Shown one piece after another: positions 1-64,000 of a stretch of DNA of 64,000 nt. Positions within the stretch are counted from its first letter, which is position 1; each line of letters starts with the position of its first letter. The position numbers and the translations under genes are program-made. The notes below the pieces were generated by a model, which made no database searches, was not told where the DNA came from, and saw only the letters and a program-made list of their open reading frames with translations. Source of the stretch: Auanema rhodensis (taxonomy: Eukaryota; Animalia; Nematoda); contig OZ059894.1 in the NCBI GenBank assembly GCA_964057225.1, positions 17,856,001 through 17,920,000 of the forward strand, written 5' to 3'.

Positions 1-544
1 TGTTATGGTCTCTATCAGAGATTTTTACTTATATCTTACATAATTTATTTTATCCTTTCTCACTTTCATTATTATTATTATTATTATATGAAACATATCT
101 ATCATTTTAAAGGGATTCATACTATTTCATATAATATAAACGTTTACATCTGAAATAAAAAAGAAGTTTATATTCGAAATTATATGTTTGTTATTATTGA
201 AATTTATTATAAATATTAATAAAATGAATTATTCTCAATATCTCAATATGATAAATATACAACTTCTTCATTTATAACATACTTATATGATATTGAATAT
301 CATACCATATCTAACTTCAATCACATTTTAGAAAACTATAATTTATATCTTTTGAACTTTTTTTATTTTATCTTACAAATACAAAATATCTTATACTATA
401 ATCTGTATATAATATTACGATTACATTCAAAATCTTTATAATCTCCTACTGTTATCCAAATTATCTTCTTAGACTGTGAAAGAATTTTGACTGCTCTACT
501 AGTTTCTTCATTCAGCTCAACTTAATCCATCCTCTACTATTAAA

Positions 545-548
<4 letters not shown>

Positions 549-615
<67 letters not shown>
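549..615. repeat. Compound microsatellite (CT)n(AT)n
   Basis: Directly visible run of ctctct... followed by atatat... Confidence 0.95.
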
Positions 616-618
<3 letters not shown>

Positions 619-3527
619 TCTTTCTATCTCCCTCTATCTCTCTCCATCTATCTCTATCTGTAGATATTTCTTTTTTTGTTGCCATTTTGACTTATCCCAC
701 TGTATAAATGTAACAAGAACAGTTCAACAACTAGTTAACCAAATATGATTTTCTGACAAAATTTTTTTAAAAAAATCCATACTATTAATCATCCATTTCA
801 GATATAACAACAATAGCATACAACCATATTTTATAAAATTCAGAAATATATTTTGTAAATACAGCTGATCACCATGATTCTGCTGTCGTCCGTCCGATTT
901 ATTTTCATCGTCATCTTTTTTTTTTCAGCACGTTGTCTATATTTCGAATAAAAGAAAGAAATAGCTAAATAGTCAAAAGGAAAGATTCTTTGAATATTGA
1001 CTATAACTTTTATATTTTTTTGTTTTATTTTGAAAATAAAAAAATTATTACGTTGTATGCAGATTTTTCTCATCCATTCTCTTCTTGATAGCTTTTTTCT
1101 TTTTGTTTTCCGATATATTCACAACTTTAATCATTACTAATGATGTAAATATATTCAAAACTTGTTTGAGTTTTCTGTCTTACAGCAATTTTTCCGGAAA
1201 ATATGCTCGAGCAGTTTCAATTGAAGTCATTCAGATCTTTTTTAAAAGTTATATAAACAACCTTTAAGTTGCAACGATTCTCTTTTTTCCTTCTTCATAA
1301 CTTGTTGCATTTTCTTTTCTTATTTTCCTGCTCCAGTATATGTGTGCATATCTACAACTTCATTTTTCGGCTAAATTAAACTTCGAATAATGCTTCCAAG
1401 TTTGCTTGAAATTTCCTCTTTTTCTATAATTCAAAATCATTTTGGTCAATTTCGGAAATTCCTGGTCCAGGAAGCAAATAAACGCTAGATCAAATTTACT
1501 TCTATCATTATTTAAAAATTAATTTAAGGGAAATTAAATAAAATTTATTTTTCAATCACGTATTGCATGCTCATTCAAATTTCTAATTCATGATCATCTA
1601 TCAGTTTGATTGACTTTCTCTCTTATCAGGAAAAGTGAGCAGCTGTGATCCTTTCTTCCTCTCAATATTTCCTTTTCTTCTTTTCTGCTGTAAATTTTTC
1701 AAGGGGTCGTGAAGTGTACATGAAGTTTTGAGCCAAAATATGGTGGTTTTTGATGAAGAAGAGAATCGAGTACTCATCCATCAAAACCACAGAAATTTGA
1801 ACATTTTTCTGCAGACGAATGACAGAGGGGGGTAATTTTCAATAATTTCTTATAAATTTGTTTTCATAAGAAAAAATAATAATAGTTTGCAAAATCATAG
1901 AAATTGGTCACTAAATCGAAGGCGATTTCTCAGATTCTGACTAAACAACAACTGGTTAAATCAGTTTTGCGATCTCTTCTTACCTCATACACTTTCACAT
2001 ACCAATATTTCTTTTTTGCATTTTCTTTTAATTCAACTGATTTTGTTGATTAAAAAATATATTTTTTTCTCTTGATTTGAAATGAAAAAAAAAAGTTTTA
2101 TTCTATTATAATATTTCTGGATAAAGATTTGAAAATATATCTTATAAAGAAATACCATACATTAAAGAAAAACTATATTTATAAATGAGTTATGTTTCAA
2201 AAGGATGTACTCAAAAAAGCTTTCAGAACAAAAAAATTTAATTTTGAAAATAGAAAAAAGCAAAGAAAAGTCAATAAAACCAACTGAATATTGCGATTAT
2301 TTGCTCATATTTTCGATGGATATTATATTTAGTTTTATGGATCAGTCTGAAACACGTGATTTTCAATTTTGTTTCTCATTGAAAGCTTTAGTGATTTTTA
2401 TCAAAATCATTGTGAAATTTCTCTGTATTACATAGTTATAGATAAAAGAATTATAATTAAACTAACTATATATTTCTATTTTAATTATTCATTTAACATA
2501 AATATTTTAGGATAATTGTAATAAGTTATGTATTTTGTTTCAACAACAATCGAAATCAGACATTTTAATTCAGAGATTTTAATCAAAAAATGAAATTTAT
2601 AAATTTGTTTAAGATAATAATGAATTTTTATATATTTTTTCTATTCAAAATTAAATAATTTGTTTATATTATTATAATTAGAAAATTATATATTATATTA
2701 TCAAATAAATAATTTTTATTTTATAATTTATATATATATATATAACATATAATCATAAATATAACTATGAATGTTGTAAGTTTTTTTTTGAAACATTATT
2801 CAAGAGTAGAATGCTGAGAAAGGAAGCAAAACGGAAAATAGAATGTTTTCGGAAAGAAGGTGAGAGGTAGACAAAGAATGACGTCATGCATGCGAAGGAT
2901 TATTGACTCGATTTTGGTCGTTTTCCAAGCAAATCATCAAGCTCTTGTCTAATCTTCATACATTTCTCTCCTTCGTTTCTTTAGCACTGTCTACCTTTCA
3001 TTATATTTATTCTTTCTCTCCCTTCCTAAATCCCTCTCTCTTTCTCTGTCTCTCTCTATGTTCCTCTCTCTTTTTCCCTCTCTTTATTTCTCTGTGTGTG
3101 AACAATTTGATGAACCTTTTGTCCTCATATTTTGTCGATTTTTGGTTTTATCCTTATATGTATGTTTTACTTCTTACGTGTTTCTAAAAAAAAATAAATC
3201 AAAAGTCATAAATCATCTTAATTCTTAACGAAACTTATGTTTCTGTGTTTTTTTTTGCCATATTTCTCATTCACCATCTTTCTTGACAAGGGATTATGTA
3301 AAGTGTAAGCTCGACCTCGTTATCTGATCCATGTCTCAATGTTATTTCTGCATCAGCTGCCAGTAGTTCAATCTTTTGTCTTGATTCCGTTTTCGTCCAA
3401 TTCGTTCACCTGTAGCTACTTCGTCTTCTCCCCTCCCATTCTCTCTCTTTGTTAACTTAGCTTCTGTTTCTTTAACATTTGTAAATTACTCTTTACTAGC
3501 AACAACCATCCTCCCTCAGATTTCAAG

Positions 3528-4281
3528 ATGTCGATGCAGTGGATGAGTATGATGATAGGCAACCACTTCACGTGGTTTTTGGCTTCCGCAGACCAGCTTC
3601 TCTCAGTCATTCGCTTGCTCAAGCTGATCACTGTGTCTCTTTTCTATCGTTATTTTCTAAGTCACCTTAGCTCAGCGTCTTTGCTCTTCATCTGCGTCGT
3701 CTCCCTCTACTTCATTTTCTATGTACTTGGTCGTATGTATGTTATCAGGCTCTTTCTGATTCTTGTTCTTCATCACGTTCATCTTTTTTCCGTTTTCTTT
3801 CTTTTTTCTCATAGAAGAAACCACACAATGTATGCCTAATCGTGAGCAACAGGAAGTTTTGAGGTGAGCGTGGATGAGACGAAGGTGATGCAGATTGAAA
3901 AGGAGGTTGTGTATCAAGAGAATCAGTTTTTCACCACTATGTTTAGATTTTTGCAAAAGAATAACTCTACTTCACAAATAGATCAATGCTCGTTCTTAAA
4001 AATCATCTACAACTAATTTCTAAGTTCTCCGCGCATACTTGGTGAACCATCATCACGTCCGTCAACGTCTTCCATTTGTTTGCCAAGCAGTGTACAATCC
4101 GGTTGCTATATATCACGTCTAAACTCTGCTCCTCGGTTTTTCTTTTTTTCCTACTTTTCCGTCTCATCATCTAATTTCCTTTCCATTCTTCTTTTCATTT
4201 CTTCATCATTCCTCAAGTTATTCAGTCTGCCGTTTATTGAACTGTGAGCCAAGCAGAATGGGTATAGATACTTCATCCAAG
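3528..4281 (+). CDS. Putative spliced exon chain (hydrophobic segment plus Ser/Pro-rich linker), possibly distal 5' exons of the PP1 gene
   Basis: Exons 3528-3732, 3815-3863, 4025-4135 and 4218-4281 join in frame through GT-AG introns: ...SASLLFICVVSLYFIFYVLG-QETTQCMPNREQQEVL-SSPRILGEPSSRPSTSSICLPSSVQSGCYISRLNSAP-RYSVCRLLNCEPSRMGIDTSSK. The chain ends in phase 0. No homology recognised. Confidence 0.35.
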
Positions 4282-6497
4282 GTGTATGTATTTCTGAATG
4301 AACAGAGAGAAATATAAAGAAAAAATCGGAGATCTACTCTTCAGTTTCTTTTCTCGCTGAAGTAGAAGCATGGTTCGATTGCCACGTGACAACGTGTAAG
4401 CTATTCAATCACACCAAGCTCTGCGTGATTTTATGAAAATTCATTGAAATCTCTCCGAAAAAACTTTTAAATGTGTGTAGGAGGGGAGGGGAGAGGTGCT
4501 CTATATCTGTTTCATGGTTTTTATGCTTTTATACATCCAAAATGCGGTGAAATTTTTCAATTATAAAACTTTTCAACTTCAATCCGTTCTGTAATTCTCG
4601 GAAATCGATGACAACATGTCTTTTTTGGCAAAATTATCTCGTAATTTGGCACAATCCACAGTTCTTGCCCAAACAGAAACTGGTTCTACATCTGCTTTCT
4701 ACAATTCGCGCTAACCTTTTCACCTCATACCATTTTTCGAAAAGAATATCATTTCCTCACTAAACTTTTTTTGCAAAAATCATCGACACCACCACCAGCA
4801 TCATCATTATGGTCGTCACAGTCTTCTATGTTTTTTAATCGACGTCATCATCATCATTGTCATCTTCAACACGAAAGAGGTACTATAATAGTTTTGCATT
4901 CTTCTATTCAAAGGTAAGAAAATACAATTGGCAATATGCTTTGATGGTTCTCTCTTTTTACCATTTTCTATTATTATTATCTTTTTTTCACAAAAAAAGG
5001 AAATAATTGAATTTTTGCATAGGAGAAAAAATGTATTTTTATTAGTTTTTTAGATATAAAATATTTTTGTTGTATTACAAAATAATAGAAAAAAATGTAT
5101 ATAAAGACATGAGTATATGCACACGTGCTTGCAAATTTACAACAAGTTGTAACTCTACTTACTTCTCTTTACTCTGAAAATTTGAAATCAATAAAGGTAC
5201 GGCAAGTTGAACCGGAAGAATTCAAGACGAAATTGAGGAAAAGTAACAATAATAATCATAAACTAAGTAGATTACTATGCAACTTATCTGCATTTTCATA
5301 GCTATTTCATTGAGCCAACTGCAGACTATTCACTGCCTTCAAGTGTTTTGTCGTTCTCTTCTTCCTTCAATTATATTGTCTTCTTACCATCATCACTAGT
5401 AATTCACTCATTTTTCCTCATATCTCTCTCTCTCTCTCTCTCTTCCTTTCTCTTCTTGTACCTCTCTTTTCATCCTATTTCTCTCATTTTCTTTGCGTAA
5501 AATCTGGAGGACCACCAACAGCTTTTAGAGTTCCGACGCCGACGATGGCGACCAGGCTGACAAAGAGGTGCTATAGATGACGGCGTCATCGTCATCATCT
5601 AAAGCTTGTATTCATCTCCACCTATTATTTGGTACTGAAAATGAGATCTTTCATGCATTTTCCTTCATGTTTCTTCTATTCTCGATAATACATTTTTGAT
5701 ATTTTTATCCAGCTCAAATATTTTTTTTTTTCAAAAATCAAAGATCATTGCCTATGTTAGTTTTATATATTGTTTTTGAATTAAAGTGATGTGACTTTGT
5801 ATTTGTTGGATATCAGACATGATGACAACCAACAAATCAAGGTTCAAACGAAAAAACGATCAACGACACTATGGTTAACGGAATAGAATGTGGAGTTTGC
5901 GTTAACAATGCCCGACGCGAGAATTGCCACACGTTGCTTCTAAGCTTCTTATATTGTTTGCATCTGAATGACTTGAGCACTACATTGAAGAACGCACCGG
6001 AAAACCGGTGATAGTCTAAGAAAGTGAATTCGTTCATCTTTTTTTCTGCTTAGTCATCTTAATTTCTTTCCGTTTCTCCGCAATTTCACGTTCTTTGCAT
6101 GAACCTTATTCTTCATTGTGAGTTTGAACATGAACCTTTCACCGAACACTGCTCCGTCGTCGGAGTTGAATTCGTCTGTTCAGATTTTAAATTGTATGAA
6201 TCTTTCGAATCTTGAAGTTTAATTTGAATTACTGATTGATATATTGATTTCATTTTATAACTATTATACTAAATATTATATGTTATATCATCATATTTGA
6301 TTAACAACATAAAATATTATATTTTTATGTTAAGCTAGATAAGTTGTCTGTCATGTTTTTTGTTTTTTTTAATCTTTTTCCTTTTTTTGAGAGTTTTTTT
6401 TGTTTTGTTTCTGCCTAATCAAGTACGAAGAAACAATTTATTTTCTTCGTTTTCCTTTTTCTCACTATTTATATTTTAAACTTAAATATATTATTTT

Positions 6498-6535
<38 letters not shown>

Positions 6536-9500
6536 TAAAATTTATAAAATATATATTGAAATATTCTTCTTCATAAAATTATTTAAATCATTACTTTTAC
6601 TTTATTTTTACTTGTTATTTTGTTTTTCTTATTTATTCCTGATATAAAAAAAGATTTTGCAAACATAAAGAACTATAATCTTTTGATATTTACATGAGAT
6701 TTATCATTGTTTCTTTCTTAAAATTTATGGAAATTATATTCTACTTGTTACCTTCACCAATACACCTCTACTACTCCATTGTCTTTTTAAACAAAAAAAA
6801 ATCAAAGCAATACATAAATTCCTTTTAAGGAATTTCCGTTCAATTTTTGATTCTCGTCCTCTTCTCTTTTCTAACTATTTTCATGTTTTCTCTCTTCTAT
6901 GCATGTTTCTTCTATGAGCTTCACATGAAGTTTTTGTTTTTATTTTGCGCCGTGATTTGCAAACTAACATCATTTGTTATGTTTGCTACCAAAACAAAAA
7001 TTCTTATTTCATTTCATAAACATTTAAACGATGTTCTTCCTCTGCCTTTCAACTTAAAATTTCAATCATTCAAAATAGTTTTTTTCTTTTCCTTTTATAG
7101 TTTCTAATAGAAATAAAAAGATAATAAGTTGTCAGTTATATACCAATATAGTACACATATTACTATTACTATTATTACTATAACAACATATATTATTCCT
7201 TAACAAATCATTTTATCGGTTTTTGTCTTCTTATTTTGTTTATTTTCTTTTTCTTTCTTTACTTAATCGTATATAATGGGTATAAGAAGATAAAAAAAGA
7301 AAAGAAAAAGAAAATAGGAAATATCCTATATCCGTAATTACATTACAATTCTCTAATTTTTCATTTTTTTTCTTTCTTTTTATCGTTCATCTAAGGCATT
7401 TTCTCTCAAACTTCTGACTAGAATAACTTATTTCCAGATCTTTATCTATACTTTTACCAGAATTTTTTTGAAATTTTCCATTTTTATACGAAATTCCAAG
7501 CTTTCTTCAAAGGTAAAGTCAAATTATTTGAAATATGAATCAATTAAATTTTTAAAAATTTTATCAGCTATATGAGACTGTTTTCTGATCTTCAAAATCA
7601 TTAAAGTATATTTCTTTTTTTCTTTGAAAATTCATTTCAGCTTTTCCTCGTTCTTATCTTGTTTCCCTCTCGTAGTTTTTCTCACATTTCATTATGCTTA
7701 TATCACCGAAAAAGTTGGCGACGACAAGTGACAATAAACTTTGACTATTTTTAAATTTATTTTATTTATTCACTCATTGTATTTTCTTTATTTTCATTTA
7801 TTATAACTTATGCTTAGAATAATACATAAAATATAAGAGAATAAAGATCTAATTCAAAAAAGACGGAAAAAGAATCTAGGTTGAAGATCTATGTGATGGC
7901 AAGCTTGTCAATCTATCAGAATAATAAATTTGAGAAACATGAAAAACAATCTTATATTCATCTATCTTAATGTCCATAAAGTTCCTTTTTTTCTTGTTTC
8001 AAATCTTTCTATGTTTTTTGTTTTTTTTTCTTATCCTTCTATTCTTTCATCTACTTTGTTGAAGTTCTCTTGTTATCTCCTCTATTTCTCTTATTCTTTC
8101 TCTCTCGTTCATTCTACTCCCGTTCGTTTCAGTTGCTCCCTCTCATACAACATTTTATCTTCGAAAGTCGGGGAGTAGAAGAGGAAGAAGGGGGGGGGTC
8201 TGAGTAGAGTAATAGACGTAAACGTGTTCCACGTGTTTGTCACAACAATGTGTTAAACTTTTACTTTTCTTCTCTCGTTAATCTCTTTTATCTGAACGAA
8301 TTGTTCGATTACTGCTACAGAGCTGCTACCGAGTTGAACAAGCATCAAAGTGTAGATGCTACTAACTATTTCTCATTCTTCAACAATTCTCTTTTCACTT
8401 TTGACAGAAAAGTTTTGACATTTCTTGCTTAATAAGCTAATTCAATGCTGTAAATTTGGGTGCCATTAGAGTTTACCTTTTAACTTGTTATTGAATTTTT
8501 GTCTTTTCACGTTTTGAAATTTCTTTTTTTCTTTTTTTTTGCTAAACTTATAACTCGTTTTTAACTTCTTTCGGCCAGCTTATATATTACGTTTTACAGT
8601 CAGCTTTTAAAAGAAACATTTTTAGTAATCAATTCAATTATTTTTTATATTATAATTTATAATTTATATATTTTTGATTAATGAATGATCTGAATAAATT
8701 GTTATATAATTTTAGATGGATGTTCATTCATTTAAACGTTCATATAAAACTATTTTATTAGTTAATCTAACTCAATTTTTCTTATAATTTCTTTCTTATA
8801 TTATTATATTACATCTATCTAATTTTCTAACTTTACAATTTATATTCTTTATATATATTTCATATATTAATAATGAAATACAAATGATTTTTTTCTTTTT
8901 TTTTACTCGTCTATTTTTAATGAATTTGATGTTTTTCTAATGTTTTTCTCGAATACCCAACTCATTCATCACGCATTGTCATTCGAAAAATCAGAGATAG
9001 TGCTCAGAATGGTCGGCTTAAGCTACATCTGAAGAGATTCCGAGTCGTCATTAATAAAAAATAATTTTACTTCAAAATAGAAGCAAGGATAACGTTATAG
9101 TTATGGCATTGATTCCTTAATCTTAGAAAAAATATGAAAAGCACCTAAAATTGTTCGTTTTGGAAGTTGAAAATATGCTTTGAACACTTGGAAGAGTAGA
9201 GAAAGACAAGAAAGTTGAGACTCAAAAGTAGATGGATTAGCAAAGTACTGACTTCATCAATTATTTAAAAAAAACTTTCTTCAGTTCTTCATTGGTAGTT
9301 GCAAGTTTTTCTCAATTTTCATCTTTCATTTATCCCTAAAACGTAACTTTTCACTTTTTATTTCATATTTCTGAAGTTACTTATCCGTTATAATACTTTG
9401 ATATAAATTTGCAGATATTTTTATTTTCTTCTTCTTCATCTTTTGAAAATACATATTTTTTATTTTTTCCAAGCTTTCTTTTCTAATTGTTTTCATTTTT

Positions 9501-11059
9501 TTTCTCAAAAAGTCACGTTAAGTTTAATATGGTAATTTCCACGCAGTGTTAACTAAGAAGCAATATAATGATTTTCCACTTCAATAGCACTGAGCGGTTG
9601 TATCATCTCTGTTCTCTTTTTTTAAATTTCATCCACCCACCTTTTGATTCTATTTGTTTCATCAATATGATTCGACAAAAAAAACTGAATACATAGTTTT
9701 TGATTTTTAAATGAAGAAAACTCATAATAGACCAAATAGAAATCAGAATAGTTGGCCAGGTGATGAGGTTGTGCATCCAAATGTCAAAAGAATACGAAAG
9801 ACAGCTCACAGCTAGTGAACAAAGATAAAAAATGACGTAAAGCTCAAGACATAACAGAACAAGTGAGATAGATAGAGGCATGCGTCAATCCACAAAATTC
9901 ATAGTATATGCTTCTGCCGGATTTCGAGAAAAAAAAGCAAAATTTCCGCCTACTCAAGATTGAAATTAAAGGACATTTGGAGTTAGTATCCTATGATTGT
10001 AGTAGGCAAAACATAAAAATTATTTTGAATTGAATAAGCTTAAGACAGTAAGAAACTAAAGAGTGTAGTGTCGCAATGCCCTTCTATGGAATAACTGAGT
10101 TTCTCAAATCTTTGATTATTTTGAAAACATAAATCTCTCGAAGGTTATATATACAGCTATTTCTATATATAGATATACATAGATAATATGTACATACATC
10201 TATAACTTTCGGGCTTAGTACTTTATCAGTCCGGCCATCTCAGTTTTACTACCTAACTACATATATCTCTTGTAAAAATTGTCATAATCATCTTCTTCTT
10301 CATGGTCTGCAACACTTCTAGAAACATTTTATTCAATTTATTTTGCTATTCAAAGCAGCTCAAAAAAATCTGATAAGTTTTTTCACCAAATTTTATTTTA
10401 TTCCGTTCTTGTGAATTTTAAAAATAAGATTTTTCTCGCTCAATTCTTTGTATGTCTTTCAATCCATTTGTGTGTTCTCTTCTTCTCGTTCTTCTTCTTC
10501 TTCTTACAGATACACATATGCATTGTTTACGTGTTGTTTAATTCCTGTATGCGTCAGAATATCTTCTAAAACCACCCTCAATTTTCTTCCAAAAGAAATG
10601 TCATCCTCTCATTTTCTTGCCACCCTCTACTCACATCCACAATCACGAAAACAACTCTACCACAAAATGGTCATAAGCAGTCCTAAAGACCTATATATTA
10701 TGCCTTGGGACATAACTTATGTTTTTTTTCAATCGCACTCCGATTGTATCTCCAATTTGTTTTCTTTTATTCTAATTGGGAGGAAAATACGGAAAACATA
10801 CAGAAAGATTGCGAGACAAAAAATCGTTTCTTTTGCAAAAAAAAGTAAATAACATAAAAATTCCAGAGCAAAGGTGAAAGAATGCATACTACATTTTTTT
10901 CTTCGTTATTTTCTTTCCTTCTTCCTTTTTCTCGAGAAAACATTCCTAACGATGGTGAGAAAATAGACGAAAAGTTAAGAGTGAACGATGAATGCAACCG
11001 ATTCGTGCACATTTTAACAAATGAACAGATTATCCTCTTCTTTCATTACATGTAATTTA

Positions 11060-11151
11060 TACGTGAAAATTGGCCCGTGAAGATGTTATACGTGAAGATT
11101 TCTACGTGAAGATGGTATGCGTGGAAATTTGTACGTGAAGATGTGTACGTG
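11060..11151 (+). repeat. Minisatellite of 7 units of 14-15 bp, consensus TACGTGAAGATnnn (HRE-like cluster)
   Basis: Unit starts at 11060, 11074, 11089, 11103, 11118, 11132 and 11146. Five are exact TACGTG, one is TGCGTG and one is CCCGTG. Confidence 0.85.
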
Positions 11152-12235
11152 ACAACTATTTCTAGATCAATTATTTTTTGAAAAATATATAAACAATTCG
11201 ATATATATATGATAATTGACAGCAAACACTGAAATGTGATTACTACTTCACATAAATGGTAAACTATAGGCTTGATGCCAATTTTTTACTCCTGTATTTT
11301 GCGTTTGAATGATCATTGTGCATAGTTCTCGAGACCACTGTTCAGCTGTTCTTATTTTCTTTTCACATCTATTCTCTTCCATAATAGACCAGCTCTTTTT
11401 CTCTTGCACACAGACATTCTCCCAGCAATTTCACGTCTTCGTTGGTTTAATTTCTGAAACATTTTCAATGCCAGTCAATGGCAATGTTGGAGATAAATGC
11501 TTCAAGCAGCGAAGGTAGTAGTAGCTGCTTTTCACTGTGTATGCATCGAAACCAAATGTAAACTCTTGCTCTTATCCATTAGGATGGCTTGTAGTTCAAC
11601 GATTAAGCCATCTCTAGCAATCTCTTTACTCCTTCATGCGAAAGTTTGTCGATCATCACCATCGTCGCTCTCCACAGTCAACAAAGGACAGCCTGTACCG
11701 AACTGCATATACTCTTTGAGTTTAATTTTCTCGTAAATTTCACCTCTCTCTCTCTATCACCTTGTACACGTTCTCTCAATTCAATGTCTACTCTCCACTT
11801 ATTCATTCTCGTGCTCTCTATCATTTTTTTCTCTCATCATACATACCGCTCGTCGCTCTTTACCTCGTGCTGCTGTTCGCTCCGCCCTCATTTGCCTTTC
11901 ATTCTCCTCAACTTCATTCCATTTATGGTTAAATGTATTACATACATTGAACAGGCATGAGTATTTTCCTTAGTTTTCCCTGATTAATTTCTATTTCTTT
12001 CCGATTACTTGCTTTTTTGTTCTTTGTTAAACTAATCATTATGAAATATTGAACACTTATGACGTTTTATCTTTTTTTCTACTATTATTTCTATATTTAC
12101 ATCATATTCTTATTTGTATTCAAACATATTTTTCTATTTTCTTGTTCATTTCTTGTTTATCTTTTTCTTTTCCTTTTTTTCAATTCGCCAAAGTCTATCT
12201 TACATAAAAAATATCATTTTTCTGGATTTCAGAAT

Positions 12236-15200
12236 ATGGTAATGCGACGAAAGTCGGTACATTACGGCGATTTGGACCTCAACCGGATTATTAATACTTT
12301 AGTGCAGGTTTGTTATATTTCTTTTATTGTCAAATTTGTCTTTTTTCGATTCATTTTCTTCATTTTCCCTAAAATCCTTCTGAAACGTTTTCTCAAATAA
12401 CATTGAAACAAGGAAATGATTTCATTTAATTCTCAATATATTCTTCTATCCTATGTGATTATTGGTTGTTTAGCCTAAGAGAAAGCTTTTTTCAACGCTT
12501 TGCTCTATGTTGAAACAGCTTTTCTGACTCATTTGATTCCAATCATTCCAGTCAATCTAAATTTTTACATGAAATAAACCAAATATAAAATTAAAAAAAA
12601 ACAATTTGTATGTAGATAGTTTCTTATAAATTTCTTAATTTTATAAGTTATTTATAGGTTAAACCATGGCAAAAAACTGTTGACATATCAGAGAATGAAA
12701 TGAGAATGATCTGTGTCTTATCAAGACAAATTTTTATGAATCAGCCCATGCTACTGGAATTGGAACCGCCATTGAAAATAGCTGGTAATTTCTTTTTTTT
12801 TTTTTTTTTTATACTTTTCTATATATATTTTTTTATATTCAAGCTATATGAATAATTTTAAATTATATTAAAAGTAATATTATTTAATTTTCGAATATTT
12901 TTTTGTTGGAATAATTCTGTTATTATGCTCTCTTATTTCTTCAAATTTTGTGTTTAAAACCCAGTTTGTACTGGTCAAAACTTTTGAATATTTAAAAAAA
13001 AAGAAAACCAGCTAGCGATCATCATATACCCACGTACACTTTGCAATCATCCTAATAGACAAATACGCCAAATGATTATTTGTATAGCTTATGTTAATTT
13101 AATCAGCTTATTCTTTACAGCCTGTTTTTCTCTGATTCATTTCCTCTTTTCGTTCTTTCGTTCTTTCTTTTTTTTAAATAATGTAGAAAAGATATTCTAA
13201 CAAGTGTTTAAACATAAGAAACAGATGAATGATATAAGATCATTTCATTTGCCAAGCTATACCTAGTTAAGTTCAAAAATGGGTTAATTCCTCTTCGTGT
13301 TAAGCTGAATTTTCATTATTTATAGGTGATATACATGGACAGTATTCGGATTTGTTGAGGCTATTCCATTTATCCGGCTTTCCGCCTGAATCAAATTATC
13401 TATTTTTGGGTGACTATGTAGATCGTGGACCAAAGAGTATTGAAGTAAGTAGTTTATATTATTTTTACAATTTATATATATTTATGTGTATGAATGAAAT
13501 GAAAAATGAGAAAGAGAATGAGCATATTCTTCATTTTTTTTCAATCGTCATCCAAGCATCTGCTTGCTTACTAGTGAGAAAATGGAGAGAAGAAATCAGA
13601 ATTTTCAATGACGATAGCGAGAATGTCATTTTCGTCCTTCGCTTCAACATCATCTCTGTCGTGATTGATTTAATCAGATGTATCTTCATCTCATACACAA
13701 TTCAGAATATATCTGGTTAATAATTTTTAATATATAATAAATTGAGTAGGCGTGGAAGGTATCAAAAATTAATTTCCTCAATATCTAAAGCGAATATTTT
13801 TGAGTGAAAATATGGGCTTGTTGGAGATGCAACATAAAATGTTTTCTTGTTTTTGAAACTTATCAACTATTTTTAAAATATGATTCATTTATTATTATGA
13901 CAAAAATGCCATAATAACTGTTTTTATGACATATACATGTATATATCTATATGTATATGTCCGTATACCGAAGCATGCCATCGTAACATTATGCAAAATA
14001 TAAAATGAACTAAGTTTCTACTATCAAAACTATTAAACTTGAACTTATAATAAAACTATATGAACTAAGATAATGATATTTTCAAAGATATTACTTATCT
14101 TCGTAACTAATAATGTGTATATAAGTTAAATTTTTTGTAAGCTAACGTAAAATAGATGATTTCAATCACAACAGTTGCTTGTATTTTTGCTAAATTCAGT
14201 TCGGAGTTTAAAAACAAATCGCCTTACAACATCATGGATATACTATCACACACATACACACACTCACATACACAACTGAATTTTGGTTTACAACTTTACA
14301 AAACTATTTAAAAGCTTTTTCTCACCAAAATAACAAAATTTTTCAAATCAAGTAAATAGTACAACTGATTTTGAAAAAAAAAATAAAAAAATGTCAATCA
14401 GGGACTTTATTATAATAATTTTTTTTGTTTTTCAGACAATTGTATTACTGTTGTGTTACAAGATCAAATATCCAAATAATTTCTTTTTACTTCGTGGAAA
14501 CCATGAAGTTGCCAATCTTAATAGGATATATGGATTTTATGATGAATGTAAGTATATTTGATTTTACTTTGGCAAATTTAATTTTCAATTTTCAAAGTGT
14601 TACATATCTTTGCTTCATCGACTTTAATAGATGATTCAATAAAACACTAATAATTATGAAATATTAATTCAAATAGAATGTCGTCATCAGTTACAGAAAC
14701 GTTTAAATGAGTTTTCTATGATTACTCATAATCTTTTATTCCTAACCTGTCTCTTGCTTGCTTAATTTGAACGAAAAAAAAACGTTAAAGAAACTTGATT
14801 GCATAACCTTCTCGAATGTGTCAACATTCAACGACCTATGGCACATTCTTTTTTCCTATCGTTTTTTGCCTTGAGGCATATGTTTCGAAAGTTTCTCTCG
14901 CCTTTTTCATCTGCCTTTCTATTTGTTCTAAAAAATTTCTATTTGGACTCTTTTGCTGACGCCAAACTTTGCTTGTAAAACGACTTTCTAATGTGTGCTA
15001 ACAGCCCTATGGCATGGATGGCCACGACCTATCCTTGTTCTTCTATTTCCCAGAAAAATTTTGCGATTTTATATTGGAAATACATAGAAAACGAGAGAAA
15101 AGGGAGAGAGAAAATAGTAAACTGAAGAAAGATAGGTAATTTGCTATAAGGACTAAGCAAAACTGGTTAGTCATGACTTAGTCATACTCAATAGGTAGCT

Positions 15201-16971
15201 AATACCTAACTAACTAGCTATCTAAACTGTACGAAGAGACAGTTCCTCCTAGTCTTTCTGGGAAGTTCTCAAATACTGTTTGAACAGCCAACAGTTAGAG
15301 AGAAACCAAAGAAAGAAAGAAAAAGTTTAAACGGCGATAAAACTAATGTTTTTCACTAAACTACTAGTTTTCGTTATTGGTATAGAAACATTTTTAAAAG
15401 TAAATAGTGCTGTAACTTCAATACATCCAGAAACAGGTAAGATAATAGTAGAAAAAGAATATTGCGGGAGTAGGGGTGGGGTGGGTATTATGTGGGTGGG
15501 GAATGGGAAGAGGAATAAGAGAGAAATGAGGAATAGTAAAACCTTTAATAACTATATTAAATCAAAATATTTTATATTTAAAATCTTTTTTTTTTTTATT
15601 AAATTTAAAACAAAAAAATATGTATATGTTCTTTTTTTTAAATTAATTGTTTCTCTTTTCAGGCAAAAGAAGATACAGTATCAAGTTATGGAAAACTTTC
15701 CAAGATGTTTTCAATTGTATGCCAGTTGCAGCTCTTATAGATAACAAAATATTCTGCTGTCATGGAGGTAAACTTAGTTTTCAAAGTTTGAAAAAGCCTT
15801 TTACGCCTTATTGCAACATGCAAAACCTTAATTTTCATCTATTTATATATCATTTGTTTTTGAGCTGAAATTCATTGGTAATCATACATTTTGAATTTAT
15901 TTCAAGTTACCGAATTTGTTAAAAAGTTACAACTTCACACGTTTTCTGGAAATGAAAGCTACGGAAATTGAAATGAAAACATGGTATCGTCGTCAAATTC
16001 AAAAATATTCTGAAACTTTTCTTGTTTATTATTAATCTTATTTTTTTAAACATATATTTATTTCTCTCTCTCTTCTCTCTCTCTCTCTATCTCTCTCTTA
16101 GTTCCTCTTTTCTTATTTTTATAAAAAAAATGAATAAACGGTCAATGCCTAGTAAAGAAACAAATGTTTCACGTGACCCAATGAATACATTACATATATT
16201 TGTATCATAAAATAAAAAAAAAAAGATAAAAACCAGACAATCAATAAAACATTTTGAATATTTTGATTTTTCCCTTTTTAATTTTTTTTTGTTTAAGGAC
16301 TATCACCTACATTGCGCTCGTTGGATCAACTAAAACGAATTTCCAGACCTTGTGATGTACATGAAACTGGTACGAGAAGATTTCTTTTTATCAATTAATT
16401 ACATATATATAGATATCTTATCATTAAATTTTATTTTTATATTTCTTATAGGACTTCTATGTGATATATTGTGGTCAGACCCTGATGCAACCGTAGTTGG
16501 CTGGGCTCCTAATGAACGAGGAGTTTCATACGTGTTTGGGGTTGATGTCTTAGCTCAATTTCTGCAGAAAATGGACTTAGATATTGTAGTTAGAGGCCAT
16601 CAAGTAATAAATTATTTATTCAATAATAAATAAGTAATATTATATTTTGTAGGTAGTTGAAGATGGTTATGAGTTTTTCGGTAGACGTGGTCTTGTGACC
16701 ATATTTTCTGCTCCAAATTATTGTGGAGAATTCGATAATGCTGGAGCAGTAATGAATGTAGATGAGAATCTTCTTTGCTCATTCCAGGTATTTTTGTAGA
16801 AAATTTTCAGACTATTTTTACAAAATTATTTTCCAGATATTGAAACCGTTGCAATTGATGGAAACAAAAGAAAAGCAAAATTCTTTTGCTAATGGATTAG
16901 CAAATCTTGTAAATATTCGAATCGAACCTAAATCTCAGCAACAAAAACGGTTTCGAAGAGGAGTACTGTAG
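12236..16971 (+). CDS. Serine/threonine protein phosphatase PP1 catalytic subunit (PPP family), 9 exons
   Basis: Exons 12236-12307, 12658-12784, 13326-13444, 14436-14547, 15663-15767, 16298-16369, 16452-16603, 16653-16787 and 16837-16971 splice in frame. Motifs present: [59 protein letters not shown]. Confidence 0.97.
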
Positions 16972-17919
16972 ATTAAAGTTGAAAATCAGTTGAAAGCTTA
17001 CATATGCTTGCATTTTGACGATTAACTTCAATATCCTCATATGTACATATATTCAAATCGTTTCTTAGACAATTTTTTAAAATAATTTGTATCAAGCTGA
17101 GTTTATCAGTTTTCAGTTACAATTTTGTTTTTTTTTTGTGTTTTTTCGGGTACATATCACGTAAAATGTTTCTATAGATTTAAGAGTTTTTGTGCATAAT
17201 AGTTATTCTCACCCACCCTTCCTCCCCTCTCCCTGTCTCTCTCTCTCTTCATATCTATAAACTACCCTCCCTCTCTCTCTCTTTTCCTTCTTTATTTCAA
17301 TATTTTATGTAAATCTTCTACGTTTTTTTTGTGTTTTTCTCATTAAGAATATTGAGAACTTGTTGAAATATCGTGTATATCATGTAAAAAGAGAAATTTT
17401 TAGTGTATATACTTTTATATAATTTCCAACCAACCCGCTCTTCTTCCGTTTACCACAATCATTTTCTTTTATTTCGGGTTATAAAATAAAATAATCAACT
17501 TATTACTTTTTTATTCTTTAAATATGAAAAACAAGAACATACAACATTGTAAATCAAATAATATTATTTGAGAAAACACTAAGTATACAGAAAGAATTAC
17601 AGATCCGGAATAATTAAAGGAAAAAAAAGTTGTTCATATAGTATATTCATAACTATGCTAAAATTATATTTTTCAACTCTAGTTTTATCATATACACAAT
17701 ACATAAGTACGTACCTTAGTCAAGCATGTCAATAGTGATACCAGAAGACTAACAATCCAACTTTAATGAAAGAAAAATGTTTTTTGTCTTTAAAGAAAAA
17801 ATTATTAAACTATATATTTCACCAAAAATGAATAAATTTGTTTAAAATTTATATTTTTTTCAAACAATAAATTATAAAAATAATAAAATATTTTATATTT
17901 TAAATGACATTTAATATTT

Positions 17920-18449
17920 TTAAAGAGGTATACGATGAAAATCAATAAGTACTGTTAAGCTGGCTAGGGATACTCCAATGAGAACCATAACGAACATAAC
18001 CATATATGGAAAACAACCACATTCAGAATATAAATCTCCATTTCTTAACAGTAAAACATCAACTTAACCTCAAATATTTGAACAAACCCTTCACAGCCAT
18101 CTAATAATCTTTGAATTCGTTTGAAGTTGTTGCCCGCTGCAGTTGTGCCTTGAGATGTGGTTCTACTTCTGCTGGCACCACCAGTAGTATTCGACATTGC
18201 CGTTGAGCTGGATCTTGAGGTTGTTTTAGATCTGGTCTTAGATCCACTGGTTTTGTTTGACGTCTTTCCACGAGAGTTCGGCGCCTTAAAGCATTAAAGC
18301 TTTGCGAATAGGTTTGAAAAGAAAATATACTTACAGGCTCAAAATCATCTTCCGTTACACTCTCCTTTCCGTGTTTTCTGAACATTTCAAAAACCGCATA
18401 AAAAAACTGAGTTTACTTACTTAATATAATATTCAATATCACCAGGCAT
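17920..18449 (-). CDS. Small (130 aa) Ser/Thr-rich protein with a single C-terminal TM helix (tail-anchored), function unknown
   Basis: Exons 18449-18421, 18377-18335, 18284-18088 and 18043-17920 are in frame with 43-50 nt GT-AG introns: MPGDIELYIKKHGKESVTEDDFEPAPNSRGKTSNKTSGSKTRSKTTSRSSST...ECGCFPYMVMFVMVLIGVSLASLTVLIDFHRIPL*. Confidence 0.75.
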
Positions 18450-18627
18450 CAGAAATTGAAGCTTAAGAATGAAAACTTAAAACTTTACACGTGAGAGCAT
18501 TACACGTGGATTATTAACTTATCCATTAATTTTCACGCCAAAGTTTATCAATTTGAATAAATTGTTGAAACTGTCTTTTAAATTTTTATTTCTAAGTTTT
18601 TCTAATTTTTTTTCTTAATACTTAAAA

Positions 18628-20280
18628 TTAAAAATGAAAATGTTGTTCCTCATTTTTAGGATAAATACAGTATAAAACAAATAAAAGTATTGAAGAAATT
18701 AAAAAATATGGGAGAAATGATATAAAGAATCCATGTGCATGTAAGCAATAAGGAAACGTTCCAGTACTGAAAATGTTTTTAAGAATAAAAATAATTTCCA
18801 AATTATATTTTATAAAAACCTTAAAGCTGCCAAAATCCATAAAACTGATCTTCCTTTACTCATTTGTTCCATTTGTTCCGATAAATTAACAAATTGCTCT
18901 TAACATTTGATATATATATATTTAAAATTATAGTAAAACTGTTGAAGATTAACCTGATATTAAACATAAAGCTGTGTTACACGGTACAGATACTACAACA
19001 CTGAGCATCCATACTAGAATTGAAAGAGCTGCAGTATAATGCTGAAAGTTTTAGTTGAGAGCATAGCAAACTTCATCTATATACCAACCTTTGGTGGTAA
19101 GAAAGGATATATTGAAGTTATAAGAATAACAGCTTGTAAGAATACAGCTATAGAATATCCTCCAATGATAAGGAGTCGCCTACAAGTTTTATCTATACTA
19201 TGACAATGTTTTTCCTTTTTTACCTATCCAAAAGGGTGAAATATAGGATGAGGATAAGAACAATTTGAGCTAACGGAAAGGTTACAGATAGAATTGAAGC
19301 AGTTTCAAGTGTTGTTCCAAAACTTTCAAAGATAAGTATGGAATATCCTAATGTAATAGGAACTCCAATCGACTGGAATCATAGTTAAACGTAAGATGAT
19401 GTATTGGTAAATAATAAATATTACCACATTCAGAATCATTAGTACATAAACAAGTAAATAAGGAAAGTTTGATGATTTACTGGAGTTTGTTGTTGTTGAG
19501 ACACAATCCACGACATCATTAACATCACCATCGTCATCATCATCATCATCATCATCTATTTCTTCTTGTCGTTTTGATGGTGCGAACAGTAGATAGACGC
19601 AACCTATAGTTATTTTAACCTTGACGAAAGAAGAAACAGAAATTTGCAGAATTTTTTCTGATCTATTGATATTCATTAACAAACATACCACATGCTCCAG
19701 TAAACACAGAAGAAAAGAGAATAATATTAGCAAATTTCCATTTTAGTACTTGCAACAAGTTGATCATAAATGTTGCAAATGCAAATGCAATTCCCAAAAC
19801 AAAAAAATGAGCTGGTCTCCTAGGATAGCTGATAAGCTCAAACAGCAAAACTGTAGAAGCTACAAATCCAAGACCAGCTCCACATCCAATTAAAAAACGA
19901 CCAAATGTTAAGAAAAAGGTTCTTAATTATTAGGAAAAATGTTAAATTTTCTATTAAAAACTGGATATTCACGTTGGTATTGCCGCCAAAACTGATCCAA
20001 CTATTAAAAGCCATGCATCCACTTTCAGCACGCGACGAGTGCAACAAGGTTTAAAGGCTAAGAATAACGTAGACACAAATTTTCCTTAAATGTTCCTTAA
20101 AGTTGATGAGAATGAAATTTTGAATTTTTTTTTTTTTTTAATGTAAAAGTTACCTAATGGGAAGGCAGCAGTAGCAATAGCATAATCTGTCGGATCAAAC
20201 TCAGAAGATGCAGAAGACAAAACACTTTGCTGACAAATTTGAAGAGCCGAAACCAACGATAGAACAAAGCCAAGCTTCAT
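18628..20280 (-). CDS. Divergent MFS sugar-porter (GLUT-like) transporter
   Basis: Multi-exon hydrophobic ORF with the sugar-porter-like signature FGRFLIGCGAGLGFVASTVLLFELISYPRR, an acidic central loop (EEIDDDDDDDDGD) and a second hydrophobic half ending ...CIYPKNEEQHFHF*. Confidence 0.8.
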
Positions 20281-20454
20281 TTTGTATAACTTAATAAATC
20301 AAAAAAAAAGAAATGGTTCCATTTTCCGTTATAAGAGCGAGATATTGTGTAAAATTAATCAATAGATTAGTAACACTACTGTGGTTATGTCTGCTCTTTC
20401 TTAAAATAACAGCATTGGTCCACCATGAAATAAAAAAAAAGAAACAATCGTACG

Positions 20455-22455
20455 ACTCAAACAAATATTTGAGAGAAACGCAATGATGATTCAAATCATC
20501 TACAGAAACTTGGGGGAGGGGGTAGTTTATCCCTAATTCGATAAATCTCTTGTAACTTAAAGGAAAGCACAAAAACATAGGCATTATAATAGCTGCTACA
20601 GTGAATCTTATGCAATATTATAAGTATTAGCTTTAAGATACATTTATATTTTTAAATAAGTGTTGAAGATAAAGATGAAGCTGTAAATCCCAGCTTAAAA
20701 GCAGCCTAGAAATTGTCAAAATCAGCATGTTTTCTGCGGATGACACAGCTAAACTCAATGACAGATTTTCTTGTTCTCACGAGATATTATATATTAAAAT
20801 TATATACAAACAAATCTTTATCGTATATCCTAAAACAAATATTGAATTTTTGAAGATCAAGATTAACTTAAACATTTTATATTTTTATTATTTCTCATTT
20901 ATTTCATGATTTTCGACAGCTCACTTCTTAGAAAAAAAAAGAATGAAATACAATTTCACGTTTTACGGCATTTTTCTTAATTCAATATACATAAAAATAC
21001 TTATTCAAAAAATATTAAATTTAATAGTTTTTCTTTTTTAAAATATATTTTATAATTAAAATTAACATATAGTATATACATATAAATATAAATATAAATA
21101 TAATATTTCTAACTAATAATATCTAAAACTGAAAACATTTGCTTCAGAAACAAATATTTTATTCATTGGTTTTTTTTGATACAAATAAAAAACAAATTTA
21201 TTTTCTTAAATTGAAAATTATGATCAATATAAATTAATAAAAATATTATTGTAAATGTATTGATAAACTATAAATATTTATAGTTTTCTCTAAAACCCTA
21301 GCTATGAAAAAAAGTTTTATATAAAACTTTGAATATATGCTAATTACAAATCATCAAAAAACTAAAAAAAAAGCAAATTAACGATCATATTTGAATACGT
21401 ATGAATTCAATTGATATAATTTATATTAATAATTAACTATTAAACCTATGCTTATTTCAAGAAAATCCCACACACTATTGAAGATTGTAATTAAGTTGAA
21501 CATTTCAAATACTTTGTCCGCTTAATACTGCTGCACTATTGAGATTATATGATGGTGGTGACATGGTAACAGTGTTCAAAATTGATCTGATAAGCAAGAT
21601 ATTATTTCAATTCATTACTTTGCAAAATCTGCCTTATGCATATAACATCAGAGAACTGAATGTGTTATGGAGAGAGAAACGAAATTATTAAAAATTGATT
21701 CGTTGTCCAATTTCTTCTGTCTAATATCAAAAGACGACCATTAATGGAATACCATCCATACGAAGTATAATAGTTCCCGTTATAATTGTTACACAATTGA
21801 TTAATAAACGATATCAAAAATTTTTCGTTCATCATTTCGCCAACCATCGTTTTTAAAATGTCCTTTATTATTTAGTTTTTCTAGGGTTAGTTGTCACTTA
21901 CAGCTAAATCTCTTTTGTCACTTTTATAATTGTGAACTCCTTCAATTGATCTTTCAACTTTTTTTTTTCCTTGAAACCCATTCAAACAAAAATTACTGTG
22001 AAGATTTAGCAGAAAATATGTATCTCGAAATTATAAAGGATCATGAAGACTACAAGTTGCCCCTAGAACATCTCCCCTACATCTTCTTCCAGTGACCACA
22101 GAGCAGAAGACGAACAAATAAATATTTGACTCAATGACAATTCAAATCAACTATAGAAAAATCAGTAGGGGTAAGGTTCATCTCTACTGGATAAAATTCA
22201 TGACAACGTAAGGTTAAATACAAAAACATTGGAAACATAAAAACAATTCATGTTAACCGTATTTAGTATCATTAGCACTGACTTGAAGACACATTCATAA
22301 GACAAACGTTGACCAGAAATAAGAAGCTGCAAATCTAAGCTTAAAACAGCCTAGAATTTGTCAAAACAGTATTGTGCTTCAGTTAGAGACAATTTCAGTA
22401 ACATAATTCATCCTTTTATAAGAAATTACATTTGAAAATTGTGAACAAACAATCA
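20455..22455. repeat. Diverged direct duplication of about 350 bp (copy A ~20455-20820, copy B ~22110-22455)
   Basis: Collinear anchors at a near-constant offset of ~1640-1650: ttcaaatcatctacagaaa/ttcaaatcaactatagaaa, acaaaaacat/acaaaaacat, agcttaaaagcagcctagaaattgtcaaaa/agcttaaaacagcctagaatttgtcaaaa, acaaacaa/acaaacaa. Confidence 0.75.
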
Positions 22456-22783
22456 TGAACAGTATAAAAGTGCAGGCCTAATAAGAAACAAACGAACATA
22501 AGTTATATATATGTATCTGTTGTGGCACAAGGAACATAAAATATTTTGAAAATAGCCAAGAAGCAGCTGATTAATAGGATACGAAAATAACAAAATGGAA
22601 TAATAATCATACAGTTACGATTAAATGCTTAACATGCTAAAAAAGAACATCAAACATCACCAAACATTGTGTGAAAAAGAATAATTGCGTACCAGTAAAA
22701 TTCGCGACATTAGTCGAACTTTCAAGTATAAATGGATATTGGGTTAATTTGGCATCAATGAGTACAAAACATTACTTCATTGA

Positions 22784-24556
22784 TTAATCGTGCTTTATGT
22801 TCTGATCGTCCAAAACCTAGAAAAAGAGAGAAGTGTTACATACAAATTTGTCATCATTCCCCTACCTCTTCTACGACTCTTCGTTTGATAAATTCTCGAG
22901 ATTCTGATTGGACGTACTCGTTCTTCAATGCAACCTGTCTCAGTACCCAATCAATTCTCAATTCATCCATGGAATTCCAGCCGGGATGACTTGTTTCTGT
23001 TTCCACAATCTCTGAAAAAAAAGTAATCATTTTGAGTGATTTATATAACAGCAAACCTAAAACAGCAGCTCTTATATCCTCTTTCCAAGCTTCTTCATCC
23101 TTTTTCGCTTCTTCATCAAACTGAGGAGCGCTATCGAAACAGACCACAATAGCTGTCATGTTATCTTTAGATCCTTTCCATAAGCAAGCATCCAGGACCT
23201 AAAATGGAAAGATTAACACACAGGAAGAAAAAAGAATACAATTACATCGTTACATACTGTTTCCAAGTTGTCACCATTTACATTAAGACGCGCACGAACA
23301 AATGAGCATAGTTCCTCATTTTCCATGACATCGTAGACGCCATCGCATGCCAAAACTAAGAATTCGTCGTTTTCCTGAATATTACATTGAAATCTCAATT
23401 TTTTACAGAAACATACCTTAGATCTAGACAAAACGTATACATCAGGTTCGGGGGAAACAAGCTGTTGAACAGCGCTAAGGTCTGGGCTTCCTTTATACTC
23501 GAAATCGCCGAATGCTCTGAAATTTTTTTGCAATGAAATAATAGGATTTCGAAATACCTAGACACAGCCAAACTTCCGTTTATTCTGTGAATCATAACAG
23601 AACCACCAGCCTTAATAATTCTTTCTCTCTCTTTGGTTAGGTTGGGCTGAAAAAAACCATAACTGAATTTCTTGATAAATAGATTTACCTTATGATCGTC
23701 AGTACCAAAAACTTCTCCTGACTTTCTTGAATAAACAGCACGGGAATCACCTAAAACTTTTATGACGACGAGTTAAAATCATTTCAACTAACCTAAGTTC
23801 GCGATGATAGTGTGAGTTGGAGTGATGATAGCACAAACAGCAGTAGTACCACTGCGATCTCTTTCCTAAATGCTTGAGATAACTTTGGTATAACTACTAA
23901 AGAGAAACCTTATCGAGTTCTTCTCTCATCTTTTCATCCATTTGTAAGAAACCTTCAACAATTCCCTCTTTCATCAGCTCAAGCAGTTCGTCAGTAAGTG
24001 TATTGTTATTTTCAAGCAGTTTTTCACTCAGCTGAAATTGCAATGATGTATAGAACATTTTTAATAAGCTACCTGCTGGAATTTTTCAGTGTTAATCAAA
24101 GTATCCATTATATAAGCAGATCCCAAATTTGCTGCAACATTACCGGCATGCCCGTCAAAAACAGCAAAGAAAGACCAGCCTTTGTAAGGTTCAACTTTTC
24201 CCATTGAATACTAAAAAAATTAAAATAATGAAATAATACAACAAATTAAAACCTCCAAAACGTGAGCATCTTCCATATCTACACGCCAACCTTGCATACT
24301 GCCGAGAGCGAACCGAAGACCCTAAGAAAAGAAAAAGTAAAAAAGCTTTTTTAGGTTAGTAAAATACATTTCCATCTCCAGAAGAATTGGTCTTCACTGT
24401 CCGAGGTTTGTCCAAGAATGCTCCCATGGTTGGATTATCGGTTATTTCTACAAGACCACAACGAGTTATACGCCAGGTACGAAGAACAGGACTAGTAGCC
24501 AAAGGAATCTGCGAGAGGGAATCAGAGTCAGATTTGTCATTGACTAAATAAGACAT
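22784..24556 (-). CDS. ppm-1: Protein phosphatase 2C, PPM1A/B type
   Basis: Motifs [88 protein letters not shown] and KGSKDNMT. A 43-aa N-terminal extension ([11 protein letters not shown]) resembles the long C. elegans PPM-1 form as I recall it. A TTTCAG acceptor lies just upstream of the ATG. Confidence 0.95.
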
Positions 24557-25338
24557 CGCATTCTGAAATGGGCACGTGCATGCAAAACGAAACCGCTAGA
24601 TATGCTATAAAATGGGATCACTTCATAAATTAGATAGAAATCAAGACGGGATTACAGAACATGTTTTAACTTAATTACAAAAAAAATCGAAGTGATATTA
24701 GGAAAATGCGAGAAAGCGCAAAACAAAAACAAATTTAATTCTGTGTCCGCTGATCTGTATCTTCATGCAGGGTTTCCTATAGTTCATGCAAAAATTAAAA
24801 GAGACTAAAATGCGTGTAAATCAGAATTCATAATTGGTGAAAAGAAAACTAGATATGACTATGGCAAGAAAGTGAAGAAAAGAAAAACACAAACAAAGAT
24901 TGGTAAGACCGCAAGGATTTTTAATTTGAACTACTACAATGTTACAGCTACACATCGTATTTAGAGCACTTAAAGTTTCAAAATAACCTTTATGATAAAA
25001 GAACACAATAAAAGGATGAAATAGACATCAAATATTGAAAGTTATTCAATGACATCATAATTTCGCAAGGAAGTAAGGTGGGCAACGCCTCTGAGGCTAC
25101 CATAGAAAAAACGCCAATCAATAAAAAACGTCAAGCTCGTACATTGGCGTAATCATGGCCGCATTACAGCTACAAGCAAGAGACAGAATTATAAACAAGG
25201 TGATAATTTCGAGATAAATATATTACAAAATTTGATTGTTTTATATAATTCATTGATTCTTTATTAGTAATATTGTTATTATTATTATTGTTATTATTAT
25301 TATTGCTATTAGTAAAGGAATTCTTATTTTACAAATTC

Positions 25339-26948
25339 TTATTTAACAAAAACGGGAGGTATTTTGCATTCAACATCACTAGGAACTATTTTAAGTTCAA
25401 GAGGAGTTGCTACCGGCAATTGTTTAGGAATAATAGGATTTTTATTGTTTGGTCCCGGTGGTTTAGGTAAAGGTGCCGCTTGTATCTTCACAACCTGCAA
25501 CATACTTTATATAGTTAACAACAAAGATTAGTATAAATATTAGTATTTAATTTTGTAGAAATATTACTGATTTAAAAAATATATGAATCTAATTATTCAT
25601 AAAAAAACAAAATTAAATTTTAAATTAAATGAAAGCAACCGGCGTGTAGCGCATGAAGAACGAAAAATAGATTTTACACGTGAACGTAACGTGACCTTTC
25701 GAATGATCATATTTCACATGATAACTAATCTATCCTTAGTGATATAATTGCGAAGAAATAGCAGCAAGTTTTTAAGAACCAAAAATATTTTGTTTTATAT
25801 GGTTAAACATATGATTTCCGGCATTTTGGTCATTTCGATTTGCTTTGACTTTACGGCTTCAGTAATTTTCGTATATATTATATTAAATTGATCATAAAAG
25901 AAAAGTAATAACCAATGAACTTACAGGGGAAACGAATCGTTGCCTTCGACAACCACACATTATTTTGTCCCGATAAGAAGGTAATATTAAAAATATAAGA
26001 AAGAAACAGAATATTGGAAATAAAAAGGTCCAAATACGTGTCGCCTCCTCATTAATAAAAACGTCCAATACATTTGTTGTATTTAAGAAAAAAGTTAGCG
26101 ATACAATACAATCTAAAGGAATTTTAATTTAATGTTGAAATTTATTTTTTTTACGAACACAGTACAGCAACGGAAGGTAGATGTACTAAAATGCCAAATA
26201 AAATTGCCCAGCCTAGACGGGATCTAGCATCAAAGACGACAGGATCTAACCTGTCCATTGTTGGTCGGACACCAGAACAGCAAGTGAAGGCTGGTATACT
26301 CTAGACTTTAATCATTAGAAAATTTCTTTTTTTCCTCTTTTAAATTTTTTGTTGACATTTCCTTTCATCTAACTAACCAGGCCGATAATTCCAAAAGATA
26401 TTGGAATAGACAATATCATAGGGACTGTTATAAAAAGTAAAAGAATTTTAAAAATTGATTCCGGAACAAAGTTATAAACAGCATTCATTATGAAAGAATA
26501 AACAAATATCATGAAAAAAGGTATCCTAAATCCATATATAAACATAAAAATGGAATATTTCGTATAAATGCTTACCAAGTACAGCAACTATAAATTTGCT
26601 TTCGTTTCGTCCCAACTTTCAAAGCCATGAACAAAAATATAGGCATCCCCATTAATAGAGTCATTACGGCTGTTGTTGATGCCAAGTTATAGCCCAAATA
26701 TGCCGCAGTTTCACTAAAATTAACAGATCATATTGGTTCATTAATTAGGATTTGATACAATGGTGATCCCCGAGAACATAAAAACTGTATTGCAATGATT
26801 CCAAGCTTCAAGCCATTTCCCATAGTTATAGCAAGACCAACTAGGCTCATATAAGCCTCCGTAAAATCTCTTTCAATAAAAATATTACAAATCCAAAATG
26901 CAGCTACAAGCAGACTCTCTATTACGGTCAATGACCATCCAAATAGAC
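25339..26948 (-). CDS. Multipass membrane protein, probably a nematode GPCR/chemoreceptor-like protein (5' end unresolved)
   Basis: In-frame spliced exons give several hydrophobic helices. The last is followed by ...FLFPIFCFFLIFLILPSYRDKIMCGC (TM7/helix-8/Cys-like) and a Pro-rich tail (PLPKPPGP...IPPVFVK*). The upstream exon(s) around 27.2-27.5 kb were not resolved. Confidence 0.65.
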
Positions 26949-28616
26949 CTAATAAAATATATTAAAACGAATATTATACTATATTAAATAAAATTTTTAT
27001 TATTATGTAGCTGTTATGATGATGTTCATTGTTTTAATTATTTTAAACTATAAATATACTATATATCATACTTCTATATAAAGCAGATTCTATGGAATAT
27101 ACGAAAGGATAGTCACATTCTCGTATTACTAGTTTGCCTCTAGTTACATCATAACAGTAAATGTCTTCTATTGATTGATTCATTGATTTCTAACCTTGAG
27201 CAGTTTTTGTTATCAAACAAATCCTAAAATAGAAAAAAAAAACATAAGAATGACATCACGAGTAAGTAAATATGTCCAAATGAATGTTAGTATTTGGGAG
27301 CTCAAAATGCTACTGTAAGTACTTTAATCGAAATAATTTAAACACACTAATTCCATCATAACAGTCTTTAGTCAAATATATTTTTCATAACTATTTATTT
27401 ATATGAAATAAAAAAAAATAAGAAAGTTGTCGTCTAGATAAACTGCAGAAGAAATGTTTCTATTCCATTCATTGAGTTACAGTGGTGGAACAGGTGATTT
27501 GGGTTTGAGCAAATCTAAATCTTTCATTAAGCCAGGTGACATGATATATCATTTGATATTATATTTTATAAATTCCGTGTAATTTTATAATAATTATATA
27601 GTTTGAAGTATGAAAAAACCAAGAAAACGAATTTCAGGTGTACTCAGTCTTATGAAGTATTTGGATAGAATGAAAACTTATAAAACAATTTATTTACATT
27701 TTCATCTCATTTTGCACAATATAAGAAAAAACAGTAAAAAAAGAAAATATTCTTTTTTTTCCATCAGATTTCAAATGAAAAAACCCGAAAATATTGAAAA
27801 AGAAAAGTATTTTTAATAGATTTGAATTGTTACTATACAATATAACTTACAGTTATTTATGTTATTTTCTTAATATTAATAATAATAAATATTTTTATTT
27901 TAATTTTATTATATTAAAATACTAAAATATATTAATTATGGTTTGATCATTAATGATCTTTACATTTATAAATATTTCTTTGAATCATATATAATAAGCG
28001 TTGACTGCTGCCTTAACAACGTTATTATAATCGATGATCAGTGTGAATGGTGTTGTTGAAATATATGAGAATCGTCTCTTGTTATATTTAAAACTGAAAT
28101 CGAAACAATTCTTGATGTGAAGATGTACGTAATGTTCAAAATCCATGTGAAAGCCACGTGTAGAAAAATCCAGTATGTCCTTTTTCCAATATGTTGCAAT
28201 AGTATGGTTGATCTTTACTCGTCACCAGTTTTGTTGTTAAAGATGCGAAAAATAATAAAAATTCAGAAAGTATAATTCATTTAAAGAAAAAAAAAGTTTA
28301 TTTAGTATAATATAGATATAGATATATATGTGTTTATAATATTAAAAAGCTACAACCCGTGATTTAATAATTCTGAGCTGATTGTAAATGGTAAATATTA
28401 TTATTTAATGTAATACATAAAAATTTCCCTGATGTTAATACATGTTAGTATAGTTAATTTGAGCTTTTTGTACTCTCTAATTTTGGGAAATATTTATGAT
28501 ATGTTAGTAAATGTTAATTGAATTAGAAAAAAAGAAAATATTTGAAGAGAAGTTTTGTAATGCTGCTTGTATTATGACTATTAAACGACGGCAATTAATG
28601 ATAACTAAATATAATA

Positions 28617-31600
28617 TTATTTACATAATGTTGTTTTCTGAGGGCTACGGAATGAGCCACGTGGAATACGAGATCTAAATACATTTATTATTAATATAAT
28701 TATATTTATTCATTATTTTACCTTTGAAGAGGACTAGATGGATAATGTATTGGACTACCAACATCAGGAGCTTTTGAAAAATCAAGCGAGAGAAGAGACA
28801 ATTCACTGCCAAATGAACGTAAATCTAGTGAAGACAAAGCGTTTTTGACCTGAAAATAGATTTCTGTTAAACAATGTTTCTCTTTTTCTTTCTCATACCT
28901 TGATTCGTTTCATCACCAAATCGTTGGATGAGCTGGCTCTCAGTATTGGAAACAGTGTTTTTGGTATATTTGTTAAGCAGACGGAAGTTTTTTGTTTTAA
29001 ACTAAATTAAACATAACCAATACAAAGTTACTTTACTATTCTTACCTTGCAAGCTGAATAACTTGGTTTTGGCAGATTATGAAATTTGTCTGAATCACGC
29101 CATTTCCAACGTTTTCAATTTCATGCTCCAATTCTTCAAATTCACTCAATTCTTCGTCTTCCTCTCTGAAATAGAAATAAATGAATAAAGGAAGTGTTAA
29201 CATGACTAACTCTACAAAGCTTTCGCTTATTTCCTCAGGACCTGCAGGTTTACTATTGTGAACTTCTTCAAGTTTTCTATGTATCTCTTCCATGTGATTA
29301 GTTACGAAAAGTGATGGTGTTGATGTACGAGCAGGTGAAATTGACAATTTACTGAAAATATAATATATTTTTCCTTCCCTAAGAATAAAATATGTATTAC
29401 CTCATATCTTTAACGTCTAAATCTTCTGAAGAACTACGACTGGCATATCCGCCATCTGAATCAGATGATCCACGAGTTTCTTTGCCGTATTTATTGGATC
29501 GGAAGGAGCATAGAGTTGAATAAAGTGTGCTTTCTAAATCATAACTTATACATACTTAATTAATCAATATTTACCGTATTTATTCTTTTTCTTCTTATCT
29601 GGAATTCGTTCAGGAGCATTTGGCATAATTGATGTTCTTGCATTGTAGATAATAGTAACTAAATCAGCTGCACTGAAGACATTAATTGGACTTTTTTCGA
29701 ATTTCGCCATCATTTTTCCGATTTCCCGATACATTGAGCAGTTTTCATTTAAAGTTATTCGTGTTGGCTTCAAGTCATTAAGATATTTAAGTCCAAGTAA
29801 TAGCTCATCGACATCAATTGTGGGGCAATTGAATCTATCTTTCATCATACTTGCAGTTTCTTTCCATGACGTTATATCTGACGGAGCAATCTTTGATGAC
29901 TCGTCGTTTTCAGCAAACATGAAATGTAGATAACTCAATCCTGAAGGGGCTGAGTTCATAAGAGTAGTCATCAATACCAATGAATGTATGGAGCAAGATG
30001 GAAGCGGTTTCGTCATACTTAATACGAACAATGCGACAAGATTAATGTTCGAAGCGTCAATCTCAGACATGAGTATGATTACTCCTAACGATGATAACTG
30101 CACTTTCTCAGCTTCTATTTTAGATTTGATGTGTAATGACCACGCTGAGCAATTAAGTTCTTGACATGACAGTTTGCTGGATCCAAGCATAAGCCATTTT
30201 GCATCCAAATCTAGTTTCATAACATTTTCGAATTTCCCACTGATTACGGCAGTTCGTGAACATCCAAAGCTGACCTGAATAGTTGTTTAGTCTTTTTCTT
30301 TAAAAATAATGCTCACGTTATTCATATTGCTGAAGTTAACAGATGAATGTACTGTGGATGAAAACAAAGAAAATGTGTCAGATTGAGAAGTTGAAGAATA
30401 ATTTCCGGATACTGTAGCAATTTCTCCATTGATAACACATTGGAAACAATCTTCAATGTCTGCATTCAAGTGTAACTCGCTACTTTCAATTGCTGTTCCA
30501 TTGATATTCTAAGAAAGCTTTCTATCTGCAAAACTGAACAAACATTTACCAACCTTGAACTTTCCATTTGTAACAGTTAGACTCTCTTTTGCAAAAATTT
30601 CCAGGAACTTCAAGCTTGCAACAAGTCCAGTCATTTTGACTTTAACTCCTTCAATACAAATTTCTGATTCGGGAGACGAGCCAACAATAGATCCAGAAAT
30701 GAAGACATCACTTCCCTAAATAATATAAAAATATTTTTGATTTGAAATATTCTAAACCTTAATAGCTGATATGAATAATTTCCCTTCTACCAATAAATTA
30801 CCATGTATGTATAATGCTGATGTTAAAATGGTAGTAGCATCAGCCTTAAAAAAGAATTAATATAGTTTATGATATGCTGGTCAAACCTCTCCCAAAGCTC
30901 TCAACCGGAATATCGCATCAGGCATTATTTCGATCGAAGAAGCAGTTATATCTCCTAGAGCTACAATCTGATGCAGATCAAAGGCAACATCAGATTTTTC
31001 TGCTTGGAACGTGTTAACCTATAATTCATTTGAAAATTAATGTTGAAAATAAAAAAATAACTGAACCTCTAGTTGATTTTTACATGCAACGATCACTTTT
31101 TCAAAGCCGGATGACACTGATAGTCGTCCACATCGTAAAGTACCGTCAAGGAAAATACGAAGTTCTTTTGCACTTCCGGTAATAACCAAATTGTTGACTA
31201 ATACATCAGCAGCTTCTCGAAGATGTAGCAATGCAATATCAGTTTGTGGCCCTCCAAGTAGTATTTCTAATCGGTCAATATCGATTGTAGAGTTGAGAGT
31301 AACAGAACGTTGAGCAGCACATCCAAGGGACAATTGACGGTTTTCATCAACAATCGATGTAGCTAATAGAAGATCGCTTCGAGCAGAAAAACTTATTCTT
31401 CCTCCACGTAGAAGTGACGATGCATCCTGGAACAATAAAATATAAGAAGATTCAGAAGGATATAAATCACCTTAACAGCCAATTCAAGTTTATGTGCGCA
31501 CAAGTCTAAGTTGGTTTTGGCTTTGATAGATCCTCCTAAACGAACCCAATCATTTGACGCAGATAACAGTTTCATCTTGTTCTTTGATTCCATGAACCCC

Positions 31601-34600
31601 TGAATGAAATATTTTATATTTTTTCTCAAATATCTAATATTACTTCATCATTATTGAAATTTTTCAGACGAATATCCATATTTTCCGAAGCAAAGATTCT
31701 TCCTAGATTTTCTAGTGTACCTTCACCCATAACATATAGATAATCACAAGCTAATGTTCCTTTGTTTAACAATAATTCTTCGATTACTATTTGGAGAGAT
31801 TTCACATGGTTTTGTTTATTTTCCGAGGTTGTTAATCGACCTTTTTGAATCCAACTATTAGCTAATAGATGAACTTCCTCAGCTTGAAAGCGAATTTGAC
31901 CCTCGTGATACCATGTTTCTGCGCATATTATTCCTTCCATCTGTGGATTCTTAGCCAAAGAAACTATGGTTGAACCCTTTAGAGTTGTCAATGATCCACA
32001 TGCAATCAGTGTGTTGAATTCAATATCTGGATTTGGACTAGTAATTCCAATTAATCTTAAGATAGCGTCTTCAGATATTTGAATGGATGAAAAAGGAGCA
32101 ATGATAGCTGTAGCAGACAGACGACCAGATAAGATGAATGCAGGAAACGAATGTCTTTTGCGTGGGGTGGAAGGCAGGAAACAACTGAAAGTCCACAATT
32201 CAAAATATACTGATGAATGGTTTCAAAAACCTGTTTCCTTTTATGGTCAGTGGACTGCTCAAGATATCCCATTGACCCGTAGCATGCAGTTGTGATTCTC
32301 CAGAATAAGGAACAGTAACTTCAGCTTCATTAGCTCTCAAGAATCCATCAAAACGACAAGCTTTTAAGCATCTGAATATATTAAATTGATATAAACTATA
32401 AGATAATGTATTCACCGTAATAGAAAATGGCTACATACGATTCTTCCGTCCCAATTACACGATGAATCAGAATGAAGAACTAAATCAAAGCTTTGCTTTA
32501 CAAAAATTGTGGCATCAGAAGTTTGTTCAATTTTTCCAATAGTAAACATGCCATTCTTTTCAACCTTTAAATATAAAATATAATTAAAATCTTATATTTA
32601 GATATCTTACCTGCCAAAATGCTTGATTCAAGAAATATCCAGCAGTAACAGTAGCTTTACTGAATGTTGCAGATTTTCCTCCTTCTAATGTAATTAAATC
32701 TTTTCGAACATAAATCTATAAAAAAACAATTTAAATAATTTTCTATGAATATTATAATCTTTACATTCATTTGATCAACAACCCATATACCAGCTAATGT
32801 ACAATTTCCTTCACATGTTAATGTGTAATTTCTGCATTCCAGCTTTGAAGAAGGATAAAAATCTATTTTATCTTTAACTTGAATATGACAATCTTCAGAC
32901 GAATTCAAAAATCCATAGCTTTTCATACTGAAAATTATTTTATTTCTTCTTTATTTGATTATGTTTCTTACATATTAGCTTCAATACTTGTGTTTTCTTC
33001 TACAAGTATCTTTCCACTTTCGCCAAGTTCGAACGTATTGGCAGCTTTCAACCATAGAGATCCGATTTGCCATGAACCTTTGTGTGACACATTGCCTTCA
33101 GATGCAATTTCCATCTAAATACAAGTTTTACAAATGTTTTTTGTTTCATCTCATAACAACCTTTTCCGATTCAATGTATGAATTTGAATAAAATGAAATA
33201 CTTCTTGAAGCATCAACAGCGAATGTTTCACCAACTGACCATATGCCATCACAATCAAAACTAAAAATAGTAAAATCATTATTCATTTCTAATGAAATCA
33301 TGTACTTGTTTAGTTAAATCAAATTCTAACCTTTTACTTGTAATTCTAGCGAAAATTTCATGATTGATGATAGCACTTTCAGTAACTCTTATAGTTCCTT
33401 CACTGTTAATGATAAATGTTTTGTGTTTAACTTGGCCTAGAATTAAATATTTTAAAAATAAAATCATGTTACATCAAAAAAGAAAAGAAAAAAGATTCAC
33501 GTGCTCACATACCTGCGATTGTAACATCATTACCAACTTCTAATTCAACCCATGAACAATTCCAAATAGAATCTTTTTCAACTGTAGCACTACTACCAAT
33601 CTATATATAATATAATTTATTTTAATATTATTTATATTTAAATTTACTTTCATTTGTAATTCTTTTGATGATAATTGTGCACAATCATCACATCTTTTTC
33701 CAATTACAGCTAAAATAGCTTCTGAAGAAATGATTCCACGTCTAGACAAATAGAAAATCTTTTTTAATTTTAATATATTAATTACTAACTTCCAATCATG
33801 TACTGTAAATAAAGCATTTATCAATGTTATATTTGCCCTTTTCTGATTAAGCATTGATTCTTCCTTCTTTTCTCGATATTTCCTTATAGCTTCTTGTCTC
33901 AGAGTTAAACTAGTCTTTTTGATCTTTAAATATATAAAATTTATTATTTTATATTGAAGTTATAACTTACATTATGAACTTTATCATTGAGATCCACACC
34001 ATTTTCTATGAGATGTGCTGCAGCATCAGCATTTTGTGATGTAATAGCATTCTGCAGTGATGCGGTAGATGGAAGACATGATGTCTTTGAACGTATTCCT
34101 CGAATTTCTTTCAAAGCATCATATCCTATAGTAAAATATTTTATTTTAATATAAATATTTTGTATATATTACCCCTTCCTGCACTATCTATAGATCCATC
34201 CATCAATGATAGTAAACTTTCACCAATTTTCAGCTCTGTTCTATTTGTGGATATGATACGACCATAGTTTGCTAATGATCCCGAAATTTGGAGTGATAAT
34301 GTATCAGCAACTATCTGCGCTATTTTCTAAATTTAATGAACATTTTTTTTCGAATCAAAAAATGAAATCAAAGGACATACCGAAACATTCAAAGATAAAG
34401 TTTTTTTATTTGATTTATTCTTTTCTTTTTCATTTGATTCTCCGATACATCCATCAACGCCAAGATGTAGTAAGCTTGAATTCACAACAACGCAGAGATG
34501 TCTCGGTTCTTGTGATGTTTCATGTGGATATATACGGCCATCTAATTGCATTTTACGAGATATTACCTAAAACAATTAGTTCATCTTAGTTATTTATCAA

Positions 34601-35613
34601 ATATTAATATACTTACTCGTAGTTTTGATGTGCTTAATAAAGATTCGGTTGCAACGACAATATTCTGAGCCAAAAGAATGAGTCGTGTACTCAAAATTCG
34701 AGCATTAATGTGCATTGTACCGATAGTTGATTCAAAAGTAACACTTTGAGCTTTGATATTGCCTACAATATCAAGATTGGGTCCACCAATCGCAATCTAA
34801 ATTTATAAAATCTGATGTTAAGCTATATAATATCTCTTACTTCTCGAATTTGTGTGTTCATATCTTTTACAGTAGTTTTAAGCTCATTATCATGAGGACT
34901 TAAAGAAGAGTATATAACTATTTCTGGCTTCTTCTCATGCTATAAACCATTTTTTATTAATTTTGTTTCAAATAGACGTATCATCTCATACCATATGTTG
35001 TAATGAAATTTTGTATTGTTGTTGTAAACGTTGAATTGAAATAACATAGCCACCTGGAACTTCCGCATTGATAGCCGGCCAATTCACTGATGTATCCTTA
35101 GGGATAATAGCCTATAATTTGTATTCTTTCAGCCAATTACTATTCTTAGAAGAAAAGAAATGAAAAAACTTTTTTTTTGTATAGATTTTCAGATTGAACT
35201 ATATCAATCAACTCTCATTCATGATTAATGAATGTTAAGAAAGACAAAGAGGCAATATATTCTATTTCAATTGTTCATTATTCAATAGTAAAACTGAAGT
35301 TTTTCAATTATTATTCATAAAAAAAATTATATATTCATATTGTATATCTATTAATCTATAATACTTTAGATACTGTAAAATATGATTATGATAATATTAT
35401 TTTTATTTTTTTTACCTGAATAATAATAAAAAAATTTATAATATTATAGTAAAACATATAGATTTTATAGAAAAATAAATGAAAATTTGAATATATACGT
35501 ATGTATATACAACTTACATGAATATTTCTTCCCGTTTCATCAATTTTCAAACGAGGTTTTGATCCTCTTTCAATTCGTATACAGACTTTTTCATCTGACA
35601 TGTTCCATGACAT
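28617..35613 (-). CDS. Large (~1,700 aa, ~31 exons) beta-solenoid protein with filamentous-haemagglutinin-like repeats, one ankyrin-like repeat and a disordered C-terminus
   Basis: Continuous in-frame exon chain from tttag|ATG (35613) to ...SRIPRGSFRSPQKTTLCK* (28617). Recurring beta-strand/turn motifs: LANYGRII, LLNKGTL, LENLGRIFA, WYHEGQI, WIQKGRL, SHKGSWQI, FDCDGIW. Ankyrin-like segment SLQNAITSQNADAAAHLIENGVDLN. No signal peptide. Confidence 0.85.
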
Positions 35614-38600
35614 CTAAACGAGAATAACATTTAAAAATAATAAATTTTTAAAAGTTCTTTCTTGTATCCTCTAAAGGAAAAAAGAAAGTTTTTTTCTTAG
35701 ATAATTCTTAAAAATTGTTAATTTAAAAAGAACACAATTACAAACGAGATTTTAGTGTGTTATTCGATAAAAGTTCAAAGAAATTTAGGAATACTTGTTC
35801 AAGGTCATATAGCTCATTTAGAATTAAAGAAAGAGAAGCTTGTTAATTTAATTATTCAATAATTTAACACTGATTATCTAATTCCAAATGTTTTATACAG
35901 AATTATTTATAGTTACTATAGTAAAATGATAAAAAAGTTAAAGGAATACTATACATTTTCAAAATCACGGGGCTTATTACAGATTCAATTGATCATGATG
36001 ACATACATAGTAGGATCTATTCGGCGAAAAAAATTTAAATATGAACAATAACTAAATTGAATTTTAATATTAAAATGTTAAAATGTAGAAATAGTATATA
36101 GCTGATGAACACATAATTGTAAAATTTTGCTTTTCTCTCTGCAATATGTCCGAAAAAATTGTTTAACATCAAGACACGTTCACGGTCATATTGTCCTTTA
36201 GGGAGTTTTGCAAAAAAATGACTAAAAGGCGTAATGAACATAATGCCCCACATACTATATGTTAATAATATTAAAATAATATATTAATAATTATAATATT
36301 ATTATTGATTATTAGAAATATAAATATCTTGATTAGAAAAATTATGATACTCATCATCATCATCATCATCATCATATGTCAAGCTATTTCAATAATTGTG
36401 TAATTTAAAAGAAAGTTTATGAGGAAAGTGAGATAAGAAAAGCATACTTGTGCCTTGTACGAAGAAGATAAGCTTAAAAGTTCATCAATCTTAGACTTTT
36501 TAAATGTTCTCATGTGGTCAAAATAAGATAAACTGACCAAAGTGATAATAGGAAAAAAGTTTAACGCGCTCTGTATAGGGGCTTTGCAGTGATGTATGGT
36601 GGTTGACGGACAGGTTATAAAAACTTTTCTTTTTTATTTTTTTGGGAAAAAAAAGAGAAAAGGGGGAAGTTTAATGGTCACTACCGCGAAAACTATAATT
36701 TTTAATTTAAAAGGATCATATATTATGTGTTAAATTCACGATTGACAAAAGAAATAAAATGGTATAAAATCGACGTTAATTGTGAAAACCAGAAATCTCA
36801 CCTCTTCTTTATCGCCAAATTATGAAAAGAAGAAATAGTCACAATTTTTTTTTTCAATTAAAAATGTAAATTGAATAAGTACAAGGATAACTTAACTGAA
36901 AATGTATGAAGGAAAGATGTTTAACAAGAAAATTAGGAAAGCGCAAAAAGATGTTCTTTCTTGATAATTTTTTACTGAACCTACTATAACCTTGAGAAAA
37001 ATAATATTGACACTATGCCATTGAATAAGTAGATTATATGGAGAAAAAACATTTACTCTTAGTATATATTTCAACATTTTCATTAATATATATGCATATA
37101 GATATAGCTTTCAAATACAAATCTAAGAAGATGATATGAACTCGGGTGTATGATGTTGCTAAATTTTCAAATGTTTTCTCAAAATATTACAATTTTACAA
37201 GGAAATAGTATCAACAAAATATTTGTTTAATAAGAATTATATAGAAATTATTATAATATATATAGAACTAATAGAATGTTTCTATTTTAAAATTAAAATT
37301 AACCACTTAATACATCGTAATCTGCTTCAAAACTGTAAAAAGGTAAGACGACTACATGAGATTAGATGAGAAAACTTTTGCGCACGACCCCAAAAACAAG
37401 AAGGTTCTGAGACGAAGTGATTGAAATAGAAGGACGATCACCAAAATTTACGGTTATAGAGGAGGTAAATTGCTTCTAGAACAAACCCTATATTCTCTTA
37501 ACAGAAAGAGATTTCATTCCAAAACAAAGAATAGATATGAATGGAAGAAAGAAAGAAATTTGAAACAAAACTTGAAATAATAACTTATGTTATTCGATAA
37601 AACAAATTTAGAATATAGTAGATGCTAAAGATATCCATAGAATGCTGTAGTTAAACAACGTTTAACAAATAGAAATAAGAACACTTGTAAGATTTAAATT
37701 TCAGGTTTAACCCAAGAAAAGAGTGATCAGTTTTCTTTCAAAATGTTTATGCGATAGAATACACCACATTACGTTTTGTAAACTTTAGGTATATCAAGTA
37801 TTGAAAATAGAAATGATATAGATAGCTTTACTAGAAAACTTTAAAAACCTCAAATTTTAAAAAGTGAACTTAGAAAACGGTGAAATACTATACATAATTG
37901 GCTTTTCAGCTGTGAGAAGAAGAAGTAACACCACTCCCATAAAGAAAATGGCGCCAAATTCAAAGTTCGCTACTTTGAATCGCATGTTCAGAAATATAAA
38001 ATAAAATAGCAGCAGAGCAGGTGGAGAATTGTTGGGAATGTTAGTGATTATGCAAACCTTACAGGAAAGGAGAAATTGATAAAAACGAGAGAAACAGTTG
38101 AAAATCATGGTAACTATGATGTATATATTAGAGAGAAAGAGAGGTAGATAGATAAATAGAGAGAGATAGAAATGCAAAGTAGTTTTTGTCATTTTTAGTT
38201 ATTGAAATACGAACATCAAAAGTATGGAAAGAAAAGATTATTTAAGGCAAACATGATGATCTAATCTTTAATTATATCTAATATAATTAGTAAAACGATA
38301 ATAAAATGCTGAATACATTCTTGTATTCTTAATAGTTCTATTCAAACACATTTGTTCTTATTATTAGTCATCATTTCTAATTGTTTATTCAATATGTCAA
38401 TTCGAATTATAATGTATTGTATTTGTTGTTTTAAGTAAAAAAAAAGATAAGTTCGATACGTATAATTGAGAGAAAAACGCCTAAAGGACAAAAAAAAGAT
38501 GAAATTTGATTGAAAGAACAGACATATGTATATCTTTGAATAAGCAGTTGATGATTACGAAGACAATGATGCCTTGTGTTGTTGGCCTACGAAGAGCAAA

Positions 38601-41600
38601 AGTCGCCGTCGCTGATGAGGATGATGATGATGATGTGACGAGGAGTTGGAGAATTGGAGAGAGAAAGAACGATAGAGCTAGATGGACGTTGGTTTGTAGG
38701 AGACGTAAGAAGTCGACAATTGATGAGAAGTGAGGGAGGATGAGGGTGTAAAAAACGAATATCGAACTATCCTTGCGAAAGAGTTCAAACTTTGAAAAGA
38801 GAATGTCTAAGCTTCATTCACATATGAAAGATGTAGATAACGATATATAAAGCTGTAAGAAGAATAGTACTGTATAGAAACTTTACAAATATATTTTAAA
38901 AAATAGAATTAAGAGAGACATTTGGTTTAATAAGTAGCATGATCTCAAAAGAAAATGAAAGAACAGATGCTGTTTGTGGGTCAGGATCTTGTGATGGGCA
39001 AGTGCTCTTCTTGCGCACACCAGATGTCTTTTACCATGTCACTCATATGAATTTCTAATTAATTTTTTGTTTTAAGAATGATATTGAAGAAAATAAGAAA
39101 TGATTTCCCGATTTGATCATTTTTCTTCATAAAGTTCAAGAGATTAGAGGAAATTGAATAACAGATGTATATAGCATAGTATACAAGGTTGAACGATGAA
39201 TATAGTTAGGTTTCTTACTCAATTTCTTTCAATTTTCAGATTTTTAATTAAGAAAATCGTGATGAGAATGTAGAAGACAAGCATGGAAAGTGGATAAGAA
39301 AGAAGATATAAATGATTAGAAGAACGTTTATCGTACAAACAACATGAGAATAGAGCTTAGATGACAGATATTATATTTGAAAGATTGGAGCTATGACACC
39401 AAGGTGGTGGTCAGCGAGCAGATAAAGCAAGACAATAGCAGCAGGGCAAATGATTTGCAAATGATGAAATTCAAAATGAAAATGAAAGAAGAAGAACAAT
39501 TGGGGCAGAATTAAAACTCTGAGAAGATATATACGATTTATAGAGCATATGACAAATAGTTTTAACTGAAAATTTAACAAAGAAAATGTGAGAATAAATC
39601 ATTTTGTACTTTACTAATAATAAAAAGATTTTTGGAGATTTTCTTAATAAAAACAGAAAAAAAATGATAAAGTAGGAAAAATGTTTGTGAGGTTAAGTGC
39701 AGATAGATAGAGTGGTGGAACCATTTTGTAATGTTATGTAAATATATTCAAAGGAATTATCGGTATGTTGGTTAAGCTAACAAGACAACATATATAAGAA
39801 GTAAAAGAATGAAGATAACAATGATTTTTACTGTAAAAATATTTGAAGAAAGAAAAAACCAATTGAGAATACTCATATAAGAAAAGTTCAAGAATTGTTA
39901 GAATTATCAACATAAAATAATAATAATTATTAAAATAAAAATATAAAAAATATATAATCCATATACTGAGAAAATAAGAGAAAAAAAAGGAAATGTTCAA
40001 ATATATAAATAAAGATAAAGACATTGAAAATCATAAGTTTGCCTCGGTTTAAAATAAAAAAACAAGTTTTCTTCAAATAATCTTGCATACGATAATTAGC
40101 TTAACTCGAGGACATATAGTTAATCAATTACATTGTTTGTCTCAGTAGTCTTTCATCCTTTTTTTTTTGGAAGAATAAAAAAAAAGTTGATGGATTAGTA
40201 TGAACTTACAATAAGAGTACAGGTAAACCGATTTTCACATAACGTTTGTGATGTTAAACATTTGGCCATCACCTATAATAATTTATAATATTATTAACTA
40301 TATGAATAATATATTCAAATATAAATAATTGAAGATTGAAAACAAAAAAGAAAAGAGATCAGATTGATAATAGAACATTGGGATTAAATTAATATCAGAA
40401 GAGAAGCTGTCAAAATGATTGGATAGATTGAAAGAGGAAAGTGAGAGAGGTGTGTTAAAGAAGAAAAAAGTCGGAGAGAAAAAACATAAAGATAAGAAGA
40501 AAGTTGATGGCCGCAGTTAACAACCACTTAACTGCTAATGAATTATATAAAAAAAAAGTTGCAAAGTCGGACATTTAAAAGCTTATTAGTTAAATTCTTT
40601 TAATACAAAAATAGTTCAACTTAAAGATCCGGTAAAGTGTGAGTAATTAAGGTTTTAGCTGATTGGAATCAATTGAAACCGGTTAGTTGCTGTAGAAGCT
40701 ACATGTACGAAGTATCTGACATCGTAACAGCGTAAGTAAGGAAGTCAAAGAAGACGATGAAGAAGAAAAAGATGACGAATAGGAAAGAAAAAACAGATTT
40801 CCGTGAAAATGAATTCAACAGACATGATGGAGAAATAGCTTTTCAATAAAAAAGTTATATAGTTAAGAGCCTTTATACAACAATTATGAATATTATGCCA
40901 AATTATAATATTTTTATATAAAAAAAAAGGATTATAAATATAAAAATTTAGGTTTAGTTTGTACAAATCAAAATAACATTAGAAATACATACGAATATGA
41001 AAGTATTGATAAACTTTTCATTATTCACCACTTTGAGCTGAATGCAACCGCTTTTCATTGAGTTACAGTTGAAAATGAAAGTTTGTTTTCAGATGTCAAT
41101 GATGAAACCATAATCAATATATCAAGATAACTAACAAGAATATGATATAAATTGCTTAATAACGTCATTTATATCAGAAATTGTAAATAAAAATATAAAA
41201 GTTGAGTAATATTTTCTTTTGATTTAATCTCATATCATAAACCAATTAAATGTTCTTTTTAAGATTATATGTCTTTCATCTTATACCACCCTTAACTATT
41301 TTAATTTTTTTTTTATTTTTATAGTTTTATTTTATTGAAAAACTATTTTCAACTCTTTTAAAATATAAAAACGTGTAAATATGATGAACGGATATAAATC
41401 TAGATAGATAACTATCTATCTTCTATCTATCTATCTATATATTATTTTATATAAACCTTTGTTTTTTAATCTCATACATGTATTATACATTATCAATTAA
41501 AATTATAAAAGAATAATAATTTTTTATTATTTCAAATAAAAAAAATTAATAAAAGATGTCTTCTCTTTCATAAAATAATATTCAATTTTAAATTTATATC

Positions 41601-42505
41601 AATAAATCTATAAATATATATATATATATATATATAGTATTATTATTGTTATAATATTATATTAATTATATAAATTATATTTTATATAGAATATATAGTA
41701 TATATAAACATAGATTCTATATATATTGGTTATAGTTTTTCTTGTATAGTTTTTAGAACTAGTTATATCATCAATCATGTAAATATATATTATATGAATG
41801 TATTAGTATGTTCCTAACTCGTATACATATACATACGATTAGATGATAAGATGATGTTTTTAAAGTATATTAAACATTTTATATTATTTGAATTATAATC
41901 TTTTATTTTATATTTTTATATTATAATTATTGAATTTTAACATATATATTATTAAAAATTCAAAAAGCTTTTAAATATTTATATAGATGTTAAGCTTCCT
42001 TATCAAACTTATTTCATACTGTAACTCTATTTTGATTATATGAATGTAATATAATTGTTTTCTTTTGATGTTTTAGTGAAAAGTTCGTTGAAAAATTTTA
42101 ATATTTGAATTTTAAAAATTTATTTGAGACTCGTTTTGTAATTTAACTGTTTGTTTGTTTTTTTTTTCCTACAACAAATTACAACAATTTTTCGGCGACA
42201 ATGAAAAGTTATAAGTGAATACAAAGTAAAAGATTTGTATAAGATAATACTCATCGTATCCTTAGATACGTATTAGCTTCAACAAATTTTTAAATTAAAT
42301 GAATTAGAGTCTGTAAGGATGATGTGTGTTATGAATGACTAGAATGTGACAGCTTTTCAACCGTCGCCGATGCTTGCCGAGTCATTACCGGCTCAGAATA
42401 ATTGAGATCTTATGCAAATTGATTCAATATAGTTGATTTTCCGGAGGTGGAAAAATTCCCTCATAAGATAGATATTGAGAGATGTAGATTTGACTAGAAT
42501 GTAGT

Positions 42506-43249
42506 TTAAGCAACGAGATGCATTGGACACATGAGTTTCTGAAAAAATAAAAGAATTAGTAAATTAGAAAAATGAAGTTTCATTTTTTATTTTGAAAAAA
42601 ACAAATTCTTTTCTGAGATTCTTTGTTAACTGTTTCAGCAAAAATGTATTCGCTGAATCAAGTCATTGGAATACAGAATTTGTAATTCGGTTTGATTTAG
42701 TATGTCGATTGAAAACAGTTTTCCATAGATATCGTCGCCAAAAAAGTCAGTATGATATGCAACTTCAGGTATCAGTTCGACGAATCACATGACACAATGA
42801 TTTCAACTTCATATTGATTCATGATGATACTTTGACTCATGATAAATGAAAATGAACAAACCTTAGCTTGAGATACATATTCAGATCCGTGATATGATTT
42901 TTGGTATTCTGGAACAACTCCAACAGCATATTTTTCCATAGCCAAGCGAGCTTTAACGGAATGTCCTACGCTTTCGAATGCATCAGTGGCATCAGAACCA
43001 GCCTAGAATTGTTGAAGTACAAAAAAATTCAAAGTAAAGTTTCGATTTGTTGTTTGAATATTGATGTGTGCTTTCAAAAAATTCCGGAAGCTGTTCTAAA
43101 CTTACATATTCGAGTAGGATTTCCATTCCACCCTGATGTTCCATGAGGAACTCAGTAATATCATAAACAATATTGCGGATAATAATCCAACAATCGTCTG
43201 GAGAATCATGAGAAGCAACTTCACATCTTTCAAAAGTATCGGTAAGCAT
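42506..43249 (-). CDS. Cytochrome b5 heme-binding protein, ~105 aa, no C-terminal TM anchor
   Basis: Exons 43249-43106, 43002-42862 and 42538-42506: EVASHDSPDDCWIIIRNIVYDITEFLMEHQGGMEILLEYAGSDATDAFESVGHSVKARLAMEKYAVG. Both axial His are present. A tttcag acceptor lies 2 nt before the ATG. Confidence 0.92.
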
Positions 43250-44394
43250 GCCTGAAAAAAGATTTTGATCAATAATCAGCTTGTCTTCATAAAGCATAAA
43301 TGAGAAGACGATGAAAAGGAATTTGCCAGAATTATGGAGTAAATGAAGACGATAGGGTGCGGCGTGGAATGATACATAACTAGGAATTCGATAAAAAAAT
43401 TATCGAATGATTGAAATCGTTTAAAGTTTCTTTTCGAGAAACAGGTGCGGATGCTTGTTCGCCTTGACAGTAACAGAAGCCCATGCTTGTTGTGTACTAA
43501 ACGTAGACATCGCCATAATACAGCTGATGCTGTACAAAAACGCGAAAAGAATTACCCATGTAGAAAGAACACAACTATATTCTGCTTTGTCACATGAGAC
43601 AAAAAGCTGAAATGACCAGCTGATCATTATGCTAGAGAGGTGGGTTTGACATCGAGTCAGTTTAGGACCAAAAGCCGGAAATGGGTTGTATGAAGTCAAG
43701 TGATAGCAAACGATAACGTTTCTTTAATAGTCGAAAGGTTATTGTGCTAACTGGAATTGTGCAAACAAAACATCGTTAAAAATCATCTTTTCACTGATGT
43801 TATTGCTTAAGCGGCTACTTTTCCAGACTTCCATTGTGGTTGGTGTGCCACCGTTCCGAGCCCACGAGAACCAGCTATTCAAAAATGCAGAAAGGCAGGG
43901 TTTTGCCCAATGCAAGTTGAAACGTCGTGCAACCTCTGGTAAAAAGAATGCTAGGAATTCATTAAATATATTAAAAATTAAAATTATTTGATTTCACAAA
44001 ATATATTGTTTCTTCTTTAGTTGTAATCACTCATTCAAATATCAATATCACAACTTTTAAGTTTTTTGATTTGACTTCCAAGTTTGAAATTAGGAACAAC
44101 TTGCCTATTAAACTTCAATTCCATTCTTTTATCCATATTTTGATTTTTTGAAAATGAGGAAAATATACCTCATACGGTAAATCTCTTTTGAAATTTAGAT
44201 GAGCATTAAGAAAAAAGACATACGATGGGTAGGAAAGGAAATTTAAATAAGAAATGAAGTTCATTAACTAATGAAGATGAAGATTATGTTTTCTGTTTCA
44301 CCAGAAGACAATTGATTCGGGGAGATTGTGTGTACGAGATGGGTGGTAACACGAGGGAAGGGCACGTTGCTGGTCCTTCAATCGCAAAGAATTC

Positions 44395-44403
44395 CTTTAT
44401 ATA
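44395..44403 (-). promoter_or_regulatory. Candidate TATA box (TATATAAAG) in a GC-richer patch, possible promoter of the cytochrome b5 outron
   Basis: The minus strand reads cccctatataaagg within an unusually GC-rich patch about 1.15 kb upstream of the cytochrome b5 trans-splice acceptor. Confidence 0.35.
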
Positions 44404-45881
44404 GGGGTGTCTCCCTGGGAGGAGGAATACTTAGAGAAGCCGTCAAACATAGATTCTCGTACATCGTCAAAGTACTGGAGACAACAGACTGCTAGACATT
44501 TCAACGACACGTCGTTGGTGCACCCAAAAGGAAGATGTCATCGTGTCTTAGACGATAATTACATTGTTCAAGATTGAATATATGATAACGGTTTGTCAGA
44601 TGATTACTTGTTAGACTGAAATTCTACTTATTTCGTATGAATTTAAGCGGATTACCTGAGGTTAGGTATCCGCAATGCTTTATTCACGTGAAAACAATTA
44701 AGGCTGCGTTGACAGGCATATGATGGATGGAGAGAGTCGAAGACATCGACAGACCATGCTACCTTTCTGTGCAAAGTTCAGCCAGTGACTGAAGGAAAAA
44801 CACCCAGTCTGAAAGTTTTTGGAAAGGTCTTTTTCAACTTTTTCTACACTTTGCATGTGTCTGCCTGATTTCACATGAGATTCGTCTCGATGTCATATCG
44901 AGATTGAATGCCATGTTCTTAATATGTTTATGAGCTAATATATGTGTACTACTTGTACATCTTATGATATACTTGCCGTGGACATTCAGAAACTAAGAAA
45001 TTGCTAGCAAATAGTTCAAACAAGAGTTGTTAGCTGTGCGAATTTTGTGATAAATTGAAAAAAATCAAAGAACAACTCTGTTAAAACAAAAAAAATAGGC
45101 AGGTCTGCACACCGAAGGGCTATCCCCATGGGGGCAAAGTTTTTTTCAATTGGAAATTCAACAACAGCATTCGATCCGGTTAATCAAATTTTGAAGAAAT
45201 TTTTAATTTCATGAACATAGTAAACAAAGATCGAAAATCATTAAAGTTTCATTGTATCCTGTATGAAGGATTCCCCCGTCACCATTTGTCGTCATCACAT
45301 CGTTTGCAGCAGTAGTTGCAGCATTTGTGTTAGGCATCGGATTCCACGAATCATTTGGTACGACTGATTACAAACTGTACTGTCATCATGCATATCAATG
45401 AGTTTTTTTGACTTGAAATCAATCAAATTGCGTTATCATATACCTACTCTCGTATATTGGAAACAGACTTTTTCTTACTTAATTTTTAAGAATCCTGAAA
45501 AGAAAAAGCAAAATAATACAACAGAAAAGTATATTTCAAAGACATTTTGATCATATTTTTCATGTATATAGTCTAGTTGTTACTGCATATATCATATAAT
45601 GGTCAATATTATAAGATTCTTATAAGAAGATATCTAGTAAAATCTATTATCGCTGATGGGGTCAGACACTACCGTATATCATAGATGTTGCTTCTCTATA
45701 TCAATTGATGCAGTTCCTGTCTTTTATGTACGTCTGCTGTTTTTTTTGCAAATTTATAAAAGAGCGCAGATATAAAAAAATAATTTTTTTATTACATTTT
45801 ACAAAAAAAAAATATTTATAACATACATGAGACTTATTTGTTTATAAAATAATCATTGATTGACAACTACATACAATTCCC

Positions 45882-45922
<41 letters not shown>

Positions 45923-46406
45923 ATAAATTATATAATTCACGTGATTTACTATTTCCTTTTTTTTCATTTATCTAATAACATTATTTGGATGAATTTTGGA
46001 AAAATAAAGATAAAGAGAGAATCTTGAAGAATTATCTCTCATGTTTTACTTATTTTTCTTTTGTCTGTGTAGTGGATATGATAACAAACTCTATGTTTCT
46101 TGAACGAGATCTATTTTTTCTCGACTATACTTAATCTGACCTCTCCAATTTTATTTAAAAATTTGTTTATAGTGTCATTGGGAAGTACAATGACAAATTT
46201 CTAAAGTTAATTTTCAACTTTTGAATCAAAATTTAAAAATACTATTACTTTGGAATGATGTACGATGAACCATAATGGTATAAAGAAATTTCAACTTTTA
46301 AGAACAATTACAATAGAAGAAAGTTGTAATTTCAAGTCTTTCAATCATACCAATGACTTCCTTAAGTTTTTCCCTTTCATTTGATTCTGTTAAAGTTTCA
46401 ACCTAT

Positions 46407-46460
46407 CAGACAACATTCTGACACCATTCAGATACCATTCAGACACTATTCAGAAGCATT
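46407..46460 (+). repeat. 11-bp minisatellite x5, consensus CAGACACCATT
   Basis: cagacaacatt ctgacaccatt cagataccatt cagacactatt cagaagcatt. Confidence 0.85.
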
Positions 46461-49400
46461 GTCGTCTTTTGTTCCTTAGCTAGTTAGATGTCATACCAAA
46501 GCCGTTCACATGAACTAGCAGAACGTCCTCGTGTGCTACTTGAACCCAAGAAAATACTTGGATCTGACGCACCTTCAAAAGAAAAGAAAGAAAATGATAC
46601 CATAATGGAAAAGTATGCTTGTCTCGATGCCACGTGATAATTGTAAGTGCTTTATCATCATCATCATCATCATCATCCAACTACGTAATCACCATCCTAC
46701 GTCAGCTTGTCTGATTTCTTTCGTTTCCTTTTCTTTATGTTTCTTCTTCCTCTTCGACTTTATCTATCATTGTTCATTCTGTCGGGATACTACGACTTCA
46801 AAACTTTTCATTGTCGGCTCCTTGATTCTCCTTAGTCGGTTTCTAAAAAATCTTTGATGTCAAATATCTATCAAGCAATGTCCACTCTTCTCTCATTTCT
46901 TTTCTAACAGATCTTTTCAGAATTTAATGAACAATCATTCTCTGTCATGTCAACTGAAATTTTTATAAAAATTAAAAAAAGAAAAAAAGTTTAATGAAAT
47001 CCAATGAATCAAAGCTCATCCCATATATACTATGTATATTCAATTAATAATACAAACATATTAAATAAATAAAATAAAAAGTTAACAGAAATATAATATT
47101 CAACTATATGAACTATGAATTGAATAAAAATATTGAACGGAACTATATTATCATCTGACTATTTGCAACTTTAAAATACACACAATGATAATGATTTTGC
47201 AAATAAAATCTTTTTTTGTCACATTATATACTTAACTATGTAATATCTTTTACTAGAGCGCATACTCAAGCAGCCTTAAGACATTTCACATGAAGAGAAA
47301 AGATATTTTTGAATTTTAGACACGTGATTACATCATTCATCACTTGCACATAACAATTTCATATTTTTTTATTATTATTTAAAATATTTGAACTTTTGAA
47401 TTCACAAGCTATGACAAGTTTGGCTTAATAGGGTCACAAGGATTACAAATCTAAAATTAGAAAATGATTAAGATTCAAGACAAGTAAGACATAATATTTG
47501 CTTTTTGAGCATAGATGAGCTAATTTCGCTTTGCTATTTTCTCAGAATTTAATGCAAGAAGCAAGGAATTGGATTAACGTTGTTGGATATTTTTGAGTTA
47601 CATCTTCTTCTTTTTTCATCTGAATATAGGTCATGTATTGAATATTTTTATATATTAATACATATACGTATATTAAAATATTATAATTATATATATGTTT
47701 TTGTTATAAATTATTTTATAAGCTTTATAAAAAGGACTACTTCTTTTATGAGAATACGATGAATATACCCTATTACTTTATGGATTCTCAAAAACCTATA
47801 GCTTTGCCAATTTTTCCAGCCGTGAACTGTTTCGATTTTTTTTCTTATATAGTATTTCCTCTTATTCTATCAGTTTTCTCTCGTTTTCCCACACTTCTTT
47901 TTCTCCAATTCTTATAGAGAATGATAGCGATTTTCTTCGGCTGCTATATCATTCTTTCAACAATTTTGTTTTCTAACGATTCAAAAGTGGAATTATTTCT
48001 AAATTTTTTTTTGAAGAAAATACCTTAAATGAAATAAATAAATTGCCAAAATGATATAATATACGTTTATTATTATAAAAACATTGAGAAATGTGAGAAT
48101 GAGTTTCTTTAAAAGAGATAAAATTTAATTTTTCATTGTAAATTCTAATATTTTTTTATAATAAATAGGTTTGTTAATTGAAAAACAAAAGAAAATCTAT
48201 TTGATCTTCATTCCACATAATTCAAACTATCAACTATCTTTTGATAATCATCTGAACGAATTATATATTTTCATATATTCATTCATAGGCAAATGTTTAT
48301 ATCGGATTGTGTGAGAGATGAGAAAGGCAGCAGAAACAGAGTAGAAATATGAAGAAGACTTGGGTCTTGGAAGAAAAGGATTTTGGGAAATTCCACTTCA
48401 CACAAGTCTTGTCTATCAACCTGGTTCTTAGACTATCGTATCTTCCAACTATGTGAAGATGGAATGTTGTCTCGTTGTGCTGGAAGAAATTGTTTAGAAA
48501 GAGAGAAGAAGATGAAGAAGACATATACATTTAAGTCGATAAAAATATATTTACTATTGCTTCAATGAGATATAATCATATGATTACCACGTGTCTTTTC
48601 TTTTTCGTTTAAAGATACATTTATTTCTTCCCTTAGGGTTAAATGATACAGATGAAGAACACGTGGAAAGCATACTGTTCCTTTTTAAGAGAACAGGTGG
48701 AATTCCTAAAGACTAGCATATGAGAAGATACCGAGAGAGGGAGAGAAAGAAAGAGAGAGAGAGATGAAGATGAGAAAGAGAGAGAGAGAGAAAGAGAGAG
48801 AGAAAAATGAAAAAGACATTCAGGTGCATCTTCTAAGCATTAAAGAGAATTGTTTGATATTTCAAAAAAAAGTGATTTTACATCTTTTGCTTTCATTTGA
48901 CAACTATGTATACGTAAAAGATATAAAACAATTTTTTTCTTAAACAGATTCTTTATGTGATCTGTTTCCTTTTTTCGATATAATGATACATACGTCAACT
49001 TTGATGTTGATGATACTATTACATAGGAAGGCTTACTGCGGTTGACGCCCATTTTCGTATAAACTTCAAAATATCTTATAGTAAAAGAAATGACTAGTTT
49101 ATATAATTTATATTTTATAATAGTTTCCTTTACACAATTTTCTATAAAACATTTGAAAAAAAAAGTTCAATTGTGGTCAATCTTAATTGATAATACTGTA
49201 GGATATCGTAATCATGGCTGTTCACAAAGTGATCGTTTTGTTGTAGAGGATTCGCTTAATAGGATGAAACGACAAATTATCTTAAAAACAATTGGAACCT
49301 AGATATGAAATTACCAGATCTCCTTCTTTATTTTCTTCAAACTATTCATGTAACTTTTCAAATTTAGTTTAATAGTAAAAAGAAAATAAAACGTTGACCA

Positions 49401-51263
49401 TATTTCTGCACATTATGAATCGAACTGGATAATTTCCTTTGTTTTTATGTGATTACATGATTAGAATTAATAATATAAACAATGAAAAGATGGTGATGAC
49501 TGTAAGAAGAATAAGAAGAAAGAGAAGATCGACGTCCTTCAGTAGAACACGTGCAAACTTCAGATGATCAGAACGCGTTTTTATTGGTGGATTGAAAGAC
49601 AAATCGATCTGCCTTGAAGGGATTTTCGTGATTTTACTTTAAAAAGTCAATTTATCAGCTTTTCATTTTAAAAATTCTCTTCCTAGTCTGCCAAGCCATG
49701 TTTTCATCTACCATTCCCAACAACGTAATTTATCAAAATGAAAGGGAACAAGCTTGTTCGAAACATAAGACTTCAGTGGTATAGAACCTAAGCTTTCCCT
49801 TTAAACAAAGCAACAAAATGTATTTTTTAAATTTTTTTCTTCGCAAAAACGGCTAAAAAATAATTTCGAAGAAGCAATTAGTTTATTTTCTTCATTTGTT
49901 GGGTGCAAATTGTGGTCGACCACTGAGAAATACGATTTAACCCAAACAGACAAGGGATGGTGCTTGTCCTTCGTTCTCTGCCTGTATCTCGTCTGAGATA
50001 AACACGATATACGCACGTGATTACATTCATGTTTTTGTTCTTCTGGGAAAAAAATAAAAAAAAATTTGCCATTTCAGTCATTTTTTTAACTTTTTTTTCT
50101 TCTAATCTTCTAAGGTTATTGAACTAATTTAATAAGTAAAATAATATTTTGTAATATGTACATCCGGAATATTAAAGGTGCGAATAGGTTCTAATGATAT
50201 TTCATGTTACATTGATAAAATAAATTATTAATTTGATAAGATTACCATTTGGGCTAATATGGAATGTGATTTCTGACCCAGTGAAAGTACAAAAAAAAGC
50301 GAAAGTAACACTACTGATAGTTCACTGTGATCATTTATAATTTTTTTTTGTTTGATAATTCAAAAATTATTTTCAAGTTAAATACAAAACAAATAAATTT
50401 TTTAAAAAAATCTTTGGAGTATTTCATAAATGTTCATTATCATTGTGTTCATTTATTTATATATAAATCTTATAGCCAATGAATTATTATTTTCTGAAAA
50501 GCTAAATAGCTTCGTTACTTTCATTATAAGATTTGATTTGAGTCAGATTTGCGTACAATTCGGAGAAAGGAAATTTAAGGTTGAGAGAAAAGATTTTTCT
50601 GAGAATTTTTTGGGTGCAAAGCACTTATACTGACCAGCTTGGTCTGAAGCAGCTTCTTTTGCAAATGACCATGAGAACTGTCTTATCTTGATGATTGATG
50701 ATCATTTGCACGTTCATCTAACGATAACTGAAAGCTTCGTTCTAATCGATCTTATTGTTCTAGATAACTTCTTGATATATATTAATTCTAAAACATTTTT
50801 TTTCTTCAACAACCAACATCGGCTCAAAAATGGTTAAGTAGTTTGCAACTATTCTGAAATTCAAATGAAATTACGGGCTAACGAATGAAATATTTGAATT
50901 AAGTTTAAGCTGCTCTCTACGTTCAGAATATTAATCATTACTTCATCTAGCAATTATTTCATTTTTTTCTTCAAGTTTGTTATAAATAATAATATATAAT
51001 TTAAGTTTTAGTTTTAATTTAATTGATTTATGATATGACTGTTAAAGTATTTGAAATTCGGACAAGCATCCGTCAGTGTCTGGCAATCGAAGAATAAAGT
51101 TTGAAGTTGGTCAACGAAAAAGAGATTAAATTGATTTGATACACAGACATATAAGATCTGAAATGACTGTTGCAAAAAAAAAAAAAAAGTTGTTTCAGAG
51201 TCTTAGACATTCATCTGTGTAGAAGAGTATATACATACGTTTCAGTCAAAAACTGTATCTTTA

Positions 51264-51303
51264 AAGAAGAAGAAGAAGAAGAAGAAGAAGAAGAAGAAGA
51301 AAG
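51264..51303 (+). repeat. (AAG)n microsatellite
   Basis: Direct run of aagaagaag... Confidence 0.95.
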
Positions 51304-52569
51304 ATAAATATAATTTTTTTTAGTTATTTCATTAAACAAAAATTCATCTTTTCAGTCGAATTATTACTTTTCCATTTAGAAAATTATAGAAATAATTAAT
51401 ATGGAAAATTCAAAAAAGTAGAAAAGATGAGAATATATCATTAAAATAAGAGAGAGGAACAAGAAAATGCTGTCAAAGATCGCCTAAGCTTAAGCTTCTG
51501 TCCCCGCCCTCCTTTGAAGGTGCATTTCAAAGAGCTCAGTAAGCCGAAGACTTAATTTTACGACGTCGAGCACGTCTGTTTAAATTCTCTCATTCATCTG
51601 AATATTTCTTATGTTTCAATATTGAGATGTTGAAATCTCATATAAAACTAGGAATGTTGTGTGTGCTTCATTTCAATTTGAATTTTCCATTAATGAGATC
51701 AAACGATCATTTTATTTTTACTTCTTTCGATGAACGCTTGTATTCTTAAGTATAGCCAGACTTCAAAATTTTGAAATCTTTTGTGTTTATTTTGCTTTAA
51801 AAACGTGTTTTGAGCATTTTTTTAAACACAAAAAGCATATAAACGCTTTTATTTTATGAGTATATATAAAGTTGACCAGTATATTAAAATAGATTGAAAA
51901 AGAAAACTTTTAAAGTTAGTTTTTCTCCTTTTTTTTTCAAATTTTATATTAAAGAAATATTTTTTAAAGAAATTATCATGTTCTATGAATAAATATAATT
52001 CAAAAGATAACTTTTATTAAATCTATTTCATGGCCAATTTACACAGTTTATTAAAGTTCCATTTTAGTTTTTATCACTTTTTTCCGTAAAAAATAAAAAT
52101 AAAATTCTTGCTGATAATTTGCAAGTATTCATACATACATATATGTAGTAATTTACATTGTTTTTCTCATTTTTTTCTATAAAAATTAATAAAAATGATT
52201 GTTTTTAATTTTTAAAATATACAAGAATAGAATATATAATATTAAAAAAAAATATATTGTTTAATTTGTATATGATTCTACTAAAGAAGCTAAAAGTATA
52301 ACAAATACAAAATAATAATAATAATATCAAAAGAAAACAGAATTTAATGAGATAAAGTTGTGGATATCATGTTGTTTTCTACCAATTATGCCATATGTAA
52401 ATCATTTTCGAGGAATATAATATGATCCGTTTTCAATTATTCTTTCGTTGTTATACGCTTTATTCAAGTCTTATTCAGTTTTCAATTGAGAAGAATACAG
52501 AAGATATTTCTCAATTCTTATTCATTTTCTTTAAAATAATTTAAATTTCAACTTTTTTTTCTTTCAGTC

Positions 52570-52836
52570 ATGAAATTCTCTATTATTCTTGTCTGCTTTT
52601 TCCTTGTTGTATCTGCATCTTCGGCTTACCTGAAGCCACCACAATATTTCCGTTTCCGTCGTTTAGGAGATGAATTGACTTCAAGTGATGTAAGTTTCTA
52701 TTTTTTTAAATCCTGTGATTTGTTTCTTTAAAAGATTTATTACTAAAAATTTGAGCATTGTTTTCAGCTTCTACGCCAGTATCGAACCCGTCCATTGAGT
52801 CCTGTCATGTACATGGGACTTGGAAAAAAGAAATAG
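52570..52836 (+). CDS. Neuropeptide precursor (62 aa, 2 exons) with signal peptide, dibasic site and C-terminal amidation signal
   Basis: tttcag|tcATG; exon 1 52570-52689, gtaagt...ttttcag intron, exon 2 52768-52836: MKFSIILVCFFLVVSASSA-YLKPPQYFRF-RR-LGDELTSSDLLRQYRTR-PLSPVMYMGL-GKKK*. AATAAA at 52898. Confidence 0.88.
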
Positions 52837-53449
52837 ATCTTCAGAAAGTGAAGGCAGCTCTTTTGATCTCATATAACTTTTGTAATGATGTGTGAACAAT
52901 AAATGGTTTTTCTTTAAAAGTTTAAGTTAATTCTAAGTTTTAATAAAGTCCTCAGGCAAAATTCAAAAAGAGAGAGAGAGAGGAAGAGAATGAAGCAGAT
53001 TAATTCTTGGTACTTAAGTTCAGTGCCACGAAAGGATTAGCGTTAAGGAAGAAAAAACTTTCCAGATTCCCAAGAAATCAATTATTACGATAGAATAAGG
53101 ATGTAGATGAATATAAAAAAATTTATTTATAAAACACATTTGAAAATATATTCATTTTCATACCCAATAAGCCAACGATATGTTTTGAAAGTTTGGTATA
53201 AAAAGATTAAACTTGTGAGAAAGTATTCAGGAAACATAAAGAAAAAACGGAAAATATCACAATTGTTGGGTCACAATATATATTTAAATACATATATATG
53301 TATTATTATTTTACTGAACTAATAGATGTTTTCTTAGTTCAGATATAAACAGAGAAAAATAAAATGTTTTTTTTTCTTTAAAAATGAGAAAATAGATATA
53401 GATAACAACAAGAAACAAGAAATAAAATAGAATTTTAAAAGACAAAATA

Positions 53450-55188
53450 TTAAAACAAATAATATATAAATGAATTTATAATTATGGGAATGATTAAAGA
53501 ATAATTTTGGAACATTAAACTACCAGTAGCTGTGAATTCATCTCTATTACAGTTATCTCCTTCACAAGCACACATTACTTCTTCATACTCGTTTTGCATC
53601 CATTTTCTTGCACAGCCTCGCTGAATCTGTAGAAGAAGATTTGAACGAATGATTGTAATAAATTGAAAAAATATTAATGAGATAAAGGTTTTTAATCAAA
53701 AATCTTTCCAAATAATATTAATTAATTACCATTGATGCATCTGTGACATTTATACATCCTTGCTTTTCTGACATTGATTGGAAGGATGAACCTCTATTCG
53801 GCGAATTTAAGTAATGTCTTTGAGCTGCATAAGTGCAGAAATGTCCTAGAAAACGTTAAATTTAATTAAATTTTTCCATTAAAATTGCCTAATTACCTAT
53901 GCATTTGCTCTGTTTACAAGATGAAGTAACGGAAGTATCTTGTGAATTAATCTCGCAATTCACACAAGAAAACAAAGGCAATGAATCAGATCTGAAAAAG
54001 AAAAATAGTTTCATTTTAATAAATGGAAAAACTTTTTTTTTACTTTGCAAAGAAAAAAAAGTTTTATTTCAGCTTACCCTAATGATCGTGATCGTAACAC
54101 ACCATCTCTAGCCAGAGGTATTCCATAAGTTGGTTTGGCATATGCATTGCACATGTTTGTGGAGCATATACAGTGTCTTCTCGGTTTGCCTGCTCCTCTG
54201 CAAAGCAGTTTTATCAACTTCATATCCCAAAATTAAATTTTACCTGGACATTGTGACACACAGCTTATTACGATATGGAATCAATTCAGGACCTTTGTGG
54301 AAAAAAGGTAAAGCTGGTGGTCCATATCCACAACCAGCAGCACCAGTTGTTGAATCTTCATGACACCTAAGATAAGAATATGAATATTTTTTCCAAAAAA
54401 TATACAAAAACTCACCAATGTCCCTGACATGTATCTCCACATTCTGGATCTCGATCCGTACATTTCCTACATGTAACTTCTCGCCTTTTCAAAGGTCTAA
54501 CATATATATTGTTGTTGCAAAAATTTCCTAAAAAAAATCAGAAAATTAGTTTTATTTTTAATTATAATAATATTATACTAACCGGTACATACACATAATA
54601 TATGATCAGAAAAATTATCATATTCACAACCAAGAAATGTTCGTGGTGAACGACGTAAACAGCCTATAATGAACTGTTAAATGATTTTATAAAGAAAAAT
54701 GATTACAAAACCTTTTGTTATCCGAAAAACACCTTTCTCTTCTGTTGGTTTCTTTTCAATAAAACACTGGTTCGAAGCACATGATCCCATCTAGAAATTT
54801 AGTTATAATAAATTTAAATAATTTGAATTTAAATGCCAAACAGTTGTTTTAATTTATTCAAATTCAAATTTTCACGTAATATTCATTTTCCTCAAAACTT
54901 TCTTTATTTTTGTTTCATTTTCAGACACGGTTGTTTTTTCGTTGTTTTGTTTTTCAAATATTTTTTTAAGATTTTTACTTACTTCCCAAAACAAAGTAAA
55001 ATCTGAATTCCTAACACTCTTACAATAACCATATTTAGCACGTTAAGAAACGATTTAGTTCTAGCAGAAACTCAAATTGTTCACCTATTCATCAAGCAGA
55101 GCAATACCAACAGGAACAATAATTCTTTTGATTCAGTTCTTGGTGGTATTTCAGATCTTGTTTCTGGTATTAGTAATCTGAGTCACAT
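53450..55188 (-). CDS. Secreted, probably GPI-anchored Cys-rich protein with three Ly6/three-finger-like (C-x-C-x3-4-CN-ending) repeats; 5' end uncertain
   Basis: In-frame exons give MGSCASNQCFIEKK...GCLRR...CVCTGNFCN, then VTCRKC...CQGHWCHE...GCGYGPP...HCICSTNMCN, then FSCVNCE...CIGHFC...GCIN...MCACEGDNCN, followed by a hydrophobic terminus (SLIIPIIINSFIYYLF*). A signal-like LLFLLVLLCLM segment lies at ~55090-55125. Confidence 0.8.
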
Positions 55189-58100
55189 ATTGCGAACAAC
55201 TCTCTTTTGGTGTGCAAATGGGGGTGGCCGGAACAAACGGAATCGTAGCCGCAGCGTTTGGTGCATGTAGTGCACTTCCTATTCCATACACCATCATCGA
55301 TTGGTTAAATGAAAGCTGAGAGGAAACTTTTTTTTTTCGAAAATAAATACAAAATATTATTTTGATCAAACACTTTAAATATAAAAAAGTAAATAAAATA
55401 TTTTGTGTAATATTGAAAATCAAGCTACACAGCAGTATGAATTGAGTTTTTCTCAATTATAAAACTAAATGTGTGAAGTTAACGAAATGTTTACACTTAT
55501 ATATTCCCTATGTGCTGACCAAGATATCTTTAATATATATATATTGAGAGAAGCTTTGCCATTTTTAACTGTGGCAAAGAAGATCTTCTAATATAACTAG
55601 CTATGCATCAAACGACTGTCATTATTGGTCATACATATACGTGCATCTCGCCATCTAACGACAAGGCAAATGAGAGAATTCGTCTTCAATTGCTTCAGCA
55701 AGGACAGCAAAAAGCATTGATAAATACACACGGGGTAATTTTGACATTCAATGACAGGCTACTAGACCCAATACAACATACTCTCCAAAAAAGCTTTTTT
55801 TTCGGTTGTCAATGAATATATAAATATTCTTTTTTGAACTTTAGCGTCAACTTTAGCGTCTTGAGGTGATATCTGAGGAGCAAAAGAATGAAAATGAAAA
55901 AAATATTTCGTATGACAACGATTAGGTGATTGCCAATGAAGTATGTACCTGACAGTTGCAATGCTCATTGTGACATGTACCAGAACATGAGTAGCAGTGT
56001 CCCTCTGCTGTTACAAGCGGTAAAGTGGTTTGAATCAGAAATAAACCAAGAAGCAAATTCATCTCTAATACTTTTTCTTAAGAGGTATTGACATCTGAAA
56101 TATAAAAACATGAGAGAAATGTGTGCAGAATTTAGAAATATTCAGAAAATTGGTGATATTTCAAGCAGTCATAACATCGATTGTAGACATATATATATAT
56201 TAAATTTATAATAACAGAGTGAAGAAAAGTAAACCTATTTGCAATACTATGTTATAATTATGTATAAAACAGAGTAAAATGACAAAAGAATATAAAAAAG
56301 AAACAAGAAAATTGATTTTAAGTAAAATATTTTAATGAAAAAATGATTAATAAAAAATAAATTGTATATTTTATATTTTTATAATATTTATATATAAAGT
56401 ATTTATAAATATTTTCAACATAACTTCTTAAAGACAAATAATGAAATGTTGTATACGGCTTTTCCTTCCTTAATTAGTTGTCAAACTCAAATATAGCTAG
56501 AAATAGGTTTTGGTGGAATGTGTTGTACAAATTTCTTGAATAAATCAGAAAATTAGAAGTAAAATCGAAGGATAATCACGGTTGAGATTGAAAATAAAGA
56601 TAAAAGAAAAAATCGGAAAATTAGAGACAGGTGACTAGAACTCGGAGGGGGTCTTCTAGGTTATAAGCAGAAGAACAGGAGCAAAGGGGCAAACATTGGT
56701 TCTACTTACAGCTGCCAACTGTCATACTAGACATAGGCCAAACAGATCTGACTGTGATTAGAAAACGGATAGGATAAAAGGTGGTGGAAAATAAAATATT
56801 TTCACTAATATTCATAAATAGATCACACCCTACTAATGCAAACTTTTCGATAAAGTTTAGCAAGTAATACGAAAAGAAGAGATATTCTCTACCGATGAAT
56901 AAAACAGATGGAATTTGTTATATTTTGTATATTTTTAGTCATTTTGTGTATAATATATAATTCAAAAATATTTAAAACTTAACTAAAGCAATATAGAAAA
57001 CTTTTTTATTTTATTTTCAACGAAATACAATGACAAAATCCAATTTCTATCGGTATAAAATAGGATTTTGACTCGAAATTTCTATGTGTTCTTGAATATA
57101 ACAGTTACTCAACTTTCTTTTACAACTTTTTCAAAAGTTGAACAAGATTTAAAATCAGATAAATTAACTAAAATTCGACACATTTTTTATAAAATGTTTC
57201 AAAGAAACAAAAACTATTGAAAGATACGATTCAATGATAAATGGTAGAAGGCTGTTGCTCAAAGGGTTAACTATCATTACAACCGAATGAATAGACGGGA
57301 TCTAATATTGTGTTCGAATAAGCAGATAGAAGAGATGGGTTAAGATAGTTTTAAGTAATAAAATATATTTAACGTGAAAATTCTATATTCTATAATTATA
57401 CAATTTAAGTTTTAAAGAGTTTAAAAGGCTTCAATTTATTTATATGAAAGAGCATATCAATGAAAAGTTTACTGTTAGGCTGAGCTCCACATTAATTGTT
57501 ATTTTTATTTGAAAAAATGTAAAAAAAGTACAATTAGTCATAAAACATTTAATATATTCAATATAATTTGAACTGCTTAACATTTCTTAAAAGGCATAAA
57601 ATCATTTGTCAGAACATTTTTGTTTAAAGAGAGACATGGATCAGATTCCAACACCTGAGCGATATATGAATGGAATTCAGGACTTTAGCGACACCTTACA
57701 TGAAAATGTATGTGAAGAGAAATCAACATGTAAGCTATGCTTTCATTTATGGTTTTAATTCCAAAGATCCTTTGTTTACTCTTTTTTCAAATTTTCGAAA
57801 AAGAGACATTTGATTGATAGCCAGCTTGAGTTTGAAGAAAGTGGAGTTCTTAAGTATGAACATGAAAGTTGGAAATGAGAAAAAGTGTTAGGAGAAAGAG
57901 AAATAGAGAGATTGAAAGAATAAGAGAATAGAATTGAAGGGTAAATGTGGAATGATTAAAGGGGAAGCCAACCGTTCATTGCCCTGCGCTGCCGAATTCA
58001 GGAATGAACGACTAAGCTGAAGCGTGAACTCAACATTTTAACCTGAGAATCGGTACAGTTCATCCATTTTTTGTTTTTTTTAGAATATCATTTTGACAAA

Positions 58101-60650
58101 TTAAAGTCTGAAGCAGTTTATGGTGAGAAACAAAGAGGTTTACTATACTACTGCAAGAATCAGAATATGTTTTGGAAATGGGAAACGAATCCAAGAAATA
58201 GAACAACACAAATAAAAAAAAAGTCTTCAGAATTAAGAAATTTCAAAATACTGCATAATATTCAATTATTACTGGTAGGCCTAGCAGCTTGTTCATCAGA
58301 TTACAAATGAACTATGAGTATACTGCTATGACCGACTCCGCCTCTTGCTCTAGCATTTAGTTTGTACTGGAACAGGAGGTCCGAGCCTAAAAACTGATGC
58401 TAAAATCTAAAATTTCTCATTCTGTCATTCACTATTTTTCTATTTGAAGAAAATGGCTTTCATTCATTTTATTCGACAGGAGAAATGAAGCAACAAGATA
58501 ATTGAGAACAACACGAATCTCGAATTCCTTCCCACCCACTAATATTCTTGAATTAGTTAAAAAATAGGAAGATATAAAGAAATTTTATAACTTTTATGAA
58601 TTATATTCATTATTATTTTTAGAATAAAGTGATGATATCACTAATAAAATTATAAAACTTCTTAAGTCATTAGAAACAACTTCCAATGTTGTTATTCTGA
58701 ATATGCTGTTGAAGAGATACATATCTTCACGAACAATGTCCTCTATTGGGATCGCGTGTTTCCCGAATCAAATTGAAACAAAGAATCCATGAATACAATC
58801 TCGAAGCTCAACAATTTGACAAAAGCCTACAATTAAAATTCCGGATGTTCTTGAGCTATGGCCTTATCGAAATAGATAGTTGTAGGAATATGAGTTAGTA
58901 CGTAAAATTGAACATAGATATATAATATGAAATATAGTATAAACATAGGTGATTAAGATATTTAAATTTTCTAAATATAGGGTTTTGAGGAATGCGAATG
59001 CCATCCATTCCAGAATACCCTCGAAAACGCTATAACATGAAGAAAAGGATTTAGACATCTTCTCATAGTTCTCTAATACTTTAGAGAGTTTCGAGTTGAA
59101 GAAGAGTTCATACTTCGATGACGACCAACGCGAACGAATTGAAACCAACATTACTCAAATACTATATACTTCAAGAAAAAGAGATACAAAGAGAGATTTT
59201 TCAAAAATAAACATTGAACTGATGGATAGTAGATTTGAATTCAGAATTCTCCTACTACTCTCCTCGCTTCTCCCTTCCATCTTAAGTTCTTTAGCTTGAT
59301 TCCATTGCTGTGAGTCAAATAGGCGTAATGAACCACTGCGAGTCTAGTAGAGCATGTCCAGATTTCTACAAACTTGAGGATTAGTTGACTATATTACAAC
59401 GCAGATTATGAAATGAAATAAATTGATACGAGTTTGATGAAATTGTTTATGTTCAATTTTTCAATATTTCCTCAATGTTACAGGAATTTCAATTTTTCAT
59501 GAATGTTTCAGGAATAGCTACCCAACAGCTTTAACAACTACTCTCATCAGATTTGAGTGCAATATTCACTTTTAAATCCTAGCATACGTCTTGTCATAGA
59601 AGACGCTATGACTATTAAGTCGTAGTAACTTGAGTGTGATATTCGACTGACCAGAAAAGAAAAGCTTCTACTTAATTTTCTATATAAATGTATTTTCAAT
59701 GCTATTTTGCATTTGCGACATCCATAAACTAAAGACGTGAAACCGAAAAAAAGGAAGTTATATGGATATCTGTCATATACTCTTGTTTGACCTTGATTCT
59801 TCCTCTCAAATTTCAATCAGCATGCCAATTGGGGTCTCATAACCAACACGAAGCTTCAAACCTAAAATTTCGACTTTAATTTCTGAATTCCACAATAGAG
59901 AATATTATATTTTATTAAACTGCAGTAAAAATATCATTTTGAAGGAAAATACTTTAAACTCCTCAGTAAGCAATAAGAAACAAAGAATTTATAGGTTAGT
60001 TAGTGGAGATGCATATATGCATGTTTCAATTAACTTTTCACGATTTCCTTTTATGGTGCGTGGCAAATGTTTACGAAAAGCATATGAACTCATAAGAGTC
60101 ATGCCCTCAATAGCTAAACGAGCCCCATTTGGTCAAAATTTCATTTAGTTAGCTAGCTAAGCATCTTGTCTCTTGATGCTATAAGCGGTTTATGGACTGG
60201 GCAGACTTTGCATTGTCTTCTAGATGCTATAGGTTGAGTTGTTTCATATAGTTACAAATGGCAATACTTTTAAACAATAAGCATATTAATTTTTATTCTT
60301 CAGAATAAGAAGAATTTTGTAATATAAAGTATTATATGAATTCACATAGTAGTCCGCTTCCACTAATGTACAACATTTCAACAACCTTCCTGTCGAGTTG
60401 CAAACATTATTGTGCTTCCAAGCGGATAATGCTGGTAAATGAGCATAAAAAGCAGAACATGGTTTGAATAAATGCGCACAACTTGAAACTTAATGTTTTT
60501 AATTCATAAAAAACGAGTATGTTATACATAGAAATAATAGATACAATATACAAAAGAATATGTAGATTATGAGGTACATGGAGATCGTAGTATAAATATA
60601 GTTGATATGAATTTACAGCCGTGTGTGAGTATCTCAATAGTTGAAATAAG

Positions 60651-62587
60651 TTATTTAGGTTGTTTCTTACGAGGCGAAGGAGTAGTAGCCAGAGGATTCT
60701 GAAGATTACAGAATTAGATTCAGTTCGAATCAATTGGAATTCTTTTAAGAAACTTACACCAAAAGCGACGCGTTTTCCGGAAGAATTATCACTAAATGCC
60801 CGATGCCGTCTATCGTTTTTGCCAAACATCGAATACATAGTATCTGAGCATTCTTAAAAAAAACAAAACATAGTAAATTCAAAAACGGAAAATTAACTAA
60901 CCTGACGCTGAATCACTCACATTATCGGTTATAGCACTCATAACTTTTCTCAAGCACTTAGCTTTAGCATAACGTTCAGTCTGTAGGGCATTAGCTCGTA
61001 ATTCGCTTATCTGAAAGATAAACACATGAGCAAAATATTGTATTTTGAAATAACCTTTTCATTCAAAGACTCATTCATACGTGTAAGCTCTTCTATTCTT
61101 CTTAACTTCATATTGTTTTCGTTCTCAAGATGTTCATATTTTTGAGTCAGCTCCTTAGTTTGAAATTGATGTTTCTCTTCCAAAGTTTTAACAGTCATCT
61201 GGATATGATCGTTCTGAAACATTTATAATTAAGAAATTATGTCAAATAACCTAATAGTTCATGAACTTTAATGATTATCATCATAAAAACATAAAAAAGA
61301 AAATTAAACTAAACCAATAAAAATTATGTATAAACAGGTAATGTTAGAACGTACAGCTTTTTTCTCCGTTGTGTTATAAATTTCGTTGACTCTATTCTCA
61401 AAACGATTCGTCATAGTCGTAATGCACTCAAGTTTTTTACGTAACTCTGTATCCATTTGAACGACCTTCAATAAAAGAATATATGATGTTGTTATAAACT
61501 TCAAACAGACTTCTTCCGTACGTTGATCATACTTCTTGGTTATTTCTTGAACCTTTTCTTTTAGTGTCATATTTTCGTCGTTCAAGCCTAAATAATTGAC
61601 AATATGTAGATACATTGAATTAAATGTAAATACTTTTCAACTTTTTGATTTTTTCTTCCAATTCAAGAGCTGTGTGATCCATTTTGCATTGGCGGATACG
61701 CTCTTCTTTACTAAGTTCCTCGAACTTCTCCTGAAGTTCTTGAATTCTGTTTTCTAGCGCCTTTACTTTGTTATTGTTGACATTGTTTTGAATAACCAGC
61801 AAGTCATGCTTCTAAAAAAGAACAAAATAAGCGGAATATTGAAATTTGACTAGCCTTTTTCCAATCAAGGGCCTCATTTTCTTTCTTTTCACTCAACTCC
61901 ACAGATTGATAAACCATTTCCTTGAGCTACATAACAAAATATAACTGCACACATGAAGTTCCTCACCGTGTCAATACATTCTGCCTGTTTCCGAGTGGCT
62001 ATATCTTTTGAAAACAGAATGGCAGCGTTCAAATCAGCATTATCTTTAGCTAAGATTTCGTTTGTTTTCGCTACTCTTGTAGCAGAAACAATATCACCTA
62101 GTAAAACATTGAAAAATGCTTCAGATCCTTGGTTTTGAAGCAAACTCTGGAAAACCTATTTGAAAAGAAGTTTTCACTCAAATTTTACTTTGTAAGTGTT
62201 CATTTTTCTTTCAACATCAACAGTCAATCCATTTTTTGCTAGAGCATTATCACCTACTTGACTCATGTTATCCAATTTACTTAATATTTCAATAGAAGCT
62301 TTAAAAGCTTCATCAACCATATTTCTAAAACAAAGGCTTAATTCAAGAGAGAAGAATAAAACCAACTTAATCTTTATAGATTTTGATTCGTCACCAAAGG
62401 AACTTTCTGGGGACGCAGGTTGATAAGCGGCACTCACTGATCTGAAGTTTATTCGATAACATAGGATTGTAAGACATGAAAACCGTTCAATGTCATCCTG
62501 AAGTCTGCGACGGGCACGGCCGGTAGAAAATCTACCACCTCTAGGATCGTCGAATTCCACCAAAAAATCATCAGCACCTTTACTCAT
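60651..62587 (-). CDS. Coiled-coil protein (~450 aa, 12 exons) with a C-terminal RVxF motif and CDK/NLS-like tail
   Basis: ttctag|aATG SKGADDFLVEF..., then a long E/K/L heptad region (ALENRIQELQEKFEELSKEE, LEEKHQFQTKELTQKYEHLENE), then the tail GKRVAFGNPLATTPSPRKKQPK*. One intron (61812-61854) needs a GC donor. Confidence 0.85.
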
Positions 62588-62871
62588 TCTAGAAGCCCAG
62601 AATTTTGTATTCAGATATTTAAAAAAATGATAGAAAATAAGAATCGACAGACGTTCATAAATCTTTACAATTAACATAAGACAAATATTTATGTGTTCAA
62701 GCACTGGGATCAAAACGAGATCTGAAATGTTGATTATGATAAAGTAGGCCGTTTGGTGGACCTAAACAAAAATGAAACATTGAGAGAGCTATAAGCTCAA
62801 ATATATGTGAAACTCCACTAAATCAAAAAAGCGAATTAATTTTAACTAATTACAGTTAGAAAACATTGAAT

Positions 62872-64000
62872 TCAATCAATAGTTACAATAATTGCAGGTT
62901 CTTCATCAGAATTTTCTAGCTCATCGGATGCTCTATCTTCAGCGCTGTCTTCGCCTAGTACTGATGGTAATTGAACGTCTTCTTCCTCCTCTTCCTGCTC
63001 TTCTTCTACCATTTCTATAACGGCTGCTTCACGTCTTCGTCTATCTTCTTCTTCTTTTTTTTTCTTCTGTGCTTCTCGAATTGCCGCTTCTTCGGCTTCA
63101 ATTTCTATGATACTTTTAGGAGGAGGAATAGCCTTTTGCTGGGCAACAAGCTTAAATAGAACCGCTTACAAGGTACTGAAACATTGTGGTTACCTCATCT
63201 AACTTTTCTTGATTTTCAATATAGAATGCTCTGATCATATCAGGAGATTTGTTTCCCACAATCTCCGCAACAGCGCTGAAGTTTAGTTCATAACGTACCA
63301 AAGCTGAATTAAAATTATGTTATTGCAACAAAGTAAACTAAAGTTACCTAAGAAAGCGAAAAATCGTTCTTTATCCGTCCAGGCAGGTACAACACGTGTT
63401 CTTTCTTTTTTTGGAACATATTCCTTTACGATTTGCCTATAAAATTTCGATTCATAACCAAGTAGTTCTATAAACAAACTTGTATTTTGGAAGATCAGGA
63501 AGTTCACTTTTCATGTTTTCCAATAAATACTCAGTTCGATGGCAACGGATGATAATACGATTAATATACAAATGCAAATCACTGAAAAAAAAAGTATTAC
63601 AGCTTTAATCGGAAAAAAAAGATACTGCATAGTTTTTCGAGTTTTTGACTGTTTAGTGAAAACAACTTCCACGTCAGAATCCATTGGAACCTGAAAAAAA
63701 GTTTAGTATCAAAAGCTTAAAACCAAAACTTGCGTTTTCATTATCACTATCACTTGTTGATTTATTACTACAACACAGTTCTTCAAACTCTCCTACAAGA
63801 TCATCATAGTCTGAACAAACAATATTATTTCGGTGAAAAAGATAGAAAACAAAGAGACCATCAGGGCAAGTATATCCTTTGGTGATTACTTCCTCGCGTA
63901 AAGCAGCAATATAATCAGAAGGCCTCATAGCGTTATTTTTTCTAATAGGGAATGTATTAAATAATGACTCTTACTTAAAGTCATAAAACTTACTCATAAT
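62872..64000 (-). CDS. CoREST/RCOR (SPR-1-like) SANT-domain corepressor, 3' portion; the gene continues beyond the window
   Basis: SANT2-like segment WTDKERFFAFLALVRYELNFSAVAEIVGNKSPDMIRAFY. The exon at the window edge reads IMSKFYDFK|K (SANT1 end-like) across a 33-nt intron (63942-63974). The acidic tail ends IIVTID*. Confidence 0.75.

Follow-up and report, generated by a model that had tools for sequence, protein, structure and literature searches.

A long right-handed beta-helix predicted for an intron-rich nematode gene whose product lacks a signal peptide

Can a nematode gene encode the shaft of a bacterial surface fibre, and if it encodes something of that shape, where did the shape come from and what does it do in the worm? 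The question arises in a window of 64,000 nucleotides of Auanema rhodensis (contig OZ059894.1), in which an earlier note, made from the letters alone, described a giant gene for a beta-helix like those of filamentous haemagglutinin (FHA) and CdiA. A long right-handed beta-helix made by one chain is the hallmark of adhesins that bacteria secrete, of autotransporters and of phage fibres.

The gene lies on the minus strand (window 35613-28617) and consists of 31 exons separated by 30 GT-AG introns, with a coding sequence of 5,199 nt for 1,732 amino acids. Its ATG at 35613, which sits directly after a TTTAG acceptor-like site, and its stop codon at 28617-28619 fall exactly where the earlier note had put them, and the estimate of about 30 short introns fits equally well: the median length is 47 nt, and intron 1 (406 nt, 35517-35112) is the sole long one. 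The final model is homology-guided and combines tblastn with the orthologue from Auanema sp. JU1783 (P0001), whose residues 1 to 1723 are colinear with the locus, with transcript joints and Auanema exon lengths; it corrects two ab initio models in which the ANK exon was missing and four introns were merged or mis-set. Spliced transcript contigs of up to 5,547 nt, from four runs of one study, confirm at least 15 junctions with CT..AC ends on the plus strand, in the part of the gene beyond exons 1-5 and the 406-nt intron 1 (34450-35700). Next to it in the window lie one gene for a cytochrome b5-like protein and one for a PP2C, and the parts of the gene and its product are placed in Table 1. The bacterial-looking fold is the sole point for taking the locus as bacterial contamination, a pseudogene or chance open frames, a reading already refuted by the colinear tblastn alignment, the transcript contigs and the shared introns; the GT-AG introns, 30 in all, are spliced out in transcript contigs, base composition matches that of the surrounding DNA, and full-length orthologues share both intron positions and synteny.

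Table 1. Parts of the gene and of its predicted product, by window position
Feature	Window position	Strand	Evidence
Whole coding span	28617..35613	minus	Homology-guided model, tblastn vs P0001, transcript contigs
3'UTR	below 28617, to at least 28450	minus	
Exon 1, aa 1-32	35518..35613	minus	73% identity to P0001 residues 1-33; equal 96-nt exon in JU1783
Beta-helix part 1 and N-terminal cap strands, aa 9-263	34219..35589	minus	AF2 model m20a2cd2b8cd5, all-beta, pLDDT 85-96 except one loop
Beta-helix part 1, exons 1-6	35613-35518, 35111-34992, 34939-34841, 34796-34617, 34566-34381, 34326-34173	minus	
Invariant I-[AG]-G-P-N-L-D-x-x-G motif, in beta-helix part 1	34790-34761	minus	Invariant alignment columns
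Conserved helical insert, about 105 aa, aa 270-375, interrupting the beta-helix	33741..34200	minus	Five AF2 helices, pLDDT <50; many invariant residues
Helical insert, exons 6-9	end of 34326-34173, 34125-33971, 33923-33790, first base of 33741-33648	minus	
Single ankyrin-like helix pair, aa 297-326, exon 7	34072-33983	minus	
Beta-helix part 2, about 1,015 residues, aa 378-1393	29912..33734	minus	AF2 pLDDT mostly 90-98; VIA-align; Atlas clusters
Beta-helix part 2, exons 9-17	33741-33648, 33600-33513, 33436-33331, 33260-33161, 33114-32972, 32927-32765, 32715-32611, 32564-32416, 32371-32231	minus	
Beta-helix part 2, exons 18-25	32184-31644, 31599-31471, 31426-31067, 31018-30887, 30844-30758, 30715-30554, 30508-30317, 30274-29575	minus	
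Small C-terminal helical domain, aa 1403-1483, inside 700-nt exon 25	29642..29884	minus	AF2 helices, model residues 550-630, pLDDT about 75-89
Ser/acid-rich tail, predicted disordered, aa 1484-1732	28620..29641	minus	pLDDT <50; invariant columns; junctions in transcript contigs
Tail, exons 25-31	end of 30274-29575, 29533-29401, 29351-29211, 29165-29046, 29001-28899, 28849-28722, 28674-28617	minus	
Tail invariant block D-x-G-Y-x-S-R-S-S-S-E	29456-29418	minus	P0001 columns D1529-E1539
Tail invariant block SSNDLVMKR...LDLRSFGSE...SLDF	28964-28635	minus	P0001 columns D1660-L1686 invariant

Comparative analysis places the locus in a nematode family. P0001 is the closest orthologue, at 66.5% identity with 7 gap columns, and 21 others at 30-48% identity span clades III, IV and V of Rhabditida. 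Orthologues of 1,600-1,780 aa occur in Auanema, Strongylida, Caenorhabditis, Mesorhabditis, Steinernema, ascarids, Gnathostoma, Syphacia and filariae, and the family includes CBG05635, Bm2194 and NECAME_06902. The earlier note had named orthologues across animals or eukaryotes in a characterised family as what would speak against its proposal; those found are all nematode and all uncharacterised. This restriction to nematodes reflects one phmmer search with the C-terminal 240 aa together with word-limited searches. Two weak matches of the large search proved spurious, one low-complexity (P0011) and the other a fish Ig-repeat protein (P0013). Word searches had C. briggsae and C. remanei among the matches listed, C. 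elegans not; an orthologue in C. elegans is likely to exist, since the Elegans-group species C. briggsae, C. remanei and C. tropicalis each have one.

Gene structure agrees with this descent. In JU1783 the order cyt-b5 / gene / PP2C is conserved, the 31 exons correspond one to one and in order with lengths equal in all but three, and 28 of the 29 introns in a 29-intron version of the model are held in common; five positions are common to Brugia malayi and two to all four species compared. The gene tree fits the accepted clades, with no duplicates among its rows, and the locus is a single-copy, transcribed and spliced nematode gene that has passed down vertically since, at the latest, the common ancestor of Rhabditida clades III-V. 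Mean column identity is 47%, with invariant positions dense in aa 100-440, aa 630-930 and the tail. Such conservation lies above the need of a passive spacer and would fit an enzyme or a multi-partner hub too.

Structure prediction gives the protein its shape. AF2, run in two halves on P0001 rather than on the window protein and with a family alignment of only 22 sequences, returned a right-handed parallel beta-helix of about 1,270 residues whose coils, by strand spacing, take about 20 residues, with a pLDDT of 85 for the N half and a value over 90 for the beta portion of the C half. This prediction of a long right-handed beta-helix for the core is one of high confidence and lies close to the beta-solenoid of about 1,300 residues proposed earlier, and the AlphaFold run that the earlier note had put forward as a check thus ended in a beta-helix with core pLDDT above 90. 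At about 60 coils of about 20 residues each, the predicted rod would be roughly 30 nm long, and a helical insert interrupts it about one fifth along. It is the structure prediction, not sequence repeats, that confirms the solenoid. All four turn strings quoted in the earlier note are present (LANYGRI at aa 245, LLNKGTL at aa 876, LENLGRI at aa 895, WYHEGQI at aa 829), but a repeat motif in the strict form [LIVMFW]xNxGx[LIVMFW] occurs only 3 times, against 0.6 expected from shuffles, and hydrophobicity has no periodicity along the protein sequence, so that the motif evidence by itself is thin.

The remaining parts largely follow the first reading. An ankyrin-like helix pair, put by the earlier note at about 33970-34065, does fall within the helical insert; the protein has at most one ankyrin repeat, in a low-confidence part of the model. 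The family profile weakly matched a designed ANK protein in the PDB (E 0.013, positions 294-334), and Pfam Ank, Ank_3 and Ank_5 (PF00023, PF12796 and PF13606 tested) gave weak matches at E 0.09-0.22 in one of 18 members. UniProt labels several orthologues ANK_REP_REGION. The helical domain and disordered tail that had been read from the sequence reappear in the AF2 model (Table 1); for the former, the PDB profile search found no match and Atlas features gave nothing usable. The protein has no signal peptide, as had been noted, and no transmembrane segment: its N-terminus, MSWNMSDEKVCIRIERGSKPRLK, reaches a maximum Kyte-Doolittle value of 0.16 (10-residue window, first 40 aa), and orthologues with the consensus start are alike in this. 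Only gene models that appear to begin too early or too late (Dictyocaulus, C. briggsae) have a hydrophobic N-terminus.

Structural comparison leads to the two-partner-secretion (TPS) exoproteins. By VIA-align the best match is EtpA (8vba; Z 28.1, rmsd 2.5 Å over 374 aligned residues), with HMW1 (2odl; Z 24.1 and 21.4, rmsd 2.6 and 2.3 Å), the EtpA TPS domain (8cpk; Z 23.3) and 1rwr (Z 16.4) also found. In the Atlas fold search the top four clusters for the N half all carry Fil_haemagg or TPS, as do the top cluster and several more for the C half, with TM up to 0.60/0.69, and also 0.52/0.60, to clusters with Fil_haemagg. Language-model (ESM) features agree, 28 of the 30 nearest clusters carrying Fil_haemagg (scores 0.90-0.93), and one single exon reached 0.86 to such clusters by Atlas features, a lead only. 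Foldseek against the PDB, another check named in the earlier note, came back without a significant match for either half (best EtpA, E 0.32), so that the fold was resolved only by full alignment of structures with VIA-align and by shape search in the Atlas. With EtpA, HMW1 and the Fil_haemagg Atlas clusters as best matches, the description "FHA/CdiA-like beta-helix" is supported as a statement about fold, and the models support TPS exoproteins, not generic beta-helices, as the nearest structural neighbours.

TPS (type Vb) exoproteins such as EtpA, HMW1, FHA/FhaB, CdiA and HxuA share with the predicted rod a long right-handed parallel beta-helix that is little elaborated and has about 20 residues per coil. 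Unlike them, the nematode protein is encoded by a eukaryotic gene with 30 spliceosomal introns, is without signal peptide, TPS domain, NPNGI/NPNL motifs, Fil_haemagg repeats by HMM, detectable sequence periodicity or a toxin/adhesin tip domain, and has additions of its own in the ANK-like helical insert, the helical domain at the C-terminal end and the tail predicted to be disordered. A gene for a TpsB partner (Omp85-type) is not expected in an animal nuclear genome. Autotransporter passengers and phage tailspikes (pertactin, Hbp, EspP, Ag43, Pam1, CBA120 TSPs) have the generic right-handed beta-helix (Z 13-22) but differ in their higher rmsd (3-5 Å), in their larger looped coils, in being secreted or part of a virion, and in having no sequence relation to the nematode protein.

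Beta-helices that work inside cells offer a different comparison. Bactofilins are cytoplasmic beta-helical structural proteins, and Atlas Bactofilin rows align to the N-terminal part (TM 0.68 over 186 residues); however, their domain of about 110 aa polymerises end to end, whereas the nematode rod is one chain whose ends appear capped by N-terminal strands and the C-terminal helical domain. In animal cells, intracellular PbH1/CASH proteins (FBXO11/DRE-1, SHCBP1/Nessun dorma) use a right-handed beta-helix as a binding platform, joined to F-box or other domains. Those helices are short, at about 10-20 coils, and the Pfam Beta_helix and SMART PbH1 models detect them; the predicted nematode rod is three to six times longer. 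Pfam Beta_helix (PF13229) had no match in 18 members, Syphacia P0038 included. UniProt names the Syphacia (P0038) and Brugia timori (P0058) entries "Beta_helix domain-containing".

Homology to FHA/CdiA and horizontal acquisition, the stronger claims of the earlier note, found no backing in sequence comparison. Among 18 members, neither the TPS domain PF05860 (E up to 10) nor any Pfam or NCBIfam family matched, PF05594 Fil_haemagg, PF13332 Fil_haemagg_2 and TIGR01731 included; single-exon queries gave nothing by Pfam, PDB sequence search or word search; the family profile found no TPS protein among PDB sequences; and the family's peptide patterns found no relative in one genome each of 185,579 bacterial and archaeal species. 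With hhalign, the N-terminal 270 columns reached a probability of 1.0% against 105 bacterial TPS domains (reversed control 0.3%), and forward probabilities against 28 bacterial shafts were at most 0.9%, under the 2.0% of a reversed control, whereas a bacterial positive control gave 94%; the TPS comparison set was mostly cyanobacterial. The IAGPNLDV motif was considered as a relic of the TPS NPNGI turn and rejected, hhalign not aligning the two. Membership of the TPS family is not supported by these comparisons, there being no signal peptide, TPS domain or Fil_haemagg repeat and hhalign values of at most 2%, about those of reversed controls, and the same observations leave horizontal transfer unproven. 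As for the phylogeny and distribution from which the earlier note hoped to read a transfer, relatives were found in nematodes only, in limited searches; the gene tree follows the species tree, and no bacterial relative appeared in the genome scan.

A rod taken from a bacterial TPS exoprotein (FHA/CdiA/HMW1-like) before Rhabditida diversified and then domesticated inside the cell is a reading we consider unlikely while giving it some weight. TPS proteins are nearest in both halves, at rmsd 2.1-2.6 Å over about 250-370 residues and ahead of tailspikes, lyases and autotransporters; the Atlas and ESM neighbours point the same way, the coils are of FHA length, and no relative was found beyond nematodes in the limited searches. 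However, a minimal triangular beta-helix can arise by convergence, similarity of embeddings can mirror fold class alone, and the searches just described count against a bacterial source, though with a mostly cyanobacterial TPS comparison set. On this reading the rod would have lost its signal peptide, TPS motifs and repeat signature, and its gene would have gained introns. Any transfer would predate Rhabditida, since the family was inherited vertically across that group. A bolder and still more speculative version would have an early nematode take up an FHA/TPS-type bacterial surface fibre, which then lost its secretion signals and is now kept by all Rhabditida as an essential-looking cytosolic germline scaffold.

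For function, the reading preferred here, at slightly better than even odds (about 55%), takes gene and predicted fold as described and sees the beta-helix rod as a rigid intracellular spacer or scaffold, the intracellular scaffold role being a best guess. The rod would set a fixed distance inside the cell, and partners may be recruited by the insert, by the densely invariant N-terminal third and by tail motifs that are probably phosphorylated. In C. briggsae, the mRNA of the orthologue CBG05635 is among the strongest GLD-1-associated germline messages (PMC4316625), an association that points to a function in the germline or the early embryo. Against the proposed role stands the result of paired RNAi, in which the C. 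briggsae gene gave no visible phenotype (PMC4316625).

Two other roles were weighed against the scaffold. The beta-helix might be the body of an enzyme of the pectate/alginate lyase, GH28 hydrolase or C5-epimerase type that acts on an intracellular polymer, with invariant acidic, basic and His residues of the N-terminal third, flanked by the insert, forming an active-site groove. Invariant polar residues are unusually dense there (P0001 E127, E156, R169, D174, H199, D203, D267, D271, R275, H369, R373 and D391), and the structural matches include AlgG, PL6 lyases, AlgE4 and polygalacturonases (Z 15-17), yet such enzymes score clearly below TPS adhesins and at higher rmsd, no enzyme family was matched by sequence, 60 coils far exceed what any catalytic beta-helix needs, and a cytosolic substrate is not evident, all of which makes this role quite improbable. 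A very unlikely alternative is an adhesin-like fibre that reaches the surface or extracellular space by non-classical export, for example in eggshell, cuticle or sperm structures, and mirrors bacterial FHA-type rods. The fold class is almost exclusive to secreted adhesins and tail fibres, and a part in the eggshell or in gametes would agree with the germline mRNA association; against this, consensus-start orthologues have no signal peptide or transmembrane segment, cysteines are few (2.1%), and proteins that stay inside the cell are the typical bearers of an ANK-like repeat and of a Ser/acidic tail with kinase-site-like motifs.

Nothing relevant turned up in the literature on beta-helix, FHA, nematode and HGT, and accession searches gave only the GLD-1 paper (PMC4316625). 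A predicted 30-nm, signal-peptide-free rod of this kind, whose sequence keeps 30-66% identity among nematodes both free-living and parasitic (hookworms, Haemonchus, Ascaris and Brugia among them), has not been described before, and Pfam lacks a family for it. The rod would establish a new family of eukaryotic proteins, nematode-restricted as far as present searches reach, and offers a clean test case for horizontal transfer versus a convergent origin of a beta-solenoid. If true, a captured TPS fibre would be a rare instance in which the shaft of a bacterial adhesin became a structural protein inside animal cells. The likely C. elegans orthologue would allow a direct test of function.

Open frames on the minus strand form a chain across the gene in this AT-rich window (GC content 22-35%). 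The gene model starts from two ab initio predictions, followed by tblastn with orthologues, the joints of spliced transcript contigs and the exon lengths of the Auanema sp. JU1783 orthologue. One correction, at 33790, lets a loose end run straight into the next exon, and the final model keeps the start and stop proposed in the earlier note. The introns are missing from transcript contigs (up to 5,547 nt long) in four runs of a single study, where at least 15 junctions show CT..AC ends on the plus strand, so the gene is transcribed and spliced; the contigs extend through 28450 in the 3'UTR, and exons 1-5 were modelled from homology alone. A TTTAG acceptor-like site before the start codon suggests SL trans-splicing. 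All four runs also contain second contigs that match the gene only down to two internal points and continue for about 150-255 letters with no match in the 64-kb window at up to two mismatches; alternative transcripts, chimeric ones or a related locus elsewhere could account for them.

Features of the gene, its surroundings and the orthologous loci compared (L121, Auanema sp. JU1783; L122, C. briggsae; L123, Brugia malayi)
Feature	Position	Strand	Details
Gene	28617-35613	minus	31 exons, 30 introns (all GT-AG, median 47 nt); CDS 5,199 nt, protein 1,732 aa
Start ATG	35613	minus	
Stop	28617-28619	minus	
Intron 1	35112-35517	minus	406 nt, about 9 times the median of the other 29 introns
Helical insert	34200-33741	minus	aa 270-375; rich in invariant residues
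Ankyrin-like consensus helix pair	34072-33983	minus	one, inside the insert
Exon used for phmmer	29567-30286	minus	240 aa
End of match to second contigs	29532 and 33444		
ATG/ATT-type simple repeat	36271-36403		upstream of gene; short, low-complexity; Met run (minus), Ile run (plus)
Two flanking genes	22854-23533 and 42992-43297	minus	one cytochrome b5-like, one PP2C; same strand as gene
Flanking genes, JU1783	L121:3112-3689 and L121:18200-19973		
Orthologue, JU1783	L121:8001-14996		30 introns, 28 exactly in common with window
Orthologue, C. briggsae	L122:6001-12151		11 introns, 4 exactly in common
Orthologue, B. malayi	L123:1001-13026		15 introns, 5 exactly in common; one 3,130-nt exon
Giant neighbour, C. 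briggsae	L122:13648-18151		>3,051 aa; Thyroglobulin_1, Kunitz, Lustrin domains

The predicted structure comes from P0001, the JU1783 orthologue and closest relative, folded in two parts that overlap, each with a family alignment of 22 sequences. For residues 1-880 the mean pLDDT is 85.2 (581 residues at 90 or above), and the model there is all-beta apart from 267-372. Residues 851-1729 average 72.6 and comprise a beta part (model residues 120-540, mostly above 90), helices (550-630) and a tail below 50. Long strands recur about every 20 residues (starting, for example, at 375, 395, 415, 434, 455, 474, 496 and 515), which over about 1,270 helix residues implies some 60 coils; at the usual beta-helix rise of 4.8 Å per coil, the rod would measure about 30 nm.

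Foldseek returned no significant match for either half. Full structural alignment against 48,161 PDB representatives matched the N half to EtpA (8vba; Z 28.1, rmsd 2.5 Å over 374 aligned residues), the HMW1 secretion domain (2odl; Z 24.1, 2.6 Å over 249) and the EtpA secretion domain (8cpk; Z 23.3, 2.1 Å over 241), followed by phage tail proteins and tailspikes, pertactin and lyases (Z ≤22, 3.2-5.4 Å). The C half matched HMW1 (2odl; Z 21.4, 2.3 Å over 251), the curli subunit CsgA (8c50; Z 18.5, 9.9 Å over 308) and the EtpA secretion domain (8cpk; Z 18.4, 2.8 Å over 253), with the remaining matches below Z 18 at 3.0 Å or more. Fil_haemagg/TPS clusters rank first for both halves in an ESM-Atlas shape search (top TM values 0.60/0.69 over 612 residues and 0.52/0.60 over 533), and a language-model feature search with residues 375-880 finds Fil_haemagg in 28 of the 30 nearest clusters (scores 0.90-0.93). 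The predicted fold is thus a right-handed beta-helix whose geometry is closest to two-partner-secretion (TPS) exoproteins. As a fold, the FHA-like beta-helix proposed in the earlier note holds in this model, and the outcome that the note named as refuting it, a predicted structure other than a beta-helix, did not occur. All four strings it quoted occur in the protein, the strict L-x-N-x-G-x-I pattern appears three times where shuffled sequences lead one to expect 0.6, and no periodicity is detectable in the protein sequence.

None of the sequence features that define the FHA/CdiA family was found, so the resemblance is structural only. The protein has no signal peptide; none of 18 family members matches Pfam TPS, Fil_haemagg or Beta_helix at E up to 10; NCBIfam holds nothing relevant; and family profiles run against PDB sequences find no TPS chain. 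Alignments of the TPS domain (105 sequences) and shaft (28 sequences) were built from at least 120 bacterial loci with the TPS motif NPNGIIFG. When hhalign compared these with three portions of the nematode alignment, the probabilities (0.2-1.0%) did not rise above those of reversed-sequence controls (0.1-2.0%); the positive control, bacterial shaft against TPS domain, reached 94%. No relative turned up in a pattern scan that covered 185,579 species of bacteria and archaea, one genome each. An invariant N-terminal motif, IAGPNLDV, was considered as a relic of NPNGI and is unsupported by hhalign. Among the 80 loci listed, out of the 120 with the exact motif, most belong to cyanobacteria (Nostoc, Calothrix, Scytonema and others); cyanobacteria seem very rich in TPS-domain proteins, which may reflect ordering among the matches listed.

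Single exons matched no Pfam family or PDB sequence, and word searches with them found no protein of similar length. A phmmer search with one 240-aa exon against 1.84 billion cluster representatives gave 13 matches at E ≤0.001: eight nematode proteins (seven of 1,420-1,756 aa), three unnamed fragments and two spurious hits, a low-complexity protein and a fish Ig-repeat protein. Word searches with the best match and the family alignment raised the total to about 30 orthologues, from Auanema sp. JU1783, Strongylida (Necator, Ancylostoma, Haemonchus, Nippostrongylus and others), Caenorhabditis (C. briggsae CBG05635, C. remanei, C. nigoni, C. angaria, C. bovis, C. auriculariae, C. tropicalis), Mesorhabditis, Steinernema, ascarids (Ascaris, Parascaris, Toxocara), Gnathostoma, Syphacia, and spirurids and filariae (Thelazia, Brugia malayi Bm2194, Wuchereria). 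No relative outside nematodes came up in this one C-terminal phmmer search or in the word-limited searches. Every source names the orthologues hypothetical, unnamed or uncharacterised, with automatic labels on some ("ANK_REP_REGION", "Beta_helix" and, in C. tropicalis, "Protein kinase" domain-containing). Models from Caenorhabditis sp. 36 (P0031) and C. bovis (P0034) reach 2,142-2,149 aa; in the latter, 19 residues near position 1954 are strongly hydrophobic (KD 3.11), and this model is probably fused with a downstream membrane-protein gene model.

Identity to the JU1783 protein is 66.5% with only seven gap columns, and 30-48% to other orthologues. In a quick maximum-likelihood tree, clade III, Steinernema (clade IV) and clade V are recovered; Strongylida, Caenorhabditis, Auanema and Mesorhabditis each form a group, and the window protein is sister to Auanema (support 100%). 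One sequence per species and a species-like tree show vertical inheritance since at least the Rhabditida ancestor. In both Auanema genomes the gene has a cytochrome-b5 gene on its upstream side and one for a PP2C phosphatase on its downstream side, and their equal order and orientation mark a conserved micro-synteny block; the window thus probably stems from a rhabditid near JU1783 yet distinct from it. After two model corrections, all 31 exons match Auanema one to one and in order, all but three at equal length. In the intron comparison tabulated above, for which an earlier 30-exon model represented the window, only two positions are common to all four species; the shared positions agree with long residence in nematode genomes. 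Intron number differs greatly by lineage for this one protein, so introns were either gained heavily on the way to Auanema or lost repeatedly in the other lineages. The giant C. briggsae neighbour looks like mlt-11 and could help to find the C. elegans orthologue through synteny.

Horizontal transfer with later complete erosion of the sequence is one account of the TPS-like geometry, though an unlikely one; that a minimal beta-helix arose independently is no less likely. In the ankyrin-like insert noted earlier, one helix pair has an ankyrin-like consensus; the model there is of low confidence, and PDB profile searches give only weak ankyrin matches (positions 291-340, best E 0.013). Such low confidence is to be expected where folding takes place on a partner. 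Invariant polar residues lie mostly in the N-terminal third and around aa 630-930, and the tail holds invariant blocks, D-x-G-Y-x-S-R-S-S-S-E and, C-terminally, SSNDLVMKR...LDLRSFGSE...SLDF, that look like phosphorylated docking motifs.

The only literature trace found for the family lists C. briggsae CBG05635 among the top GLD-1-associated germline mRNAs, with no visible phenotype after paired RNAi (PMC4316625); no descriptive paper was found. The best reading, with moderate confidence, is that in the germline or embryo the protein would act inside the cell as a rigid scaffold or spacer. Lyases among the lower-ranked structural matches bring to mind a rival, an enzyme with a beta-helix body. 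Elsewhere, long beta-helices typify the secreted fibres of bacteria and those of phages, and a second rival is a fibre that, lacking a signal peptide, would be exported by a non-classical route. The family is already in sequence databases, but without a name or a Pfam model. As a scaffold or spacer or otherwise, a predicted beta-helix of about 60 coils without a signal peptide, conserved across Rhabditida, would be an unusual use of this fold.
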